Source: Alphaproteobacteria bacterium UBA1218 (lineage in GTDB: Bacteria > Pseudomonadota > Alphaproteobacteria > Rs-D84). Taken from it: 64,000 nucleotides of DNA. The notes under the pieces are model-generated. The model worked only from the letters and a program-made list of their open reading frames with translations, did not search any database and had not been told where the DNA came from. Below are positions 1-64,000 of this stretch, piece after piece (positions within the stretch are counted from its first letter, which is position 1; each line of letters opens with the position of its first letter). A program made the translations under genes and the position numbers. The DNA lies in NCBI GenBank assembly GCA_002309215.1, contig DBXG01000023.1, positions 10,086 to 74,085 on the forward strand, in the 5' to 3' direction.

Positions 1-45
1 TCAAATTCATTGCTTTCTCCTTTCCTTTCTTAAGATAGCAATATT

Positions 46-909
46 TTAATAGTCTGTTTCCCTTAAATTAAAGTGATACAGAATAACATTAGATATATAA
101 ATACTGGTCAATGTTCCCATGACAATTGAAAAAGTCATCGCTATTGCAAATTCACGCAACATCTGACCACCAAATATATAAATACCAACCATAGCCAATA
201 TAGTAGACACACTGGTCATAATTGTCCTGTATAGCATTTCATTCACAGATAAATCAATCAAATCTGACATCGGCATTTTATGATATTTTTTAATATTTTC
301 ATCTATACGGTCATAATTAACCACTTTATCGTTTATAGAATATCCGACCCCCATCAAAATTACAGCAATAGCGGTTTGATTGAATTCCAAGCCAGCGATA
401 GAGAAAAAACCAAACATCAAAATCAAATCCAATACTAATGACACAAAGGATCCGACTGCATAACCACCGCGATACTGAATCCAAATGTACACAGCCATTA
501 AAATGAACGATACTAATATAGCAAATACACCACCACGTATCAATTCACCACCAATCTTTGGTCCAACAACTTGAACCTGGGAATATTCTACCCGATCGCC
601 CAATATGTTTTTAATTTCTGCAACTCTGACATTTTGCTGTTCATCAGTTGAACCTTTTGGCAACCCAACACGTAACAAAATGGAATTACCATCTACAGAT
701 TGTAATTCAGGCTTAAACGCTTCCAAATCATGACGCATTTTATCAATGGTGTAATCAGCGGTTGTCGGGGTTATTTCCATTGATATGCCACCAGAAAAGT
801 CTATTCCGTAATTGAATCCTTTTATCGCAATAGACAAAATAGACAACAAAATACAAATACCAGAAATCCAGTAAGACAATTTACGATATTTCATAAAATG
901 CAATTTCAT
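46..909 (-). CDS. secF: protein-export membrane protein SecF
   Basis: 287 aa with multiple TM segments and a SecF-type GIDFSGG motif. It lies directly downstream of secD in the same orientation. Confidence 0.85.
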   Translation of the reverse strand: MKLHFMKYRKLSYWISGICILLSILSIAIKGFNYGIDFSGGISMEITPTTADYTIDKMRHDLEAFKPELQSVDGNSILLRVGLPKGSTDEQQNVRVAEIKNILGDRVEYSQVQVVGPKIGGELIRGGVFAILVSFILMAVYIWIQYRGGYAVGSFVSLVLDLILMFGFFSIAGLEFNQTAIAVILMGVGYSINDKVVNYDRIDENIKKYHKMPMSDLIDLSVNEMLYRTIMTSVSTILAMVGIYIFGGQMLREFAIAMTFSIVMGTLTSIYISNVILYHFNLRETDY

Positions 910-929
910 AACTAACTCCTTCGCATTTT

Positions 930-2489
930 TTATTTATTTCTTATATAACCAATTTTTTTGCTTTTACCGTTCATGTAATAATCAACAAATACTTTTGACA
1001 ATAACAAACAGGTAAACAATGTTGTTGCAACACCGATTGATAATGTCACAGCGAATCCACGAATCGGACCTGCACCAAATTGGAACAATATCAACGCACA
1101 AATTAAATTGGTCAATTCGCCATCCAAAACTGTTTTCGTAGAACGTGTAAAACCATATTCTACTGCACGCAAAGTTGGCGCACCACTGCGCACTTCATCC
1201 CTGATTCTTTCAAACGGCAAAATATTTGCGTCAACCGCCATACCCAATGTCAAAACGATACCAGCAATACCAGGCAAAGTTAAAGTTGCACCAAACAAGG
1301 CAGAAATACCAATAATCATCAGCAGATTAACAATCAAAACCACATCTGCGATAAACCCAAAGAATCCATACAGCATTAACATAAATACCAATACAAATAT
1401 AACGCCAACCACAGAACCTATTTTACCTGTTGCAATTGTATCCGCACCCAAACCAGCACCAACAGTCCGTTCTTCTATCACAGACAATGGTGCAGGCAAC
1501 GCACCAGAGCGCAACAATACAGCCAAATCTTTTGCACCTTGCAAAGTAAATCCACCAGAAATTTGTCCACGACCACCAGGGATAGGTTCACGAATTGTCG
1601 GCGCAGACAAAACCTTGTCATCCAAAACAATCGCGAAACGTTCATTAACATGTTCTGTCGTCAATTTTGCAAAGCGACGTGTCCCAGATGCATCAAATTC
1701 AGTTGTCACCACGGGCATATTATTTTGATCAAAAGATGCTTCTGAATTTTTCAGACTATCCCCAGAAACCTCTATACGGGAATAAACTGCGATTTTTGCT
1801 TCTGGATTATTAATATCCGACAAAAACATCGTTCCAGATGGTGCGTGGTTAGATGCCAATTGTTCAGACGTAATATTTTCATTTACCAAATGGAAAGACA
1901 TCTTTGCCGTCCGCCCAATAAGGTTCTTTATATGCTCTGGATTATCGACACCCGGTAATTGAACTAATATATACTTTCCACCTTGGGATTGAATCGATGG
2001 TTCTTTTGTTCCCAAGGCATCAATACGACGACGAACAATTTCTATGCTACGTGACATAGCATCACTTACCATTTCTTCGCGCGCTTTTGCAGTATAAGAT
2101 ATTTTCAGATTTTTCCCACTGGATGAAATATCAACATTATTTCCCAACACGCGTTTCAGGCGTCCTTTGGCTTTCGAAACCATATCATCTTCACGAATAA
2201 CCAAACTGACACCATTACCAGTATTGCGCAAATCAGCAAAACGAATAACGCCTTTATCGCGATCTATTAACGCAGAACGTACCTCATCATACAGTTGTGC
2301 AGACTTTTCCTTTAACATAACATCAGTATCAACTTCTAATAAAAGTTGCGCCCCACCCTTTAAGTCCAAGCCCAAAGGAATCGGTCTTATCCAAGATGGG
2401 AAATATGGTGCCAACGATGGAACTAAAGTCGGAACCGACAACAACATCCCAAACAAAGCAACAAAAATTATAGCCAGTTTTCTAAACAT
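930..2489 (-). CDS. secD: protein-export membrane protein SecD
   Basis: 519 aa. N-terminal TM segment, LGLDLKGGAQLLLEV motif, large periplasmic domain and a C-terminal 6-TM bundle typical of SecD. Confidence 0.85.
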   Translation of the reverse strand: MFRKLAIIFVALFGMLLSVPTLVPSLAPYFPSWIRPIPLGLDLKGGAQLLLEVDTDVMLKEKSAQLYDEVRSALIDRDKGVIRFADLRNTGNGVSLVIREDDMVSKAKGRLKRVLGNNVDISSSGKNLKISYTAKAREEMVSDAMSRSIEIVRRRIDALGTKEPSIQSQGGKYILVQLPGVDNPEHIKNLIGRTAKMSFHLVNENITSEQLASNHAPSGTMFLSDINNPEAKIAVYSRIEVSGDSLKNSEASFDQNNMPVVTTEFDASGTRRFAKLTTEHVNERFAIVLDDKVLSAPTIREPIPGGRGQISGGFTLQGAKDLAVLLRSGALPAPLSVIEERTVGAGLGADTIATGKIGSVVGVIFVLVFMLMLYGFFGFIADVVLIVNLLMIIGISALFGATLTLPGIAGIVLTLGMAVDANILPFERIRDEVRSGAPTLRAVEYGFTRSTKTVLDGELTNLICALILFQFGAGPIRGFAVTLSIGVATTLFTCLLLSKVFVDYYMNGKSKKIGYIRNK

Positions 2490-2507
2490 TCCAGAACCTC
2501 TATTAAA

Positions 2508-2822
2508 TTACTCTATACCCGCAACAGCATTTTTACTGACTTCAATAACAACACCTTTTGCGATTTCCATTTCAATTGTTTTTTCGTTTACTTTCTTGAC
2601 AGTTCCATAAATACCTGCCGCCAATATACGATTGCCAACTTTGATACTGTCTATCATTTTTTGATATTCAGCCATACGTTTTTTATTCGGCCGTATCATA
2701 AACAAATACAAAATACCGATGATAACCGCACAATAAACAACCATTCCCCAAACACTACCTTGCTGGGCATTCAATGGCATATTTTGACCAACTTGATTTG
2801 CAACTTCTGCTGTCTGATTCAT
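2508..2822 (-). CDS. yajC: preprotein translocase subunit YajC
   Basis: 104 aa with a single TM segment and a YajC-like GIYGTVKKV core. Found in the conserved yajC-secD-secF arrangement. Confidence 0.8.
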   Translation of the reverse strand: MNQTAEVANQVGQNMPLNAQQGSVWGMVVYCAVIIGILYLFMIRPNKKRMAEYQKMIDSIKVGNRILAAGIYGTVKKVNEKTIEMEIAKGVVIEVSKNAVAGIE

Positions 2823-2889
2823 GAATAATCTCCTTTTTTATAGAATAACAGTAGTAAAAAAACACATGTATGTAAAGAAAAAAACCGCA

Positions 2890-4632
2890 CTAGATACGCT
2901 CAAACATAGTATCCAGTTCTGCCATTGATATTACTTTATAAACAGGCCGACCATGATTACATTCTGTTCCGCGTTCTGTTTGTTCTATGTCCCGTAAAAG
3001 CGCATTCATTTGTTCATAATTTAATTTTTGCCCCGCACGAACAGAATGATGACACGCATAATTAGCCAATTTCAAATGTATTTTTTCATTTAATTTGGAC
3101 GAATGTCCGTACGCACGCACTTCATCTGCAATTTCATGCATGCATTGTTCCCAATTCAAATCCCAATCAGACGGTTTCTCAAAAACAGCAACAGCACTAT
3201 CCCCAAAAGCATCAACTTGCAAACCACAACCTTTCAATTCATCTGCTATACTCAACACTGCCATAACATCTTCTTCACGCAAACGAATAACTATCGGTGT
3301 CAACAACGGTTGCGTCTTGATTTTATGTAAACGCAATTTTTCGTACGTAATTCTTTCATGCGCAGCATGTTGATCAACAACAATTAAACCATCTTTATTT
3401 TCCGCTAAAATATATTTATTATTTATTTGACCAATTACACGTCCCAACGGCAAATCAAATTCAGAGTCAGATTGCATCGTATCGCAACATGTATCACGTT
3501 GTTCATTTTGTTGTATACAGCTGTTTCTGCTGTATACAGGTTCAGATACAAATGTTTTTACATAATCTTTTTGTTCAATATGTGTGTTATTGAAAAATGT
3601 CTGCACCGGTGGTAATTCAAATGCTATACTGGGTTGTTTATTTGAAACAGATGAATGTTGCTGCAATGTTTTTGATAACGCTTCACGCAAAGTTTTAATT
3701 ATAAATGCACGCACATGTGTTGGTTCTAAAAAATGCACTTCTGTTTTGGCAGGCGACACATTTACATCGACATGATTTGATGGCAAATCCAGATACAATG
3801 CACATAATGGAAATTCGCGCGCATGCATAACATCCATATAGGCTGCCCGTAACGCAGATACCAGTACTTTGTCTTTAACAGGTCTACCATTTACAAATAA
3901 GTATTGATCCACAGATGAAGCACGACGTAATGTCGGATGCGAAATAAAACCGTATAAATGCATATCGGCCGAGGAAGACTGTGCATCAACGTTTAACATT
4001 TTGTCCCGAACATCTTCCCCCATAATTGCAATTATACGTTCAATCAAATCTTGTTTCTTTGGGAAAAACCATTTGTTATTCAAAACAAAGCCCACATCTC
4101 TGCGTCCCATAGCCAACCGTTTAACGATTTCTAGCACACCCAACATTTCTGCTTTGTCTGTATGCAAAAACTTCAACCTTGCAGGTGTTTTTGCAAACAA
4201 GTTCGACACACGAATTCTGGTACCACTTTCCCAATCAGATGGTTTGATTTCTGCTGTATTGGCATCCATACACCAACCATTTTTATCTTTACCATTACAT
4301 GTATCTATAAGCATATCTGATACTGATGCAATTGATGGCAAAGCCTCACCACGAAAACCCATAAAATTGATATTTAATAAATCATCACTTGGCAATTTAG
4401 AAGTAGCATGTCGCATAATACAATTTGCTAAATCTTCCTTGGACATACCGGAACCATTATCGATAACAGAAATCAAAGTCCGTCCACCATCAACAACATC
4501 AATAATAATTTGGTCCGCCCCTGCATCCAATGCATTTTCGACCAATTCTTTGACAACACTGGCTGGTCTTTCAACCACCTCACCTGCTGCGATTTGATTT
4601 ATCAGAAAATCCGGCAGAACGCGTATTGACAT
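2890..4632 (-). CDS. mutL: DNA mismatch repair protein MutL
   Basis: 580 aa. N-terminal GHKL ATPase motifs (AAGEVVERPASVVKELVENALDAGA) and a C-terminal dimerisation region. Confidence 0.9.
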   Translation of the reverse strand: MSIRVLPDFLINQIAAGEVVERPASVVKELVENALDAGADQIIIDVVDGGRTLISVIDNGSGMSKEDLANCIMRHATSKLPSDDLLNINFMGFRGEALPSIASVSDMLIDTCNGKDKNGWCMDANTAEIKPSDWESGTRIRVSNLFAKTPARLKFLHTDKAEMLGVLEIVKRLAMGRRDVGFVLNNKWFFPKKQDLIERIIAIMGEDVRDKMLNVDAQSSSADMHLYGFISHPTLRRASSVDQYLFVNGRPVKDKVLVSALRAAYMDVMHAREFPLCALYLDLPSNHVDVNVSPAKTEVHFLEPTHVRAFIIKTLREALSKTLQQHSSVSNKQPSIAFELPPVQTFFNNTHIEQKDYVKTFVSEPVYSRNSCIQQNEQRDTCCDTMQSDSEFDLPLGRVIGQINNKYILAENKDGLIVVDQHAAHERITYEKLRLHKIKTQPLLTPIVIRLREEDVMAVLSIADELKGCGLQVDAFGDSAVAVFEKPSDWDLNWEQCMHEIADEVRAYGHSSKLNEKIHLKLANYACHHSVRAGQKLNYEQMNALLRDIEQTERGTECNHGRPVYKVISMAELDTMFERI

Positions 4633-4633
4633 A

Positions 4634-5104
4634 TCAGTCCTTGAACTTTATATCGATAATTTCAAATTCTTTTTCACCACTTGGTAATTTAACCATACAT
4701 GTATCGCCAACACAATGTCCAATCAAAGCACGCCCAACAGGTGATGTACACGATATAACTTTGCGACCATCAGATTCAATATCAGATAAAATGCGACACT
4801 CCATTTTATTTCCGTCTTCATCTTCGGTTAAAACTTTGGCACCAAAAATTACACGATCACCAGACAAGGTGTCCAAATCAATGACTTGGGCATTTTCAAT
4901 AACAGATTCCAAAAACTGAATCCTTTTATCGATATTACGCTGTTTTTCACGCGCAGCACTGTAATCGGCATTTTCGGACAAGTCCCCCAAAGAGCGCGCC
5001 CATTCAATAACCTTCAGTATTTCTGGTCGCTGGTTTTCCCGTAAATCTTTCAATTCTTTAATTAAATTGTCAAAACCTTGACGTGATATTGGTCTTTTTT
5101 CCAT
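4634..5104 (-). CDS. greA: transcription elongation factor GreA
   Basis: 156 aa with an N-terminal coiled-coil and a C-terminal FKBP-like domain. The start sits 1 nt after the mutL stop. Confidence 0.85.
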   Translation of the reverse strand: MEKRPISRQGFDNLIKELKDLRENQRPEILKVIEWARSLGDLSENADYSAAREKQRNIDKRIQFLESVIENAQVIDLDTLSGDRVIFGAKVLTEDEDGNKMECRILSDIESDGRKVISCTSPVGRALIGHCVGDTCMVKLPSGEKEFEIIDIKFKD

Positions 5105-5188
5105 ATTAAAATCCTTAAAGTTTATGATAACAATATACCATAAATTTTAATTTTGCAATTATCATTTCAAACTATTATACTGTACATT

Positions 5189-6253
5189 ATGTATATATTC
5201 AGACCGAAAGTTTTGACCAGATTCCTGATGCACCGCTTTTTCAGCAGTTTTTTTATCGTGATGCTGATTGTGTGCGGAATTATTTTTGCTGTCACGTTTG
5301 TGGAAAGATTATCTGCTAATCCCGATGCTATCTCTACCCTGTTTGATGCTTGGACCAGATTATTGGAATACATACCAATGTTTTTACCGCTGGCTGTATT
5401 TATGGGAACTTTACTTGTATCATATACATTAACAAAATCTTCTGAAATGATTATTATCTCTGGTGCAGGTTTGTCACCATATCAAATTGTGAAACCTTTT
5501 TTAATTAGCGCGGTACTAATTGGAATTGTCGCATCAACAATTGTAAACCCTTATTCTGTAAATCTGACCACACGAAATCTGACGAATCATCAGTTGAAAT
5601 TGATAGATGATGCAATCTGGTTACGCGAATCCTCAGACGACGGCTTTTTAACTTTACGCGCAACAAATATAAATATTCAGGACAACAACATTGTTTTTCA
5701 TGATGTGAGCATATTTAAACAGGATAAAACATTTAAATTAAAAGAAAGAATATCTGCCGACAAGGTGATATTATCACAATCTGGTCTGGATATAAATCCT
5801 GCAACTGTACTGAATTCGGATGGTGTCACAACAAAAACCAAAAGACATATCGATACAAAACTAACACCCCAAACAGTTTTGGACAGATATTTACAACCTG
5901 ATCAAATTTCTTTTTGGAAATTGCCCAGTTTTATACGAAAGATGGGGGCAATCGGCGTTACAACACGTGGTCATCTGGTTCAATTCTGGACATTACTGTT
6001 TTTGCCACTAACTATGATTGCAATGGTTATGTTGGGTATGGCTTTTGCACAGACTAAACAACGCAGAAATTACAGTTTTGGCCTTAAATTCAGTCTGGGT
6101 ATATTAACATGCTTTGCTTTGTATTTTATTGTAAATTTATTTAATGCTTTGGGAACCACCGGAACATTGCCACCGTTACTGGCAATTGTTGCACCACAAA
6201 TTATAATCATCGCAGGCGCTTGTATGTTTATAACCAGTTTTGATACAATCTAA
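5189..6253 (+). CDS. LptF/LptG-family lipopolysaccharide export permease (YjgP/YjgQ)
   Basis: About 355 aa, 6 TM helices and a central periplasmic beta-jellyroll region. The likely ATG is at 5189 (MYIFRPKVLTRFL...); the track ORF begins at a TTG at 5153. Confidence 0.55.
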   Translation: MYIFRPKVLTRFLMHRFFSSFFIVMLIVCGIIFAVTFVERLSANPDAISTLFDAWTRLLEYIPMFLPLAVFMGTLLVSYTLTKSSEMIIISGAGLSPYQIVKPFLISAVLIGIVASTIVNPYSVNLTTRNLTNHQLKLIDDAIWLRESSDDGFLTLRATNINIQDNNIVFHDVSIFKQDKTFKLKERISADKVILSQSGLDINPATVLNSDGVTTKTKRHIDTKLTPQTVLDRYLQPDQISFWKLPSFIRKMGAIGVTTRGHLVQFWTLLFLPLTMIAMVMLGMAFAQTKQRRNYSFGLKFSLGILTCFALYFIVNLFNALGTTGTLPPLLAIVAPQIIIIAGACMFITSFDTI

Positions 6254-6263
6254 GGGGACACAC

Positions 6264-6395
6264 ATGTCTTTTTACAAGAAAAAAAATAATCACAGAAAGT
6301 ACATAATTTTAGCGATATTGATTGTGCTATTGATTTTGATGATTGTATCATTCGCGCCAAAAACAGACATGATGGAAACGGTATTATTCCCATGA
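6264..6395 (+). CDS. 43-aa single-pass membrane micro-protein (MSFYKKKNNHRKYIILAILIVLLILMIVSF...)
   Basis: ATG-initiated ORF missing from the track because it is under 60 aa. It has a clean TM helix, and its stop overlaps the xerD ATG (ATGA), suggesting translational coupling. Confidence 0.3.
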   Translation: MSFYKKKNNHRKYIILAILIVLLILMIVSFAPKTDMMETVLFP

Positions 6396-7255
6396 ATTAC
6401 ATAGATATTTTTCTTGAAGCTCTGTCCGCAGAAAAAGGTCGCAGTCAAAAAACATTGACCGCGTATCGTTCTGATTTAGATGATGCACAGAATAAAATTG
6501 GCGATTTACTAAATGCCACCGACCAAGACATACAAAAATATTTATCAAACCTGCAAGAAAAGCCATCATCTATTGCCCGCAAAGCCAGTGCACTGCGTAC
6601 GTTTTATAAGTTTTTAATGTTGGAAAAAATAATTAAAACCAATCCTACATCTAATTTGGAATTACCAAAACGCGGACGAACATTACCCAAATATTTATCA
6701 CCCGAAGAAATAGAATTGCTCATATCTTCTGCTGGTGACGTAAAAAACTCTGTCCGATTGCGTTGTATGATTGAATTACTTTATGCGTCTGGATTACGTG
6801 TATCTGAATTATGCGAATTACCAATGACTGCAAATCTGGGTGACAGATTATTAATTCATGGCAAAGGCGCCAAAGAAAGATTGGTACCAATGCACCAAAA
6901 CGCCCAGAACGTGCTGTATACATGGTTACAGTATCGTGGCAATATTGATTCCAAATACATATTTCCTTCTAATTCTAATACCGGTCATATTACGCGCGAC
7001 GGCTTTTTCAAGATATTGAAAAAATGCGCAATATTGGCAGGCATAGAACCAGAACGGGTCAGCCCACACGTCTTACGTCATTCTTTTGCGTCACATCTAT
7101 TGGCTGGCGGTGCAAATCTGCGCGTGATACAAACAATGTTGGGACACGAAGATATTTCTACAACGCAAATATATACCCATGTATTACCAGAACAATTACG
7201 CAAAACAGTTGAATCAGCGCACCCTTTGGCGCATAATGAAATCAAGGATATATAA
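6392..7255 (+). CDS. xerD: site-specific tyrosine recombinase XerD/XerC family
   Basis: 287 aa. Has the N-terminal core-binding domain and the C-terminal catalytic box HxLRHSFA...GHEDISTTQIYTHV with the Tyr nucleophile. Confidence 0.8.
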   Translation: MNYIDIFLEALSAEKGRSQKTLTAYRSDLDDAQNKIGDLLNATDQDIQKYLSNLQEKPSSIARKASALRTFYKFLMLEKIIKTNPTSNLELPKRGRTLPKYLSPEEIELLISSAGDVKNSVRLRCMIELLYASGLRVSELCELPMTANLGDRLLIHGKGAKERLVPMHQNAQNVLYTWLQYRGNIDSKYIFPSNSNTGHITRDGFFKILKKCAILAGIEPERVSPHVLRHSFASHLLAGGANLRVIQTMLGHEDISTTQIYTHVLPEQLRKTVESAHPLAHNEIKDI

Positions 7256-7258
7256 ATT

Positions 7259-7759
7259 ATGATAAAAAAATGTGAACATATCGGTTGCACCAAAGCAGGC
7301 ACTTGTCGTGCCCCTAAATCACGTGATTTGCGTGAATACTGGTGGTTTTGCAAAGAACATGCTGCTGAATATAATAAAAATTGGAATTATTACGCAAATA
7401 TGACCCCTGATGAAATCGATGCAGAATGGGAGCGCGAAACGTTTGGTGTTGCCGACAAAGATAAAGAAAAATCAAACGCAAACGAAGCAGATTATGTAAA
7501 ATTTCTGAACGATTTTCTTACCGGTCGTTCCAGTTTTGATAAAATGCCTGCAAAAAAGACAGTTCCAGCCCAGATTACATCTGCACTACAGGTTTTTGGA
7601 TTAAATATCAATGCATCTTGGCGTGAAGTTGGTATAAAATATCGTGCACTGGCAAAAAAATATCACCCTGATACAGCATCAAACAAAGAATCTGCGACCG
7701 CAGAATTTACCCGAATTACTGCTGCATACGAAACATTAAAAAAATATTTCAAGAAATAG
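7259..7759 (+). CDS. J-domain protein with a C-terminal HPD motif and an N-terminal Cys-rich region
   Basis: 166 aa. C-terminal KYRALAKKYHPDTA...AYETLKK is a J-domain; the N-terminus carries Cx3C...C...C. Confidence 0.65.
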   Translation: MIKKCEHIGCTKAGTCRAPKSRDLREYWWFCKEHAAEYNKNWNYYANMTPDEIDAEWERETFGVADKDKEKSNANEADYVKFLNDFLTGRSSFDKMPAKKTVPAQITSALQVFGLNINASWREVGIKYRALAKKYHPDTASNKESATAEFTRITAAYETLKKYFKK

Positions 7760-7837
7760 AGTTTTTCCCTATTTTATATTTGCAACAAACGCTTTTTGTG
7801 CTATGATTCAGGCAAATAAAACCATAGGAAAATAAAT

Positions 7838-8734
7838 ATGTATGACGTAATTATTCTGGGTTCTGGCCCCGCCGGATGGACAGCCGCAATATATTGTGGT
7901 CGCGCAAATAAAAAAACTTTGGTTTTAACTGGCCCGTCACTTGGCGGTCAAACTGGTGAAATTGCAAAACTGGAAAACTATCCTGGTTGGAACGGTTCTG
8001 GCATGGAATTGATTTTGTTTATGAAAAATCAGGCTGAATCTTTCGGTGCTAAAACAGAATCTGCATCTGCACAAAATATCAATTTTAATCCAGATGGCAC
8101 ATATACTGTTGTTTGCGACAATGGCAAAACATTTGATTCACGAACAGTTATATTGGCAACCGGCGCATCTGCCAGACGTCTTGACATAGATGGTGCACGC
8201 GAATTATTTGGACACGGTGTTTCATATTGTGCAACATGTGACGGGTTCTTTTATTCCGGCCGCGATGTTTTGGTTATTGGTGGCGGAAATACAGCATTAA
8301 ACGACGCTTTATATTTGGCAGATGTCGCGAAAAATGTAAAGATTATTTACCGCAAATCTGAATTCTTCCGGGCAGAGGCTGTGTTGCGCGACCGCGTGGC
8401 AGCCAAAGAAAACATCGAATGTATATATAACACAGAATTAAAATCTGTTGAACAGAAACCTGATTCAGATAAATTGATTGCAACAACTACGGGTGGCGAT
8501 AAAATCGAATGTGATGGAATATTTGTTGCTATTGGCCACGAAGCAAACACAGATTATTTAAGTGAAGACATTAAACGCGACGAAATCGGCCGTATAGCGC
8601 CCGAATCATTACCATCCGGCATGTTCGTTGCCGGGGATGTAGAAAGTAATATAAAAATGCAAGTTGCAACCGCTGTTGGTACTGGGTGCAGTGCCGCAAT
8701 GGACGCAATACAATACTTAAATTCCAAAGAATAA
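7838..8734 (+). CDS. trxB: thioredoxin-disulfide reductase
   Basis: 298 aa with GSGPAG FAD motif, CATC redox-active disulfide and GGGNTA NADPH motif. Confidence 0.9.
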   Translation: MYDVIILGSGPAGWTAAIYCGRANKKTLVLTGPSLGGQTGEIAKLENYPGWNGSGMELILFMKNQAESFGAKTESASAQNINFNPDGTYTVVCDNGKTFDSRTVILATGASARRLDIDGARELFGHGVSYCATCDGFFYSGRDVLVIGGGNTALNDALYLADVAKNVKIIYRKSEFFRAEAVLRDRVAAKENIECIYNTELKSVEQKPDSDKLIATTTGGDKIECDGIFVAIGHEANTDYLSEDIKRDEIGRIAPESLPSGMFVAGDVESNIKMQVATAVGTGCSAAMDAIQYLNSKE

Positions 8735-8755
8735 AATTATAACGGGGATAAAAAA

Positions 8756-10036
8756 ATGTTAGATATAAAATTTATTCGCGAAAATCCAGATGTTGTAAAA
8801 AACGCATGTCAGGTTAAAAGTTTTCCAGATGTGGTCGATGATATTTTGACTCTGGACAAACGCGTTCGTGAATTGAAAACAATTACACAAACAAAAACCG
8901 CTGAAAAAAACAAGATTTCTAAAGAAATCCCAACAGCAACGGATAAAGCATCTTTGATTGCAAAATCCAAAGCGATAAGCGAAGAAATCGCAAACGAAAT
9001 GGCTGAATTAGCAAGCAAAGAAAACATATTAAACGATTTACTTCATCGTGTTCCACAAATACCATCATCTGACGCACCAATTGGCCCCGATGAATCTGCA
9101 AACGTTGAAATCCGCCGTATAGGGACGCCACGCACATTTGATTTTACACCACGTCCACAATGGGATTTGTTGGATATGAACGGTTGGTGGATGCCAGAAA
9201 AAATCGGAAATATTTGTGGCACACGCACATATTGCCTGGTCGGCGAATTGGCAGAATTAGAAATGGCAGTACAAACCTATGTTATTCAGAAACTAATTTC
9301 TAAAGGTTTCACTTATATTGAATGTCCATCTGTCACAAAACCACAAACAATATTTAATGCAGGACATTTTATGGGTTCTGATTTATCAGTTATGAACGAC
9401 GATGTCTTTATGCTTGAAGGCACAGACCGCTGTTTAGCCGGTACATCTGAAATAATTATGAATGCTTTATACAGTGATGAAATATTAAACGAAAATGAAT
9501 TACCTATGAAATTTGTTGGTTTTTCACCATGTTTCCGCAAAGAAGCCGGCGCTGCCGGTCGTGACACGCGCGGTCTTTATCGTTTTCATCAATTTAATAA
9601 AGTCGAACAATATGTATTCTGCAAACCAGAAGACAGCGACAAAATGCATGAATTTTTGTTAAACAACCTGTGCGAAATTATGGAAGATTTGGAATTACCA
9701 TATCGTGTAATTGCAAATTCTACCGGCGACATGGGATTCAACAAAGTCAAAATGAATGATGTCGAAGCATGGTTTCCATCTGAAAATACTTATCGCGAAT
9801 TGGGTTCTTGTTCAACCATAGGTCAATTTCAGGCACGCAGAACAAATACCAGATATCGTAAAAACGCATCTGGTGAAGTTGATTTTGTTGCAACATTAAA
9901 CAATACTGGGATTGCAGTGCCACGTGCTTTGGTGCCAATAATGGAAAATCATCAAAATGCAGATGGCTCGGTCAACATACCGAAAAAACTGCAACCATTG
10001 ATGGGTGGCAGAACAAAAATTGGCGGTAAACACTAA
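8756..10036 (+). CDS. serS: seryl-tRNA synthetase
   Basis: 426 aa. N-terminal coiled-coil arm and class II motifs (FRKEAGAAGRDTRGLYRFHQF, GSCS). Confidence 0.9.
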   Translation: MLDIKFIRENPDVVKNACQVKSFPDVVDDILTLDKRVRELKTITQTKTAEKNKISKEIPTATDKASLIAKSKAISEEIANEMAELASKENILNDLLHRVPQIPSSDAPIGPDESANVEIRRIGTPRTFDFTPRPQWDLLDMNGWWMPEKIGNICGTRTYCLVGELAELEMAVQTYVIQKLISKGFTYIECPSVTKPQTIFNAGHFMGSDLSVMNDDVFMLEGTDRCLAGTSEIIMNALYSDEILNENELPMKFVGFSPCFRKEAGAAGRDTRGLYRFHQFNKVEQYVFCKPEDSDKMHEFLLNNLCEIMEDLELPYRVIANSTGDMGFNKVKMNDVEAWFPSENTYRELGSCSTIGQFQARRTNTRYRKNASGEVDFVATLNNTGIAVPRALVPIMENHQNADGSVNIPKKLQPLMGGRTKIGGKH

Positions 10037-10057
10037 GAAAACCGCTGTATACAAAAA

Positions 10058-10080
10058 AATGCCCAAACGGGCATTTTTTT
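10058..10080 (+). terminator. rho-independent terminator after serS
   Basis: Hairpin ATGCCC-AAAC-GGGCAT followed by T7. Confidence 0.7.
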
Positions 10081-10175
10081 ATGATATAATAAAAAAACGC
10101 AAAAAATGTTGAAAATACAAAATTTTAGTTTACCCTATAAGGTTGCTGAAAACATATAAACACAAAGGCATACAG

Positions 10176-12020
10176 ATGAAAATTCGTAATATTGCGATTA
10201 TCGCACACGTTGACCATGGTAAAACAACTTTGGTTGATAACATGTTGAAACAGGCTGGGACATTTCGTGAAAACGAACATGTCGAAGACCGCGTTATGGA
10301 TAGTGGCGATATTGAGCGTGAACGTGGAATTACTATTTCTGCAAAACCAACTTCGATTCAATGGGGCGAATATAAAATCAATATCGTGGATACCCCGGGA
10401 CACGCTGATTTTGGTGGCGAAGTAGAACGTATTTTATCTATGGTGGATGGTGTGGTTTTATTGGTGGACAGTGCCGAAGGGCCATTGCCACAAACTAAAT
10501 TCGTGTTGTCCAAGGCATTAAAATTAAATCTGCGCCCTATTGTGTGTATAAATAAAATTGATCGTGGCGATGCCAGACCGGAAGAAGTTTTAACAGAAAC
10601 TTTTGATTTGTTTGATAAACTGGGGGCAACAGATTCACAACTTGATTTTCCATATTTGTATGCATGCGGTCGTGATGGTTGGGCGATTCGTGATTTGAAA
10701 GATATTGATAACCCAAACAAAGATTTAACACCATTGTTCCAATTGATAGTGGATCATGTCCCTGCCCCAGATTGCAACGGAACCAGATGCCAAATTGATG
10801 CACCTTTCACTATGTTGGCAACGACACTAGAAGCAGACCCTTATGTTGGTCGTATTTTGACTGGAAAAATCGAATCGGGAACCGTTCGTGTTGGACAAAG
10901 TGTGAAAGCAATCAATATGCAGGGCGAATTTATTGAAAATGCCAAAATCACAAAGATTATTGAACACCAAGGTATAAACAAAGTATCACGTGATTCTGCA
11001 TCTGCTGGCGACATCGTTGTTATTGCCGGTTTTTCCAAGGCAACCGTGGCAGATACATTATGCGATCCATCTGTGAACGAACCAATACCGGCTATGCCAA
11101 TTGACCCACCAACATTGACCATGACATTCTTTGTGAACACATCACCTTTGGCTGGTAAATCTGGTAAAAAATTGACTTCCCGTATGATTGGTGAAAGATT
11201 ATTCCGCGAAGCTGAAACAAACATCGCATTGAAAGTTTCACAAAGTGAAAACAACGAAGCATTCGAAGTTTCAGGTCGTGGCGAATTACAATTGGGTATT
11301 TTGATTGAAACTATGCGTCGTGAAGGTTTCGAATTGTCTGTATCACGCCCACGCGTTGTTATGCAGACAGATGAAAATGGTGAAAAACTGGAACCAATCG
11401 AAGAAGTCGTTATTGATGTAGATGATGAATTCAGCGGTGTTGTTATTGAAAAAATGACTAAACGCAAAGCAACAATAACAGAGATGAAACCATCAGGCAT
11501 TGGCAAAACACGTATTGTATTTTCTGCACCATCACGCGGTTTGATTGGTTATTTATCTGAATTCAGAACTGATACACGTGGCACAGGTATTATGAATCGC
11601 GTGTTTGATTCTTATGGTCCATATCGTGGTCCAATCACTCAATACCGTCCAGGTGTTTTGGTTTCTATGGAAGCCGGCGCAACAACAACATACGCCTTGC
11701 ACAATTTGGAACCACGTGGTGTTTTATTTGTTGGTCCACAGACCGAGGTTTACAGCGGTATGATTGTTGGCGAACATAGCAAAGAAAACGATATAGAGGT
11801 TAATCCTGTTCGTGGCAAACAACTAACAAATGTTCGTAGTGTAACTGCTGATGAAAAATTATTCTTGGCACCGCCACGCAAAATGTCTTTGGAAGAAGCG
11901 CTGTCTTATATCCAAGATGATGAATTGGTAGAGGTTACACCAGCGACTATCCGTCTGCGTAAAAAAGAATTAGATAGTGGCAAACGTAAAAAAGCATATC
12001 GTTATGCCGAAACAGATTAA
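10176..12020 (+). CDS. typA: translational GTPase TypA/BipA
   Basis: AHVDHGKTTL G1 motif, DTPGHADF, NKIDR, and EF-G-like domains with a C-terminal BipA region. ATG at 10176 is preceded by AAAGG; the track ORF starts 33 nt upstream. Confidence 0.9.
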   Translation: MKIRNIAIIAHVDHGKTTLVDNMLKQAGTFRENEHVEDRVMDSGDIERERGITISAKPTSIQWGEYKINIVDTPGHADFGGEVERILSMVDGVVLLVDSAEGPLPQTKFVLSKALKLNLRPIVCINKIDRGDARPEEVLTETFDLFDKLGATDSQLDFPYLYACGRDGWAIRDLKDIDNPNKDLTPLFQLIVDHVPAPDCNGTRCQIDAPFTMLATTLEADPYVGRILTGKIESGTVRVGQSVKAINMQGEFIENAKITKIIEHQGINKVSRDSASAGDIVVIAGFSKATVADTLCDPSVNEPIPAMPIDPPTLTMTFFVNTSPLAGKSGKKLTSRMIGERLFREAETNIALKVSQSENNEAFEVSGRGELQLGILIETMRREGFELSVSRPRVVMQTDENGEKLEPIEEVVIDVDDEFSGVVIEKMTKRKATITEMKPSGIGKTRIVFSAPSRGLIGYLSEFRTDTRGTGIMNRVFDSYGPYRGPITQYRPGVLVSMEAGATTTYALHNLEPRGVLFVGPQTEVYSGMIVGEHSKENDIEVNPVRGKQLTNVRSVTADEKLFLAPPRKMSLEEALSYIQDDELVEVTPATIRLRKKELDSGKRKKAYRYAETD

Positions 12021-12043
12021 AAACAAAAACGATATACAACTTA

Positions 12044-12070
12044 AAAACCGCTGTATTGGCGGTTTTTTAT
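12044..12070 (+). terminator. rho-independent terminator after typA
   Basis: AAAACCGC-loop-GCGGTTTT followed by a T-run. Confidence 0.7.
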
Positions 12071-12113
12071 TATTCTTTTGCATAAACGAATAAAAACATA
12101 TATAATATATAAT

Positions 12114-12956
12114 ATGCAAAACAAACAATCTAAACGCATAGCAGCAATAACCATGGCGCGGGACGATGAATTTTTTCTTTCCCGCTGGATTGCATATTAT
12201 GGAAAACAATTTGGCACAAAAAATCTATATATTTTACTGGACGGAAACGACCAAAAAGTACCTGAAAATATTGGTGATGCACATATAACAAAATTGCCAC
12301 ATATTCCAATGTCACGTTCGTCTGGTGACAAATACAGAATAAACAAACTTTCTGAATTGGCGCACAAATTATTAAAACAATACGATATTGTAATTGGTTG
12401 TGATACTGACGAATTTTTGATTGTTGATCCAAAAACAAAACAGACATTATCAGAATATCTATCAAACAAAAAAATCTATACTTCTTTATCAGGGCTGGGT
12501 TTGGATATAGGCCAACATCTATCCAAAGAAAAAACATTGGATAAAAAGGCACCATTTTTGGAACAGCGCGAATATGCCCTGCTTTCTACACGTTATACAA
12601 AACCTGTTGTTATAACTAAACCTATTTTTTGGGGCAGCGGTTTTCACAGTATAAAACACCATAATTTTCACATTGATAAAACCTTGTATTTATTACACTT
12701 TGGCGCAATTGATATGAAGATGCTGGAACAAAAGGCACAAAAACGTGGTACTGATTGGTTGAATCATTTGAAAAGACGCGGTAATGGAACAATCAATTTA
12801 ATAACAAATAAAAAACCAAAATCTGAAAAATGGTTAAATATTGTGCGTATTTTACAAACATATTGTCGTCCAATTTATGCACTTCGTAAACCCGCAATGT
12901 TCGGATTAAAACCTGTTATTAAGATACCAACAAGATTCAAGAAATCAGGGATATAA
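12114..12956 (+). CDS. putative GT-A-fold nucleotide-sugar transferase (uncharacterised family)
   Basis: About 280 aa. Has AAITMARDDEFFL...LYILLDGNDQ and a CDTDEF DXD-like motif. The family assignment is only a guess. Confidence 0.35.
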   Translation: MQNKQSKRIAAITMARDDEFFLSRWIAYYGKQFGTKNLYILLDGNDQKVPENIGDAHITKLPHIPMSRSSGDKYRINKLSELAHKLLKQYDIVIGCDTDEFLIVDPKTKQTLSEYLSNKKIYTSLSGLGLDIGQHLSKEKTLDKKAPFLEQREYALLSTRYTKPVVITKPIFWGSGFHSIKHHNFHIDKTLYLLHFGAIDMKMLEQKAQKRGTDWLNHLKRRGNGTINLITNKKPKSEKWLNIVRILQTYCRPIYALRKPAMFGLKPVIKIPTRFKKSGI

Positions 12957-14076
12957 TTTCCTTGGCAACTGTTTTACTATCAAAACGGTTTAATGATTTT
13001 GTTGATTTTTCAACCATCTTTTTCACATCAATATTTTTATTGTGAACATCTATCATACATTTTGCCAAATCTTCTGCATCACCAGGCTGAAAAAGCATAC
13101 CACCATCGCCATTTAATAAAATCTCACGTGGGCCACATTTACAATCAGATGCAATATTTAATGTTCCAAGAATCGCAGATTCTATCAGCACAGTTGGCAA
13201 ACCTTCGCTGAAACTGGATAAAATATTTGCACGCGCGTTCTTCATATAAACAAACGGATTTTTTGTTGAGCCAACAAAAACAATTTGTTTTGATGATTCC
13301 AGATTATTTGCATATTTTTTGTAATTATTTGCCTTGTTTCCATCACCAACAATGACTAATTTTATATTTGGTTTTTTGTTTAATAACCAAAACACATTAA
13401 AACCGTTTAATACTGTTATAATATCTTTATCTGCAGACAACCTTGATACACAGCAAAAATAATCCTCTTTTATTTTATTGAGTTTTGCATCTGTCATTTT
13501 TCTGATTGCGGCGATATCAAACGGATTATAAATTCGAATAAACTTACCACTTTGATTTGGATACATATCAACAATTTCGTTTATAAAGTCATCTGTCAAA
13601 GCAACAATTTTATCGTAATTATCACAATAATTTATACATTTATGTTTCAGAAATTCATCAACAGAAGAATGAAACCAGGCAATTTTACGACCTGATTTAA
13701 TATGCTTGAACTCTTTATAAAAACCAAAACCATGATAATCAATAAACACATCAATATCTTGGAGTTTATGCATTCTACATACAAAACGTTTACAATTACG
13801 ATATATATCACGCAATAGATGAATGAACAACCGCCACACAACAAAATGTGGTAATTTTGTTCCCAACCATTTACAAGGATAAAGTGAATAAACTTTGATT
13901 TCTGGATGTTTATCTAAATATTCACGATATATCGGAACAGATATATTTGCATAAGTAATCAAAGATATTTCAATATTTTGGTTCTTCAACAATTCGTCAA
14001 AAGTCCGAATTAAAACGGATTCAACACCGCCAATTTGCATATCGCGCAAACAAAAAGCCACCCGTATTTTTTTCAT
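12937..14076 (-). CDS. glycosyltransferase family 4 (GT-B)
   Basis: 379 aa. C-terminal EGLPTVLIESAILGTLNIASD (E-x7-E) signature of GT4 enzymes. Confidence 0.7.
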   Translation of the reverse strand: MKKIRVAFCLRDMQIGGVESVLIRTFDELLKNQNIEISLITYANISVPIYREYLDKHPEIKVYSLYPCKWLGTKLPHFVVWRLFIHLLRDIYRNCKRFVCRMHKLQDIDVFIDYHGFGFYKEFKHIKSGRKIAWFHSSVDEFLKHKCINYCDNYDKIVALTDDFINEIVDMYPNQSGKFIRIYNPFDIAAIRKMTDAKLNKIKEDYFCCVSRLSADKDIITVLNGFNVFWLLNKKPNIKLVIVGDGNKANNYKKYANNLESSKQIVFVGSTKNPFVYMKNARANILSSFSEGLPTVLIESAILGTLNIASDCKCGPREILLNGDGGMLFQPGDAEDLAKCMIDVHNKNIDVKKMVEKSTKSLNRFDSKTVAKEIISLIS

Positions 14077-15095
14077 CTGTTGGCCCCGATGAATTCGTAT
14101 ATTTTATTGCGTAAATCATACCATTCATCTGGCACAGAATCAAAAATCCCCATTTTATTCATTTCAACAAACTCTGCACGTGCAGATTCTATCTCTTCTG
14201 GTAATTGCAAATATTTCAGTTTACGAAAAGCCCAATTCACAAAATACCACATAAACAAAGATTGCCATTTTTTCATTTGTTCTACGTCAGCCTGAGCTGC
14301 ATATAATCTGTATGCCGCTTTTATCCCTGTACACAGACTTTTCATAATGCGTAATTGTTTTGCCGAAAGAACAATCCCACCAAAATTTGGTATGTAATAA
14401 TATAGTGGTAATGGTGCAACTGTCACACGTGGACGCTTTAACATAATCATGGACCACCATGGGAAATCTTCAAATAAAATCCCCTTGATAAACGGCGTAT
14501 CTTTAATCAAAGAAGTTTTATATAGATTCTTCCATACCTGACAATGTTTAATCAACCACTTACGATTTCGGTTAGTTCTATTATGCGTACGTTCAGTAGC
14601 ATACTCAAACACATCATCTGTTGTTCGTGTTGCAATTTTATCAATATTATATCTTTTATTGATACCGAAAGGTTTTACATTATCTGTATCCATATGCAAG
14701 ACATGGCGTACCATCAGCAATGGACGATAAATCCTGTCATATGTAAAGGAAACAATATCAGATTTATTGTTTTCTGCTAATTTATAAGCGATTTCCATTG
14801 TTTGCGGATGAATAAAATCATCACTGTCCAAAAACATTACATATTCAGATTTAACATATTTCATACCCGCGTTTCTGGCATCACTTAATCCACCATTTTC
14901 TTTGTGAACAACAATAAAACGTTTATCTGCTTTTGCATACTCTTCTGCAATTTTACCAGAATTATCAGGCGAGCCATCATCAACACAAATTGCAACCCAA
15001 TCGGAAAAAGTTTGATTTTTTACAGAATCCAGACACCTGACTAGATATTTTTCTACATTATACATTGGAATAATTATAGATATCTTTGGCGTCAT
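14073..15095 (-). CDS. glycosyltransferase family 2
   Basis: 340 aa. N-terminal ISIIIPMYNVEKYL...CVDDGSPDNS...FLDSDD is a classic GT2 DXD domain. It overlaps the GT4 gene by 4 nt. Confidence 0.8.
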   Translation of the reverse strand: MTPKISIIIPMYNVEKYLVRCLDSVKNQTFSDWVAICVDDGSPDNSGKIAEEYAKADKRFIVVHKENGGLSDARNAGMKYVKSEYVMFLDSDDFIHPQTMEIAYKLAENNKSDIVSFTYDRIYRPLLMVRHVLHMDTDNVKPFGINKRYNIDKIATRTTDDVFEYATERTHNRTNRNRKWLIKHCQVWKNLYKTSLIKDTPFIKGILFEDFPWWSMIMLKRPRVTVAPLPLYYYIPNFGGIVLSAKQLRIMKSLCTGIKAAYRLYAAQADVEQMKKWQSLFMWYFVNWAFRKLKYLQLPEEIESARAEFVEMNKMGIFDSVPDEWYDLRNKIYEFIGANR

Positions 15096-15105
15096 ATTAA
15101 AATCC

Positions 15106-16014
15106 TTACATTTTATTTATCATAACATCTGCGAAAGAACCAGGAATCGGATTATCCGAACCACGATAGGTTGTTTTCTGAAAAAAAGCACCAGATGTCA
15201 CATTATCAAATTTTTCTTGATTAAATGGTTCATCTTTATAAGCCCACCATAACGCATGCGTTGGATCTTGGGCAACATGTGGCATTTTATCAAAATACTT
15301 TTGTGCAGTTTTATTGCCAGTAACCAAAGTCTTGAATAATAACTGATGCATAAAATAATCAAATATATGATTTTCGTTCATCCAATAATCCAGTATCATT
15401 GCACGCCACGCAGCCAACAAATAAGCCCCCTTGCGTGCACGAATAAAACAATTTTGCATAAATGAATATGGCGAACCACCAATATCATAATTATTACCAG
15501 TTAAATAAACAAAGAAATCTTGCTCAATAATCCAATCTGGAATTGGTTCTGTCACAAAACAGGTTGAATCCAACCAAATACCACCATGTTCATAAAGCAA
15601 TTCAACACGACAAATATCTGCAAAATGCGCGTGCCCTATTTTGCCATCTTTATATTTTTTTACTATTTGTTCTGGCAAAGAAATATAATCAAATACAGTA
15701 TTTGCATCCAAAACAATCAATTCTTGTTTACAATGACGACGAACACTGCGATAACAAGCCTTTACCAGCGCAGGGGCTTTTTCTTCACCCTGCAACCAAA
15801 TAGTAAATATTTTTTCATTTTCATCATCCTTGATCGGAGCGTCTTCTTTAATCAATCTTGATACAGGCAGATACCTTTGGAAATATTTCGTCACAATCTT
15901 TGCAGTTAAATCCGTTCTTTTTTTACGTCTTTCAACGCGTGTTTTCCAAAACGGATTCAAAATATGCCCGAACAAAATTATTTGGAACAAAGCAATTTTT
16001 CTTGCAATTTTCAC
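15106..16014 (-). CDS. putative DXD-type glycosyltransferase (GT32 / capsule-synthesis-like)
   Basis: 302 aa. IFTIWLQGEEKAP, LIVLDANTV and YEHGGIWLDSTCFV resemble Gly_transf_sug/Caps_synth families. Confidence 0.45.
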   Translation of the reverse strand: MKIARKIALFQIILFGHILNPFWKTRVERRKKRTDLTAKIVTKYFQRYLPVSRLIKEDAPIKDDENEKIFTIWLQGEEKAPALVKACYRSVRRHCKQELIVLDANTVFDYISLPEQIVKKYKDGKIGHAHFADICRVELLYEHGGIWLDSTCFVTEPIPDWIIEQDFFVYLTGNNYDIGGSPYSFMQNCFIRARKGAYLLAAWRAMILDYWMNENHIFDYFMHQLLFKTLVTGNKTAQKYFDKMPHVAQDPTHALWWAYKDEPFNQEKFDNVTSGAFFQKTTYRGSDNPIPGSFADVMINKM

Positions 16015-16035
16015 GAAATCACCCCTTGTATTAAA

Positions 16036-17109
16036 TTATTCAGAATCAACAACACTGTCTTCTTCTTCAATCGGCCCCGTTGTCATTTCTTCTGCAATTC
16101 CATTTGCCTTGGCCATGATTTTATCCAACAATTCTTTTTGGGCATCTTCATGATCTTTCAACCACTGACGCGCGTTTGCTTCACCTTGACCAATACGTTC
16201 ATCGTTATAAGAATAAAAACTGCCTGCTTTTTCTATAAAGTTATATTTGACACCCATATCCAATATTTCGCTTATTCTGGAAATACCTTCGCCATACATA
16301 ATCTTGAAATCAACAGTTCTGAATGGTGGCGCAACCTTGTTTTTAACAATCTTGACCCGGGTTTCATTACCAATAACATTTTCTTTGTCTTTTATCGCGC
16401 CAGTTCTGCGAATATCTAAACGCACAGAAGCATAGAATTTCAATGCATTTCCACCAGATGTTGTTTCAGGGCTACCAAACATAACACCGATTTTCATACG
16501 AATCTGGTTGATAAAAATCAACAATGTATTACTACGTGAAACACTGCCCGCCAATTTTTTTAATGACTGACTCATCAATCTGGCGGTTGTGCCCATATAA
16601 GTATCACCGATATTGCCTTCTAATTCAGCCTTTGGTACCAATGCCGCCACAGAATCAACCACAACAACATCCACTGCCCCAGATTTTATCAAAGTATCTG
16701 CGATTTCTAATGCTTGTTCACCAGAATCAGGTTGTGAAATAATTAAATTTGCAACATCTACACCCAATTTTCTGGCATATGACGGATCCAAAGCGTTTTC
16801 AGCATCAATATACGCACATGTTCCGCCTTTCTTTTGTGCTTCCGCCACCGCATGCAAAGCCAATGTTGTTTTACCAGAAGATTCAGGCCCGTATATTTCA
16901 ACAATTCTGCCACGCGGATAACCACCAATTCCCAACGCGATGTCCAACCCCAAAGAACCGGACGATATTGCCTCTATATTCTGCTGAGAACCATCACCCA
17001 TTTTCATGATAGCTTCTTTACCAAATTGTTTCTGAATTTGTGCCAACGCAGATTCTAATGCAGGATTTTTTGCAATTGGCGCCACTTTTTCAACTTCTTT
17101 TTTTGCCAT
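16036..17109 (-). CDS. recA: recombinase RecA
   Basis: 357 aa with GPESSGKTT Walker A and conserved L1/L2 regions. Confidence 0.95.
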
Positions 17110-17175
17110 ATATTACCCCTTTACTTTTAGGGAAATAATACACAGAAAACCCACCTAATGCAAGGTGTATTTACA

Positions 17176-18387
17176 TCAACGTTTTGACCATAAAACCAAC
17201 GTAGACAAAACCCCAGCAACCGCAGTTATCAACCACACAGCAGATGTTGTTCCAAACAACGTGATGCACAAAGTCCCTAAAACAGGTGCAATAACACTGG
17301 GGAAATTCACACTTGTCCTGAAAACACCGTAATATCTTGCCTGTTGACGTTTAGGCATATAATTAAAGAACATTAAATCGTGTGCACTTTCCATAAATGC
17401 GCCAGATATTTGCCATAATATAAACACCGCTAACAAAGCATACCCTGTAATAAATGTAGCAATCACAGAAAAAGCCGCAAAAGACAGAAAACCCAACGCC
17501 AACCACAACCTGACACCATACTTCTTCATCCATTTACCAATAAACATATCTATTATTATATATGGCAAAATACCAATTGATAAAACAATACCCAAGGTTT
17601 CGTTTGAAAAACCATTTTCAATCACAACGATTGGCACATACAATAACCGAACTGAACGCAACGCATAAAAACCAAAGTTCACAAGATACGCGCGCAACAT
17701 ACCCGGTTTCTTGAAAAAAGAAATTGCATTGATACGCAAAGCCCTGAAAGTTTTACGAATATTGACGTGTTTCAATTTTTTATCTTTTTGCACAATACCA
17801 AAATGCTTGAAAAACAAAAGACCAGAAAAATAAATTATACCTGCACCTAAAAACGGCATTCTGTAATTACCGCCAAACCAACCAACAACTGTCATCGCCA
17901 ACATTGGCGCAACCAAGGCACCAACATTATCCCACAAATGCAAACGCGCATTTAGTTTTTCCATACCAACAGTTTTGGAAAAATCAGCCATAAATAATGG
18001 CAACAGAACACTGACCAATGTTAATGCAGTTTGCGATGCATAATCCAAAACAATAAAAGTTTCTGGTTTTACAGAAAAACTCATCATGCAATAACACGCA
18101 CCCAATGTCGCCATTGTTATATACAATAATCTTGTCTTGGTAAACCACCGTAAAATTTCGGCTGAAAAAAAGCCAACAAAAACCGCAAACAGCGCATAAA
18201 CCGCTGCATAGACACCAACCGCAGCAGATGCCATTTCTTCATTAAAAAATATTTTGAATATACTTAATAATACCAGCGAATATACTGCATTAACTATGCC
18301 ACTTGAAAAACCAGTAAACAACCCCAGATTCGTAAATGAAAATCCGGTAACATTTTTTCTGATTGCAAGATATTTATCTCTGGCCAT
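17176..18387 (-). CDS. MFS-family transporter
   Basis: About 400 aa with 12 predicted TM helices. Substrate cannot be inferred. Confidence 0.55.
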   Translation of the reverse strand: MARDKYLAIRKNVTGFSFTNLGLFTGFSSGIVNAVYSLVLLSIFKIFFNEEMASAAVGVYAAVYALFAVFVGFFSAEILRWFTKTRLLYITMATLGACYCMMSFSVKPETFIVLDYASQTALTLVSVLLPLFMADFSKTVGMEKLNARLHLWDNVGALVAPMLAMTVVGWFGGNYRMPFLGAGIIYFSGLLFFKHFGIVQKDKKLKHVNIRKTFRALRINAISFFKKPGMLRAYLVNFGFYALRSVRLLYVPIVVIENGFSNETLGIVLSIGILPYIIIDMFIGKWMKKYGVRLWLALGFLSFAAFSVIATFITGYALLAVFILWQISGAFMESAHDLMFFNYMPKRQQARYYGVFRTSVNFPSVIAPVLGTLCITLFGTTSAVWLITAVAGVLSTLVLWSKR

Positions 18388-18439
18388 TTTTTCTCTCTGC
18401 AAAAATATATCACAAATATCAAATCAAGAAAATAAGTTT

Positions 18440-18916
18440 TTATGTAAATCTTGATGTGTTCGCATGTGTCAAAGCAATCGCAATCGCATCACTTTCGTCT
18501 GCTGTTTTCGGATGCGCAGTTGGCAATAATATAGACAACATTTTATAAATCTGGTCTTTGTCAGCATGCCCGATTGACGTTAATGCTTTCTTGACCTTGT
18601 TCGGTTCGTATTCAAATACAGGAATATTTTTCACCGCCACCGCAGTAATTGCGGCAGCACGCGCATGTCCCAATAACAAAGTCGTTTTACCGTTTTTATT
18701 TACAAAAATAACTTCGATACTGCATTCATTTGGTTGGAAAGTTTCACACAATTCAGAAACACCATTAAATATAAAAGCCAACCTTTCTGCCAAAGCAATC
18801 TTTGTTGGTGGCAATATTACACCACTGGCAATATATTTACGTTCACTACCTTGCACATCTATAATTGCCCAACCAGTATGTAAAAGTCCAGGGTCTATAC
18901 CCAAAATTCGTTTCAT
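18440..18916 (-). CDS. ruvC: crossover junction endodeoxyribonuclease RuvC
   Basis: 158 aa. ILGIDPGLLHTGWAI start and RuvC acidic catalytic residues. Confidence 0.85.
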   Translation of the reverse strand: MKRILGIDPGLLHTGWAIIDVQGSERKYIASGVILPPTKIALAERLAFIFNGVSELCETFQPNECSIEVIFVNKNGKTTLLLGHARAAAITAVAVKNIPVFEYEPNKVKKALTSIGHADKDQIYKMLSILLPTAHPKTADESDAIAIALTHANTSRFT

Positions 18917-18917
18917 A

Positions 18918-19253
18918 TCATTTCCGTATTGTTATTTTCGATACAGCATCATACCCATAGTATTTGTTTATCTTTTGTTTACATTCATCAACCTTGTAAG
19001 ACAATTCCAGCGCAAACGCAGGCGACACAGGTCGCAACACGATATTTAATCTGCTATCACGCGTCTTTTTAATCGCGACAACTTTGGAAATATTCGCAAT
19101 TTCATTTCCAATAACATTCGCCCAATTTTCAGATAAATCTGCATCAGACGCACGAATACCAAAAGTATCCAACAACCCCCCAAAAGATGCAGCCAAAGTT
19201 TGCGGTCTGGATTTACGAATTATTAAATTACTTTTTTTATCTTGGTTTGACAT
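18918..19253 (-). CDS. DUF721/DciA-like small protein
   Basis: 111 aa. W..VIGNEIANISK...LVLRPVSPAFALELSY pattern resembles the DUF721 consensus. The start is 1 nt after the ruvC stop. Confidence 0.4.
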   Translation of the reverse strand: MSNQDKKSNLIIRKSRPQTLAASFGGLLDTFGIRASDADLSENWANVIGNEIANISKVVAIKKTRDSRLNIVLRPVSPAFALELSYKVDECKQKINKYYGYDAVSKITIRK

Positions 19254-20331
19254 AACTATACTCTTTCGGCATCAATATAAACATTTGCCCCTGGGCATGT
19301 TGACCATGCGCAACACGATATGCTTCATCGCCCGAGCCAAAGAATATATCTGCACGTATCCAACCCTTGATTGCGCCACCTGTATCTTGGGCAACCATTA
19401 AACGATTAAACGACCGTCCATCAGATAATGAAGTATTGATATACACAGGCAATCCTAATGTATACAGCGAATCGTCCATCGCAACACTGCGTATCTTTGA
19501 CAATGGCGTTCCCAGTTTTCCAACAACGTGTTTCTGTTCCGCCTCGTAAAAATACACATAACGTGGGTTATTGTAAATAACTTCTTTGGCCAAAGTCGGA
19601 TTTTGCTTCAAATGTGTCCATACCGCATCAGCAGAATAACCACCTTCGGGTTTTATACCTTTGGCTTGTAATTGTGCACCAATAGATTTAAAAGGCATAT
19701 CATTCACAGCCGCAAAATTCAGTTTTACCATCTTGCCATCTTCCAATTTCAGCATACCACTACCCTGAATTTGCAGATTTTGCACATCAACAATGTTCGC
19801 CCAGTATAAAACACGCCCTATTTTTTTATTCACAATATCGCGCTTAGAAACACCTTTGTAATTAGCACCATTGATTGGTACCCCCATAATTGGTTCATTG
19901 CATTGTGCTGTTCTTTGACGGCAACCTTCTATGACTGGCGAATAATACCCTGTATAAGTTCCTGTTTTTCCGCCTTTTTCATTAAACACTTGATACGGTT
20001 GGAAATTTGATTCGAACCAAGCGCGCACAGTTGCAACATCAGCAGACGAACTGGGCAACATATTGCACTTTTCGCGCAACAATTCAGGATCTGGAATCAC
20101 AGAACCAGAATATTGAATCTTGGCCTTGCACGTATTACGAAACGCCTGCAAAGCATATCGCACATCATCATCACGCCAGCCTGGCAAAGCAGAATATGAC
20201 ACCGCTTTCAGATTTGATGGTATTGTTGAATCGTCCCCAACATGCGTCGGCGCAGATAAATCGCACCCTGCCATCGCAAAAATCAGCCCGATTAAAGACA
20301 AAAAACGCACAATTTTATAAAATAACAACAT
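19237..20331 (-). CDS. mltA: membrane-bound lytic murein transglycosylase A
   Basis: 364 aa. Lipoprotein signal (LIFAMAGC) and MltA/3D-domain motifs. Confidence 0.75.
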   Translation of the reverse strand: MLLFYKIVRFLSLIGLIFAMAGCDLSAPTHVGDDSTIPSNLKAVSYSALPGWRDDDVRYALQAFRNTCKAKIQYSGSVIPDPELLREKCNMLPSSSADVATVRAWFESNFQPYQVFNEKGGKTGTYTGYYSPVIEGCRQRTAQCNEPIMGVPINGANYKGVSKRDIVNKKIGRVLYWANIVDVQNLQIQGSGMLKLEDGKMVKLNFAAVNDMPFKSIGAQLQAKGIKPEGGYSADAVWTHLKQNPTLAKEVIYNNPRYVYFYEAEQKHVVGKLGTPLSKIRSVAMDDSLYTLGLPVYINTSLSDGRSFNRLMVAQDTGGAIKGWIRADIFFGSGDEAYRVAHGQHAQGQMFILMPKEYSYVKPR

Positions 20332-20409
20332 TTTAATACTCCCCCACTTGTAAAAATGATTTCTTAATGCTATATTATCATAAAACCGAGGATAAAAAAA
20401 GGAGCAATC

Positions 20410-20859
20410 ATGCCAAAGTTTAATATTATTTCACAATTCTTGAAAGACATCTCGTTCGAAAGCCCAAATGTCCCTGAATTATTTTTCAAGCAGGACAATG
20501 GTCAGGCAAAAATCGAAATCAACATTGATATAAACATCAAAGGTTCAGAAAACAATTTGTTTATGGTTGATTTGATTACTAAGGTTCACTCTAAATTGGA
20601 AAAAGACGACAAAACAATCTTTTTAATTGAATCCACTTATACGGGTATGGTCCAATACGAAGAAAAAGATGAAGAAGCCAAAAAGAAAACATTATTGATA
20701 GATGTTCCAACATTATTGTTCCCATCTGTTCGCGCGTTGGTGACAAGATTGACGGCAGAATCAGGCTTCCCAGCATTTACAATGCAACCTGTTGATTTTG
20801 CAGCATTATATGAACAAAGACAAAACGCAGCTGCAAATCAAAAACCTGCAAATCAGTAA
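20410..20859 (+). CDS. secB: protein-export chaperone SecB
   Basis: 149 aa. FNIISQFLKDISFESP N-terminus and an acidic C-terminal tail. Confidence 0.8.
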   Translation: MPKFNIISQFLKDISFESPNVPELFFKQDNGQAKIEINIDINIKGSENNLFMVDLITKVHSKLEKDDKTIFLIESTYTGMVQYEEKDEEAKKKTLLIDVPTLLFPSVRALVTRLTAESGFPAFTMQPVDFAALYEQRQNAAANQKPANQ

Positions 20860-20876
20860 AAAATATAATAACAAAA

Positions 20877-20905
20877 CAAAAACCCTGATGACAATCAGGG
20901 TTTTT
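20877..20905. terminator. bidirectional rho-independent terminator between secB and the convergent UDG-like gene
   Basis: AAAAACCCTGAT-GACAA-TCAGGGTTTTT, with A/T runs on both sides. Confidence 0.7.
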
Positions 20906-20924
20906 GTTTTGGTTATTTAACACA

Positions 20925-21575
20925 TTACGCACAATTTTTTATAATAAAGTTCAGGTCTTCTATTGCTTTGTCCATATTCATCATCCCGTTTCCTATGGGA
21001 TAATAAACTGGATATACATTATAATTTTTGCCAGCAATGATTCTTGGAAAACTTTGTTTTCTGCATTTTGATACTGAAATATTGTCATTTAACACAATGG
21101 AACTAACCTGATTTCCAAAAGTAATAATTGTTCTAGGGTTTATTATTTCTATCTCTTTGCACAATAAATCCAGATATTGCGACAAAACCAAATCCGACAA
21201 CGGCCTGGCATCTATTTGAGTACACTTTCCAAGATTGGTTATAAAACACTTATGTTTTTCTATATCATCATATACTAAATCTGCAAACTCTTCATTCCAG
21301 TCTTTCGGTTTTCTGGACATAATGTCCATATACAGTTTTTCATCAAGCAACCCTATTCTATAAAATAATTTCCATATATTTTTAGTTCCAAGCCATGGTG
21401 ATCTTCTGCCTTTCCAACTTGGGTCAGATACGACATTTGTACCTGTAGGATTCATAAACACAAAACAAAAATCTGGATTATTGGTGCACCCACCATTGTA
21501 TATAGCGGTCAAGCCTTTCGCGCCATACTGTAATTGCAATTTATCATATTCAGAATCAAGGTCGTTAATGTTCAT
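20925..21575 (-). CDS. uracil-DNA glycosylase superfamily protein (putative)
   Basis: About 216 aa. FVFMNPTG and ITNLGKC motifs resemble UDG family 4/5 motifs A/B. Confidence 0.45.
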   Translation of the reverse strand: MNINDLDSEYDKLQLQYGAKGLTAIYNGGCTNNPDFCFVFMNPTGTNVVSDPSWKGRRSPWLGTKNIWKLFYRIGLLDEKLYMDIMSRKPKDWNEEFADLVYDDIEKHKCFITNLGKCTQIDARPLSDLVLSQYLDLLCKEIEIINPRTIITFGNQVSSIVLNDNISVSKCRKQSFPRIIAGKNYNVYPVYYPIGNGMMNMDKAIEDLNFIIKNCA

Positions 21576-21689
21576 AATTATTGTTCCCACTTTCTCTAGC
21601 ACAATAATAAAAAAGAAATGCTGTCGGCAAGCCCATGCATAAATTTACATAAACGTGCAGACAGCAAACAGATTTGTTGTTATAAATAT

Positions 21690-22406
21690 TTATGCTGCGG
21701 CGGTAAATACTTTCTGAACATCATCATTGTCGTCCAGCGCATCTACCAACTTTTCGATTTTCGCGTATGCTTCATCGTCCAAATCCATTGGCATATTTGG
21801 CACCCATGTCAATTCAGCATTTTCTGGTTCGCCCAATTTATCAGCCAAAGCCTTCTGAATATTCATAAAGTTATCTGGCTTCGTTGTGATAATGAAACCC
21901 TCTTCGGATGATTCCAGATTATCTGCATCAACTTCCATAACCAATTCCATCATTTCGTCTTCGCTTTTACCAATACTGGCAGGATACATAATTTGACCAA
22001 CATGCGAGAACATAAATACGACCGAGCCCTCTTCCCCCATATTACCGCCATTTTTGGCAAAAATATTACGAATTTCTGGTACTGTTCTGCGTGGATTATC
22101 AGTCAAAGCCTCTACAATCACAGGAACTGCGTTTGGGCCATAACCTTCGTATCTTACTGCAACAAAGTTATCTGTATTTGAACCAGATGCCTTTTCAATT
22201 GCGCGTTTAATATTATCATTTGGCATAGAACTTTTGCGTGCCTGCAAAATAGCCAAACGCAATCTGGGGTTATTGTCTGGGTTTTTATCACCCAATTTTG
22301 CCGCCATAGTTATTTCACGTGCCAGTTTTGTAAACAAACCGCTACGCGCTGCATCAACCAATCCCTTTTTATGTTGGATGTTGTGCCATTTACTGTGTCC
22401 ACTCAT
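21690..22406 (-). CDS. yebC: YebC/PmpR-family DNA-binding regulator
   Basis: 238 aa, MSGHSKWHNIQHKKG N-terminus. Confidence 0.9.
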   Translation of the reverse strand: MSGHSKWHNIQHKKGLVDAARSGLFTKLAREITMAAKLGDKNPDNNPRLRLAILQARKSSMPNDNIKRAIEKASGSNTDNFVAVRYEGYGPNAVPVIVEALTDNPRRTVPEIRNIFAKNGGNMGEEGSVVFMFSHVGQIMYPASIGKSEDEMMELVMEVDADNLESSEEGFIITTKPDNFMNIQKALADKLGEPENAELTWVPNMPMDLDDEAYAKIEKLVDALDDNDDVQKVFTAAA

Positions 22407-22456
22407 ATTTGACCTTTTGATTATTTTAGATTAAAATTACCCTAAAAGGATAACAA

Positions 22457-23026
22457 ATGATTGGCAAATTGCAAGGTGTAATTGATTATATAGGCGATGG
22501 ATATGTTATTTTGATGGCTGGCAACGTTGGCTACAAGGTGTATACACCGGAATTCCTGACACCAAAGGCAACTGTATCATTATGGATTGAAACAATTGTC
22601 CGCGAAGATTCGATTCGTTTATTTGGGTTTTCAACCCTCGCTGCCCAAAACCTGTTTAACCAATTAACAACTGTATCTGGTGTTGGGCCAAAGGTTGCGT
22701 TGGCAATCATGGGCACGATTAAGACTGAAACATTGATGTCTGCAATTGCAACTGGGGACGCAAAAACAATCGCGACAGCCCCAGGGGTTGGTAAAAAAGT
22801 TGCTGAAAAAATCATTGTCGAATTAAAGAATAAAATGGGTGGTTCCAATTTTGATTTTGGGACTGACAGTGGTGTCTTGCCTGATTTGCTGTCTGCATTG
22901 GAATCTTTGGGTTATCGCCGTATGGATATTGTTGATATGGCACAAAAATTGGTATCCAATAATCCAGATGCAGACGTCGCAAAACTGGTCCCAATTGCAT
23001 TAAAAGAAATAAGTGGTAATAAATAA
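22457..23026 (+). CDS. ruvA: Holliday junction branch migration protein RuvA
   Basis: 189 aa. MIGKLQG start, HhH motifs (VSGVGPKVALAI) and a C-terminal domain III. Confidence 0.85.
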   Translation: MIGKLQGVIDYIGDGYVILMAGNVGYKVYTPEFLTPKATVSLWIETIVREDSIRLFGFSTLAAQNLFNQLTTVSGVGPKVALAIMGTIKTETLMSAIATGDAKTIATAPGVGKKVAEKIIVELKNKMGGSNFDFGTDSGVLPDLLSALESLGYRRMDIVDMAQKLVSNNPDADVAKLVPIALKEISGNK

Positions 23027-24321
23027 TGAATAATTGTGAAACAATTTTTGCGCTGTCCAGCGCACATGGCAAAGCCGGTGTGGCAGTTATCAGAATCAGC
23101 GGAAATGATTTGGGTTCTTTATTCGAACGCATAATAAATAAAAACGAACACACACCGCGTCATGCTTATTATACAAACTTACATGATGATAATGGCGATT
23201 TAATTGATAACTGTATCGCAATTTATTTCAATGCCCCCTATTCTTTTACTGGCGAAGATGTAATTGAAATATATTCACATGGCGCACCCGCAGTTATAAA
23301 TAAAATCTTTGATTGGTTGCGTTCTAAAAAATGCAGAATTGCAGAACGTGGCGAGTTTTCAAGACGCGCTTTTTATAACAACAAAATGGATTTGACTGAC
23401 GTTGATGGTTTGATTGCTTTGCTGGACGCACAAACAGATAAACAGCGTCAATCCGCATTACGTTCTATGACTGGCGCTGATTCCAAGATATATAATAATT
23501 GGCGCAATCAAATGATTGAAATATCTGCGTATGCAGCGGCTATCTTGGATTATAGCGAAGATGATTTACCAAAAAATCTGGATACAAAAATCATAGATAA
23601 AACAAAAAATCTGTTATCAGAACTGAACAACGCGGTTGATGGTTTTCGTGGAACGCGCGCTCTGCGTAATGGTTTCAATATTGTTTTGGTTGGTGAAACA
23701 AATGTCGGCAAATCGTCCATATTTAACAAATTGGTTGGTTCCAATCGTGCGATAGTTTCTGACATAGCAGGCACAACACGCGATGTAGTATCCCAACAGA
23801 TAGAGGTTGATGGTTATCTGGTCAATCTGTCCGATACAGCAGGAATCCGGGAAGCAACCGATACAATTGAAAAAATTGGAATTGAACGCACGCATAATGA
23901 AATTGAAAATTCTGACTTGGTTATACATGTATATAACGAAGTACCAAAACAAATAAATAATGACGAAATCACAGTTATAAACAAATCAGATTTAATCAAA
24001 AACAAAACAAATAAAAACGTTATTTATACATCTGTGAAAACAAATGACGGTTTTGATAAACTGATGACTGCAATCAAAGATAAAATGCATGAATTGATGG
24101 CTGGCGCTGAATCGCGTGTTGCAATAAACGAAAGAACATTTGAATTATTAACAAATGCTATAAACGAATTAAATATTGCAACGAATAAATACAGCGGAAA
24201 TTATGATATATTTGCTGAACACATACGACACGCCGCAGACTTTATTGGTAAAATACTTGGCATAATAACAACCAGCGAAATCGCCGATGCAACATTTTCC
24301 AGATTATGTTTAGGGAAATAG
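23026..24321 (+). CDS. mnmE: tRNA modification GTPase MnmE (TrmE)
   Basis: 431 aa with G-domain GETNVGKSS...DTAG and a C-terminal CLGK motif. Confidence 0.9.
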   Translation: MNNCETIFALSSAHGKAGVAVIRISGNDLGSLFERIINKNEHTPRHAYYTNLHDDNGDLIDNCIAIYFNAPYSFTGEDVIEIYSHGAPAVINKIFDWLRSKKCRIAERGEFSRRAFYNNKMDLTDVDGLIALLDAQTDKQRQSALRSMTGADSKIYNNWRNQMIEISAYAAAILDYSEDDLPKNLDTKIIDKTKNLLSELNNAVDGFRGTRALRNGFNIVLVGETNVGKSSIFNKLVGSNRAIVSDIAGTTRDVVSQQIEVDGYLVNLSDTAGIREATDTIEKIGIERTHNEIENSDLVIHVYNEVPKQINNDEITVINKSDLIKNKTNKNVIYTSVKTNDGFDKLMTAIKDKMHELMAGAESRVAINERTFELLTNAINELNIATNKYSGNYDIFAEHIRHAADFIGKILGIITTSEIADATFSRLCLGK

Positions 24322-24347
24322 AAAATATCAAAATTGATTCAGTTTTT

Positions 24348-25217
24348 TTATTTGCGGTCTGTTGATTTGTAATCCTTATATGTAAACTCATCAGTATATC
24401 TTATCCTCTTAAAATCTGTTTGAAAAATAGAAAAGCCTGGAGATTTTGTACCCTTAGTCATAAAACCACCATCTTTTATATATTGTTGCATCGCATTTCT
24501 CCAACCAAGATCTTCGTTATAATTACGTGTTTGTTTAGAAATATCGAGACTAATATAATGCAAGCCTTCATTCTGACTATCTGATTCTATATATCTGTTA
24601 AGGACAATCGTATACGATTCGCTAATATTTTTCAATTTGTCATCTATATACACTTCTAAAAAAGACCTATCTGTATCATCAAAACAACTTATATAATACT
24701 CTTCATAGCCATCTGGATACAAACACGTATGTTCCATGTGGTCTCGTCGCTCTTTTACTCTTTCTTTTTCACTTGAATCTTTTGCTTTATACGTTCCGCC
24801 GTTGCATGCATCTGATTCTAAATATTCGCCCCTATCAAGCCAAATCTGTTCTGCCCCTGGTTTAATTTCGCCGTCCGGCTGTATTTTTCGACCTGTTTCT
24901 TTACTTTTCTTTTTAATATCTTCAAAAAAATAGTTTTTATAATCGTCAAACACTTTTTGTGCCAAACGATTATTGTATTTTACGATTTTTTGTTCTTTGG
25001 TATCGTTTTTGGTTGCCTCTACCAATTCAGAATCTATTTGCATCATTCTGGCTTCTATAACTGGCAATAAATGTTCTATAAATTCTTCATATTTTATCAA
25101 AGGCGAAAAAGTAGAATCTTGTTTCAATTTGTTATACGTATCATCATATCCATCACCATAACAAAAATATGGTGTGGTTATCATTAACAACAAGACCAAC
25201 AAATGCTTTATTTGCAT
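24348..25217 (-). CDS. secreted hypothetical protein (289 aa) with signal peptide
   Basis: Hydrophobic N-terminus (LLVLLLMITTPYFCYG) followed by a charged, Asp/Tyr-rich domain. No family recognised. Confidence 0.5.
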   Translation of the reverse strand: MQIKHLLVLLLMITTPYFCYGDGYDDTYNKLKQDSTFSPLIKYEEFIEHLLPVIEARMMQIDSELVEATKNDTKEQKIVKYNNRLAQKVFDDYKNYFFEDIKKKSKETGRKIQPDGEIKPGAEQIWLDRGEYLESDACNGGTYKAKDSSEKERVKERRDHMEHTCLYPDGYEEYYISCFDDTDRSFLEVYIDDKLKNISESYTIVLNRYIESDSQNEGLHYISLDISKQTRNYNEDLGWRNAMQQYIKDGGFMTKGTKSPGFSIFQTDFKRIRYTDEFTYKDYKSTDRK

Positions 25218-25278
25218 ATAAAACCAATCTTTATTTCTAAATTCTATTATAGCATATTATCATTATCTGCACAAACAA

Positions 25279-25303
25279 AAAACCGGCAAATGCCGGCTTT
25301 TTA
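25279..25303 (-). terminator. rho-independent terminator (hairpin CCGGC-AAAT-GCCGG) downstream of the acyl-CoA synthetase pair
   Basis: GC hairpin with T/A runs on both sides. Confidence 0.65.
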
Positions 25304-25305
25304 GT

Positions 25306-26886
25306 TTACTCTTTTCTGTCCGGATACATGCCGTCTATCAAATTCTGACGAACGATGTGATGTTTTACCTTTTGCGTACTGGTCACTGGCAAATCTTCAG
25401 TCGTCATCGCAAAGTGTGTCACCCATTTATACGATGCGATTTTCTTGTTCGCAGATGCTACTTCTTGGGACAACTTGTCCATTGTCATTTCTGGCGCGAC
25501 CTGGAATACGGCATATGTGACAGTTTTATCCTTGACCTTGTGTTCAAACACAGCAACATTTTTCACACCGTCTATTTCCATATATAATGCTTCTAATTCG
25601 TCTGGATACACATTTTTACCAGAATCCAAAACGATAACCTGTTTCTTACGCCCTGCAAAATGCAATTCACCGTTTTTATCCATAAATACCATATCGCCAG
25701 TATTAAAGAATCCGCGATCATCAAAAACTTCTGCATTAACAGTTGGATTGTTCAGGTATCCACCAAACACCTGATGCCCACGCAACCATAAAACACCAAC
25801 ACCATTTTCATCTTTATCACGAATTTCACATTCGTTATTTGATGTTGGTCCACCAACAGAATAAGCCAATCTTTTGCTGGTCGGTTTTGATATACAAATT
25901 GGTCCCACAGTTTCAGTTAAACCATATCCCTGAATAAATGCCAAACCAAGCGATTCATAGAAGTTTTCAACCTCTGGCTTGGTCGCTGCGCCACCTGCAA
26001 TCAGCAATCTGGCACGACCACCAAATATCTCTAACAACGGCTCTTGAACTTTACGAACAAAGAAAGACAAACCCATATCCTGTAAAGTTTTTTGGTTGTT
26101 CAGAATAAACGATGCAACACGCCATTTTTTCTGTGCCTTCATATTATCCATAATTTTGTTACGGAATAATTCCCATATACGCGGAACCGCAGGTATAACA
26201 TGTGGCTTAAACGTCTTGAAATCGTCCAAAATATATTTTGGATTGATTGTCGGCTGTAATACCAAACCACCACCAAAATGTATTGTTGCCAGAATACCAA
26301 TTGAAAAACCAAATATATGATACAACGGCAAAAAGCCATACATAATATCCCCAGAATGATAATATTCAGACATATCTTCCAAAGAATTCGCACACTCAAT
26401 CAAATTGAAATGTGTTAACGGGACAACCTTTGGCGTTCCTGTCGAACCAGATGTAAAAGACATCAAAGCAACATCTGTGGTCTCAGACGGGAAAGCGCGC
26501 AAATCATAATCTATGTCACCATCTTTTCTGGTTATATCAAAGAAGGTAAACTTATCTGTTTTATAAAAAAATGAAGGTTCGGCACAAACGAATTTGCACC
26601 CTGCTATCTCTGTCATATTATCATATTCAAATGGTGTCAGATTTGTATCCAACATCAAAACCGTTCCACCCAAATACCATATTGCAAACAGAGTCAAAGG
26701 AAACTGAGGCAAATTATGTGATAATATACCAACAATATCACCTGCTTTGACGCCCGCATCACGCAAAGTTGCCGCGCGCGCGCGCACCTGGGTCACAAAT
26801 TGTGAATAAGTCACACCTTCGCGAACCAAGAAAAGATTTTCAGGCCATTGATTTGCTGCATTTTCCAATTTTTGATACATATTCAT
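25306..26886 (-). CDS. AMP-dependent synthetase/ligase (long-chain acyl-CoA synthetase-like), paralog 1
   Basis: 526 aa. FTSGSTGTPK AMP-binding motif, YGLTET, GDM...D..G.LHFAGRKK. Confidence 0.8.
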   Translation of the reverse strand: MNMYQKLENAANQWPENLFLVREGVTYSQFVTQVRARAATLRDAGVKAGDIVGILSHNLPQFPLTLFAIWYLGGTVLMLDTNLTPFEYDNMTEIAGCKFVCAEPSFFYKTDKFTFFDITRKDGDIDYDLRAFPSETTDVALMSFTSGSTGTPKVVPLTHFNLIECANSLEDMSEYYHSGDIMYGFLPLYHIFGFSIGILATIHFGGGLVLQPTINPKYILDDFKTFKPHVIPAVPRIWELFRNKIMDNMKAQKKWRVASFILNNQKTLQDMGLSFFVRKVQEPLLEIFGGRARLLIAGGAATKPEVENFYESLGLAFIQGYGLTETVGPICISKPTSKRLAYSVGGPTSNNECEIRDKDENGVGVLWLRGHQVFGGYLNNPTVNAEVFDDRGFFNTGDMVFMDKNGELHFAGRKKQVIVLDSGKNVYPDELEALYMEIDGVKNVAVFEHKVKDKTVTYAVFQVAPEMTMDKLSQEVASANKKIASYKWVTHFAMTTEDLPVTSTQKVKHHIVRQNLIDGMYPDRKE

Positions 26887-26912
26887 ATTGTGCCAACCTT
26901 TTATTTCTTTAT

Positions 26913-28490
26913 TTATTCATGTCTGTCTGGATATTTTCCGTCAATCAACCATTGACGAACAACATGATGCTTGATTTTTTGTGTACTTGTCACAGGTAAA
27001 TCTTCCGTTGTCATTGCAAAATGTGTCACCCATTTATATGAAGCAACTTTTTTGTTCTTTTCTGCAACAGCCGCAGCCAATTTTTCCATTGTCATACCGT
27101 CTTCCACAGAAAACACACCGTATGCAACAGTTTTACCTTTGACTTCGTGTTCAAACACAGCGACATTTTTAACACCCGGGATTTCGATAAACAAGCCTTC
27201 CAATTCATCTGGATATACATTTTTACCAGAATCCAAAACGATAACTTGTTTTTTACGACCTGCAAAATGATATTCGCCATTTTTATCAATAGAAACCAAG
27301 TCACCGGTACAGAAGAAACCGTTTTTATCAAAGCATTCTTTGTTAGCTTCTTCATTATTCAGATAACCGCCAAATACTTGATCACCACGAACCCATAACA
27401 TACCGATACCATTTTCATCAGTATTACGGATTTCACAGCAACTGCCACCCAATGGTGCGCCAAATGCAAACGGAACACGTTTTTTAACAGGTTTAGAGCA
27501 ACAGATTGGCCCAACGGTTTCTGTCATACCATAACCCTGAACAAAAGCGATGCCCAATTTATTATAGAAGTTTTCAACTTCTGGTTTGGTCGCCGCACCA
27601 CCTGCAACCATACAGCGAACTTTTCCGCCAAACACAGAACGAATTTGGTCCAGCACTTTATCAACTAATTTTCCAAGACCGATTACACGCAAGGTTTTTT
27701 GATGATTCATGATGAAAGACACCAAGCCCCATTTCTTTTTAGCCTTGATACCATCAATAATTTTTTTGCGGAAAATCTCGAACAATTTTGGAACTGCAGG
27801 AATAATCTGTGGTTTATATGTAGCAAAATCTTGCAAAATCGCATTTGGATTGATTGTTGGTTGCAATAAAATGCTCATTCCAAAATGCATAGGCGCCAAG
27901 AAACCAACTGCAAACCCAAAAACATGATACAAAGGCAAGAAAGCATACATTGTTTCGCCATGACGCAAAAACATACTCAAAGTCTCTAAACCTTCTGAAC
28001 AAGAAACCAAGTTTTTATGTGTCAAAGGAACAATTTTTGGTGTTCCTGTGGAACCAGATGTAAACGACAATGTCGCAATATCATCATCTTTCAGTTTATG
28101 TTGTTTAACTTCTGCGCCTTCTTTATCTTTGGTTTCAATATCAAAGAACTCGAAATTTTTGGTTTTATAAAAGAAAGATTTTTCAGCCACAACCATTTTG
28201 CAGTCTGTCAATTTGGTCATATTATCGTATTCTTCTGGCGTCAGATTTGTATCCAATAACAACACCCTGCCACCCAAATACCAAATCGCAAATAAACTAT
28301 AAATAAATTGTGGCAAATTGTGAGATAACACACCAACAGTATCGCCAGCCTTGACCCCAGCGTTTGCCAAAGATGCAGCACGCGCCTTGATATATTTTGG
28401 CAAATCACCAAAAGTAATATTTTCACGTACCAAGAAAAGCATATTGCCATTTTTCTTGATATTTTGTTCTAACAAATCATACATTGTCAT
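26913..28490 (-). CDS. AMP-dependent synthetase/ligase, paralog 2 (tandem duplicate)
   Basis: About 525 aa and colinear with paralog 1 over its full length. Start chosen at MTMYDLLEQ (AAGGA 8 nt upstream) instead of the upstream in-frame ATG. Confidence 0.8.
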   Translation of the reverse strand: MTMYDLLEQNIKKNGNMLFLVRENITFGDLPKYIKARAASLANAGVKAGDTVGVLSHNLPQFIYSLFAIWYLGGRVLLLDTNLTPEEYDNMTKLTDCKMVVAEKSFFYKTKNFEFFDIETKDKEGAEVKQHKLKDDDIATLSFTSGSTGTPKIVPLTHKNLVSCSEGLETLSMFLRHGETMYAFLPLYHVFGFAVGFLAPMHFGMSILLQPTINPNAILQDFATYKPQIIPAVPKLFEIFRKKIIDGIKAKKKWGLVSFIMNHQKTLRVIGLGKLVDKVLDQIRSVFGGKVRCMVAGGAATKPEVENFYNKLGIAFVQGYGMTETVGPICCSKPVKKRVPFAFGAPLGGSCCEIRNTDENGIGMLWVRGDQVFGGYLNNEEANKECFDKNGFFCTGDLVSIDKNGEYHFAGRKKQVIVLDSGKNVYPDELEGLFIEIPGVKNVAVFEHEVKGKTVAYGVFSVEDGMTMEKLAAAVAEKNKKVASYKWVTHFAMTTEDLPVTSTQKIKHHVVRQWLIDGKYPDRHE

Positions 28491-28660
28491 TTTATTTGTC
28501 CTTTGTTTATATATCACGAACACCATGTCTATCTAGACATCAAAATAAAGCATTTACAAATACATTCATTATCTTGACTTAAATGTTCTTAACATAAAAT
28601 CCTTGTTGTTTTTATATTGGACAAGGGGTATTATAGTATTACAAAACAAAGATTGCAAAT

Positions 28661-29434
28661 ATGAAAATACTTACATTAAATATAAACTCTATACGCGCCC
28701 ATATTGAAAGTTTTATGGATATATTGAAAACTGGCGAATACGACACAATTTTGGTTCAAGAATTAAAGGTTGAAAACGCCAATTTTCCATATAATTTACT
28801 GGACGATTTCGGGTATAATATAAAGGTGTTCGGTCAAAAATCTTGGAATGGAGTCGCTGTTTTTTCTAAATATTCAATTGAAGATACTATTCTGGGTATG
28901 CCAAATTATCCCGATATAAATGCCAGATTTTTAGAATGTGTTATTGATGGCCGTATCAGAATCATAAATGTATATATGCCAAATGGCGATTGTATCGAAT
29001 CGCCAAAGTTTCCATATAAACTGGATTGGATGAAGGCTTTTACAAAATATATCGAACAATATATTGATTCCGAAGAACCGGTTATAATTGGTGGCGATTA
29101 TAATGTTGCAATCACAGATAAAGATATTTGGAACCCTAAAAACTATATTGGTTCTTCCATTTCTGCACCTGCTGCACGTGAAATTATGCAACAATGGTTA
29201 AATATGGGCTGGGCTGACACATGGCGCCACTTACATCCTGATGAAATCGGCTACACCTGGTATGGCTATCGTGGACGGGATACCGTTGGCAATAATCAGG
29301 GGTTAAGATTGGACTATTTTCTATGTAATAAAACTGCTATAAAAATGGTTAAGAGCTGTGAAATAGATATGTCACCACGCTTGGCAGAAAAACCAACCGA
29401 CCACTGCGGGCTAATGGTTGATATAAAAAACTAA
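28661..29434 (+). CDS. xth: exodeoxyribonuclease III
   Basis: 257 aa. MKILTLNINSIRA start, ExoIII/AP-endonuclease motifs (GDYNV, DHCG). Confidence 0.9.
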   Translation: MKILTLNINSIRAHIESFMDILKTGEYDTILVQELKVENANFPYNLLDDFGYNIKVFGQKSWNGVAVFSKYSIEDTILGMPNYPDINARFLECVIDGRIRIINVYMPNGDCIESPKFPYKLDWMKAFTKYIEQYIDSEEPVIIGGDYNVAITDKDIWNPKNYIGSSISAPAAREIMQQWLNMGWADTWRHLHPDEIGYTWYGYRGRDTVGNNQGLRLDYFLCNKTAIKMVKSCEIDMSPRLAEKPTDHCGLMVDIKN

Positions 29435-31917
29435 TCTCTGATTCTGGCTAAATCATCCCATTCATGATATTTTTCGCCGACAGATTCGCGGTATTCATAT
29501 TCTGCGACAGTATTTCCGCTGTATTGCCCGAATAGTTCTTTGACTTTCTGAACAGTATTATCAATCATTTCTTGTGCAACAGAATCAGAATATTCTAACA
29601 AATCTAAATCACCATTTTTCAATTGTAAAAACTGTAAAATCGGCGTCATAGACACATCTGTCATTTTAACAGGGAATCCCCCAGATTGCATTATATATCC
29701 CTCCAAAGGCAATTGTGGCATAGTTCCGTCTAGCAGTTGTTTTTTTGTTGGTGCACTGCCTGTCTTTATATCCATCACTGTGCCGTCCCAGATTACATCA
29801 GCACGTGCACGAACATTACGCCCTGCTATACGCACAGAACCTGCGACTTCCTTGGTTCCACCAGGTTTAAGATGTTCTTCTATGAATGGTGCAATTTCAC
29901 AAAATCTTTTGTGCCAAAAATAAAATAAAATCGAATTTTTATCCAAAATTTGTTTTGCCCGTAAATCCATTTCACGAATTAAAACTTCAGCATCAAATGT
30001 TTTTGCGTTTTCTATCGTTTCATGAACCAGATTTCCAAAATTACGCGCATCCGGCAAAATCCAATAATCGTCGATTGGGCGCAATCTTAAAATATGTCGT
30101 GCATAAAAAGCGTATGGATTATGTATCAATAATTCAAGTTCTGTCACATAAACATCAGTCCTGTCAATCGGTGGCGTTGGCGCAGAATAATCCAAAGGTT
30201 TTGATTCAATATCATCGCGTTTCCGCACAGATTCTAAAATGTCTTTGCCGTCTTTTATATCCCCAACCGCCACACGCACACGCGATAAAAATCTGGATTC
30301 TGTTGTTAGATTTCCACCTGCTTGTTTGCTACGCAACCAATACACTTCTGCCCCACAAGATAAATTCATAAAATCAAGTGCCATCAAAGAAACCTTACGA
30401 TTCGGGGATGGCAAGCCAATCTTGTTTGCTATCGCGCGTGGCAACCAAGCATTTTCGTAGCCAATAGATGGAAACATACCTTCGTTTAAACCAGTCAATA
30501 TAACAACATCAGCGGTTTGCATACGCGATTCAATTGTTCCCAAAACACACACATGACAATCGTATGAAACGTTTGGTCGAATCGAAACTGTACCAATCGC
30601 ATCTGCAATAAAAGCACGTGCATCATGAATATCCAACGCTATACCATTAGCACACAAAATATCGGACAAATTTTTTATCGCCATCCAAACTGGAACATCT
30701 GCCTCATTATCTGTATTAAACACTGGTTGAAAAACATTTTTATCTTTTTCATCAACAAAACCGACCAACATATTGAAAATATTATAATCAGCCTTGGCAT
30801 ACAAAGTTTCATATTCAGACTGATTATTTTCAATCCAAAAATCAAATAAATTCAGAATCACACGCCCAACATCAGTCATATTTCCAGATATACCAGACGA
30901 AAAATCTGCGTTTATATTTAATCGTGCCATTTCAGATTTTATTCTTTGATTTCCTGCTGCATCAGGCGTAATAATTAAAACAGATTTATTGTCCAATACA
31001 GCGCGTTTTGCGATGTTGGCCGCAACAGAGGCCTCTTCACTTTCACGCGCGCATTCTATTAAAACACAATTATTTAATGTATCTGAACAATATTGACCCA
31101 TATTCCCAAATGCAATATTCATAATATCCATACAATCACTATTTCCAACATCTATTGTTTCAACATCATCAACAGACAAACCAATACGTTCTAGAAACTT
31201 ATATTCTGAATTATATGGATTCGTGTCCAATATAAAATCTTCTGATGCCCCAGATATACGACCAGATAAAATTATTTTCCCATTTTTTCGTTTTGCAACC
31301 TCTGCCATTAAATCTGCCGTAGCCGGCACAGATGCAGTAGAACCACACACCACAACCAATTCATAATTATCTAATTTTTTTATCCACGAACGGATATCAT
31401 GATTGCGTTTAGCACTGACGGTTAGTTTATCTGTTGGCAGTTGTTTCAATATATCTAATATTCTTGCTTTGTTTTGGAAATGCGTTGCATACTTATCGTC
31501 TATCAATGATGCCCAATTTATATCACAAATACTTACACCTTCGTTTTCCAAATAATCTTGCATACGGACGAAATCGTGGGCTATGGGCAATGCAGTCGAT
31601 ATATTAACAACATTTGCGTCCATCGATAACAGTTTAGATAATATTACTACGCGTTCTTGGTTTGATATTGTATCTGGGGCATATTCTTCATCATCAACAT
31701 CTTCTGGACCAGACCCCAAAGGCACTAAAAGTGGTAAAATCACAGCATGACCAACTTTATCAACAATCATACGTTCAATGCTGCGTACAGCACGTCTGCT
31801 GGGTAAAAAAATTAAAACACGTGAAAAATCGTCACCATATTGCGAAATCATATTCCACAATGCGTCCAGCATATATACCGGATTAGAAACATTAAAAACA
31901 TTATTATTTGATGCCAA
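29431..31917 (-). CDS. AddB-like double-strand-break repair nuclease (PD-(D/E)XK, RecB-family C-terminus)
   Basis: 828 aa. N-terminus resembles alphaproteobacterial-type AddB (no Walker A). C-terminal ...DVIWDGTVMDIKTG is a PD-(D/E)XK nuclease motif. Confidence 0.5.
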   Translation of the reverse strand: MASNNNVFNVSNPVYMLDALWNMISQYGDDFSRVLIFLPSRRAVRSIERMIVDKVGHAVILPLLVPLGSGPEDVDDEEYAPDTISNQERVVILSKLLSMDANVVNISTALPIAHDFVRMQDYLENEGVSICDINWASLIDDKYATHFQNKARILDILKQLPTDKLTVSAKRNHDIRSWIKKLDNYELVVVCGSTASVPATADLMAEVAKRKNGKIILSGRISGASEDFILDTNPYNSEYKFLERIGLSVDDVETIDVGNSDCMDIMNIAFGNMGQYCSDTLNNCVLIECARESEEASVAANIAKRAVLDNKSVLIITPDAAGNQRIKSEMARLNINADFSSGISGNMTDVGRVILNLFDFWIENNQSEYETLYAKADYNIFNMLVGFVDEKDKNVFQPVFNTDNEADVPVWMAIKNLSDILCANGIALDIHDARAFIADAIGTVSIRPNVSYDCHVCVLGTIESRMQTADVVILTGLNEGMFPSIGYENAWLPRAIANKIGLPSPNRKVSLMALDFMNLSCGAEVYWLRSKQAGGNLTTESRFLSRVRVAVGDIKDGKDILESVRKRDDIESKPLDYSAPTPPIDRTDVYVTELELLIHNPYAFYARHILRLRPIDDYWILPDARNFGNLVHETIENAKTFDAEVLIREMDLRAKQILDKNSILFYFWHKRFCEIAPFIEEHLKPGGTKEVAGSVRIAGRNVRARADVIWDGTVMDIKTGSAPTKKQLLDGTMPQLPLEGYIMQSGGFPVKMTDVSMTPILQFLQLKNGDLDLLEYSDSVAQEMIDNTVQKVKELFGQYSGNTVAEYEYRESVGEKYHEWDDLARIRD

Positions 31918-32458
31918 TAATATTCCTTATATCTTCCAAACCGTATTTCTTTTCTGCAGACGTTTCCAACACTTGTTCCACCATTGCAGGATGATTTTCG
32001 TGTGATATAATTGTCTGAGATTTTTCACGCACCCGCTTGTCTTTTTTCGTATAAACAATCTGATAGCAAATGCCGCTGTTATCACAAAAAGCCATTAAAT
32101 CCAAATCTGAATCTTTAACCCCAATACGCGAATCAATCAATATAAACAAACGACGCAATTGAGAACGATTTAATAAATATTCTTCCAGCCTGTTCAACCA
32201 ACGCAAAGCCTCTTCCTTAGACACACGTGCATAGCCGTATCCCGGTAAATCAACAATCATAATTCTGTCATCAACATTAAATAAATTCAGACTTTGTGTG
32301 CGCCCTGGTGTATTAGATGTTCGTGCCACAGGTTGTGCAACAATCGCATTTATGAGTGACGACTTACCAACATTACTGCGCCCAACAAAAGCATATTCAG
32401 AAAACTGCGTATTCGGCAGAGATTCTACTGTTTCAAAAGAACCAACAAATTTTATCAT
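31904..32458 (-). CDS. engB: ribosome biogenesis GTP-binding protein YihA/EngB
   Basis: 184 aa with GRSNVGKSSLINA P-loop. Confidence 0.85.
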   Translation of the reverse strand: MIKFVGSFETVESLPNTQFSEYAFVGRSNVGKSSLINAIVAQPVARTSNTPGRTQSLNLFNVDDRIMIVDLPGYGYARVSKEEALRWLNRLEEYLLNRSQLRRLFILIDSRIGVKDSDLDLMAFCDNSGICYQIVYTKKDKRVREKSQTIISHENHPAMVEQVLETSAEKKYGLEDIRNIIGIK

Positions 32459-33243
32459 TATTTATTCACCAATTTTTTATACGCTTCTTTTTTTGATATA
32501 CCTGCCCGCGCAGCCAATGATGCAGCCGCAGATTTTGTTGACCCAGATACAATATCATTAACAATTTCGCTGATTTCTTCATCAGACATTTTTTTATCTG
32601 GCGCAGGCGCAACCACGATAACTATTTCACCGCGCGGTGCTTCAATATTCACCAAATCAGCCGGATAGCCAATTATTGTTTCTTCATAAATCTTTGTGAT
32701 TTCACGCACAATCGCAATTTGACGCTCTGGCATAACCGACGCTAAAACTTTTATTGTGTTTATAACCCGATTCGGACTTTCATAATAAATAATTGTATGA
32801 CGAATTTTGTTATCTTCGCGTACTTTCTTTTCATCAAAGAAACCGCAAAAAGTAAATCTATCTGTCGGAAAGCCAGATAAAACCAGCGCAGATATTACAG
32901 CAGTCGCCCCAGGCACAACGAACACATCAACCCCTGCCCCACGCGCAGCACGCACCAAACGAAACCCCGGGTCGCTGATACCAGGCATACCCGCATCACT
33001 AACTGTCGCAATCGACATACCGTCTTGAATTTTTTGCACCAAAGAATCAACAATATTTTTTTCGTTATGTTCATGACAAGACACAACCTTGGTCTTGATG
33101 TCAAAATGCTTGGCTAACTTTGCAAACACGCGCGTATCTTCGGCTGCAATTAAATCAACAGAACGTAAAACTTCTATCGCACGTGGCGACATATCAGATA
33201 AATTTCCAATTGGTGTTCCAACAACATAAAGCCCTGATTGCAT
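32458..33243 (-). CDS. rsmI: 16S rRNA (cytidine1402-2'-O)-methyltransferase RsmI
   Basis: LYVVGTPIGNLSDMSPRA N-terminus (tetrapyrrole-methylase fold). ATG at 33243 has AAGGA upstream. Confidence 0.85.
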   Translation of the reverse strand: MQSGLYVVGTPIGNLSDMSPRAIEVLRSVDLIAAEDTRVFAKLAKHFDIKTKVVSCHEHNEKNIVDSLVQKIQDGMSIATVSDAGMPGISDPGFRLVRAARGAGVDVFVVPGATAVISALVLSGFPTDRFTFCGFFDEKKVREDNKIRHTIIYYESPNRVINTIKVLASVMPERQIAIVREITKIYEETIIGYPADLVNIEAPRGEIVIVVAPAPDKKMSDEEISEIVNDIVSGSTKSAAASLAARAGISKKEAYKKLVNK

Positions 33244-33293
33244 TTTGTATCCTTTTATAGTAGAATAATACCATATAAAAAATAGGTTTTTCA

Positions 33294-34919
33294 ATGCATA
33301 TGAATAAATTTTTGTTTTTTATCGGTGTTTCGCTTACCTTAGCAGGCTGTGGCGGCACTAAATCAGGTCATTGGTATGGCGAATACGATGAATCGGCTGT
33401 ATCTATGCCACAGAATGTTCGCGATGCATATCTGCAATCTACATCACTTTATGGTTCAGACGACGGGGGTCGCAACGCAAATATCGCCGTATTATTGCCT
33501 ATGACCGGCGAATCAAAGGCAACTGGAAACGACATAAAAACATCTATTGAAACAGCGTTTTTACAAAAAACAAAACCAAACGTAAAAATATCTTTCTATG
33601 ATTTATCTGGCGACAAAATGAAACGCAATACAATTTTGCAAAATGTTGTTGCCACAAATCCAGACATAATTATCGGACCATTATTCGCAGACGACACAAA
33701 AACTCTGCGCGATATTAAACCAACCCGTATGCCAGTACTGTCATTTACTTCTGATGTATTGTCATTGGGCAACGGGGTCATGACTATGAATATCGTCCCA
33801 AGCCAGAGCATTGAAACCATTGTTCAACAAATGCAAACAGACGGGGCACAAAATATAATTGTACTGGCGCCAAATAATACATCTGGCAAAGTGATGGCAT
33901 CTGTCGCAAATCAAACCACGGATTTATACAATATAAATATCAATGGCCTGTTCTATTATGATTCTGGAAATTCAGATTCTATCAAAGATGTTGCAATGCG
34001 TGCCTCGATGCATAACACCAGAAAGGCAGTGAACACACGCGCACGTGAAATATTGTCCGACATTTTGACCAAGGAAAAAAATATCCCAAGCAACACCAGA
34101 TATAGTTTATATAAACAATTGGAAAAGATTTCACGAAATGAAACCACTGGAAAACTGCCGTATGACGCGATTTTATTCCTGGGCGACGGCGAAGATTCCA
34201 AGGCTTTGATATCCTTCTTGCGCTATTATGGCGTTGGCAATCGTGATGTCGCATTATACGGAACAACATTGTGGCAGCATTCGGATATTGCATCTGATTT
34301 CGCACTGAGTGGTGCTAAATACGCAACCTTGCCTGAAATATCCGAAGAATTCGATAATATGTACACATTGGTTGCTGGTAAAAAACCTGATTATTTGGCT
34401 GCATTTGGATATGACGCGACTAATCTAGCACTTGGTATGTTATATTCTTCTAAATCAGAAACAGCATATTTATTGGACCCCAGCGGTTATATCGGTTCAA
34501 ACGGTGTCTTTCGTATTCAGCCGTCTGGCGAATCGGAACATGCTTTGCGTATAATGTCACTAAACGGTTCCGGAACACCAAATATATTCCAAGAAGCACC
34601 AACAAACTTCCTGAAACCGCTGTATAGCGTTCATATTTCTGAATTACAATCTGTCCCTGAAAAACCAATTGCAACAAAAGGGATAAACCCTGGCGATTAC
34701 ATAACAATACCTGAAAATCTGCGTAAAAAAGCAGAATATAAAACAAAACCGTTAGGTGCAAATTATATATCTGAAACCCAAGAAATTGCGGACAACAACG
34801 AACCAATTCAGATTTATGCATCTGACGATGATGAAACAATATCAAACCCTGAATGGTCGCCTGTAAAATTGGACCATGTATCTCGTGAATATATAGATAG
34901 TATAGAGGTATCAGAATAA
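33294..34919 (+). CDS. periplasmic-binding-protein-fold lipoprotein (LpoA-like / penicillin-binding-protein-activator family)
   Basis: 541 aa. Lipobox LTLAGC, type-1 PBP fold, divergent from rsmI as lpoA is in enterics. Confidence 0.5.
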   Translation: MHMNKFLFFIGVSLTLAGCGGTKSGHWYGEYDESAVSMPQNVRDAYLQSTSLYGSDDGGRNANIAVLLPMTGESKATGNDIKTSIETAFLQKTKPNVKISFYDLSGDKMKRNTILQNVVATNPDIIIGPLFADDTKTLRDIKPTRMPVLSFTSDVLSLGNGVMTMNIVPSQSIETIVQQMQTDGAQNIIVLAPNNTSGKVMASVANQTTDLYNININGLFYYDSGNSDSIKDVAMRASMHNTRKAVNTRAREILSDILTKEKNIPSNTRYSLYKQLEKISRNETTGKLPYDAILFLGDGEDSKALISFLRYYGVGNRDVALYGTTLWQHSDIASDFALSGAKYATLPEISEEFDNMYTLVAGKKPDYLAAFGYDATNLALGMLYSSKSETAYLLDPSGYIGSNGVFRIQPSGESEHALRIMSLNGSGTPNIFQEAPTNFLKPLYSVHISELQSVPEKPIATKGINPGDYITIPENLRKKAEYKTKPLGANYISETQEIADNNEPIQIYASDDDETISNPEWSPVKLDHVSREYIDSIEVSE

Positions 34920-34972
34920 ACACTTGCGTTTATAAAAAAATAAGATATAATCAGGTGGCCTAAAGAATTATA

Positions 34973-35047
34973 GCGAGCATAGTTCAAAGGCTAGAATGCA
35001 AGCCTTCCAAGCTTGAAATGAGGGTTCGATTCCCTCTGCTCGCACCA
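34973..35047 (+). tRNA. tRNA-Gly (anticodon UCC)
   Basis: Hand-folded cloverleaf. Acceptor GCGAGCA/TGCTCGC, D stem GTTC/GAAT, anticodon stem CAAGC/GCTTG with loop CTTCCAA, T arm GAGGG-TTCGATT-CCCTC, CCA encoded. Confidence 0.85.
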
Positions 35048-35050
35048 CGG

Positions 35051-35092
35051 ATTTTGGTTATCGCGTGCAAAAGCACACGATTATAAAAATCC
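35051..35092 (+). other. nested inverted-repeat hairpin immediately 3' of tRNA-Gly (GGATTTT...AAAATCC around GCGTGC-AAAA-GCACACG)
   Basis: Seen directly. Probably a processing or termination structure between the two tRNA genes. Confidence 0.4.
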
Positions 35093-35142
35093 AGTGTCAC
35101 GCCGTAGCAACCTGTTATTGGCGAAGGCGGACAAAAAATAAA

Positions 35143-35228
35143 AAGTTTCGGGCGCGCGCCGGAGTCGGAGAGCCGGGGCAGACTGTAAATCTGTTGTCTT
35201 TGACTGAGGTGGTTCGACTCCACCCGCT
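35143..35228 (+). tRNA. tRNA-Tyr-like (anticodon GUA), type II with long variable arm
   Basis: Anticodon stem GCAGA/TCTGT with loop CTGTAAA. D stem CCGG/CCGG with A14 and G18G19. Variable hairpin GTC-TTT-GAC. T arm GGTGG-TTCGACT-CCACC, A73 and CCA. Caveats are a C4:U69 mismatch in the acceptor stem and C at position 8. Confidence 0.6.
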
Positions 35229-35241
35229 CCCACCACGAAAA

Positions 35242-35275
35242 ATTGTTAGCCCGCACAAAAAAGTGCGGGCTTAAA
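35242..35275 (+). terminator. hairpin GCCCGCAC-AAAAAA-GTGCGGGC followed by a T-rich run
   Basis: Sits 14 nt after the tRNA-Tyr CCA. Plausible intrinsic terminator. Confidence 0.5.
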
Positions 35276-35416
35276 ATTTTTCAGTGCCGCGCCGTAGCAT
35301 TTGTTCAAGACAAAAGAAAACAATTCACAATTAGCGGCGTAGGCGGGCAAAATAATACTTATATTCGCCACGATTGACGCGCAGCCGGCACAAATTGCCG
35401 TGCGAGCGAGTCCACC
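35276..35416 (+). pseudogene. decayed tandem duplicate of the tRNA-Tyr unit
   Basis: Direct repeat of CAGTGyCrCGCCGTAGCA (35092 vs 35276) and of the tRNA 3' end GAsTCCACCCGCyCCC (35209 vs 35401). The middle is divergent and no cloverleaf can be drawn. Confidence 0.35.
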
Positions 35417-35447
35417 CGCCCCCTATTTTTCCTATCATCGAATAATC

Positions 35448-35717
35448 TTACTTCTTAACACATGATTTAATTATCATGTACAATATTATCATATTGAATA
35501 TCAAAGTGATAATGTTAAATAACACTATCTGAAATGAATGTAGGTATACACCATAAAGAATCCAAAAAATCAAACCTATGCAATATATGATATACATATA
35601 CAAAGACAAACCTGATACATTTTTTGTAACAATAGATTTTATTGCCTGTGGTAAAAACGCAAGAGTTGTGCACATACCAGATAAATAACCTATGATTTCG
35701 CCCCAAAAACTGTTCAT
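35448..35717 (-). CDS. SemiSWEET / PQ-loop small membrane transporter
   Basis: 89 aa, 3 TM helices, conserved LPQ motif in TM1. Confidence 0.55.
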   Translation of the reverse strand: MNSFWGEIIGYLSGMCTTLAFLPQAIKSIVTKNVSGLSLYMYIIYCIGLIFWILYGVYLHSFQIVLFNIITLIFNMIILYMIIKSCVKK

Positions 35718-35770
35718 AAAAGCTCCATTTAACTTATACTAATTGTTATTCATTGTAATATACAAACACC

Positions 35771-35796
35771 AAAGAAACCGTCGCACAGGCGGTTTT
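35771..35796 (-). terminator. hairpin AAACCG-loop-CGGTTT downstream of the flavodoxin gene
   Basis: Stem-loop with flanking T/A runs. Confidence 0.5.
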
Positions 35797-35799
35797 TAT

Positions 35800-36360
35800 T
35801 TACATCTGTTCATTCGCCCAAGCTTTCAATTCTGCCCCAGACACATCTGTCGAAAAACGTTTACCGGTTAAAACCTTTGCACCTGGCGCCAAAGCCTGTA
35901 TATTTGCGGCCGCTTCATCAGTATTTGGCGTGCTACCTGACGTAGCAAAAGGAATAATTGTTTTTCCATCAAAATTATAACTGCCGATGAATGTATTTAT
36001 TATGGCTGGTTCACGCCCCCACCAAATTGGAAAACCGACAAATACAGTTTTATATTGTGCAAAATCTTTTATGTTCGACGCAATCGCAGGTCTGGAATCT
36101 TTATCAGCCATTTCAATTGAAGAACGACTTTTATCATTACGCCAATTCAAATCATCAGCCGTATAAATTTGTTCTGGTTCGATTGCAAACAAATCAGCAT
36201 CTATTTCTTTTGCTAATTTTTCCGCCACAGATTTGGTATTCCCAGTGGCACTGAAATACGCAACCAGCACCCTATCCGATTTTGTTGTATGTGTCCGCAC
36301 AACCGCAAAAACACCAAGAACTGCAATAATCACAGCCAATACATATAATAAACTTTTCAT
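35800..36360 (-). CDS. flavodoxin-family protein with N-terminal signal/anchor
   Basis: YFSATGNTKSVAEKLA FMN-binding motif and short-chain flavodoxin length. Start taken at MKSLLYVLAVI. Confidence 0.55.
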   Translation of the reverse strand: MKSLLYVLAVIIAVLGVFAVVRTHTTKSDRVLVAYFSATGNTKSVAEKLAKEIDADLFAIEPEQIYTADDLNWRNDKSRSSIEMADKDSRPAIASNIKDFAQYKTVFVGFPIWWGREPAIINTFIGSYNFDGKTIIPFATSGSTPNTDEAAANIQALAPGAKVLTGKRFSTDVSGAELKAWANEQM

Positions 36361-36397
36361 TTTATTTCTCCTTTTGCTTCCACACATTATATCATAA

Positions 36398-36425
36398 AAA
36401 ACCCGTCAATTCGACGAGTTTTTTA
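36398..36425 (-). terminator. hairpin CCCGTCAATTCGACGGG with T-run, downstream of the hydrolase gene
   Basis: Seen directly. Confidence 0.5.
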
Positions 36426-37271
36426 TTTTGATCTTATATCTCGCATTTGTTTAATAAACTTTATCGAACGGCTACGCATATCTTTTGCAACATTATCAGG
36501 GATACCAAAATGCTTAACATTTTCATATATTTTAACATCTGCCTGAATATCATCAACAAAGGACACATCTTTTGGCATTTGCGAGTTAAATTTTTCACAC
36601 CACTTTTTGACATAAGCCACAGGAGAAATTATATCTTTGGAACCGATAAAAAAACGAACCCCTGTGTTTCCCAAAAGATTTTTCTTGCTCATCGCCTTTG
36701 CATGATTTGCATAAAAATCTTTTATCAACGCTTTTGTCGCCGGTCTTATAGGCACCTTTAACATTTTCAATGTCAAACCAGGCACCAGTTTTAACAAACA
36801 AGACCAAGGCTTAAATTTATCTATCACAAACGGAGACATCAACGCCATCGATTCGGGTAAGATAATATTTTGTTCCAAAGCCATCAAAGAAACAATCGCA
36901 CCATAACTATTTGCTGCTATGGCAATATGTTTGGTATCAACCTTATCAGATAAAGTCAAAGCATAATCCCAAACTGTTTTCAAATCTTTGATACCCGAAG
37001 AAAAATTGACATCTTCTATATTTCCTTCGCTTTTATTTTGTTTTTCACCATGCCCCATAAAATTAAATTGCAAGGTAGAAAAACCTGCATCTTGATAATC
37101 CGCAGCCAACTTTTGCTGGGTATCTTTATCCATATGAGAATGCAAACCAGTCACGATGATAACCAATTGATGATGCGCATTCACATGTTGTGGATGAACG
37201 AGCCTCAATCTGATACGCCGTTTTTCTTCTGAAACTTGTAACCAGAATTCTGTTTTACTCATAATCTGCAT
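36423..37271 (-). CDS. alpha/beta-hydrolase-fold serine hydrolase
   Basis: About 280 aa. Nucleophile elbow AANSYG (GxSxG-like) and HG oxyanion motif. The track ORF extends upstream and overlaps the next small ORF, so the start was trimmed to MQIMSKTEF. Confidence 0.55.
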   Translation of the reverse strand: MQIMSKTEFWLQVSEEKRRIRLRLVHPQHVNAHHQLVIIVTGLHSHMDKDTQQKLAADYQDAGFSTLQFNFMGHGEKQNKSEGNIEDVNFSSGIKDLKTVWDYALTLSDKVDTKHIAIAANSYGAIVSLMALEQNIILPESMALMSPFVIDKFKPWSCLLKLVPGLTLKMLKVPIRPATKALIKDFYANHAKAMSKKNLLGNTGVRFFIGSKDIISPVAYVKKWCEKFNSQMPKDVSFVDDIQADVKIYENVKHFGIPDNVAKDMRSRSIKFIKQMRDIRSK

Positions 37272-37287
37272 TACCAAAACTGTATTT

Positions 37288-37536
37288 TTATCTGACTTCT
37301 TGATTTGTTTTACTTTTATTTGACACAGACTGTTCAATTTTAGCAACCAAATCTTCTTCGTTTTTTCCATATACGCTGTATCTTGTATTGCCCATTGGCT
37401 GAGCCATACAACCAACCAATTGATAGTTGATATCATAAACCTCATATACAAACCAAGTCTGATCCGTGACAGTCTTTACATGTAAAAACTTTTTATGTTG
37501 TATAGAATTCATTTTATTGTCTCTTTGTTTGTCCAA
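37288..37536 (-). CDS. small hypothetical protein (about 75-82 aa)
   Basis: ORF lying between the kinase-like and hydrolase genes. No family recognised. Confidence 0.3.
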   Translation of the reverse strand: MDKQRDNKMNSIQHKKFLHVKTVTDQTWFVYEVYDINYQLVGCMAQPMGNTRYSVYGKNEEDLVAKIEQSVSNKSKTNQEVR

Positions 37537-37652
37537 ACCTTTACAAGTATAGCACCACGTTTTTTTGCGTCAAGACGTTTGTTGAGACACAACGCACAAT
37601 TATCCTTGTATTTTATTCATTGTATTGATAATATTCCTATTAAGAGCACAAA

Positions 37653-38369
37653 ATGTATAGAATACCATTTCTTATTGGGCAAATATTATCTTATTTTGTT
37701 CCCGGAACCCATGCCAGACGACGGGTTCGCGGTATGGTGAATCGATTTTTCTTCTATATACCGATTGCATGTTTTACCAAAAAAATATATGGCGTAAAAG
37801 CAAAACGAATTCGCTTTGTTCGTCAAATCAACATGAACCGTGCAACCTTTGTTGTAAACAACAGATACTATGTAAAAATATTCCGCAACGTGTCTATAAG
37901 CAGATTATATGCATATAAATATCTTTTGGATTTTATCAGACCACGTCTTGATATGCATATTCCAAAAATTTTCATCGCAAAACATATTTCTATGTATGTA
38001 GCAGACACCCTGCCCGGCACAATTCTTTGTAATTGCGATAAATCACAAGTCTTAAAACACGAAAGAAAGATAAAATCCCAGGTTATAAATATGATAAATG
38101 CACTGAAAGCAATTCGCCCACAAACAATACTAAATTACGAAATGTTCACTGTTGAGTTGCAACCTCAACACATTCAACCAAAAGTAAAAGTAAATAAGAA
38201 CTCGGTATTGGCCCACAATGATTTGAACGCAAGCAATATACTGCTAGATGATAAATTTAATGTTATCAGCATTATCGATTGGGATTCTTTGTCTATTGTC
38301 CAGAATCCTGATGCAGACATTGAAAGTTTTGAACGATTATGGTCAATCTATAAACAATCAAACAAGTAA
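37653..38369 (+). CDS. APH/choline-kinase-family phosphotransferase (putative)
   Basis: HNDLNASNILLD catalytic loop (Brenner motif) followed by IIDWD. The N-terminus is uncertain. Confidence 0.45.
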   Translation: MYRIPFLIGQILSYFVPGTHARRRVRGMVNRFFFYIPIACFTKKIYGVKAKRIRFVRQINMNRATFVVNNRYYVKIFRNVSISRLYAYKYLLDFIRPRLDMHIPKIFIAKHISMYVADTLPGTILCNCDKSQVLKHERKIKSQVINMINALKAIRPQTILNYEMFTVELQPQHIQPKVKVNKNSVLAHNDLNASNILLDDKFNVISIIDWDSLSIVQNPDADIESFERLWSIYKQSNK

Positions 38370-38402
38370 ATCATATTTGTGAAATGAACCAAGGATACAA
38401 AG

Positions 38403-39317
38403 ATGTATAAGTTTTCTGTTTTACGCCAAGTTTCAGCAACCATAGCAGGCTTATTTGGTACGACACGTGAATCACGCAGATTGAAACGCGATAAAATTAA
38501 ATTCCATGGTCTGATTGAAACGGTTGGTCAAAACAGATTACCACGTGAAAAATATGCAAAACGTATCCCGATATCTTTTTGTTTTGATGCGCGCGGTTGT
38601 AAGTTAGCAGCGGTATCAATAAAATCTTTGCTGGACGCATCACATGGACGCTGTGATTATGATATTTATTGCGTTGTGACTGATGATGTTGATAAGTCAT
38701 TACAAAACATAATAACAAACATAGTTGATGATTCGGAATCCAAGGTTTATTTCTTGAACGGCAATAATGATTTTGATAAATCTTATCGTGCAAAATGGCC
38801 GATTGCAGTATGGTACAGATTAATGTTGCCAAAATTATTACCGAACATTGACAAGATTATATATGCAGATATTGATATAATATTCTGTAATGATTTGATT
38901 GATGTATATGAATTAGACATGGGGACAAATATTGTTGCAGGCGTTCCAACACAAAAAAACGGATATATAAACTCTGGCTTTTTGGTTATGGATTTGGCAA
39001 AGATTCGCGCAGAAAAAGTTTATGAAAAATGGATAAAAGCTTCCCAATCTGAAAAATACGAAAACCCAGACCAAGATTGCCTGAACTATACACTTGAAAA
39101 CCGTAAATTATTTTTACCAGTGAAATATAATTTTCAGGCACGCCTGGGTTCACGAATATTCCAAATGTATTCTGAAATAGAACTTGATGACTTGAAACAT
39201 AATTTGGTAGTAATGCACTATTCTAATTATATCAAACCATGGAGCAATATCAGCGCACGCCCAATATATTCAGAAATATGGTGGAATACCGCCCATAAAA
39301 CAGGTCTGTTTGAATAA
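38403..39317 (+). CDS. glycosyltransferase family 8 (LPS alpha-1,3-glycosyltransferase-like)
   Basis: 304 aa. IPISFCFD, YADIDIIF DXD and NSGFLVMD motifs typical of GT8/RfaJ-like enzymes. Confidence 0.7.
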   Translation: MYKFSVLRQVSATIAGLFGTTRESRRLKRDKIKFHGLIETVGQNRLPREKYAKRIPISFCFDARGCKLAAVSIKSLLDASHGRCDYDIYCVVTDDVDKSLQNIITNIVDDSESKVYFLNGNNDFDKSYRAKWPIAVWYRLMLPKLLPNIDKIIYADIDIIFCNDLIDVYELDMGTNIVAGVPTQKNGYINSGFLVMDLAKIRAEKVYEKWIKASQSEKYENPDQDCLNYTLENRKLFLPVKYNFQARLGSRIFQMYSEIELDDLKHNLVVMHYSNYIKPWSNISARPIYSEIWWNTAHKTGLFE

Positions 39318-39329
39318 TCATTATTCCAA

Positions 39330-39600
39330 AACATCATCCAAACAATGCTCTCTTGCCAAGAGTGGTATAAGTTCCCCGCCCAAAGTCAAGTTCTCCCTGT
39401 ATGATGGGAACTTGCTCTCGAACTAGACTGATACTAGTTCCCCACCCGTGGCGGGGTGGATTGTGACGCAGTCACAAGACGGGGCGGGTATTCCGGTGTG
39501 TTCGTAATGCCGAACGTCTGGAACAGAAATTATTTGCCCCCTCCCCGCCATTCTGGCCCTCCCCTCCGTTGGAGGGGAATTAAAATCGATCAATAATAAA
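39330..39600. repeat. GC-rich mosaic palindromic repeat cluster, copy 1 (modules C-A-B)
   Basis: Hairpin modules CCACCCG/CGGGGTGG, GTGAC-GCA-GTCAC and CCCCTCC/GGAGGGG. About 140 nt (39445-39585) are roughly 85% identical to 42352-42490 in the same orientation, and 39406-39460 matches 42484-42535. Confidence 0.8.
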
Positions 39601-39709
39601 AAATCTGCACATAGCAAAGAAAGACTTTTTAACATTTTGCAAAATAATATTTTGTTTGTGTGCCTTTTTATGATATAATATCAATAAACTTAAATGTAGG
39701 AGTCCACAA

Positions 39710-40075
39710 ATGAAAGCACAATTTTTGATTATTTTCGGCGTATTCTTTGGCTTTGTATCGATTGCAAATGCTGCGCTGGTTGTAAAAAACGATACCATGG
39801 CCAAAAATGAAGCATACGAAGAATTGACCCTGGAAGATGCGCGTACAATCCAAACATTGGAAAACGATATTCGTATCTTGGATTCAGAAATTAAAAAGTG
39901 TGAAAAATCAAAGAAAGGTTGGATTGCTGGCACAGTAATTGGTAGTGCTGGCGTTGCTGCAACTGGTATCGCTGCGATTGTTCAAGGTGTTCAAATCAGC
40001 AAAGCAAAAGACCAAAAGAAAGCGCTTGAAAAAGAAACAAAAGAATTGAAAGCAAAAAACGAAAAAAATAAATAA
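39710..40075 (+). CDS. secreted/membrane glycine-zipper protein (121 aa), paralog of the N-terminal module of the next gene
   Basis: Signal peptide, coiled-coil, KKCEKSKKGWIAGTVIGSAGVAATGIAAIVQGV glycine-zipper segment and a Lys/Glu-rich tail. Confidence 0.55.
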   Translation: MKAQFLIIFGVFFGFVSIANAALVVKNDTMAKNEAYEELTLEDARTIQTLENDIRILDSEIKKCEKSKKGWIAGTVIGSAGVAATGIAAIVQGVQISKAKDQKKALEKETKELKAKNEKNK

Positions 40076-40101
40076 AGTTTGATTAACCATAGGTTCTTTT
40101 T

Positions 40102-42096
40102 ATGAAAAAAGCATTTATATCCAGTTTGATAATGTCATTTACGTGTATCGCATGTTATGCCCAGCATCCACGTATTACGCAATTAATTGCTGAAAAGCAG
40201 GCCAAGATGGAAAAATTGGAAAAGTGCCAGGGAACAACCAAAAGTCTGAAGATTGCTGGTATATCAACATTGGGTATAACTGCTGTTGGTGTTGGCGCCA
40301 ATATTGCAGAGGCTGTAGTTCTAAATAACGCCAAGGAAGATGTTGCCAAGGCAAAAAAAGCACGCGATGACGAACAAAAGAAGAAAAATGAACGTGAAGC
40401 CGCAGAAAAGAAAAGACAAGAAGAAGAAAGACAAAGATTGGAAGAAGAAAGAAAAAGACAAGAATGCGACAGTAGAAACGCTGTGTATGTCAATGGTGTT
40501 TGCGGTGGATGTAAAGACGGTTATATCGCAGATACAAGTGGTAATTGTGTAGAAAAACCGAAACCAGATGAACAACAAGGCGATGGCGATAAGCAGGAGG
40601 ATAAAAAATCTGGCGAAAACGAAAATGTCAAACCAAGTGCACCTAAAAAAGTTCCGGCCCAGGAAAGTGTTATAGATGTTGATTTTGATCAAATTGTAAA
40701 GTATTCACAATTGAAAACAGGAATCACAAATAAAATCAAGACCGATTATGAATGCGAAGGTAATACAGACCCAGAATGGGTATTTGGGTTTACTTGGAAA
40801 ACAACGTGTGGTGGCAAAACATACAATATCGCATTCCGTGGCGTAGATTGTGAAATCCAAGGCAGAGAATTCCAAGATGGCAAATGTATAGAAAACGCAG
40901 ATTTACCGAAAAACGAATGTGAACAGTATGGTACAATGCAAGGTAACATTTGTGTCTGGGCAGAAACCGTAGAAATTGGAGATGAAGACATCAAAAGACA
41001 TATTTTCGATACATTGAAAAATGATTATGGTTTTACAAACGTATCTGAGCAATCTAAATCTGAAACGGCATACATATTTAGCGCAAAAACACCAGAAAAA
41101 AATGTTCTTTTAACACTTCAGTTCAATGTAAAGTGTCAAAATGAAAAACAAAAAGTAGATACAAATAGCAATAATTGTGTTGATGCAGATAAAGTGACTG
41201 CGAAACCGGCAGATAGTAAGCCAAAGGCAGTTGCAGGTGATTTTGTTGAAACACTTTGCAAAAATAATGGAGGAACATTCAATGATAAAAGCCTTGTATG
41301 TACTAATCTAAAGGTTAACACATTGGCAAAATATAACGAAATAGTAAATCAGCTGAAAAACAACAATTTTAGATGCATAGAAGACAAAATGACTTCTTGT
41401 AATGATGGTAAACACGTGGTGGACATTGAACGTGATGGTGAAACAATGTTTGGGTATATTTGTAGAGAAAGCGGTTGGCACTATGATGCTGGTCGTAAAA
41501 CCTGTTATGTTGGTGGTAGTGTAAATACTCCTGCAAAACCAACGACTGCAAAAGATTGGCTTGCACAAAAAGCAAAAGCAGAATTTGATGGCAGAGGTTG
41601 TTCTTCAGAAAAATTTGAAGTTACTGATACATATACTGCGATTAAATGTAATAATGGATTTTCGCTTGCTTATTCATACAAAAACTTAACCTGTGGAGAG
41701 AACGAAGTCTTGAGGGGCTTGAGAGAGGAGGCGCAGTGTGTAGAATGCGCAGATGACGAATGGGTTAAAGATGGCGAGTGTAAACCAGTAAGATGTAAAG
41801 ATTATGTGTATACAGTCGTAAAGAATCATGATTGCTATTGGAAGGCTGGCAGGTTCACCATCACTGATTTGGAAGACGGAAGAGTTAAAGATAAAAGTGA
41901 GGCACGAGACTGGATAAACAAATGGTTTACCAAAGCTCTTAATCAGCGGAGCGCCATGGCAACTGAGTTTAACTGTAAGGTTACTGAAGCAAATTATGTT
42001 ATTGGTAAAGATGTTGTTGAATGTAGCCTTGGTAATACAACATTTGAATTTAAGATTCAGAACATAAGTGGTGCAAGTGTCGGTGATAAACTCTGA
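40102..42096 (+). CDS. large secreted Cys-rich protein (664 aa) with glycine-zipper N-terminal module and KE-rich coiled coil
   Basis: Signal peptide. EKCQGTTKSLKIAGISTLGITAVGVGANIAEAV parallels the preceding protein. Then a KKRQEEERQRLEEERKRQ charged helix, followed by about 500 aa with about 40 Cys in repeated CxxC / C...C patterns. Confidence 0.6.
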   Translation: MKKAFISSLIMSFTCIACYAQHPRITQLIAEKQAKMEKLEKCQGTTKSLKIAGISTLGITAVGVGANIAEAVVLNNAKEDVAKAKKARDDEQKKKNEREAAEKKRQEEERQRLEEERKRQECDSRNAVYVNGVCGGCKDGYIADTSGNCVEKPKPDEQQGDGDKQEDKKSGENENVKPSAPKKVPAQESVIDVDFDQIVKYSQLKTGITNKIKTDYECEGNTDPEWVFGFTWKTTCGGKTYNIAFRGVDCEIQGREFQDGKCIENADLPKNECEQYGTMQGNICVWAETVEIGDEDIKRHIFDTLKNDYGFTNVSEQSKSETAYIFSAKTPEKNVLLTLQFNVKCQNEKQKVDTNSNNCVDADKVTAKPADSKPKAVAGDFVETLCKNNGGTFNDKSLVCTNLKVNTLAKYNEIVNQLKNNNFRCIEDKMTSCNDGKHVVDIERDGETMFGYICRESGWHYDAGRKTCYVGGSVNTPAKPTTAKDWLAQKAKAEFDGRGCSSEKFEVTDTYTAIKCNNGFSLAYSYKNLTCGENEVLRGLREEAQCVECADDEWVKDGECKPVRCKDYVYTVVKNHDCYWKAGRFTITDLEDGRVKDKSEARDWINKWFTKALNQRSAMATEFNCKVTEANYVIGKDVVECSLGNTTFEFKIQNISGASVGDKL

Positions 42097-42120
42097 TTCA
42101 ATATTTACAAAGTTCTAACA

Positions 42121-42147
42121 AATCCCCGTTGTACGGGGATTTTTTTC
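42121..42147 (+). terminator. rho-independent terminator after the 664-aa gene
   Basis: ATCCCCGT-TGTA-CGGGGAT followed by T7. Confidence 0.75.
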
Positions 42148-42179
42148 AATTCCCACCTGATACTGGTTCGCTCGACATT

Positions 42180-42540
42180 ACGTGTCTATGCGTATACCGT
42201 AACGACTACGAGTAAGTGAAAACGAACAAGGCGAAGTTTGAATATTAAGGAGTGCCACGCAGGGCGAAGCCCGAGTGATTTCGCTACACTTCGTTTGCAA
42301 AATCTACTTGTATTCCCCACCCGAAGTCTCGACGTAGCGATAGCGAAGACGGACGTGGCGGGGTGGATTGTGACGCAGTCACAAGACGGGGCGGGTATTC
42401 TGGTGTGTGCGTAATAACGAATGTCTGGAACAATAACAATTTGAACCCTCCCCGTCCTGCGGGCCCTCCCCTCCAATGGAGGTGAACTTGCTCTCAAACT
42501 AGACTGATACTAGTTCCCCGCCTGGGGCGGGGGGGACCGC
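42180..42540. repeat. GC-rich mosaic palindromic repeat cluster, copy 2 (X-A-B-C)
   Basis: Shares modules A and B (42352-42490) and module C (42484-42535) with copy 1. The 5' part has additional CGAAG-containing palindromes. Confidence 0.8.
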
Positions 42541-42605
42541 TTGCGGTGGGGAGGGTTGTGTTTTTAATATTGAACAAAACATATTTTCAACATAAAATTA
42601 AAATT

Positions 42606-42953
42606 ATGTACGGTTATAATAAACAACTTAAAGGTTTAGCACGTGCCAATCGTAATGCTGGCAATTTAGCCGAAGTATTACTTTGGCATGAATTACAACG
42701 TTGTAAACTTGGGGTCAGGTTCACTCGACAGAAACCTATTGGAAATTATATTGCTGATTTTTATTGTCGTGAAAAGAAATTGGTTATCGAAATAGACGGT
42801 TGGTCACATGACAATAAATACGAATATGATAAAACACGCGATGAATATATGAAATCTTTGGGGATACATGTATTAAGAATATCAGACAAAGATACAAGAA
42901 AAGATATGGCAAATGTCTTGATATGGATAAAGCATAACATAGACACAATATAA
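42606..42953 (+). CDS. DUF559-family endonuclease-like protein (Vsr/PD-(D/E)XK fold)
   Basis: About 115 aa. GNYIADFYCREKKLVIEIDGWSHD...D matches the DUF559 core (D...E.D). Embedded between repeat copies. Confidence 0.65.
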   Translation: MYGYNKQLKGLARANRNAGNLAEVLLWHELQRCKLGVRFTRQKPIGNYIADFYCREKKLVIEIDGWSHDNKYEYDKTRDEYMKSLGIHVLRISDKDTRKDMANVLIWIKHNIDTI

Positions 42954-42959
42954 AATACA

Positions 42960-43022
42960 ACCCTCCCCGTCGCTTCGCGCCACCCCGCCTCAGGCGGGGA
43001 ACTTACTCTCGAACTAGGTTGA
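42960..43022. repeat. short third copy of repeat modules (B-end plus C-start)
   Basis: CCCTCCCCG...GGCGGGGAACTTACTCTCGAACTAG is related to 39540-39430 and 42440-42505. Confidence 0.6.
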
Positions 43023-43032
43023 GATAAATATT

Positions 43033-43275
43033 CTATTTCATTGGTGGAAAGCAATTATCCGAATCGTTTGGGCAACAAACCATCCAACCACCGCCTGCAT
43101 CAGTATAAACCTCCCCTTCGCAACAGCCATGTTTATCGGGTTTATTACCACTGGGGCATGTCACAAAGAAACTGTGCCAATTCGCAACAAAAAAATGTGT
43201 GCTGTATCCAAATGCCCAACCAACCAACACTGCAATAACGATGAACAGCCATGTATTATCTTTCGTCTTTTTCAT
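43033..43275 (-). CDS. small Cys-rich single-pass membrane protein (80 aa)
   Basis: N-terminal TM helix, then 7 Cys including CC pairs. Hypothetical. Confidence 0.35.
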   Translation of the reverse strand: MKKTKDNTWLFIVIAVLVGWAFGYSTHFFVANWHSFFVTCPSGNKPDKHGCCEGEVYTDAGGGWMVCCPNDSDNCFPPMK

Positions 43276-43284
43276 TATACCCCC

Positions 43285-43959
43285 CTATTCTTCTATGATT
43301 TTTTCCAATTGAATTATAAAATCAATAGCTGGATTGGTCAATTTCTTTGCTTTTTCCAACATTCTGGCTGCTTCATTTTGCATTTGCAGACGTTTATATG
43401 TTTCAACCATTTCTGTTGCTTCGCGCCTGTCATCCAATCTATCTTGATTCAAAGCACGTGCAACTTCCAAATCTTTTCGTGCCAATTCTTTGTACGCATC
43501 AGTATTTGCTTTGCAACCCCTGTCTGCTAAATTAGCATAAATCTTTGCACGATTTATGTAATCTTGGGCATCGTTTGATACGTCAAAATTCATATTACCC
43601 AATCTTTGCAACCATATTGCCTCAATCCTTTCACATGGAATATCTTGTGGCTTCATATTATTATGCTGTGGTATAAATTTTTTTGGTTGCCCAGGTTTTA
43701 TACGCTTGAAATTTCTGTTATTACAATTTTCAGAAAATATTTCATTTAATTGTCTTAACAAGTCTGGATTATTATTTTCTGCCGCATTGATAATTTGATT
43801 TGATATTTGCTGACATTGTGCCATGGACATAGTTGAATTATTTACGCGTGATGTTCCATTTATAATAAAACCTATGCCGATACCAAATATCAAAATGCAA
43901 ATCATACCGATTATGCCGTATATTTTGTATTTCAACACACTAGTATTTTGCTTTTTCAT
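43285..43959 (-). CDS. membrane-anchored hypothetical protein (224 aa), helical-repeat-like
   Basis: N-terminal TM, then a helical domain with a possible Sel1/TPR-like character. Confidence 0.4.
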   Translation of the reverse strand: MKKQNTSVLKYKIYGIIGMICILIFGIGIGFIINGTSRVNNSTMSMAQCQQISNQIINAAENNNPDLLRQLNEIFSENCNNRNFKRIKPGQPKKFIPQHNNMKPQDIPCERIEAIWLQRLGNMNFDVSNDAQDYINRAKIYANLADRGCKANTDAYKELARKDLEVARALNQDRLDDRREATEMVETYKRLQMQNEAARMLEKAKKLTNPAIDFIIQLEKIIEE

Positions 43960-43983
43960 TTTTCTCTCCTTTGTTTACTATTT

Positions 43984-44694
43984 TTATTTAACAATTCCAT
44001 CTTTGATTGTGATAATTCTGTCTGCGCGTTTAGCCAGATTCATATCATGCGTCACAAACAACAAAGACATATTATTCTTGCGAACCAAATCCAGTAATAA
44101 ATCAAATACAGAAACCGCATTTTCAGGATCCAAACTACCCGTAGGCTCGTCTGCCAATAATATTTCAGGGTTATTCGCCAAAGCGCGCGCTAATGCAGTT
44201 CTTTGCTGTTCGCCACCAGACATTTCACCTGGAAAATGACATGCACGATGCGAAACGTTTGCAGCCCGTAATAACTTCATAGCCCTGGCACATGCAACAT
44301 CTGAATTCACCCCGTCCGCCAACATTGGCAATTCGACATTTTCAAGCGCTGTGAAATCAGATAATAAATTATGTTTTTGATACACAAAACCTATTTTTTT
44401 GCGACGCAACATAGTACGTGTTTCATCATTCATTTTATCAATAGGCAGACCGTTTATAAAAATATCCCCAGATGTTGGTTTGTCCAGCAAACCTATACAT
44501 TGTAATAATGTAGATTTTCCAGAACCACTTTGCCCAACCAAAGCCACAATTTCACCACGATACAAATCAAAACTGCCACCACGCAATATCTTTAACGGCT
44601 GACCACCTTCGACAAAAGTCTTTTTAATATCACGAACGGATAACACAGCATCTTTCTTTGATATTTTTGATAAAGAATTCAATATACTCGCCAT
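43984..44694 (-). CDS. lolD: lipoprotein-releasing system ATP-binding protein LolD
   Basis: 236 aa ABC ATPase with Walker A GQSGSGKST, signature SGGEQQR, Walker B. Confidence 0.85.
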   Translation of the reverse strand: MASILNSLSKISKKDAVLSVRDIKKTFVEGGQPLKILRGGSFDLYRGEIVALVGQSGSGKSTLLQCIGLLDKPTSGDIFINGLPIDKMNDETRTMLRRKKIGFVYQKHNLLSDFTALENVELPMLADGVNSDVACARAMKLLRAANVSHRACHFPGEMSGGEQQRTALARALANNPEILLADEPTGSLDPENAVSVFDLLLDLVRKNNMSLLFVTHDMNLAKRADRIITIKDGIVK

Positions 44695-44703
44695 TTATTT
44701 TCC

Positions 44704-45960
44704 TTATTCATTTCGTAATGTTTCAACTGGATCTGTGTTTGCCGCCTTCCAAGCCGGATATAACGTAGCCAAGAAAGACAAAGCAATCGCAATAACCGCA
44801 ATACTGATAACTGTTGATGGCACCAATTTAGATGGTAATTCAGATAATGAATACAATTCAGCAGGAAACAAATCACGTCCAGTCAAGAACTGGAAAAAAT
44901 GGCGAATTTGTTCAATGTACACCGCCATAATAACACCCAGAACCGTCCCAAGAATCGCACCAATCAAACCAATGCTGGTTCCAGATAAAATAAATATTTT
45001 CATCATAGATTTACGTGACACACCAAATGTTCGCAACACTGCAATATCCTTGTTTTTATCCTTGACCAACATCACCAACGAAGAAATGATATTAAATGCA
45101 GCAACAATAACTATTAATAACAAAATCAAAAACATAACACTGGTTTCAACCTGCAAAGCCCCAACAAAACCACGATTCAAATCACGCCAATCACGAACAA
45201 TGAAACCATCTGGCAATAAAGCTTTTAACGCATCAACAACAACCCCACTTTGTTCTGCATCAGTCAAAAACAAATCTATATGCGTCACACTGTTTTCTAT
45301 GTTCAAATATTTTTGCGCAGTTTCAAGTGGCATAAATATATACCCTGAATCATATTCATGCATTCCAACAAAGAAAGACGACACAACAGGATACGCCATG
45401 ATACGTGGCATAGTCCCAAACGGCGTAGCAGTCCCCGCCCCCGCAGAAATCAAAGACACTTTATCATCTTTGCTGACACGCAAATTACGCGACAAAACAG
45501 AACCTATGACTAATTCACCATCTTTGACCTTGTCCAAACTTTTACCATAAATCCGCGTTCCTGTTGCGGTTTTTGCAATTAAATCAGGCATACGAATACC
45601 ACGAATCATTGCACCAGAATTATTCCCCTTGGCCGAAGCCATTATTTGACCTTCTGCAATTGGGACAATCGATGTTGTATATTTAGATACGACTGTATTT
45701 TGACGCATCTTGTCCATCAAGAAATCATAATCAGAAATCGTTCCTGCCTGATGATATACAACAACATGTCCGTTCATACCGATAATTCTGGACAACAAAG
45801 TTTCATGAAAACCACCCATCACAGACATCACAACTATCAAAGTTGCGACACCCAGCATTATACCAATCAAAGACACCCAAGAAACCACAGAACCAAATCC
45901 ACGTTTCTTGGCTGCCATATATCTGAAAGCAATCTTTTTTTCCAATTTAGAAAACAACAT
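44704..45960 (-). CDS. lolC: lipoprotein-releasing system permease LolC/LolE family
   Basis: 418 aa. FtsX-like 4-TM permease with a large periplasmic loop, adjacent to lolD. Confidence 0.8.
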   Translation of the reverse strand: MLFSKLEKKIAFRYMAAKKRGFGSVVSWVSLIGIMLGVATLIVVMSVMGGFHETLLSRIIGMNGHVVVYHQAGTISDYDFLMDKMRQNTVVSKYTTSIVPIAEGQIMASAKGNNSGAMIRGIRMPDLIAKTATGTRIYGKSLDKVKDGELVIGSVLSRNLRVSKDDKVSLISAGAGTATPFGTMPRIMAYPVVSSFFVGMHEYDSGYIFMPLETAQKYLNIENSVTHIDLFLTDAEQSGVVVDALKALLPDGFIVRDWRDLNRGFVGALQVETSVMFLILLLIVIVAAFNIISSLVMLVKDKNKDIAVLRTFGVSRKSMMKIFILSGTSIGLIGAILGTVLGVIMAVYIEQIRHFFQFLTGRDLFPAELYSLSELPSKLVPSTVISIAVIAIALSFLATLYPAWKAANTDPVETLRNE

Positions 45961-45969
45961 TTTTTATCC

Positions 45970-47304
45970 CTATTGATTCAAGAAATCACGCAATTCATCA
46001 CCTGATAACGGTGTCATTTGTTTAACACTATTATTTGCATCTATGATAGAAATTAACCGCGGAGACATGAACACAACCAATTCTGCAAACGGACTTATCA
46101 ATGTTTCTGGTGTAGTCACAAAAGAATGTGTTGGTATACCAACAATTACATAGTTATCGCCAACATTTGATGGAATCTTGAAAGAAGACAATTCACCATT
46201 GCTGGTGCTAAGCACTATCTTCGCGTCAATCTTTTTTGTTTCTGCATAATTGCCGTATGTCCCTGTTGCGCCAATAATCAAATCTGTTTCCAGTCTGTCT
46301 TCCTTACCACATTGACCAATATCAAATCTTGATTGCCAGCCATTTGGTATCGCAAACGTCCCCTGGGAAATCAGAACGACATTAGCTTGCTGGGCCATAA
46401 ACTCTTGCAAAGTTTTTGTGTTTATCTCTGGACTTACCACCAGCGCACGTCCAACAACCCCAGGTATAGACATACGAATATTCTTATCGCCAAATGCAGG
46501 CAACATATTCATCCAAATAATCGCATCATCTTTTTTCGGATAAACACGATAAACATCAATGTCCCACGCCAGAACATATTTCTTTGATGCAACATCAGAT
46601 ATAATTTTTGCAACTTCGCGTTCAGTCTGATAATCCCCTTCGAACACAACAGTTTTTTCTTGCCAGTTTACCAACAAATTACGAATATCTGCACCACGCA
46701 TAGCATCCAACAGCGCCATTATCATAGTTTCATCTTTTGGCATTTTTATCAGCCACTTTCCATAACTCGTCAGACGAATTTCGCCAAACTCTGCATCATA
46801 AGAATAATAAACACGCCCCAACTTTGTCATCAATTCAATAGCATCCGCCAAAGCCCCAGATTTAATACCGCCACTAATTTTCTCAAAATTCGAGTTATCT
46901 TCCACCACAGAAATATCTGTTCCTTCAAGCAAGTTTTCCAATGCGTCCTTTACAGGAATCCTTTTGAAATCATAATCAGAAACTTGCAAGTCAGGCAATT
47001 TATCACCTGTATTCAAACGAACAATTTCTATTTTTTCTTCTGGAACCACAGACACGACACTTTGATGATTCCAATCAACAGTACACCTTTTTGGCAAATC
47101 CAGCGCAAACCGTTGTGCAGTATCTGTTGTCAAAGCCGCTTTTTTAGGAAAAATTGGCACAGAACGTTCATCGATAACAAAATTTTCAACCACGTTCACC
47201 ATATCATAAGAAACAGGCTCTTGCTTTTTAACACAGCCAGCAAACAACATAGCCCCAATTCCAAGATATATTAAAACATTAGTTTTTATCTTATTTTGTG
47301 CCAT
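45970..47304 (-). CDS. hypothetical lipoprotein (444 aa) upstream of lolCD
   Basis: Lipobox LFAGC. No recognised catalytic motif. Co-oriented with the lol genes at a 10-nt spacing. Confidence 0.45.
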   Translation of the reverse strand: MAQNKIKTNVLIYLGIGAMLFAGCVKKQEPVSYDMVNVVENFVIDERSVPIFPKKAALTTDTAQRFALDLPKRCTVDWNHQSVVSVVPEEKIEIVRLNTGDKLPDLQVSDYDFKRIPVKDALENLLEGTDISVVEDNSNFEKISGGIKSGALADAIELMTKLGRVYYSYDAEFGEIRLTSYGKWLIKMPKDETMIMALLDAMRGADIRNLLVNWQEKTVVFEGDYQTEREVAKIISDVASKKYVLAWDIDVYRVYPKKDDAIIWMNMLPAFGDKNIRMSIPGVVGRALVVSPEINTKTLQEFMAQQANVVLISQGTFAIPNGWQSRFDIGQCGKEDRLETDLIIGATGTYGNYAETKKIDAKIVLSTSNGELSSFKIPSNVGDNYVIVGIPTHSFVTTPETLISPFAELVVFMSPRLISIIDANNSVKQMTPLSGDELRDFLNQ

Positions 47305-47339
47305 TTTGTATCCTTTTTTCTTTCATATTTCCATTTATA

Positions 47340-47663
47340 CTAAATATTCATAATTTTTTCAAACTCTTCCAAGGTCATTTCATGTACAGGTTTTTGATTT
47401 GGTGTCACTAAACTTTTGACACTTTCATATTGCTTCTCAAACAAATTCATCACAGAAGAAATATTCTTGTCAATTGTCACACCAGTTTTTTTCAATCCGT
47501 TACCGTATTCCACAATAAACTCCAGAACATCTGCCGCAAAAAAACGACCGACATAGTTTTCCATTGCAATTCCGCCTTTTGCCACACAAATTGCAGACAA
47601 AACACGCGTCATTTCATTATAAAAATTAGCCAATTTTACATAATTTTCAACTGATATTGCCAT
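47340..47663 (-). CDS. hypothetical protein (107 aa)
   Basis: ORF only. Not recognised. Confidence 0.35.
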   Translation of the reverse strand: MAISVENYVKLANFYNEMTRVLSAICVAKGGIAMENYVGRFFAADVLEFIVEYGNGLKKTGVTIDKNISSVMNLFEKQYESVKSLVTPNQKPVHEMTLEEFEKIMNI

Positions 47664-47737
47664 GATAATCCCCTGTCCTGTTTTTTACATTATAAAAACT
47701 ATTGCCCCCCGAACGCAATTAAATTATAATATAAATT

Positions 47738-48118
47738 ATGAGAATGAAAAAACTATTTTTATTTTTGGCTTTAACGGCCTGTGCATCTGCTAATCGTGGT
47801 TCGATTGATGATGCTACTATATTGAATTGGGAAAACGATGCTGTGACCACCGAACAATTTGTTCGCGACCATAAATCTTGTTTGGGAATTAAGAACAAGG
47901 ATTACACCCCAAAATCCCGTCTTGCTAAATTGCTATCACCAAATCAGCATGATCAAATGCCTGACTGGGATGGCTTGTGGGTAACATTTCAATCTAATGA
48001 ATACAAAGATGTTGGACAACGGGCATTGATGTCTGTGCCACCAAACACCGCATCTAAAACAATTGGATATTATCGTAAGTGTATGATGCAACGTGGTTAT
48101 TTGTTGCGCGCAAAATAA
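47738..48118 (+). CDS. hypothetical lipoprotein (126 aa)
   Basis: Signal peptide with lipobox LTAC. Confidence 0.4.
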   Translation: MRMKKLFLFLALTACASANRGSIDDATILNWENDAVTTEQFVRDHKSCLGIKNKDYTPKSRLAKLLSPNQHDQMPDWDGLWVTFQSNEYKDVGQRALMSVPPNTASKTIGYYRKCMMQRGYLLRAK

Positions 48119-48157
48119 AATAAAAGCATGTTGGCTATTGTGTAAAAATGTGATATA

Positions 48158-48856
48158 ATGGTTGGCATGAAGAAATCCATATTCTTTTGGTTGTATTTTG
48201 TTGCGTCAATCATTTTGGCGACCTATTTTGCATGTCGCATTATAACCAGCCAAATGGGCCGCGGTCCCATATCGCTGGTAAAGCATATTCATATAACCAG
48301 TAATTCCCAAGATTTTAATCCAGACACAATTAAAATGGCGATTGGCATTTCTGGGGAAACAAAAATTCGCTCGATAGATTTGCACCAAACAAATAAACGC
48401 ATATTAAGCGTCCCCGGAATAAAGAAATCTGCCACGCGCCGATTACCTAATGGCGACATAATTATAAAATCTGAAAAATACGATGTTGTTGCTATGTGGT
48501 CTGATGGTGTTTCTTGTTATCCGTTATCTTCTGACGGAACAAAGATAAACACACCATCCGATACTTGCAACGAAAACTCTTTAGTTTTTCGTGGTGAATT
48601 GCCAAATGATTTATCAGAAGTAATCGCCAGCGCATCTGTCCTGTCTGAATACATTGATTATTTAGATATGGTTGAATCAAGACGTTGGAATATACATACA
48701 AAAAACGGCATAACTATATACTTACCAGAAAATAATTTCACAGATGCAATCAACAAAATAAATGTATTAAATCAAGCGAATAAATTATTATCACGAAAAC
48801 TGGATATTATTGATATGCGTGATAACACCAGAATCTTAGTAAAAACAAAAAAATGA
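48158..48856 (+). CDS. ftsQ: cell division protein FtsQ-like
   Basis: N-terminal TM anchor, POTRA-like region, position immediately upstream of ftsA. Confidence 0.55.
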   Translation: MVGMKKSIFFWLYFVASIILATYFACRIITSQMGRGPISLVKHIHITSNSQDFNPDTIKMAIGISGETKIRSIDLHQTNKRILSVPGIKKSATRRLPNGDIIIKSEKYDVVAMWSDGVSCYPLSSDGTKINTPSDTCNENSLVFRGELPNDLSEVIASASVLSEYIDYLDMVESRRWNIHTKNGITIYLPENNFTDAINKINVLNQANKLLSRKLDIIDMRDNTRILVKTKK

Positions 48857-50637
48857 ATCTTATAAATTCGTCTTTTTTATGTCTGGATATTGGAACATAT
48901 GGTGTTCGTGGTTTTGCACATTCTGTACGCAATGCGAAAATAATACAGTCTGCAACTCATTTTGTAAAAAACACAAATACTTTATTTGCTTTGAATTGTG
49001 TCATTGATGAATTGGAGCAACAATTACAAACACATTTTAATTCTGCTTTTGTGACTGGTAATTTTGGTGATGCAGATTTTCAGACTGTTTCTGACACACT
49101 GATTTGGCATGACGAACACAAAATAAACGAACAAGATTTACGCCGTCAAATTGCAAAAATAACACCGCCTGATGATTTTTACACAATGCATATTGTGCCT
49201 GTCTTCTATGGAACAAAGTCAATAAAAAACATCAGCAACACACCTGTTGGACACATCGATACAGAATTAAAATCTATTTTCAGTATAATTTCATACGAAC
49301 AAAATAAAACTAAATATATTTCCGATATGATGCGCCGGTCGCATATTAAACCCGCTGGATTTTTCGATCCAACTTTTCTACACAATGCTATCTACAGAAA
49401 AACAAAAGAAAAAGTTTTACTCTTAGATTTGGGTCACGAATATACAACTGTATCAATCTGGACAGATCGTGGACCATTGTATTTCAATAAAATAAAATTT
49501 GGTCAAAACGATATAACAAACGCGCTTGCAACAGGATTAGACATCAGCACACCAGATGCAGACATATTAAAAATAGCAACTTCAAACGCTTTACCAAATG
49601 AAATGGACAGATTTACACCTGCTGATTCATCTGAAAAATTTGCACAATTTTCTCGCGCAGATGTAAATGAAATATTTGTTCCAAAACTAACACAATTAAT
49701 AAATATTGTTTATGAACAATCAAAAAAATATATCGAACAATATGCGCCTGAAAAAATCATATTAACTGGTGGTGGGACCGCAATCGAAAATATCGACATA
49801 TTTTTACAGCAAATGTTCAATTTGCCTGTTGATAACCAAACAGAAAGCGCAACAGTAAACGCATTATCTGAATATGTATGGGAATTAAATCTACCAAAAC
49901 GCAACGCATACATACAAAAACAAATGAAACTGCAAAATACGCTCAAAAAAATTACGCGTTTATTCCATAAAAAGAAAATCATCAAAAAGAAAAAGTTTAT
50001 TCCAATTATGCCCAGCACTTTATGTTTCAATATGAACGACATGTCAACGTATACGCTATTTGCGTCTGGCGGAATCTCTATGATACACGTTGATATAATG
50101 GACGGTTTATATGTCGAAAAAATCGCAGGCGGAATAAATGAATTGGCAAAAATAAGAACAAATACGAACGCCCATTTACATGTTCACCTGATGACAGAAA
50201 GCCCATCAATATGGGCACGCGATGCTATAAACGCTGGGGCAGATACAATTATAATATCAACAAACACATCTGGTGTTCGTGATGCCATAAATGTCATAAA
50301 AAATGCTGGCAAGCGTTGCGGAATTGCTGTGAATCCTGAAACATCAATTGATATAATTGTCCCAGTATTGAAAAATATTGATGAAGTTATGGTAATGGGC
50401 GTAAAACCTGGCGCAGCAGGTCAAACATTTGATGAAAATATTTTACAAAAAATACGAATACTGAACTACACACGCAAAAAACATGGATTAAAATATTTAA
50501 TTAGTGTTGATGGTGGCATAAATCCTGAAACCGCCAAATTATGCTGGAATGCTGGCGCAGACTTATTGGTCAGCGGTTCTTATCTTGCACGTGCTCATGA
50601 TTTTCCTTTGGCTGTGCAAAGTTTATTGAAGCACTAG
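48853..50637 (+). CDS. ftsA: FtsA (residues about 1-385) fused in-frame to ribulose-phosphate 3-epimerase (about 390-594)
   Basis: The N-terminal part aligns by eye to E. coli FtsA (LDIGT, PVG, LDLG..TT, ILTGGG). The C-terminal part is an unmistakable Rpe (IMPSTL..., HVDIMDG, MGVKPG, VDGGI). No in-frame stop between them. Confidence 0.6.
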   Translation: MNLINSSFLCLDIGTYGVRGFAHSVRNAKIIQSATHFVKNTNTLFALNCVIDELEQQLQTHFNSAFVTGNFGDADFQTVSDTLIWHDEHKINEQDLRRQIAKITPPDDFYTMHIVPVFYGTKSIKNISNTPVGHIDTELKSIFSIISYEQNKTKYISDMMRRSHIKPAGFFDPTFLHNAIYRKTKEKVLLLDLGHEYTTVSIWTDRGPLYFNKIKFGQNDITNALATGLDISTPDADILKIATSNALPNEMDRFTPADSSEKFAQFSRADVNEIFVPKLTQLINIVYEQSKKYIEQYAPEKIILTGGGTAIENIDIFLQQMFNLPVDNQTESATVNALSEYVWELNLPKRNAYIQKQMKLQNTLKKITRLFHKKKIIKKKKFIPIMPSTLCFNMNDMSTYTLFASGGISMIHVDIMDGLYVEKIAGGINELAKIRTNTNAHLHVHLMTESPSIWARDAINAGADTIIISTNTSGVRDAINVIKNAGKRCGIAVNPETSIDIIVPVLKNIDEVMVMGVKPGAAGQTFDENILQKIRILNYTRKKHGLKYLISVDGGINPETAKLCWNAGADLLVSGSYLARAHDFPLAVQSLLKH

Positions 50638-51027
50638 TTTGCGCCCATCGCCATTTTGTGTAATATAAATATGAATTGTATTCGATGGTAAAATATCTTG
50701 TGCTATTTCCGGCCATTCTATCAAAGTAATGTCATTATCAACAGCATACGGCAAACCAATTTCTTCAAGTTCAGAAACGTCCCCTATTCTGTATAAATCA
50801 AAATGCGATATCCCATCATAATTTTGCACCAAAGTAAAAGTAGGACTTGGCACCACTGTATCTTCACCACGCAAAGTCTTGATTATTGTTCGCGCAATTT
50901 CTGATTTTCCCATTCCCAAATCACCATGCAAAGCCACAACAACAGGCGCATGTAAAGTTTTTGCAAAATCACGCGCAAAATCACGTGTTTCTTCCAAATT
51001 ATTCAAGATAAAAGTTTTTATTTCCAT
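50623..51027 (-). CDS. tsaE: tRNA threonylcarbamoyladenosine biosynthesis ATPase TsaE
   Basis: ALHGDLGMGKSEIAR P-loop, small size, position next to uvrB. Confidence 0.75.
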   Translation of the reverse strand: MEIKTFILNNLEETRDFARDFAKTLHAPVVVALHGDLGMGKSEIARTIIKTLRGEDTVVPSPTFTLVQNYDGISHFDLYRIGDVSELEEIGLPYAVDNDITLIEWPEIAQDILPSNTIHIYITQNGDGRKLVLQ

Positions 51028-51028
51028 T

Positions 51029-53023
51029 TTATTCCACCAATAATAAATCATCTTCTAACTTATGAATCGCATCACGCAATTCAGCAGCCTTTTCAAACTC
51101 AAGGTTTTCAGCATGTTTATGCATTTTCTGTGTCAAAGATTTAATCTCCTTGCGCAAAGATTGTGCATCCCATACACCGTCTTTATTATACACAAATTTT
51201 CTGGATTTGTCTGTTTTTTCTTGTGCTTCTTTTACTTCATCAAATACAGATTTTGATATTGTTTTTGGAACAATACCATGTTCTTGGTTATACTTTTCCT
51301 GCTTTTCACGACGACGTGCAGTTTCATCCAGCGCTTCACGCATAGAATCTGTAATCGTATCAGCATACAATATTACATGGCCATTTGCATTTCTGGCGGC
51401 ACGACCAATCGTCTGAATCAAAGAACGTGTTGAGCGCAAAAAACCTTCTTTATCAGCATCCATTATTGCAACCAATTCACATTCTGGAACATCCAATCCT
51501 TCACGCAACAAATTGATTCCAACCAACACATCATATTTTCCAATACGCAAATCACGCAACAAATCTATACGTTCCAAAGTTTCTATATCAGAATGCAAAT
51601 ATCTGGCACGAACACCATTTTCAACAAAATAATCAGTCAATTGTTCCGCCATTTTTTTAGTCAAAGTTGTGACAATAGCTCGCCCTTTGGTTTTCTTGAC
51701 TGTATCCAACAAATCATCAACCTGATGCTGTGTCGGACGCACTTCACAAATTGGATCTAACAAACCTGTCGGACGAATAACCTGCTCTGAAACAATACCA
51801 CCAGACTGTTCCAATTCCCACTGGGCAGGTGTTGCAGAAACAAATATGGTTTGCGGACGCAAACTTTCCCATTCGTCAAAAGTCAATGGACGATTATCAA
51901 CACAAGACGGCAAACGAAACCCATATTGCGCCAAAGTTTCTTTACGCGCCCTGTCCCCACGCGACATAGCACCAATTTGTGGGACAGTCACATGACTTTC
52001 ATCTAAAAACAACAGCGCATTTTTTGGCAAATATTCAAACAAAGTTGGTGGTGGCTGCCCTGGCAAACGGCCCGTCAAATATCTGGAATAATTTTCAATA
52101 CCGCGACATGTTCCTGTGGATTCCATCATTTCTATATCAAAATTGACGCGTTCACGTAATCTTTGTTCTTCCACATATTTCATATTTTCATGAAAATAAT
52201 CTAGTCTTTCATCTAAATCCTTACGGATTTGATTTATCGCCTGCAACACAGACGGCATAGGTGTTGCATAATGTGTGTTTGGGTATATCGCGATTCTATC
52301 CAATTTATGTAATTTTGCACCCGTCAAAACATCTATTTCCCAGATTTCATCTATTTCATCACCAAAGAAAGAAACTTTCCACGCTCTATCCTGTGAATGT
52401 GATGGAAAAATATCAAGTGTATCACCACGCGCACGAAATTCACCACGTGCAAAACCCATTTCATTGCGTTTATATTGAATATCAACCAAAGCGCGCATAA
52501 CATCTTTTTCGGATATTTTATCACCAACATTTAACACCAACTTCATTTTAGCGTATTGTTCCGGTGCCCCAATACCATAAATAGATGACACAGACGAAAC
52601 AACAATAACATCTTTTTCTTCCATCATTGCACGCGTAGCACTGTGCCGCATACGATCCAATTGTTCGTTTATGGCCGCATCTTTATCTATGTATGTATCG
52701 GTTGTCGGAACATAGGCCTCGGGCTGATAATAATCATAAAAAGACACAAAATATTCAACATGGTTATGCGGAAAAAAAGATTTCATTTCAGTATATAATT
52801 GGGCAGCCAAAATCTTGTTCGGCGCCATAATAAGTGTCGGCCTGGATAATTCTGCAATAACATTGGCCATTGTGAATGTCTTACCAGAACCTGTCACACC
52901 TAATAACACCTGGGACTTTCTGCCATCTTTGACACCTGCTACCAATTCAGATATAGCAGTTGGCTGATCCCCCATTGGGGCATAATCAGATTCCAGCGAA
53001 AAAACACTTTTCTTTGTATTCAT
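51029..53023 (-). CDS. uvrB: excinuclease ABC subunit B
   Basis: 664 aa. [12 protein letters not shown] box, beta-hairpin, C-terminal UVR domain. Confidence 0.95.
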
Positions 53024-53063
53024 ATTATTTTTCTATTCACAACCTTTAATATAATCTATTATA

Positions 53064-55565
53064 ATGAAAATACAAGGAAAGAGAATGATGTCCATCAAAC
53101 CAAGATACAAACGCAGAATATTATGGTCTTTGATATCTATTATCGGCCTGTTATTGTTGGCTGTGATTGTTTTGCCACCTATGATTCACCTAAATTCGTT
53201 AAAAACTAAGATACAAGATGCCATTTTTACCGAAACAGGTATGCGCACAACAATTCATGGCGATATAAACTTCAGTATGCTTGGCAAAACGACAATTATC
53301 ACGCATGACATAACAATCCCTGATGGCTTTATTTCTTCGTTTCAGTTTTCAATTCCTTGGACAGATATATTCAATATAAAAAATGCTACCATATCTGAAG
53401 ATATAACAATAAGTGGTGCATCTTTTATTCTGAAAAAAATCACACCATTTAATATGAACAAAAATATAATCGTAAAAGATTCCAGATTTACATTCTTGAA
53501 CAAAGAATACGAAATTATTGATGGCAATTTTTCCAAGAATATGGTTTCTGCTCTGATCCGAACAGATCAACATAAATATGACATTACATCTATAGATAAT
53601 AATTTTACAATTAAAAACAAAAATAATAATCTGAACCTTTATGGAAAATTATTACCTGACGGAACGGCAACTGCACACATAAGCATTATTGCCCAAGATA
53701 TAAACAGATGGTTTGAATTTAAACACCCAAAAATCAAAGGCAGATTCCCGATTACTGCAAATATTAAATGGGATGGTGGATATGGAATTGACTTTTACGA
53801 TATATCTGCAAATGGCGTAACTGGTTCAGCAGAACTTTTACCAAACGGATATAAAACAATAAAATTGCAATCTAAAAACGCGGACTATGATATGTCTTTT
53901 GCAATAAAAAATCCTGACATTTTCATTGATGCGCACTTTGATATGGATTTTTATGGAAAAATCAAATTTGCAAATTATAACTTTAAGCATTTGTATATAA
54001 ATGTAATTGGAAAAGACAAAAGCATTGATATTGAAAAAATTATTGCAGATGATTTAACTATCCAAGGTGGGAACATAGACGAAAATGGCGCGCATAATTT
54101 GAATGTTTCTTTGTATGAAAATGGGATACCAACAAAATGTTTATTCAACGGAACACCAAACGATTGGTCCTGCAAAACATTTTCTTATGGCGATGAAATT
54201 TCTGGTGATATGACTTTAAGCAAAAATCACCTGATTGCAAATATATATTCCAATAAAAATATGTCAGACCTAGATTTAATCGTTAAATCTGCACACAAAC
54301 TATCTGATACAGGAACTATAAAGTTTCAATTTGCAGATATGGCTGGAACATTAAGATTTACAAAAAAAGATTATTCTGTCCAATATGATTATGTGATGAA
54401 TAAAAATCTAAATTGGGCTGATATAAAACTAAAGTTTTTGCCAGATTTTATGTTGAAAGAAAACGGTAATTTTGTTTGGCAAAATGACACTATGTTTTTC
54501 ACACCAACATCTAAAACCTGGTCACTGGCAACAGATAAAAATACGTTTTATATAACAGGGAACAGTTTTAAACGTTGGTTGCCAAAACTTGATTTACAAT
54601 CTGTGCAAGATTCATCTTATACAATCTCAGGCGATTATAGTAATAAAAATATATCAAACTTGAAAATTGAAGTTGCACAACAGGTATTCAATGGTTCTGT
54701 ATCTGGAAAATCAATGACATTAAAAACAGATTTATTAAACTTGGATTCTTTTATATCACAAGATTATTTAAATAATTCCGAAGCGTTATCTTTCTTCACA
54801 GTTGCCCCAATTACAATACCTTTTGACATACCTGTAAACATCTCGTTATCAGCAGATTCTTTGATTTATAACGGACAAAAATACAATAATTTTGTTTATT
54901 CGTTAAAACCAAACACACAAACATTTTCTATCACAGATTCTAATCGTGGCAATATGCTTACAACAATCAAAAAACAGAATAACAATTATACAATCAATAT
55001 AAAACTAAATAAATTTGTTGTTAATGCAAAGTTATTGCCAAACGATATGCCACTGAATATTTCTGATTCAGCAATAACAGCAGAAATAAAATTGAAAACA
55101 TTCGGTAAAATCGCACACGATGTATTCGAAAACATAAATGGTACATTTGATTTATATTTTGATGGTGGAATCTTATACGGTTTGGGACTTGCAGATTTTT
55201 ATGCCTCGGCAACAAACATTTCTACATTAAATGCAGAATATGTGTTGGCCAGCGCACTTGAAAACGGAATAACACCAATAAAAAATATGCGAATAATTGG
55301 GATTTATAACAGTGGCGACATAAAAACAACAAAACCAATATCACTTGCATTAAAACACACCGACGTTTTTGGTAATATGCAAATAGAAAACAAAAAAATG
55401 ACCGCTGAATTGAAATTAATCTTACGTGGAACATCACCTGCATCTGAACCCATAGATTTAATAGTATATCCAAACAATACACGTAAATATTCACTATCTG
55501 CAATAATGATGTCTTTTGATCCTGAATATATGCGCAGTTTTATAAAATCACACAATCAATTTTAA
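53064..55565 (+). CDS. AsmA-family large envelope protein (putative)
   Basis: 833 aa. N-terminal TM anchor, long beta-rich body, C-terminal LYFDGGILYGLGLADFYA AsmA-like segment. Confidence 0.45.
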   Translation: MKIQGKRMMSIKPRYKRRILWSLISIIGLLLLAVIVLPPMIHLNSLKTKIQDAIFTETGMRTTIHGDINFSMLGKTTIITHDITIPDGFISSFQFSIPWTDIFNIKNATISEDITISGASFILKKITPFNMNKNIIVKDSRFTFLNKEYEIIDGNFSKNMVSALIRTDQHKYDITSIDNNFTIKNKNNNLNLYGKLLPDGTATAHISIIAQDINRWFEFKHPKIKGRFPITANIKWDGGYGIDFYDISANGVTGSAELLPNGYKTIKLQSKNADYDMSFAIKNPDIFIDAHFDMDFYGKIKFANYNFKHLYINVIGKDKSIDIEKIIADDLTIQGGNIDENGAHNLNVSLYENGIPTKCLFNGTPNDWSCKTFSYGDEISGDMTLSKNHLIANIYSNKNMSDLDLIVKSAHKLSDTGTIKFQFADMAGTLRFTKKDYSVQYDYVMNKNLNWADIKLKFLPDFMLKENGNFVWQNDTMFFTPTSKTWSLATDKNTFYITGNSFKRWLPKLDLQSVQDSSYTISGDYSNKNISNLKIEVAQQVFNGSVSGKSMTLKTDLLNLDSFISQDYLNNSEALSFFTVAPITIPFDIPVNISLSADSLIYNGQKYNNFVYSLKPNTQTFSITDSNRGNMLTTIKKQNNNYTINIKLNKFVVNAKLLPNDMPLNISDSAITAEIKLKTFGKIAHDVFENINGTFDLYFDGGILYGLGLADFYASATNISTLNAEYVLASALENGITPIKNMRIIGIYNSGDIKTTKPISLALKHTDVFGNMQIENKKMTAELKLILRGTSPASEPIDLIVYPNNTRKYSLSAIMMSFDPEYMRSFIKSHNQF

Positions 55566-55570
55566 CCAAC

Positions 55571-55600
55571 AAAAAGCCCTACATTTTGTAGGGCTTTGGA
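55571..55600. terminator. bidirectional terminator between the AsmA-like gene and convergent aspS
   Basis: GCCCTACA-TTTT-GTAGGGC with T-runs on both strands. Confidence 0.7.
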
Positions 55601-55602
55601 TT

Positions 55603-57372
55603 TCAGTTTTTCTTTCTGATTTGTATATGAATATCACGCAATTGTTGTTCACTAACCTCATTCGGTGAACCCATTAACAAATCCTGACCGCGCTGATTGG
55701 CAGGGAAAGCAACGATTTCACGAACACTTTCGCCATCACCAAGGATTTCAGAAACCAATCTATCAATTCCAAACGCACATCCACCATGTGGTGGTGCACC
55801 ATATTTGAAAGCAGTATAAAGCGCACTGAAGTTCTTTTCAACTGCTTCAATTGGATAACCAGCAATATCGAAACACTTTTTCATGACTTCTGGATTATAA
55901 TTGCGTAATCCACCACTGCAAATTTCAAGACCATTTAACACCATATCAAATTGTGCCGCCTTGATAGAAAATGGGTCTTTCGTTGATAATTCTTCAAGTG
56001 TTGCCAGCGGATAAGAAAACGGATTATGCGTAAACATTGGCGCACCACCGCGTTCTTCATCTGGCTCAAAGAATGGGAAATTATCAACCCAACAAAATGC
56101 AAAATCGCGTTCATTAACCAAACCAAGGTCTGCACCAAGTTTGTTACGTAAACGACCAGCAGCCTTATTTGCATTATCAACATTATCACAAACAAAGAAC
56201 AATGATGAATTATCGCCTGCAATTTCATGCAACTTTGCAATTCTGTCTGCATCAAGTTTTTTTGCCACAGGTCCCTTTGCTTCATCAGCAAAAACAATAT
56301 AACCTAATCCACCAAGTCCCAATTCCTTAACAGCGTATTCGCCCAATTTATCAAACCAAGAACGTGGTTTATCAGCGCTGTTTGGTGCAGGTATCGCACG
56401 CACAACAGCACCGTTTTCAATTGCATTTGCAAAGATTCCAAAATCAGAACCGCGGAATATATCTGTGACATCAGATATCAAAATTGGATTACGCAAATCT
56501 GGTTTATCGCAACCGTATTTCAACATCGCATCATCAAAAGATATATGTGGAATTTCTGGATAAATATTTGCATCTGGTGCAAAAGTCCGAACCAATTCTG
56601 GAATAACCGCTTCGCCAACCGCCTGAATATCAGCCTGATCAACAAAAGACATTTCAATATCCAATTGGTAAAACTCCAGCAATCTGTCAGCACGCAAATC
56701 TTCATCACGAAAACATGGCGCAATCTGGAAATATCTATCGAACCCTGCAACCTGTAATAACTGCTTGAACATTTGTGGCGCCTGGGGCAAAGCATAAAAT
56801 TTGCCATGATGCAAACGTGAAGGAACCAAGAAACATCTGGCGCCTTCTGGGCTATCCGCAGTCAATAGTGGGGTCTGGAATTCAGAAAAACCCATATCCC
56901 ACATTTTATCACGCAACCATTTTATCATTTTGTTACGCATCAAAATACTGTGATGTAATTTTTCACGACGCAAATCCAAAAATCTGTATTGATAGCGTAA
57001 TTCTTCACTGGTGTCTTCATCACCAAAAACCTGGAAAGGCAAAACTTCAGAATTAGTTAAAACCTCCCATTTTTCTGATTTAATTTCAATATGGCCTGTT
57101 GGTATTTTATCGTTTATCGCTTCTTTATCTCTGGCAACAACGGTTCCTGTAATTTTAATAACAGATTCAGAACGAATCTTTTCCAGATTTTCATCGCCCC
57201 CATCAAAAACACATTGTGTAATACCATAATTATCACGCAAATCAACGAATAACAAAGAACCATGATCACGCTTACGATGCACCCAGCCAGATAAAGTGAC
57301 AGTTTCACCAACGTTTTTTTCAGTCAGTTCGCCACAAGTATGCGTTCTGTATTTTGATTTCAAAGACATCAT
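55603..57372 (-). CDS. aspS: aspartyl-tRNA synthetase, bacterial type
   Basis: About 590 aa. LAQSPQMFKQLL motif, GAD insertion domain, motif 3 GGCAFGIDRL. ATG at 57372 with AAGGG 8 nt upstream. Confidence 0.9.
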   Translation of the reverse strand: MMSLKSKYRTHTCGELTEKNVGETVTLSGWVHRKRDHGSLLFVDLRDNYGITQCVFDGGDENLEKIRSESVIKITGTVVARDKEAINDKIPTGHIEIKSEKWEVLTNSEVLPFQVFGDEDTSEELRYQYRFLDLRREKLHHSILMRNKMIKWLRDKMWDMGFSEFQTPLLTADSPEGARCFLVPSRLHHGKFYALPQAPQMFKQLLQVAGFDRYFQIAPCFRDEDLRADRLLEFYQLDIEMSFVDQADIQAVGEAVIPELVRTFAPDANIYPEIPHISFDDAMLKYGCDKPDLRNPILISDVTDIFRGSDFGIFANAIENGAVVRAIPAPNSADKPRSWFDKLGEYAVKELGLGGLGYIVFADEAKGPVAKKLDADRIAKLHEIAGDNSSLFFVCDNVDNANKAAGRLRNKLGADLGLVNERDFAFCWVDNFPFFEPDEERGGAPMFTHNPFSYPLATLEELSTKDPFSIKAAQFDMVLNGLEICSGGLRNYNPEVMKKCFDIAGYPIEAVEKNFSALYTAFKYGAPPHGGCAFGIDRLVSEILGDGESVREIVAFPANQRGQDLLMGSPNEVSEQQLRDIHIQIRKKN

Positions 57373-57646
57373 TTTCAACACCCTTTTTTGTCCCCCATAG
57401 CTTCAGCGAAAGGGGATTGTTTTCGGTGCCATAAAAATTTGCTATACGGCACCAATTCCAATCTTAAATCTCACAGGGGCGCTAGATTTTTTCGCGCGGT
57501 GCCACCCTGCCTTATTACTTTTTGTTTTTCATATAACACTACCCGGTTGTCAGTCGTATCAACGCATTACATAAAAACCAACGATATGGACAGATTCTAT
57601 ACCGAAAATATCACAAATGCAAGAAATAAACCATTAATCAAATATT
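57373..57646 (-). promoter_or_regulatory. T-box-riboswitch-like leader of aspS
   Basis: On the transcript strand: AGGG-UGGCACC-GCGCG-AAAAAAUCUA-GCGC-CCCU (plus coordinates about 57475-57508). This matches the T-box consensus AGGGUGGNACCGCG and the antiterminator helix A1 / 7-nt bulge / helix A2 layout. UGGC would pair with a GCCA 3' end (G73, as in tRNA-Asp). GAC codons lie in the 5' part (CGACUGACAA). Confidence 0.55.
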
Positions 57647-58204
57647 TTAATCAATATAATATACTCTGTTTGCTTTGCGTGGAATATTTGGAACATCGCC
57701 ATTCGGATAACCCAAAATACAATAACCAATGCCTTCCCAATTACCAGTAATACCCAAGGATTTTAAAATTTCTTGATATTCTGGTTTTTGAAAAGTTTCT
57801 TTGGCACGACATATCCAACAACTACCAACACCCAAAGCATGTGCAGCCAACATTAAATTACCCATAACCAAAGAACCGTCATATACGTAATCAACAAAAC
57901 CTTTATCTGCTACAACAACCAATACTACTGGCGCACCATAAAAAGGGTCTGCACCATCATATAAACCATCAAACTTAGCTTTTTCTGCTGATAATCTATC
58001 ACGTAAATCTTTATTTGTTACGACTATAATTTTTACTTCTTGTTGATTCATACCACTAGCCGCACACAACCCAACATCAACAATTTGATTGATTTTCTCT
58101 TGTTCAACCATATCTGGCTTATACTTGCGTATACTACGCCTAGTCTTAATAGATTCTAAAACAGCATTCATCAAAAAAACCTTTGTGCAAACCTTTTGTC
58201 CCAC
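57647..58204 (-). CDS. nitroreductase-family protein
   Basis: 185 aa. TRRSIRKY and the rest of the NAD(P)H-flavin nitroreductase fold. Confidence 0.75.
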   Translation of the reverse strand: MGQKVCTKVFLMNAVLESIKTRRSIRKYKPDMVEQEKINQIVDVGLCAASGMNQQEVKIIVVTNKDLRDRLSAEKAKFDGLYDGADPFYGAPVVLVVVADKGFVDYVYDGSLVMGNLMLAAHALGVGSCWICRAKETFQKPEYQEILKSLGITGNWEGIGYCILGYPNGDVPNIPRKANRVYYID

Positions 58205-58214
58205 TTCGTAAAAA

Positions 58215-58288
58215 GTGGTGCCCTAAGCAAGAATCGGACTTGCGACTCGTCCTTACCAAGGACGTGTTTTACCACTAGACTATTAGGG
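58215..58288 (-). tRNA. tRNA-Thr (anticodon GGU), slightly noncanonical
   Basis: Minus-strand cloverleaf. Acceptor GCCCTAA/TTAGGGC, anticodon stem CGTCC/GGACG with loop TTGGTAA, T stem GCAAG/CTTGC, A73 and CCA. Deviations are a C12:A23 mismatch and C55 in the T-loop (TCCGATT). Confidence 0.55.
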
Positions 58289-58324
58289 CAAGTGTGCCTA
58301 TTATAAACCCCAGATTCTGAATAA

Positions 58325-59101
58325 TCAAGCCCTAAACGCATCATGCACAGTATTTTCTATATCTACCTCACTACCATGCTTTCCACGCACAAAATGCGCC
58401 AAGTATTCGATATTGCCAGACCCACCCCTGATTGGCGATTTTGTTAAACCGACACAGCCAAAACCATGTTCCACAAAAGCACTAATAACATTTTGTATTA
58501 CAGATTTATGCACTTCTGCATCACGAATTACACCACGATACCGCGCAGATATTTCTGGTCCACATTCAAACTGGGGTTTAATTAAACAAACAACATCTTG
58601 CAAATTTGGCAAAGTCGCCAATTTATCCAAAATTTTCGTCACAGAAATAAAAGAAACATCAATCGTTGCAATATCAATATTCGCAACCAAAGAATCGTCT
58701 ATACAGCGGAAATCGGTCTGTTCGTGTAAATCTATCTTTGGGTTATCCCGCAAAGATTTGTGCATTTGATCTGTGCCTGTATCAACCGCAACAATATGTT
58801 CAACACCATGCTTTAATGCGACATCACAAAAGCCACCTGTCGAAGAACCAATGTCAACCACTTGTCGACCAGACATATCAATATGAAATTCTTTCAACGC
58901 GTGTTCTAATTTCAATCCACCACGTGAAACATACGGCATAACATCACCACGCACAGATAACAAGTCAACATCTTCAACAATAAAACTTGGCTTTGTAATT
59001 TGCTGTTCGCCATAAAATACGGCACCATCGCGTACTGCTTCTGCTGCACGAGTGCGCGATTCAAACAATCCAGCATTTACCAATGCGACATCAACCCTCA
59101 T
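58325..59101 (-). CDS. tlyA: TlyA-family rRNA 2'-O-methyltransferase (hemolysin A-like)
   Basis: 258 aa. N-terminal S4 domain and FtsJ-like methyltransferase domain (VDIGSSTGGF). Confidence 0.8.
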   Translation of the reverse strand: MRVDVALVNAGLFESRTRAAEAVRDGAVFYGEQQITKPSFIVEDVDLLSVRGDVMPYVSRGGLKLEHALKEFHIDMSGRQVVDIGSSTGGFCDVALKHGVEHIVAVDTGTDQMHKSLRDNPKIDLHEQTDFRCIDDSLVANIDIATIDVSFISVTKILDKLATLPNLQDVVCLIKPQFECGPEISARYRGVIRDAEVHKSVIQNVISAFVEHGFGCVGLTKSPIRGGSGNIEYLAHFVRGKHGSEVDIENTVHDAFRA

Positions 59102-59775
59102 TTTAACAACCTTAATTCTTGCTTGTGTTCATCTGATACACGATATGATTCAAGCGACTTCTGAATTGTACGTTTACGTGTCCAACCATCAAGTTTTTGC
59201 AAATATGGCAATATACGTTCATATTGTTTAGCCAGTCCAGTTGCAAAATACCAAGCCCGCATCATATTTACATAATAATCGTCTGATTTTATATTTACAA
59301 CAATATCAGCATACTTTTCATCAAAATCATCATCCAGCCAATATTGCATTAGAACTTTTATTCCAAAACGTACTGTATAAGTATGTTTTGATTTAATCCA
59401 TTTATAAACATATTTAATTAAATCGTCTTTGTGTTTCTTGAATACCATGGGCGACAACTGGTCGCACGTTGCCCAATTATCAACATATGGCAAAAAACGT
59501 TCCGTTTCACGAATAACAACATCAAAATCACGCAGATACGATAATATAAAAGCATGTAATTGGTTTTCCTCGAAAAGCTTGTGCGGTAAATTACCAATAA
59601 AATCTTTTGCAAGCCCAGATTTAATCATATCTTTGGCCAAGTTTCGCAACAATGGTGTCCGAACCCCAATAAAAGAATCTTTTGGTACATTCGGTATAAG
59701 CCCAGAATTAAAATCTCTGTATACAGTATCCTGCAAAGCATATAAAGAATCTACAACAGATTTAAACACTTTCAT
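59098..59775 (-). CDS. DNA alkylation repair protein (AlkD/AlkC HEAT-like repeat family)
   Basis: 225 aa with helical repeats and the WATCDQL...YWLDDDFDEKY pattern seen in pfam08713-type proteins. Confidence 0.6.
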   Translation of the reverse strand: MKVFKSVVDSLYALQDTVYRDFNSGLIPNVPKDSFIGVRTPLLRNLAKDMIKSGLAKDFIGNLPHKLFEENQLHAFILSYLRDFDVVIRETERFLPYVDNWATCDQLSPMVFKKHKDDLIKYVYKWIKSKHTYTVRFGIKVLMQYWLDDDFDEKYADIVVNIKSDDYYVNMMRAWYFATGLAKQYERILPYLQKLDGWTRKRTIQKSLESYRVSDEHKQELRLLK

Positions 59776-59943
59776 CTTTACTATTCCAAATAAAGTATCA
59801 TCTTAGTTTTTTAGATTATTACATTGAAGTTTTTTCAAGGCAAATAAAAAACACTTTATCGCATATCACTTTTCCAAATAGGATTTTTATGATACAATAA
59901 CAGCAAATCCACTAAACCAAGTTGTTATAAAGAGGAAACAAAA

Positions 59944-60537
59944 ATGATAGTTATATATTTTTTTATATATATCTTGCTAGTATTCTTGTTTATATTTGAT
60001 ATTTTTTTAGCGATAACTTTCATTGAATATAGATATTGTGCAGACATAAGACATCAACCACCCCTGGTATCAAGCGCCAGACATTTAAGGAGAAACACTA
60101 TTGAACAAATTGTAAAGTATTACAACAAATCAAAAAATATCTGTGAAATTGGGTCTGGATTTGGTGGTTTGGCACGTGCAGTAGCAAAACAAACAAAGGC
60201 AAACGTTTATGCACTAGAAAACATGCCTTTTTCTGCATTTATATCAAAAACATGTGATTTATTATCTGGCTGCAAAAACAATCATACAATTTGGTGCGAT
60301 GCATTTGAATATCTGGCCAAAACAAACAAAAAGTTTGATGTTGCAATTGCATATCTTGGTCCAACATCAACAGGTAAAATCCAAAAATACAAAAACAAAG
60401 TCCGAGTGTTGATATCATTGGCTTTTGAAATAAAAGACCTTGAACCAGCACGAGTTATTGATTTAAGCGAATACGGTTTTACCGTGTATAATAAAATAAA
60501 ATATCCGCACAAGTTGTTTATTTATGAATTTAAATAA
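59944..60537 (+). CDS. class I SAM-dependent methyltransferase
   Basis: N-terminal TM, then motif I CEIGSGFGGLARAV. Confidence 0.55.
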   Translation: MIVIYFFIYILLVFLFIFDIFLAITFIEYRYCADIRHQPPLVSSARHLRRNTIEQIVKYYNKSKNICEIGSGFGGLARAVAKQTKANVYALENMPFSAFISKTCDLLSGCKNNHTIWCDAFEYLAKTNKKFDVAIAYLGPTSTGKIQKYKNKVRVLISLAFEIKDLEPARVIDLSEYGFTVYNKIKYPHKLFIYEFK

Positions 60538-60570
60538 TTCTATGGTACAATAAGGTAAAAAGGAAAAACA

Positions 60571-61572
60571 ATGACAATGAAAGTTTTACGCAAAGGTGCA
60601 CATTCAACCGTATTTATAGACGAAAATGAACCAGGAATTGTTATAAAAAAAGCGAACAATCCAGAAAATAGCAGTTATTTAAGTAAGCAACAATATGGAT
60701 ACGATGTAATAAATTCCATAAAAGCCCAAGGTAATGACATTGGTGTTATATTACCAGAACTTGTTGCAATAGATAACGAAGAAAAAACAGTTAAAGAAAA
60801 GATAATATCAGGGGAAACTTTTGATTCTGGCCAAGCAATAAACGAAAAATATTCTAGATTGTCTGCAAAACAAAAAGATTCTATTGCACAACAAATGGCA
60901 AGATTTTTGAACGCCATGCATTCCAGTTCAGAATGCAAACCGGCACAAGAATCCATAATCAATATGCAAAAAAGCGGCCCAGCAAATGCCGATGAAATTA
61001 TCGCTAAATTCGGTGGGTATTTGCCTAAAAACATAACAAACAGATTGAAACAGGCCGAAGCATATTTACACGCATCAGACAAATCTGACGAATTTATTGT
61101 TATGACCCACAAAGACCTAAGAACATCAAATGTAATGTATGATGCAAACATGAATAAACTAGCAGTTATTGATTTTGAGCTAGCAGGATTAGACAATGTA
61201 TATAATGATTTTATCGCTTCCGCACCAGGCAGTTCTATGCCTTGGGATTTTACCAAACGCGTAATTGATTTTTATAACCAAATACCAGACAAGAAATACC
61301 CAATAACGATAAACCCAGAAAAAGTACAAAATATGTTACTTTATGGGGTTATGCACGAATATGCACGCAACATAAGACCTAATGACAATACCCAAGAATA
61401 CCTTGTTCCCCTGGTGACACGTTTAACAAACAAGTTGATGGATATAACTGGAATAGATATTGATAAAAAAGCATCATACAGACAAGCAATCAGAACAACA
61501 CAAGACAAACAACGCCAAAAAAAACTTGAAAACACAAAAAATTATCCTATAATACGAGATGAAAGCCGATAA
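60571..61572 (+). CDS. APH/protein-kinase-like phosphotransferase
   Basis: 333 aa. Kinase N-lobe (VLRKGAHSTVF...IKK), catalytic HKDLRTSNVMYD and metal-binding IDFELAG. Confidence 0.6.
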   Translation: MTMKVLRKGAHSTVFIDENEPGIVIKKANNPENSSYLSKQQYGYDVINSIKAQGNDIGVILPELVAIDNEEKTVKEKIISGETFDSGQAINEKYSRLSAKQKDSIAQQMARFLNAMHSSSECKPAQESIINMQKSGPANADEIIAKFGGYLPKNITNRLKQAEAYLHASDKSDEFIVMTHKDLRTSNVMYDANMNKLAVIDFELAGLDNVYNDFIASAPGSSMPWDFTKRVIDFYNQIPDKKYPITINPEKVQNMLLYGVMHEYARNIRPNDNTQEYLVPLVTRLTNKLMDITGIDIDKKASYRQAIRTTQDKQRQKKLENTKNYPIIRDESR

Positions 61573-61834
61573 TCCACTAACAATGGGGAGGCGGAAGAAG
61601 AACGGTTGCAAAGTGATTTGCACTTACTAGAACTTCCCGGGATTGCCCGTCACAGCAAGAGACTCTTTAATGGTATGGCGAATCCAGCGAGAGTTAAAAA
61701 GGCAACATTGGCGACAGTGTTGCGAAACAAGGTGGCACCACGTTGTGTCATGTATTCTGACAAAAAGATATGCATGATATTTTACGTCCTTGTGTTCTTA
61801 TTAAGATAAATAACGAAACACAAAGGAGGTTAAA
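61573..61834 (+). promoter_or_regulatory. T-box-like leader with SD-sequestering alternative helix upstream of aspS2
   Basis: AAGG-UGGCACC-ACG...CGU-CCUU (61729-61791) has the same A1/bulge/A2 layout as the aspS leader. CCUUGUGUU (61788-61796) is complementary to AACACAAAGG (61817-61826), which overlaps the SD AAAGGAGG. GAC lies in the upstream stem region (GAGACUC, 61659-61665). Confidence 0.45.
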
Positions 61835-63151
61835 ATGTCAATGATAAGAACGCATATCGCCGAAATTCTACAAAAGATTGGCGAAACAATAACAATCAAG
61901 GGTCACGCACAAACAATTCGCGAACAATCAAGTATTGCGTTTATTGTCCTGCGTGAAATAACCGGAACCGTTCAATGTGTCGTTGAAAAGGGTTCTGCTG
62001 CTTTTGATTTGGTAAAAGAAATCACAACAGAATCTGTTATATCTGTGACAGGTAAAGTTGTAGAAACGAAAAGCACAGAATCTGGATTTGAAATTCAGAC
62101 ATCTGAAATAAAAATTATATCCTTGGCAGAGGCAACACCGATACCTGTCACACAAAAAGGCAGCGTAGAAGTGACTCCTGAAAAATCGCAAGATTGGCGT
62201 TTTTTGTCGCTCCGTAGCCAACGTGGCGCAACGATAATGCGTGCATTATCTGCGATGACTGTTGGATATCATGAATACCTGATTAAACAAGGTTTCATTG
62301 AAATTCAAACACCCAAGATTATGGCAACACCATCAGAATCCAAGGCAGAATTATTCAAAATGGAATACTTTGGTCAAACTGCATACTTGGCACAATCACC
62401 ACAATTATTCAAACAAATGGCGATTGCGTCTGGGCTTGAACGCGTGTTTGAGGTTGCCCCTGCTTTTCGTGCAGATAAATCTTTTACTACGCGTCACGCA
62501 ACTGAATTCACATCTTTCGATGCAGAAATGGGATACATTGAAAGTTTTGATGAAGTTATGCACGAACTAGAAAGCGCGATTTCGTATATGCTGACATCCA
62601 TCAAAAAGACATGTGGCAAGGAAATCGAAAAGTATTTTGGTATAACCGAATTCCAGTTGAAAAAGCCGATTCTGCGCATCACAATGGCAGAAGCCAAAGA
62701 AATCTTGCGCGAAATAGGCTGTGCATCTGAAGAGCCAGACATTACAACAGCCGAAGAAAAAGCACTTGGCGATTATGTCAAAGAAAAATATGGTTCTGAT
62801 TTTGTATTCGTGACCGAATGGCCATGGGAATCACGCCCATTCTATCATAAAAAAGCGATAGACAAACACGGACATGAAATATCAGTATCTGCCGACTTAC
62901 TTTACAAAGGCGTCGAAATTGTGACCTGCGCCCAACGCGAAGAATCCTATACAAAACTGTGTGAACAGTTAAAAGGCAAAGGATTACACCAAGAGGGCTT
63001 ACAATGGTATTTGGATTGTTTCCGGTACGGCATGCCACCACATGGTGGTTGGGGCTTTGGTGGTGCAAGATTTATCAAGCAGTTGCTGGAATTGCCAACG
63101 ATCAGAGAATCAACATTCCTGTTCCGCGGACCATCACGCTTGATGCCATAA
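61835..63151 (+). CDS. aspartyl-tRNA synthetase, archaeal/eukaryal type (AspRS2; possibly non-discriminating)
   Basis: 438 aa with no GAD insertion. LAQSPQLFKQM...FRADKSFTTRHATEF closely follows the archaeal AspRS signature (QSPQLYKQ, FRAE..TRHL.EF). Motif 3 is GMPPHGGWGFGGAR. Confidence 0.75.
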   Translation: MSMIRTHIAEILQKIGETITIKGHAQTIREQSSIAFIVLREITGTVQCVVEKGSAAFDLVKEITTESVISVTGKVVETKSTESGFEIQTSEIKIISLAEATPIPVTQKGSVEVTPEKSQDWRFLSLRSQRGATIMRALSAMTVGYHEYLIKQGFIEIQTPKIMATPSESKAELFKMEYFGQTAYLAQSPQLFKQMAIASGLERVFEVAPAFRADKSFTTRHATEFTSFDAEMGYIESFDEVMHELESAISYMLTSIKKTCGKEIEKYFGITEFQLKKPILRITMAEAKEILREIGCASEEPDITTAEEKALGDYVKEKYGSDFVFVTEWPWESRPFYHKKAIDKHGHEISVSADLLYKGVEIVTCAQREESYTKLCEQLKGKGLHQEGLQWYLDCFRYGMPPHGGWGFGGARFIKQLLELPTIRESTFLFRGPSRLMP

Positions 63152-63157
63152 AAACAA

Positions 63158-63192
63158 AAGACGTTCAGGCAAACCCCGAACGTCTTTTTATT
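63158..63192 (+). terminator. rho-independent terminator after aspS2
   Basis: AAGACGTTC-loop-GAACGTCTT followed by TTTT. Confidence 0.7.
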
Positions 63193-63224
63193 CAATAACG
63201 GCAAGAAATATGATATAGTTAGCA

Positions 63225-63767
63225 ATGACACAAAAAGGATTGGACATGCAAGTAGAATTAAAACCATTGCAGTTATCAGATGCTGATACTTTATATGAAT
63301 TTTTTCAGAAACTACCTGCGTCAGAAAACAGCAAAAACAATCGTGCACACGGGTTATCACGTAAAGAGTTTACACAATGGGTTCAAAAAGAAATAGATTA
63401 TTCACAGGGTAAAAATTTACGAGAAGGTTATGTTCCACGTACAACTTTCGTTATGTATGTAGATAATATACCTGTAGGTGTTAGTAATGTAAGACATTAT
63501 CTGAATGAGAAGTTAGAAAAGTATGGCGGGCATATTGGTGTACATATTTTACCAGAATATCGCGGACGTGGTTATGGAAATATAATAATCATGGAAACAT
63601 TACAGAAAGCAAAAGAAATGGGTATTAAACGCATATTGATATTCCATAATGATGATAATGTTCCAGCCTGGCGCGCATCGGAAAGAGTGGGGAGCAAATT
63701 AGATTCCATAAATATAATTGATGGGATAAAAGTGCGAAAATATGTATTTGACGCATCCAAATTGTAA
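63225..63767 (+). CDS. GNAT-family N-acetyltransferase
   Basis: 180 aa. RGRGYGN acetyl-CoA binding motif (motif A). Confidence 0.65.
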   Translation: MTQKGLDMQVELKPLQLSDADTLYEFFQKLPASENSKNNRAHGLSRKEFTQWVQKEIDYSQGKNLREGYVPRTTFVMYVDNIPVGVSNVRHYLNEKLEKYGGHIGVHILPEYRGRGYGNIIIMETLQKAKEMGIKRILIFHNDDNVPAWRASERVGSKLDSINIIDGIKVRKYVFDASKL

Positions 63768-63784
63768 AAACCTGTTTTCTAGTT

Positions 63785-63994
63785 TTATTTTTTGCCTTTA
63801 TACAATTTTTCATAAATCTTTGTTTTTGGCAATTCACGAAAAGTCAAATACCAAGATTGCACGTGTTTATTTTTATTGGCTGATTCAATTCGTTTTTGCA
63901 TATCTGACACAGTCTGGGGCACAGGCTCGATTACTGGTAATCCAGGTTCCCAATCAGCAGGCGTTGATACACCAAACGCATCATTTGTTTGCAA
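63785..63994 (-). CDS. hypothetical protein, possibly truncated by the window edge
   Basis: 69-aa ORF running to the window end on the minus strand. Not recognised. Confidence 0.25.
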   Translation of the reverse strand: MQTNDAFGVSTPADWEPGLPVIEPVPQTVSDMQKRIESANKNKHVQSWYLTFRELPKTKIYEKLYKGKK

Positions 63995-64000
63995 AGCAAC

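Follow-up and report, generated by a model that had tools for sequence, protein, structure and literature searches.

The DNA stretch analyzed here (64,000 nt; 'the window' below, whose coordinates are used throughout) originates from Alphaproteobacteria bacterium UBA1218 (assembly GCA_002309215.1, contig DBXG01000023.1, positions 10,086–74,085 of the forward strand). ORF analysis with domain and family searches identified two aspartyl-tRNA synthetase (AspRS) genes in this one 64-kb window: bacterial-type aspS on the minus strand (55603–57372; 589 aa, GAD domain present) and archaeal-type aspS2 on the plus strand (61835–63151; 438 aa, no GAD domain). Among 20 of the larger window ORFs, serS, typA, mutL, uvrB and similar genes were found, and none was gatCAB, asnS or asnB; the gap upstream of serS is too short to hold a leader.

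A sigma-70-type promoter, TTGAAA-16-TATAAT (61526–61553, plus strand; 11 of 12 consensus matches), is located within the 3′ end of an APH-like kinase gene upstream of aspS2. A TTGNNN-about 17-TATAAT-like pair was detected at an equal distance 5′ of Stem I (see below) in the related loci L121, L123, L124, L126 and L128. The aspS2 leader starts downstream of this promoter, at ∼61562, and is ∼273 nt long; thus, it overlaps the final 11 nt of the upstream ORF. Directly past the aspS2 stop codon lies a G+C-rich terminator-like hairpin (63156–63188, no strand assigned) that was scored on the minus strand; on the plus strand the palindrome is followed by TTTTTATT. For the aspS leader, the promoter scan called no confident promoter.

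The first-pass annotation described the aspS2 product (AspRS2) as a second, archaeal-type AspRS without the GAD domain, and sequence signatures (QSPQLFKQ and FRADKSFTTRHATEF), domains and family scores all agree with this description. The protein has an N-terminal OB anticodon-binding domain and a class IIb core; the GAD insertion is absent. It passes the NCBIfam model NF003483 (aspartate--tRNA(Asn) ligase) with 459.8 bits against a cut-off of 353, and scores slightly under the cut-off of TIGR00458 ('nondiscriminating'; 358.3 versus 368.4). Clustering with asparaginyl-tRNA synthetases (AsnRS), an outcome that the annotation had also considered, was not observed: two AsnRS models scored far below their cut-offs (251 versus 414 and 246 versus 343), and the top AsnRS match among solved structures reached only 8e-57, as compared with 3e-88 for the AspRS of T. 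kodakarensis and 1.5e-80 for the non-discriminating AspRS2 of T. thermophilus (PDB 1N9W), the closest solved relatives. By domain layout AspRS2 is an archaeal-type AspRS, and by these scores it is nearer to AspRS than to AsnRS.

All close relatives of the locus are Alphaproteobacteria MAGs, from a gut and rumen lineage. Beyond this clade the nearest relatives of AspRS2 belong to Chloroflexi, CPR and Actinobacteria, with identities of no more than 45%. Horizontal origin of aspS2, hinted at in the first-pass annotation, is therefore plausible, given the archaeal-type family and the distance of the relatives outside the clade. The base composition of aspS2 (GC 0.416 and GC3 0.355 versus ∼0.39 and ∼0.30 in housekeeping genes) is only slightly higher and was discarded as a sign of recent transfer, since it is not diagnostic.

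T-box architecture of the aspS2 leader

A whole-window Rfam search at the gathering threshold found no T-box. In a permissive search the RF00230 model, proposed for this purpose in the first-pass annotation, aligned with the aspS2 leader (61562–61834, plus strand) from end to end with E=2e-4; the score, 27.8 bits, stayed under the gathering threshold of 93. The leader lacks ∼78 model positions of distal Stem I. The same threshold was also failed by five of the six T-box-bearing aspS2 leaders from outside the clade.

The architecture was established by covariation. In an alignment of 30 leaders (the window leader and 29 relatives) 29 of the 57 base pairs show compensatory change and 98.2% of cells are paired, while slid alignments give 5–10 compensated pairs and none of 500 shuffles reaches the observed level; hence the T-box structure has the covariation support that had been sought for it. 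The fold of the leader is 4.3 sd better than that of shuffled sequences. Structures backed by the 30 leaders include the K-turn-like base, an ultrashort Stem I, Stem II, the IIA/B pseudoknot, Stem III and the T-box bulge; the leader is thus a complete short-Stem-I, class II-like T-box. Since >30 independent contigs from metagenomes and MAGs preserve the leader, with compensatory changes, a misassembled or coding leader, two concerns raised at first pass, can be ruled out.

Stem I (61565–61592) is only 28 nt long, truncated and without the distal platform. It consists of a base helix GCC/GGC, a K-turn-like GAUAA/GGAG element, a 4-bp stem and a 7-nt loop, CUAACAA. Covariation is seen at each of the four upper-stem pairs and at one base pair (CCA/UGG, GUG/CAC, CCG/CGG). 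The K-turn is identified by sequence alignment: GCC-GAUAA/GGAG-GGC aligns to the K-turn positions of RF00230 with high posterior probability. Stem II (61593–61637) carries the S-turn-type purine tracts GAAGAAC and UAGAAC and a variable distal hairpin; 10 of its 12 pairs are compensated, and AAGAA and UAGAA are invariant, including in the Dehalococcoidales locus L026. It is followed by the IIA hairpin CGGG-AUUG-CCCG and the IIB pseudoknot (61638–61658, supported by covariation), in which loop UUG pairs with CAA at 61656–61658. Two of three pseudoknot pairs co-vary within the clade, and the wider alignment contains six IIB pair sets (UUGC/GCAA, CUGC/GCAG, GCGC/GCGC, UUAGAC/GUCUAA, AAAGC/GCUUU and GUUC/GAAC).

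The 30-leader alignment also revealed an extra, almost invariant lineage-specific hairpin (61663–61693), CUCUU-UAA-UGG-UAUGGCGAAU-CCA-GC-GAGAG. Both of its helices are invariant down to 63% protein identity; the hairpin is absent from L130, L132, L134 and L026. Stem III proper (61702–61723; 7 of 9 pairs co-vary) is flanked by purines, AAAAAG on the 5′ side and GAAA on the 3′ side, the element as a whole spanning 61696–61727; these flanks conform to the RRRxG-Stem III-AA motif defined in PMC7583486.

The discriminator (antisequestrator) at 61728–61792 was delineated by alignment and covariation. As the first-pass annotation proposed, it is T-box-like, with helix A1, a UGGC bulge and helix A2 (CAAGG-UGGCACC-ACG at 61728–61742 and CGU-CCUUG at 61785–61792). 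The T-box sequence reads AAACAAGGUGGCACCACG ... CGUCCUUG, with A1 (CAAGG/CCUUG), the 7-nt UGGNACC-type bulge UGGCACC (61733–61739), A2 (ACG/CGU) and a co-varying inner hairpin. Helix A1 is invariant among the 30 leaders. In A2 two pairs vary and stay paired: the A-U/G-U change is one-sided and the U-A/C-G change compensated.

A covariance model of the decoding module, run against 87 sources (1.26 Mb), matched only clade members and L026, whose aspS2 carries the same module, apart from weak matches in L004 and L038. Bacterial aspS2 genes in general thus do not share the module. A short-Stem-I T-box also precedes a Woesebacteria aspS2, with a weak match to the model. Upstream of ∼75 non-clade aspS2 genes the T-box core was detected in six cases; this count refers to a loosened regular expression, since the strict one missed L038.

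Specifier codons and the companion aspS leader

The Stem I loop presents the triplet AAC, an asparagine codon, at 61579–61581 (CU-AAC-AA), followed by purine A. The layout is anticodon-loop-like: position 2 is U, the triplet occupies positions 3–5 and position 6 is a purine. The loop does not vary between the window leader and its 29 relatives. The aspS2 switch would therefore sense tRNA-Asn. At five clade loci tRNA-Asn genes were found, with anticodon GUU, G73-CCA and U1-A72, the last being the GatCAB identity pair (PMC4206432; PMC9976931). The UGGC bulge can form Watson-Crick pairs with all four bases of the GCCA 3′ end of this tRNA. Thus, as far as sequence goes, the identity and position of the specifier and its match to the tRNA-Asn of the clade are established; binding of tRNA by the leader is inferred from them.

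Upstream of bacterial-type aspS there is a stripped-down T-box leader (57373–57585, minus strand), with Stem I at 57569–57534 and the T-box core at 57509–57474. Stem II, IIA/B and the Stem III helix are all absent. The permissive RF00230 search gave a sub-threshold match whose Stem I placement (57650–57600) was wrong and was replaced by the one given above. The T-box core that the first-pass annotation saw in both leaders is indeed present here (GGUGGCACCGCG at 57506–57495). The 64 kb contain exactly two perfect copies of the 12-nt core, one ahead of each AspRS gene; with one mismatch allowed there are four matches versus 0.65 expected, the two extra ones being inside ORFs. The specifier of this leader is GAC (57551–57549), an aspartate codon, in loop ACUGACAAC, and so, judged by its sequence, aspS has a T-box of its own that reads tRNA-Asp.

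Consequently, the suggestion that both paralogs follow one tRNA-Asp-sensing logic did not survive the comparison of AAC with GAC. That the aspS2 T-box senses tRNA-Asp after all, as in the first-pass version, we consider very improbable: the regulated gene does encode an AspRS, and orthologous aspS2 leaders in L004, L106, L132 and L134 do carry GAC, but it is AAC, not GAC or GAU, that is centred in the Stem I loop of the window leader and its 29 relatives, the same loop with GAC exists in this genome at the aspS paralog, and no GAC or GAU is found in other Stem I loops.

Among orthologs and paralogs the sole change in the loop is A to G, or the reverse, at the first specifier base; the following AC and the purine are kept. 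For an AspRS, AAC and GAC are precisely the codons that matter. AAC is present in the aspS2 leaders of the window clade, L130 and L136 and in the aspS leader of L139; GAC, besides the four aspS2 leaders named above, in the aspS leaders of the window, L097, L141 and L138. Given the AAC of L139 aspS, 'aspS = Asp, aspS2 = Asn' is no fixed lineage rule.

This switching between Asn and Asp specifiers on orthologous leaders suggests, indirectly, that AspRS2 aspartylates tRNA-Asn; we infer that the enzyme is non-discriminating and would feed GatCAB. AspRS2 has Q26 and E82 at what we take to be the anticodon-loop positions decisive for tRNA discrimination. Work by Feng et al. (2003 and 2005) reportedly addressed the roles of anticodon-loop residues in AspRS discrimination. 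The discriminating T. kodakarensis enzyme has W26/K85, and the His/Pro of the T. thermophilus non-discriminating AspRS2 were not found at the aligned positions of the window protein. Prediction of discrimination from the anticodon-binding residues was rejected, as these do not correlate with specifier type across the clade.

Could the leader be a decaying relic, transferred together with aspS2 and with no regulation left? The unusual host phylum and the Rfam score under threshold would fit, but compensatory change is extensive, the specifier loop, the T-box and the partner of the Shine-Dalgarno sequence (SD) stay unchanged between genera with just 63% protein identity, and the leader matches the tRNA-Asn of its own lineage; we regard decay as extremely improbable. 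It is instead likely, in our judgement, that the leader is a functional short-Stem-I T-box that monitors tRNA-Asn charging and most likely hides the SD once this tRNA is charged.

Mode of control at the aspS2 start site

The alternative pairing of the T-box 3′ strand over the strong SD, predicted at first pass, was found. CCUUGUGUU (61788–61796) is complementary, with one bulged A, to AACACAAAGG (61817–61826), which overlaps the SD AAAGGAGG (61822–61829). Folding and conservation support a sequestrator hairpin (61784–61830, plus strand), formed by 61784–61802 with 61809–61830, as the OFF state; it shares CCUUG with A1. The hairpin is present in the MFE structure of the full leader, and the SD is fully paired in the OFF fold. 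Enforcing the hairpin gives the MFE fold in seven of eight clade leaders and a fold within 0.6 kcal/mol of it in the eighth; the ON fold is 4–10 kcal/mol weaker in these eight leaders. Across genera the two strands do not change, whereas the intervening loop does; in the sequestrator core the sole variation is one G-C to G-U change. Covariation therefore neither supports nor refutes the SD-sequestering helix.

The window scan found no intrinsic terminator between the T-box and the AUG, i.e. no terminator-like site and no hairpin with a U-tract; the longest U run in main-clade leaders is at most 4. Homologous leaders in Dehalococcoidales and Woesebacteria end in hairpin and U-run terminators, so terminator loss is specific to the window clade. 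The truncated Stem I, the absence of an intrinsic terminator and the SD inside an alternative helix are the features of class II T-boxes. Without a terminator and with an alternative pairing that covers the SD, translational logic like that of actinobacterial ileS, as put forward in the first-pass annotation, is the best reading: aspS2 is probably controlled by SD sequestration.

The switch might act instead on transcription, through a cryptic or Rho-dependent terminator, or on mRNA stability, rather than on ribosome access. Most T-boxes are transcriptional, the Dehalococcoidales and Woesebacteria relatives have terminators, and the sequestrator helix shows no covariation; we nevertheless find this alternative unlikely, because no hairpin and U-tract lies 3′ of the T-box and the alternative helix stops 4 nt before the AUG and covers the entire SD.

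Another candidate for the main OFF element, weakly supported, is a long-range helix (61791–61854, plus strand) between leader sequence UGUGUUCUUAUU (61791–61802) and codons 3–7, GAUAAGAACGCA (61843–61854), which would enclose both SD and AUG; a system of three states is a variant of this idea. The helix competes with the SD hairpin. It is 99% paired, with two compensated pairs (L126 and L128) and four one-sided pair-preserving changes, a covariation record slightly better than that of the SD hairpin; in the window its fold and the SD-hairpin fold differ by no more than 0.2 kcal/mol, in L003 it gives the MFE structure, and in L130 the T-box 3′ strand CGUCCU pairs with codons AGGACG. On the other hand, 17 of 500 shuffles equal its count, and it is absent from L132, L134 and L004. 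The ORF strand encodes a conserved I-R-T-H motif, so part of the conservation is protein-driven, and 10 of the 12 pairs can coexist with the ON fold, so the helix need not be switch-dependent. A principal role for the leader:ORF helix thus deserves some weight and is, on balance, improbable. A combination of the two elements in an H-type pseudoknot was rejected on geometric grounds, since a 12-bp stem would have to be spanned with no loop nucleotides at all.

With SD sequestration as the preferred mode, the switch would operate as follows. The free GCCA end of uncharged tRNA-Asn would pair with the UGGC bulge and stabilise the A1/A2 antisequestrator; AAAGGAGG would remain open and AspRS2 would be translated. 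If tRNA-Asn carries any aminoacyl group, the 3′ strand beginning with CCUUGUGUU would pair with AACACAAAGGAGG in the hairpin that buries the SD. Provided that AspRS2 is non-discriminating, the first step of Asn-tRNA-Asn synthesis would thereby be under direct negative feedback.

Relation to known systems and biological meaning

The closest known counterparts of the aspS2 leader are the class II ileS T-boxes of M. tuberculosis, N. farcinica and M. smegmatis (PMC7583486, PMC7778990). Both types have a truncated Stem I with the specifier in the terminal loop and no elbow-binding platform, a K-turn, the Stem II S-turn, the IIA/B pseudoknot, Stem III with flanking purines, a UGGN bulge, and a sequestrator/antisequestrator pair over the SD with no terminator. 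The aspS2 leader differs in its specifier (AAC for Asn, not Ile), its gene (archaeal-type AspRS), its alphaproteobacterial host, an additional, invariant hairpin of 31 nt that separates IIA/B from Stem III, and the possible leader:ORF helix; furthermore, the aspS2 switch is known from sequence alone.

In C. acetobutylicum a T-box that senses tRNA-Asn controls the transamidation operon (PMC4052509); what the accounts in PMC4052509, PMC4574755 and PMC4206432 say of this 'NT-box' (Saad et al. 2012, 2013) matches the aspS2 leader in reading tRNA-Asn, in the indirect Asn-tRNA-Asn pathway and in a genome with redundant AspRS genes. By the same accounts the NT-box, from Firmicutes, is transcriptional and lies upstream of an operon, and its canonical Stem I is long and carries two specifiers, Asn and Glu, that overlap; the aspS2 leader, by contrast, precedes one gene, has one centred specifier and a short Stem I, and is probably translational.

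At the protein level, T. thermophilus and D. radiodurans (PDB 1N9W, 3KFU) likewise have a second, GAD-less archaeal-type AspRS beside a bacterial-type one. The match of the window protein to 1N9W (E-value given above) and the U1-A72 pair of the clade's tRNA-Asn extend this likeness; Q26/E82 in place of H/P is a difference, and the activity of the window enzyme is a prediction from its sequence. The companion aspS leader resembles glyQS T-boxes, in which Stem II is naturally absent, and lacks IIA/B too; glyQS keeps a long Stem I with an elbow platform and Stem III, and the aspS leader has neither. As to the Thermus and Deinococcus AspRS2 genes, we know of no T-box on them.

T-boxes are seen as a feature of Gram-positive bacteria. 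A survey of 125 proteobacterial genomes detected them in just 2, both from delta-proteobacteria (PMC2494555). The switch is of a familiar type, but its host is unexpected, Alphaproteobacteria not being known for T-boxes; in this diderm gut and rumen lineage the short-Stem-I T-box is conserved and complete in structure, which widens the host range. As the Rfam threshold misses it, such elements are probably under-annotated in MAGs.

A more far-reaching picture, which we hold doubtful, joins these observations. The T-box and the archaeal-type AspRS would have been acquired together from a Chloroflexi- or CPR-like donor and would form a two-riboswitch circuit in which one G/A specifier change assigns each AspRS paralog to tRNA-Asp or tRNA-Asn. 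AspRS2 would be dedicated to tRNA-Asn, in effect an AsnRS in trans with GatCAB, and the aspS leader, like the aspS2 leaders in L106 and L136, would work as a minimal T-box without distal Stem I, Stem II, pseudoknot and Stem III helix. If true, such a minimal T-box would contradict the view that a short Stem I makes Stem II and Stem III indispensable.

Compact decoding modules of this kind could help in the design of tRNA-responsive switches. For the lineage itself, the leader yields a prediction, made without recourse to anything but sequence, that expression of an uncharacterised second AspRS is tied to tRNA-Asn charging, and the relatives offer a natural series in which one point mutation in the specifier would retarget synthetase feedback between tRNA-Asp and tRNA-Asn.

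An archaeal-type AspRS gene and its T-box leader

The ORF at 61835-63151 (+), aspS2, encodes a 438-aa protein carrying QSPQLFKQ and FRADKSFTTRHATEF. Pfam assigned it an OB anticodon-binding domain and a class II D/K/N core, and no GAD domain; the latter is present in the 589-aa product of 55603-57372 (-), a standard bacterial aspS (725.9 bits, NCBIfam). Among NCBIfam models, AspRS2 scored 459.8 bits with NF003483, aspartate--tRNA(Asn) ligase (cut-off 353), slightly below the cut-off of TIGR00458 (358.3 vs 368.4) and far below the cut-offs of both AsnRS models. Of the solved structures, those nearest by sequence were AspRS of T. kodakarensis (3e-88) and the non-discriminating (ND) AspRS2 of T. 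thermophilus (1.5e-80); the top AsnRS match was at 8e-57. Domain content, model scores and similarity to solved structures thus bear out the first-pass annotation of a second AspRS of archaeal type without GAD. The grouping with asparaginyl-tRNA synthetases that it had considered was not seen, as AspRS scores far exceed AsnRS scores. A second AspRS has been called rare and confined to Deinococcus-Thermus, some Actinomycetales and Clostridiaceae (PMC4206432).

At the gathering score Rfam called no T-box in the window, reporting only two tRNAs. With the aspS2 leader alone RF00230 gave 27.8 bits (E=2e-4; model 1-219 aligned to window 61560-61794), with 7 nt in place of about 78 positions of the model's distal Stem I and several insertions besides. 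Since this score by itself was only suggestive, we gathered relatives from species genomes, metagenomes and an exact-protein look-up. AspRS2 homologs formed a graded identity series from 95% down to about 46%, whose source-named members were all Alphaproteobacteria, Rickettsiales or Proteobacteria MAGs.

Thirty distinct leaders (proteins 63-95% identical) were aligned over 310 columns. In the RNAalifold consensus, Stems I, II and III were recovered along with IIA, an extra hairpin and a hairpin at the 3' end, and 26 of its 60 pairs were compensated. For an explicit tRNA-bound structure, 98.2% of cells were paired and both-sided change occurred in 29 of 57 pairs; none of 500 shuffles matched the observed compensation, and structures slid by 1-3 columns gave 5-10 compensated pairs and 37-48% pairing. 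The IIA/B pseudoknot is backed by paired variants: it occurs as UUGC/GCAA, CUGC/GCAG and GCGC/GCGC within the clade of alphaproteobacterial MAG relatives, and as UUAGAC/GUCUAA, AAAGC/GCUUU and GUUC/GAAC in remoter leaders. Both the purine tracts of Stem II and the purines on either side of Stem III (AAAAG ... GAAA) fit T-box motifs described in PMC7583486. A promoter, TTGAAA-16-TATAAT at 61526-61553, whose position is kept in other genera, places the 5' end of the leader at ~61562.

The window contains exactly two copies of the T-box core GGUGGNACCRCG, one 5' of each AspRS gene. Outside the clade this core lies upstream of 6 of ~75 aspS2 genes, and only one of these six leaders passes the Rfam threshold; low scores are thus the rule for T-boxes that are divergent or have a short Stem I. 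The RNA motifs quoted earlier for the leader were all found in place, and its designation as a T-box is supported by the full-length RF00230 alignment together with the covariation. From these sequence comparisons we conclude that the aspS2 leader is a genuine T-box, sharing its short Stem I with actinobacterial ileS, for which translational T-boxes of this type are established (PMC7583486).

Window 61663-61693, between pseudoknot and Stem III, holds an almost invariant 31-nt hairpin, CUCUU-UAA-UGG-UAUGGCGAAU-CCA-GC-GAGAG, kept down to 63% protein identity and missing from remoter T-boxes. In permuted order, the GGCGAA loop and the AGCGAGAG strand are loosely similar to Stem I distal-loop/AG-bulge motifs (GGUGAAA, AGAGAG), so this hairpin may be a stand-in for the absent tRNA-elbow platform.

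Specifier and sensed tRNA

The aspS2 leader has a Stem I of only 28 nt, with GCC/GGC as its base helix, then GAUAA/GGAG and a co-varying stem of 4 bp (CCA/UGG, GUG/CAC, CCG/CGG), capped by the 7-nt loop C-U-A-A-C-A-A. As in an anticodon loop, position 2 is U, positions 3-5 form a triplet and position 6 is a purine; the triplet in the centre reads AAC (61579-61581), which is the specifier preferred for Asn, and not GAC. Remoter aspS2 orthologs have GAC-type loops (CUGACAA in L004, AUUGACGAC in L106, CGACA in L132 and L134) or AAC-type loops (AUUAACGAC in L136, ACAACG in L130); the window aspS leader has ACUGACAAC in matching loop context. In every case triplet base 1 toggles between G and A, with NAC and the next purine kept, and this confined natural variation fixes the specifier reading frame. 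These alternatives, GAC and AAC, are precisely the codons read by the two tRNAs that an AspRS can charge.

In five clade loci a tRNA-Asn gene lies near aspS2, and all five have anticodon GUU, U1-A72 and G73-CCA, a perfect complement to UGGC of the T-box bulge. The claim that both paralogs share one tRNA-Asp-sensing logic is wrong for aspS2: the AAC triplet, the G/A toggling among orthologs and the match to clade tRNA-Asn indicate that this leader reads Asn. Both in the window genome and in locus L097, where the two genes occur together, aspS is predicted to read Asp and aspS2 Asn. The assignment is evolutionarily labile, since the aspS leader of L139 (L139:9800-10003), whose AspRS is 90% identical to that of the window, carries ACUAACAAC, that is AAC (Asn) and not GAC; the Asp/Asn specifier flip hits both paralogs and also separates close relatives.

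The tRNA-Asn(GUU) genes (L082:2374-2449, L097:468-543, L098:32-107, L121:5517-5592, L126:1534-1609) are 0.3-3.5 kb from aspS2 in varying arrangements (upstream and divergent, or downstream), a hint that sensed tRNA and regulated synthetase are genomically linked. The 64-kb window has none anywhere, but it stops only 849 nt past the gene.

U1-A72 is described as the element by which GatCAB recognises Asp-tRNA-Asn (PMC4206432, PMC9976931). Together with the NF003483 assignment, the likeness to the Thermus ND enzyme and the occurrence of Asp as well as Asn specifiers on orthologous leaders, it indirectly favours tRNA-Asn aspartylation by AspRS2, and we lean towards an ND or tRNA-Asn-directed activity. 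The residues that govern recognition of anticodon base 36 are H/P in ND enzymes and W26/K85 in the discriminating T. kodakarensis enzyme; the aligned AspRS2 residues are Q26/E82, which counts against ND activity, and across the clade the residues at these positions showed no correlation with specifier type. No gatCAB, asnS or asnB was found among the large ORFs of the window.

Probable sequestration of the aspS2 Shine-Dalgarno sequence

No terminator-like site was found between the T-box and the AUG of aspS2, and the longest U run in main-clade leaders is 4 or fewer. Instead, 61784-61802, which includes CGUCCUUG as the 3' strand of A1/A2, forms a hairpin with 61809-61830. The SD AAAGGAGG is buried in it over its full length, and the hairpin ends 4 nt 5' of the AUG. 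It is part of the full-leader MFE structure (-84.2 kcal/mol, z=-4.3) and of the RNAalifold consensus. When eight clade leaders were folded under constraints, the SD-hairpin fold came out as the MFE for seven and lay within 0.6 kcal/mol of it for the remaining one; the antisequestrator fold was 4-10 kcal/mol less stable, the relation expected if the ON state is paid for by tRNA binding. Across genera the core strands CCUUGUGUU and AACACAAAGGAG stay the same apart from a G-C to G-U change in five sequences, and the loop between them varies freely. With the core invariant, covariation tests are silent, and the hairpin is backed by conservation and energetics. Of the ileS-like translational logic proposed earlier, the missing terminator and the SD covered in the favoured fold stand, but the SD helix lacks covariation; as modelled here, SD sequestration probably controls aspS2 translation.

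A rival or additional element is a putative leader:ORF helix, in which UGUGUUCUUAUU (61791-61802) pairs with GAUAAGAACGCA (61843-61854, aspS2 codons 3-7). In 25 sequences that include the ORF start it is 99% paired, with two compensated pairs (U-to-G with A-to-C in L126, U-to-C with A-to-G in L128) and four one-sided changes that preserve pairing, and the Arg-Thr codons AGGACG of L130 find their pairing partner in the 3' strand of the T-box itself, CGUCCU. The support for the helix is thin, its count being reached by 17 of 500 shuffles; the ORF strand is under protein constraint too, and most of the helix is compatible with the ON fold.

In this model of SD sequestration, the hairpin would shut out the ribosome, uncharged tRNA-Asn would bind the leader, and aspS2 expression would be coupled to uncharged tRNA-Asn. 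As a T-box detects only the acylation status of the tRNA 3' end, this would be direct feedback on tRNA-Asn aspartylation, if AspRS2 performs that step.

Origin of aspS2 and stripped-down T-boxes

Outside the clade, identity to AspRS2 reaches 45% at most, the best matches coming from Saccharibacteria, Anaerolineae, other CPR, Actinobacteria and a few archaea. Hits of a covariance model built on the decoding module were limited to the clade and L026 (Dehalococcoidales, Chloroflexi), plus a weak one to L038 (Woesebacteria, CPR). The short-Stem-I aspS2 leaders of these two loci (L026:7760-8000, loop CUAACA; L038:970-1150, loop CUGACAA), both below the Rfam threshold, end in a hairpin and U-run and look like transcriptional T-boxes with class II-type Stem I. 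A Chloroflexi- or CPR-like donor that passed on gene and riboswitch together, with later loss of the terminator, would fit, though this is not proof. The suggested horizontal acquisition is thus favoured by outside relatives and by the module match, but not by aspS2 composition, which gave no recent-transfer signal. For aspS2, T-box, translational logic and horizontal origin range from plausible to well supported.

Gene arrangements differ among relatives. In a termite-gut relative (L118:1-2106) a bacterial-type aspS, which shares 64% identity with that of the window, has its ATG 14 nt after the aspS2 stop; both genes are in one operon, aspS having no leader of its own. A human-gut (Hadza) relative has two archaeal-type AspRS genes 1.2 kb apart (L130:1467-2801 and 4001-5311). 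The first product (444 aa) is above both NCBIfam ND-AspRS cut-offs; no T-box core was seen in ~270 nt upstream of it, and an AAC T-box precedes the second gene only. Elsewhere in the window, 48853-50637 encodes 594 aa with an FtsA/PilM-like N-terminal part fused to a ribulose-phosphate 3-epimerase domain (Pfam), called likewise in L138, L139 and L141.

A survey of 125 proteobacterial genomes found T-boxes in two, both delta-proteobacteria, upstream of leuA (PMC2494555), and our full-text literature search returned none for Alphaproteobacteria by title or abstract. A precedent for tRNA-Asn as ligand is the C. acetobutylicum T-box, which controls the transamidation pathway (PMC4052509, PMC4574755). 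With ileS-type and tRNA-Asn T-boxes already known and proteobacterial ones sparse, the aspS2 locus is a case of known parts joined in a host and a gene setting that are new, with minor structural peculiarities.

A smaller T-box occupies the aspS leader (57373-57585, -) and is also found 5' of aspS in L097:6690-6890, L138, L139 and L141 and 5' of aspS2 in L106 and L136. It has a co-varying 6-bp base helix (UAAUGC/GUGUUA vs GAAUAU/GUAUUC), a K-turn-like UUGAUNCG/CGNGGAG, a 3-bp stem (GCG/CGC vs GUG/CAC), the loop ACUGACAAC and an A-rich linker with kept purines AAAGUNA...AAA, followed by the T-box core. No terminator was found 3' of the T-box in the aspS leader. The aspS and aspS2 leaders have in common both the UGGCACC bulge and CU-NAC-AA as loop context, which suggests that one was copied from the other.

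Just 5' of the aspS SD, 57395-57425 (-) forms an optional co-varying hairpin (UCCCC...GGGGA vs UCCCAC...GUGGGA), present in the window and L141 and missing from L097, L138 and L139. Upstream of it is a conserved GGUGCC...GGCACC hairpin complementary to the T-box bulge, and the A2 loop AAAUCUUA is complementary to downstream UAAGAUUU (GUUAAA/AUUUAAC in L138); a multi-helix relay is suggested.

Stem II, the IIA/B pseudoknot and the Stem III helix are absent from this smaller T-box; the window aspS leader and the aspS2 leaders of L106 and L136 are T-boxes cut down to short Stem I, purine-rich linker and discriminator helices. Stem II is regarded as essential with a truncated Stem I, and Stem III as indispensable (PMC7583486), so these leaders lack parts to which current structural work gives that rank.
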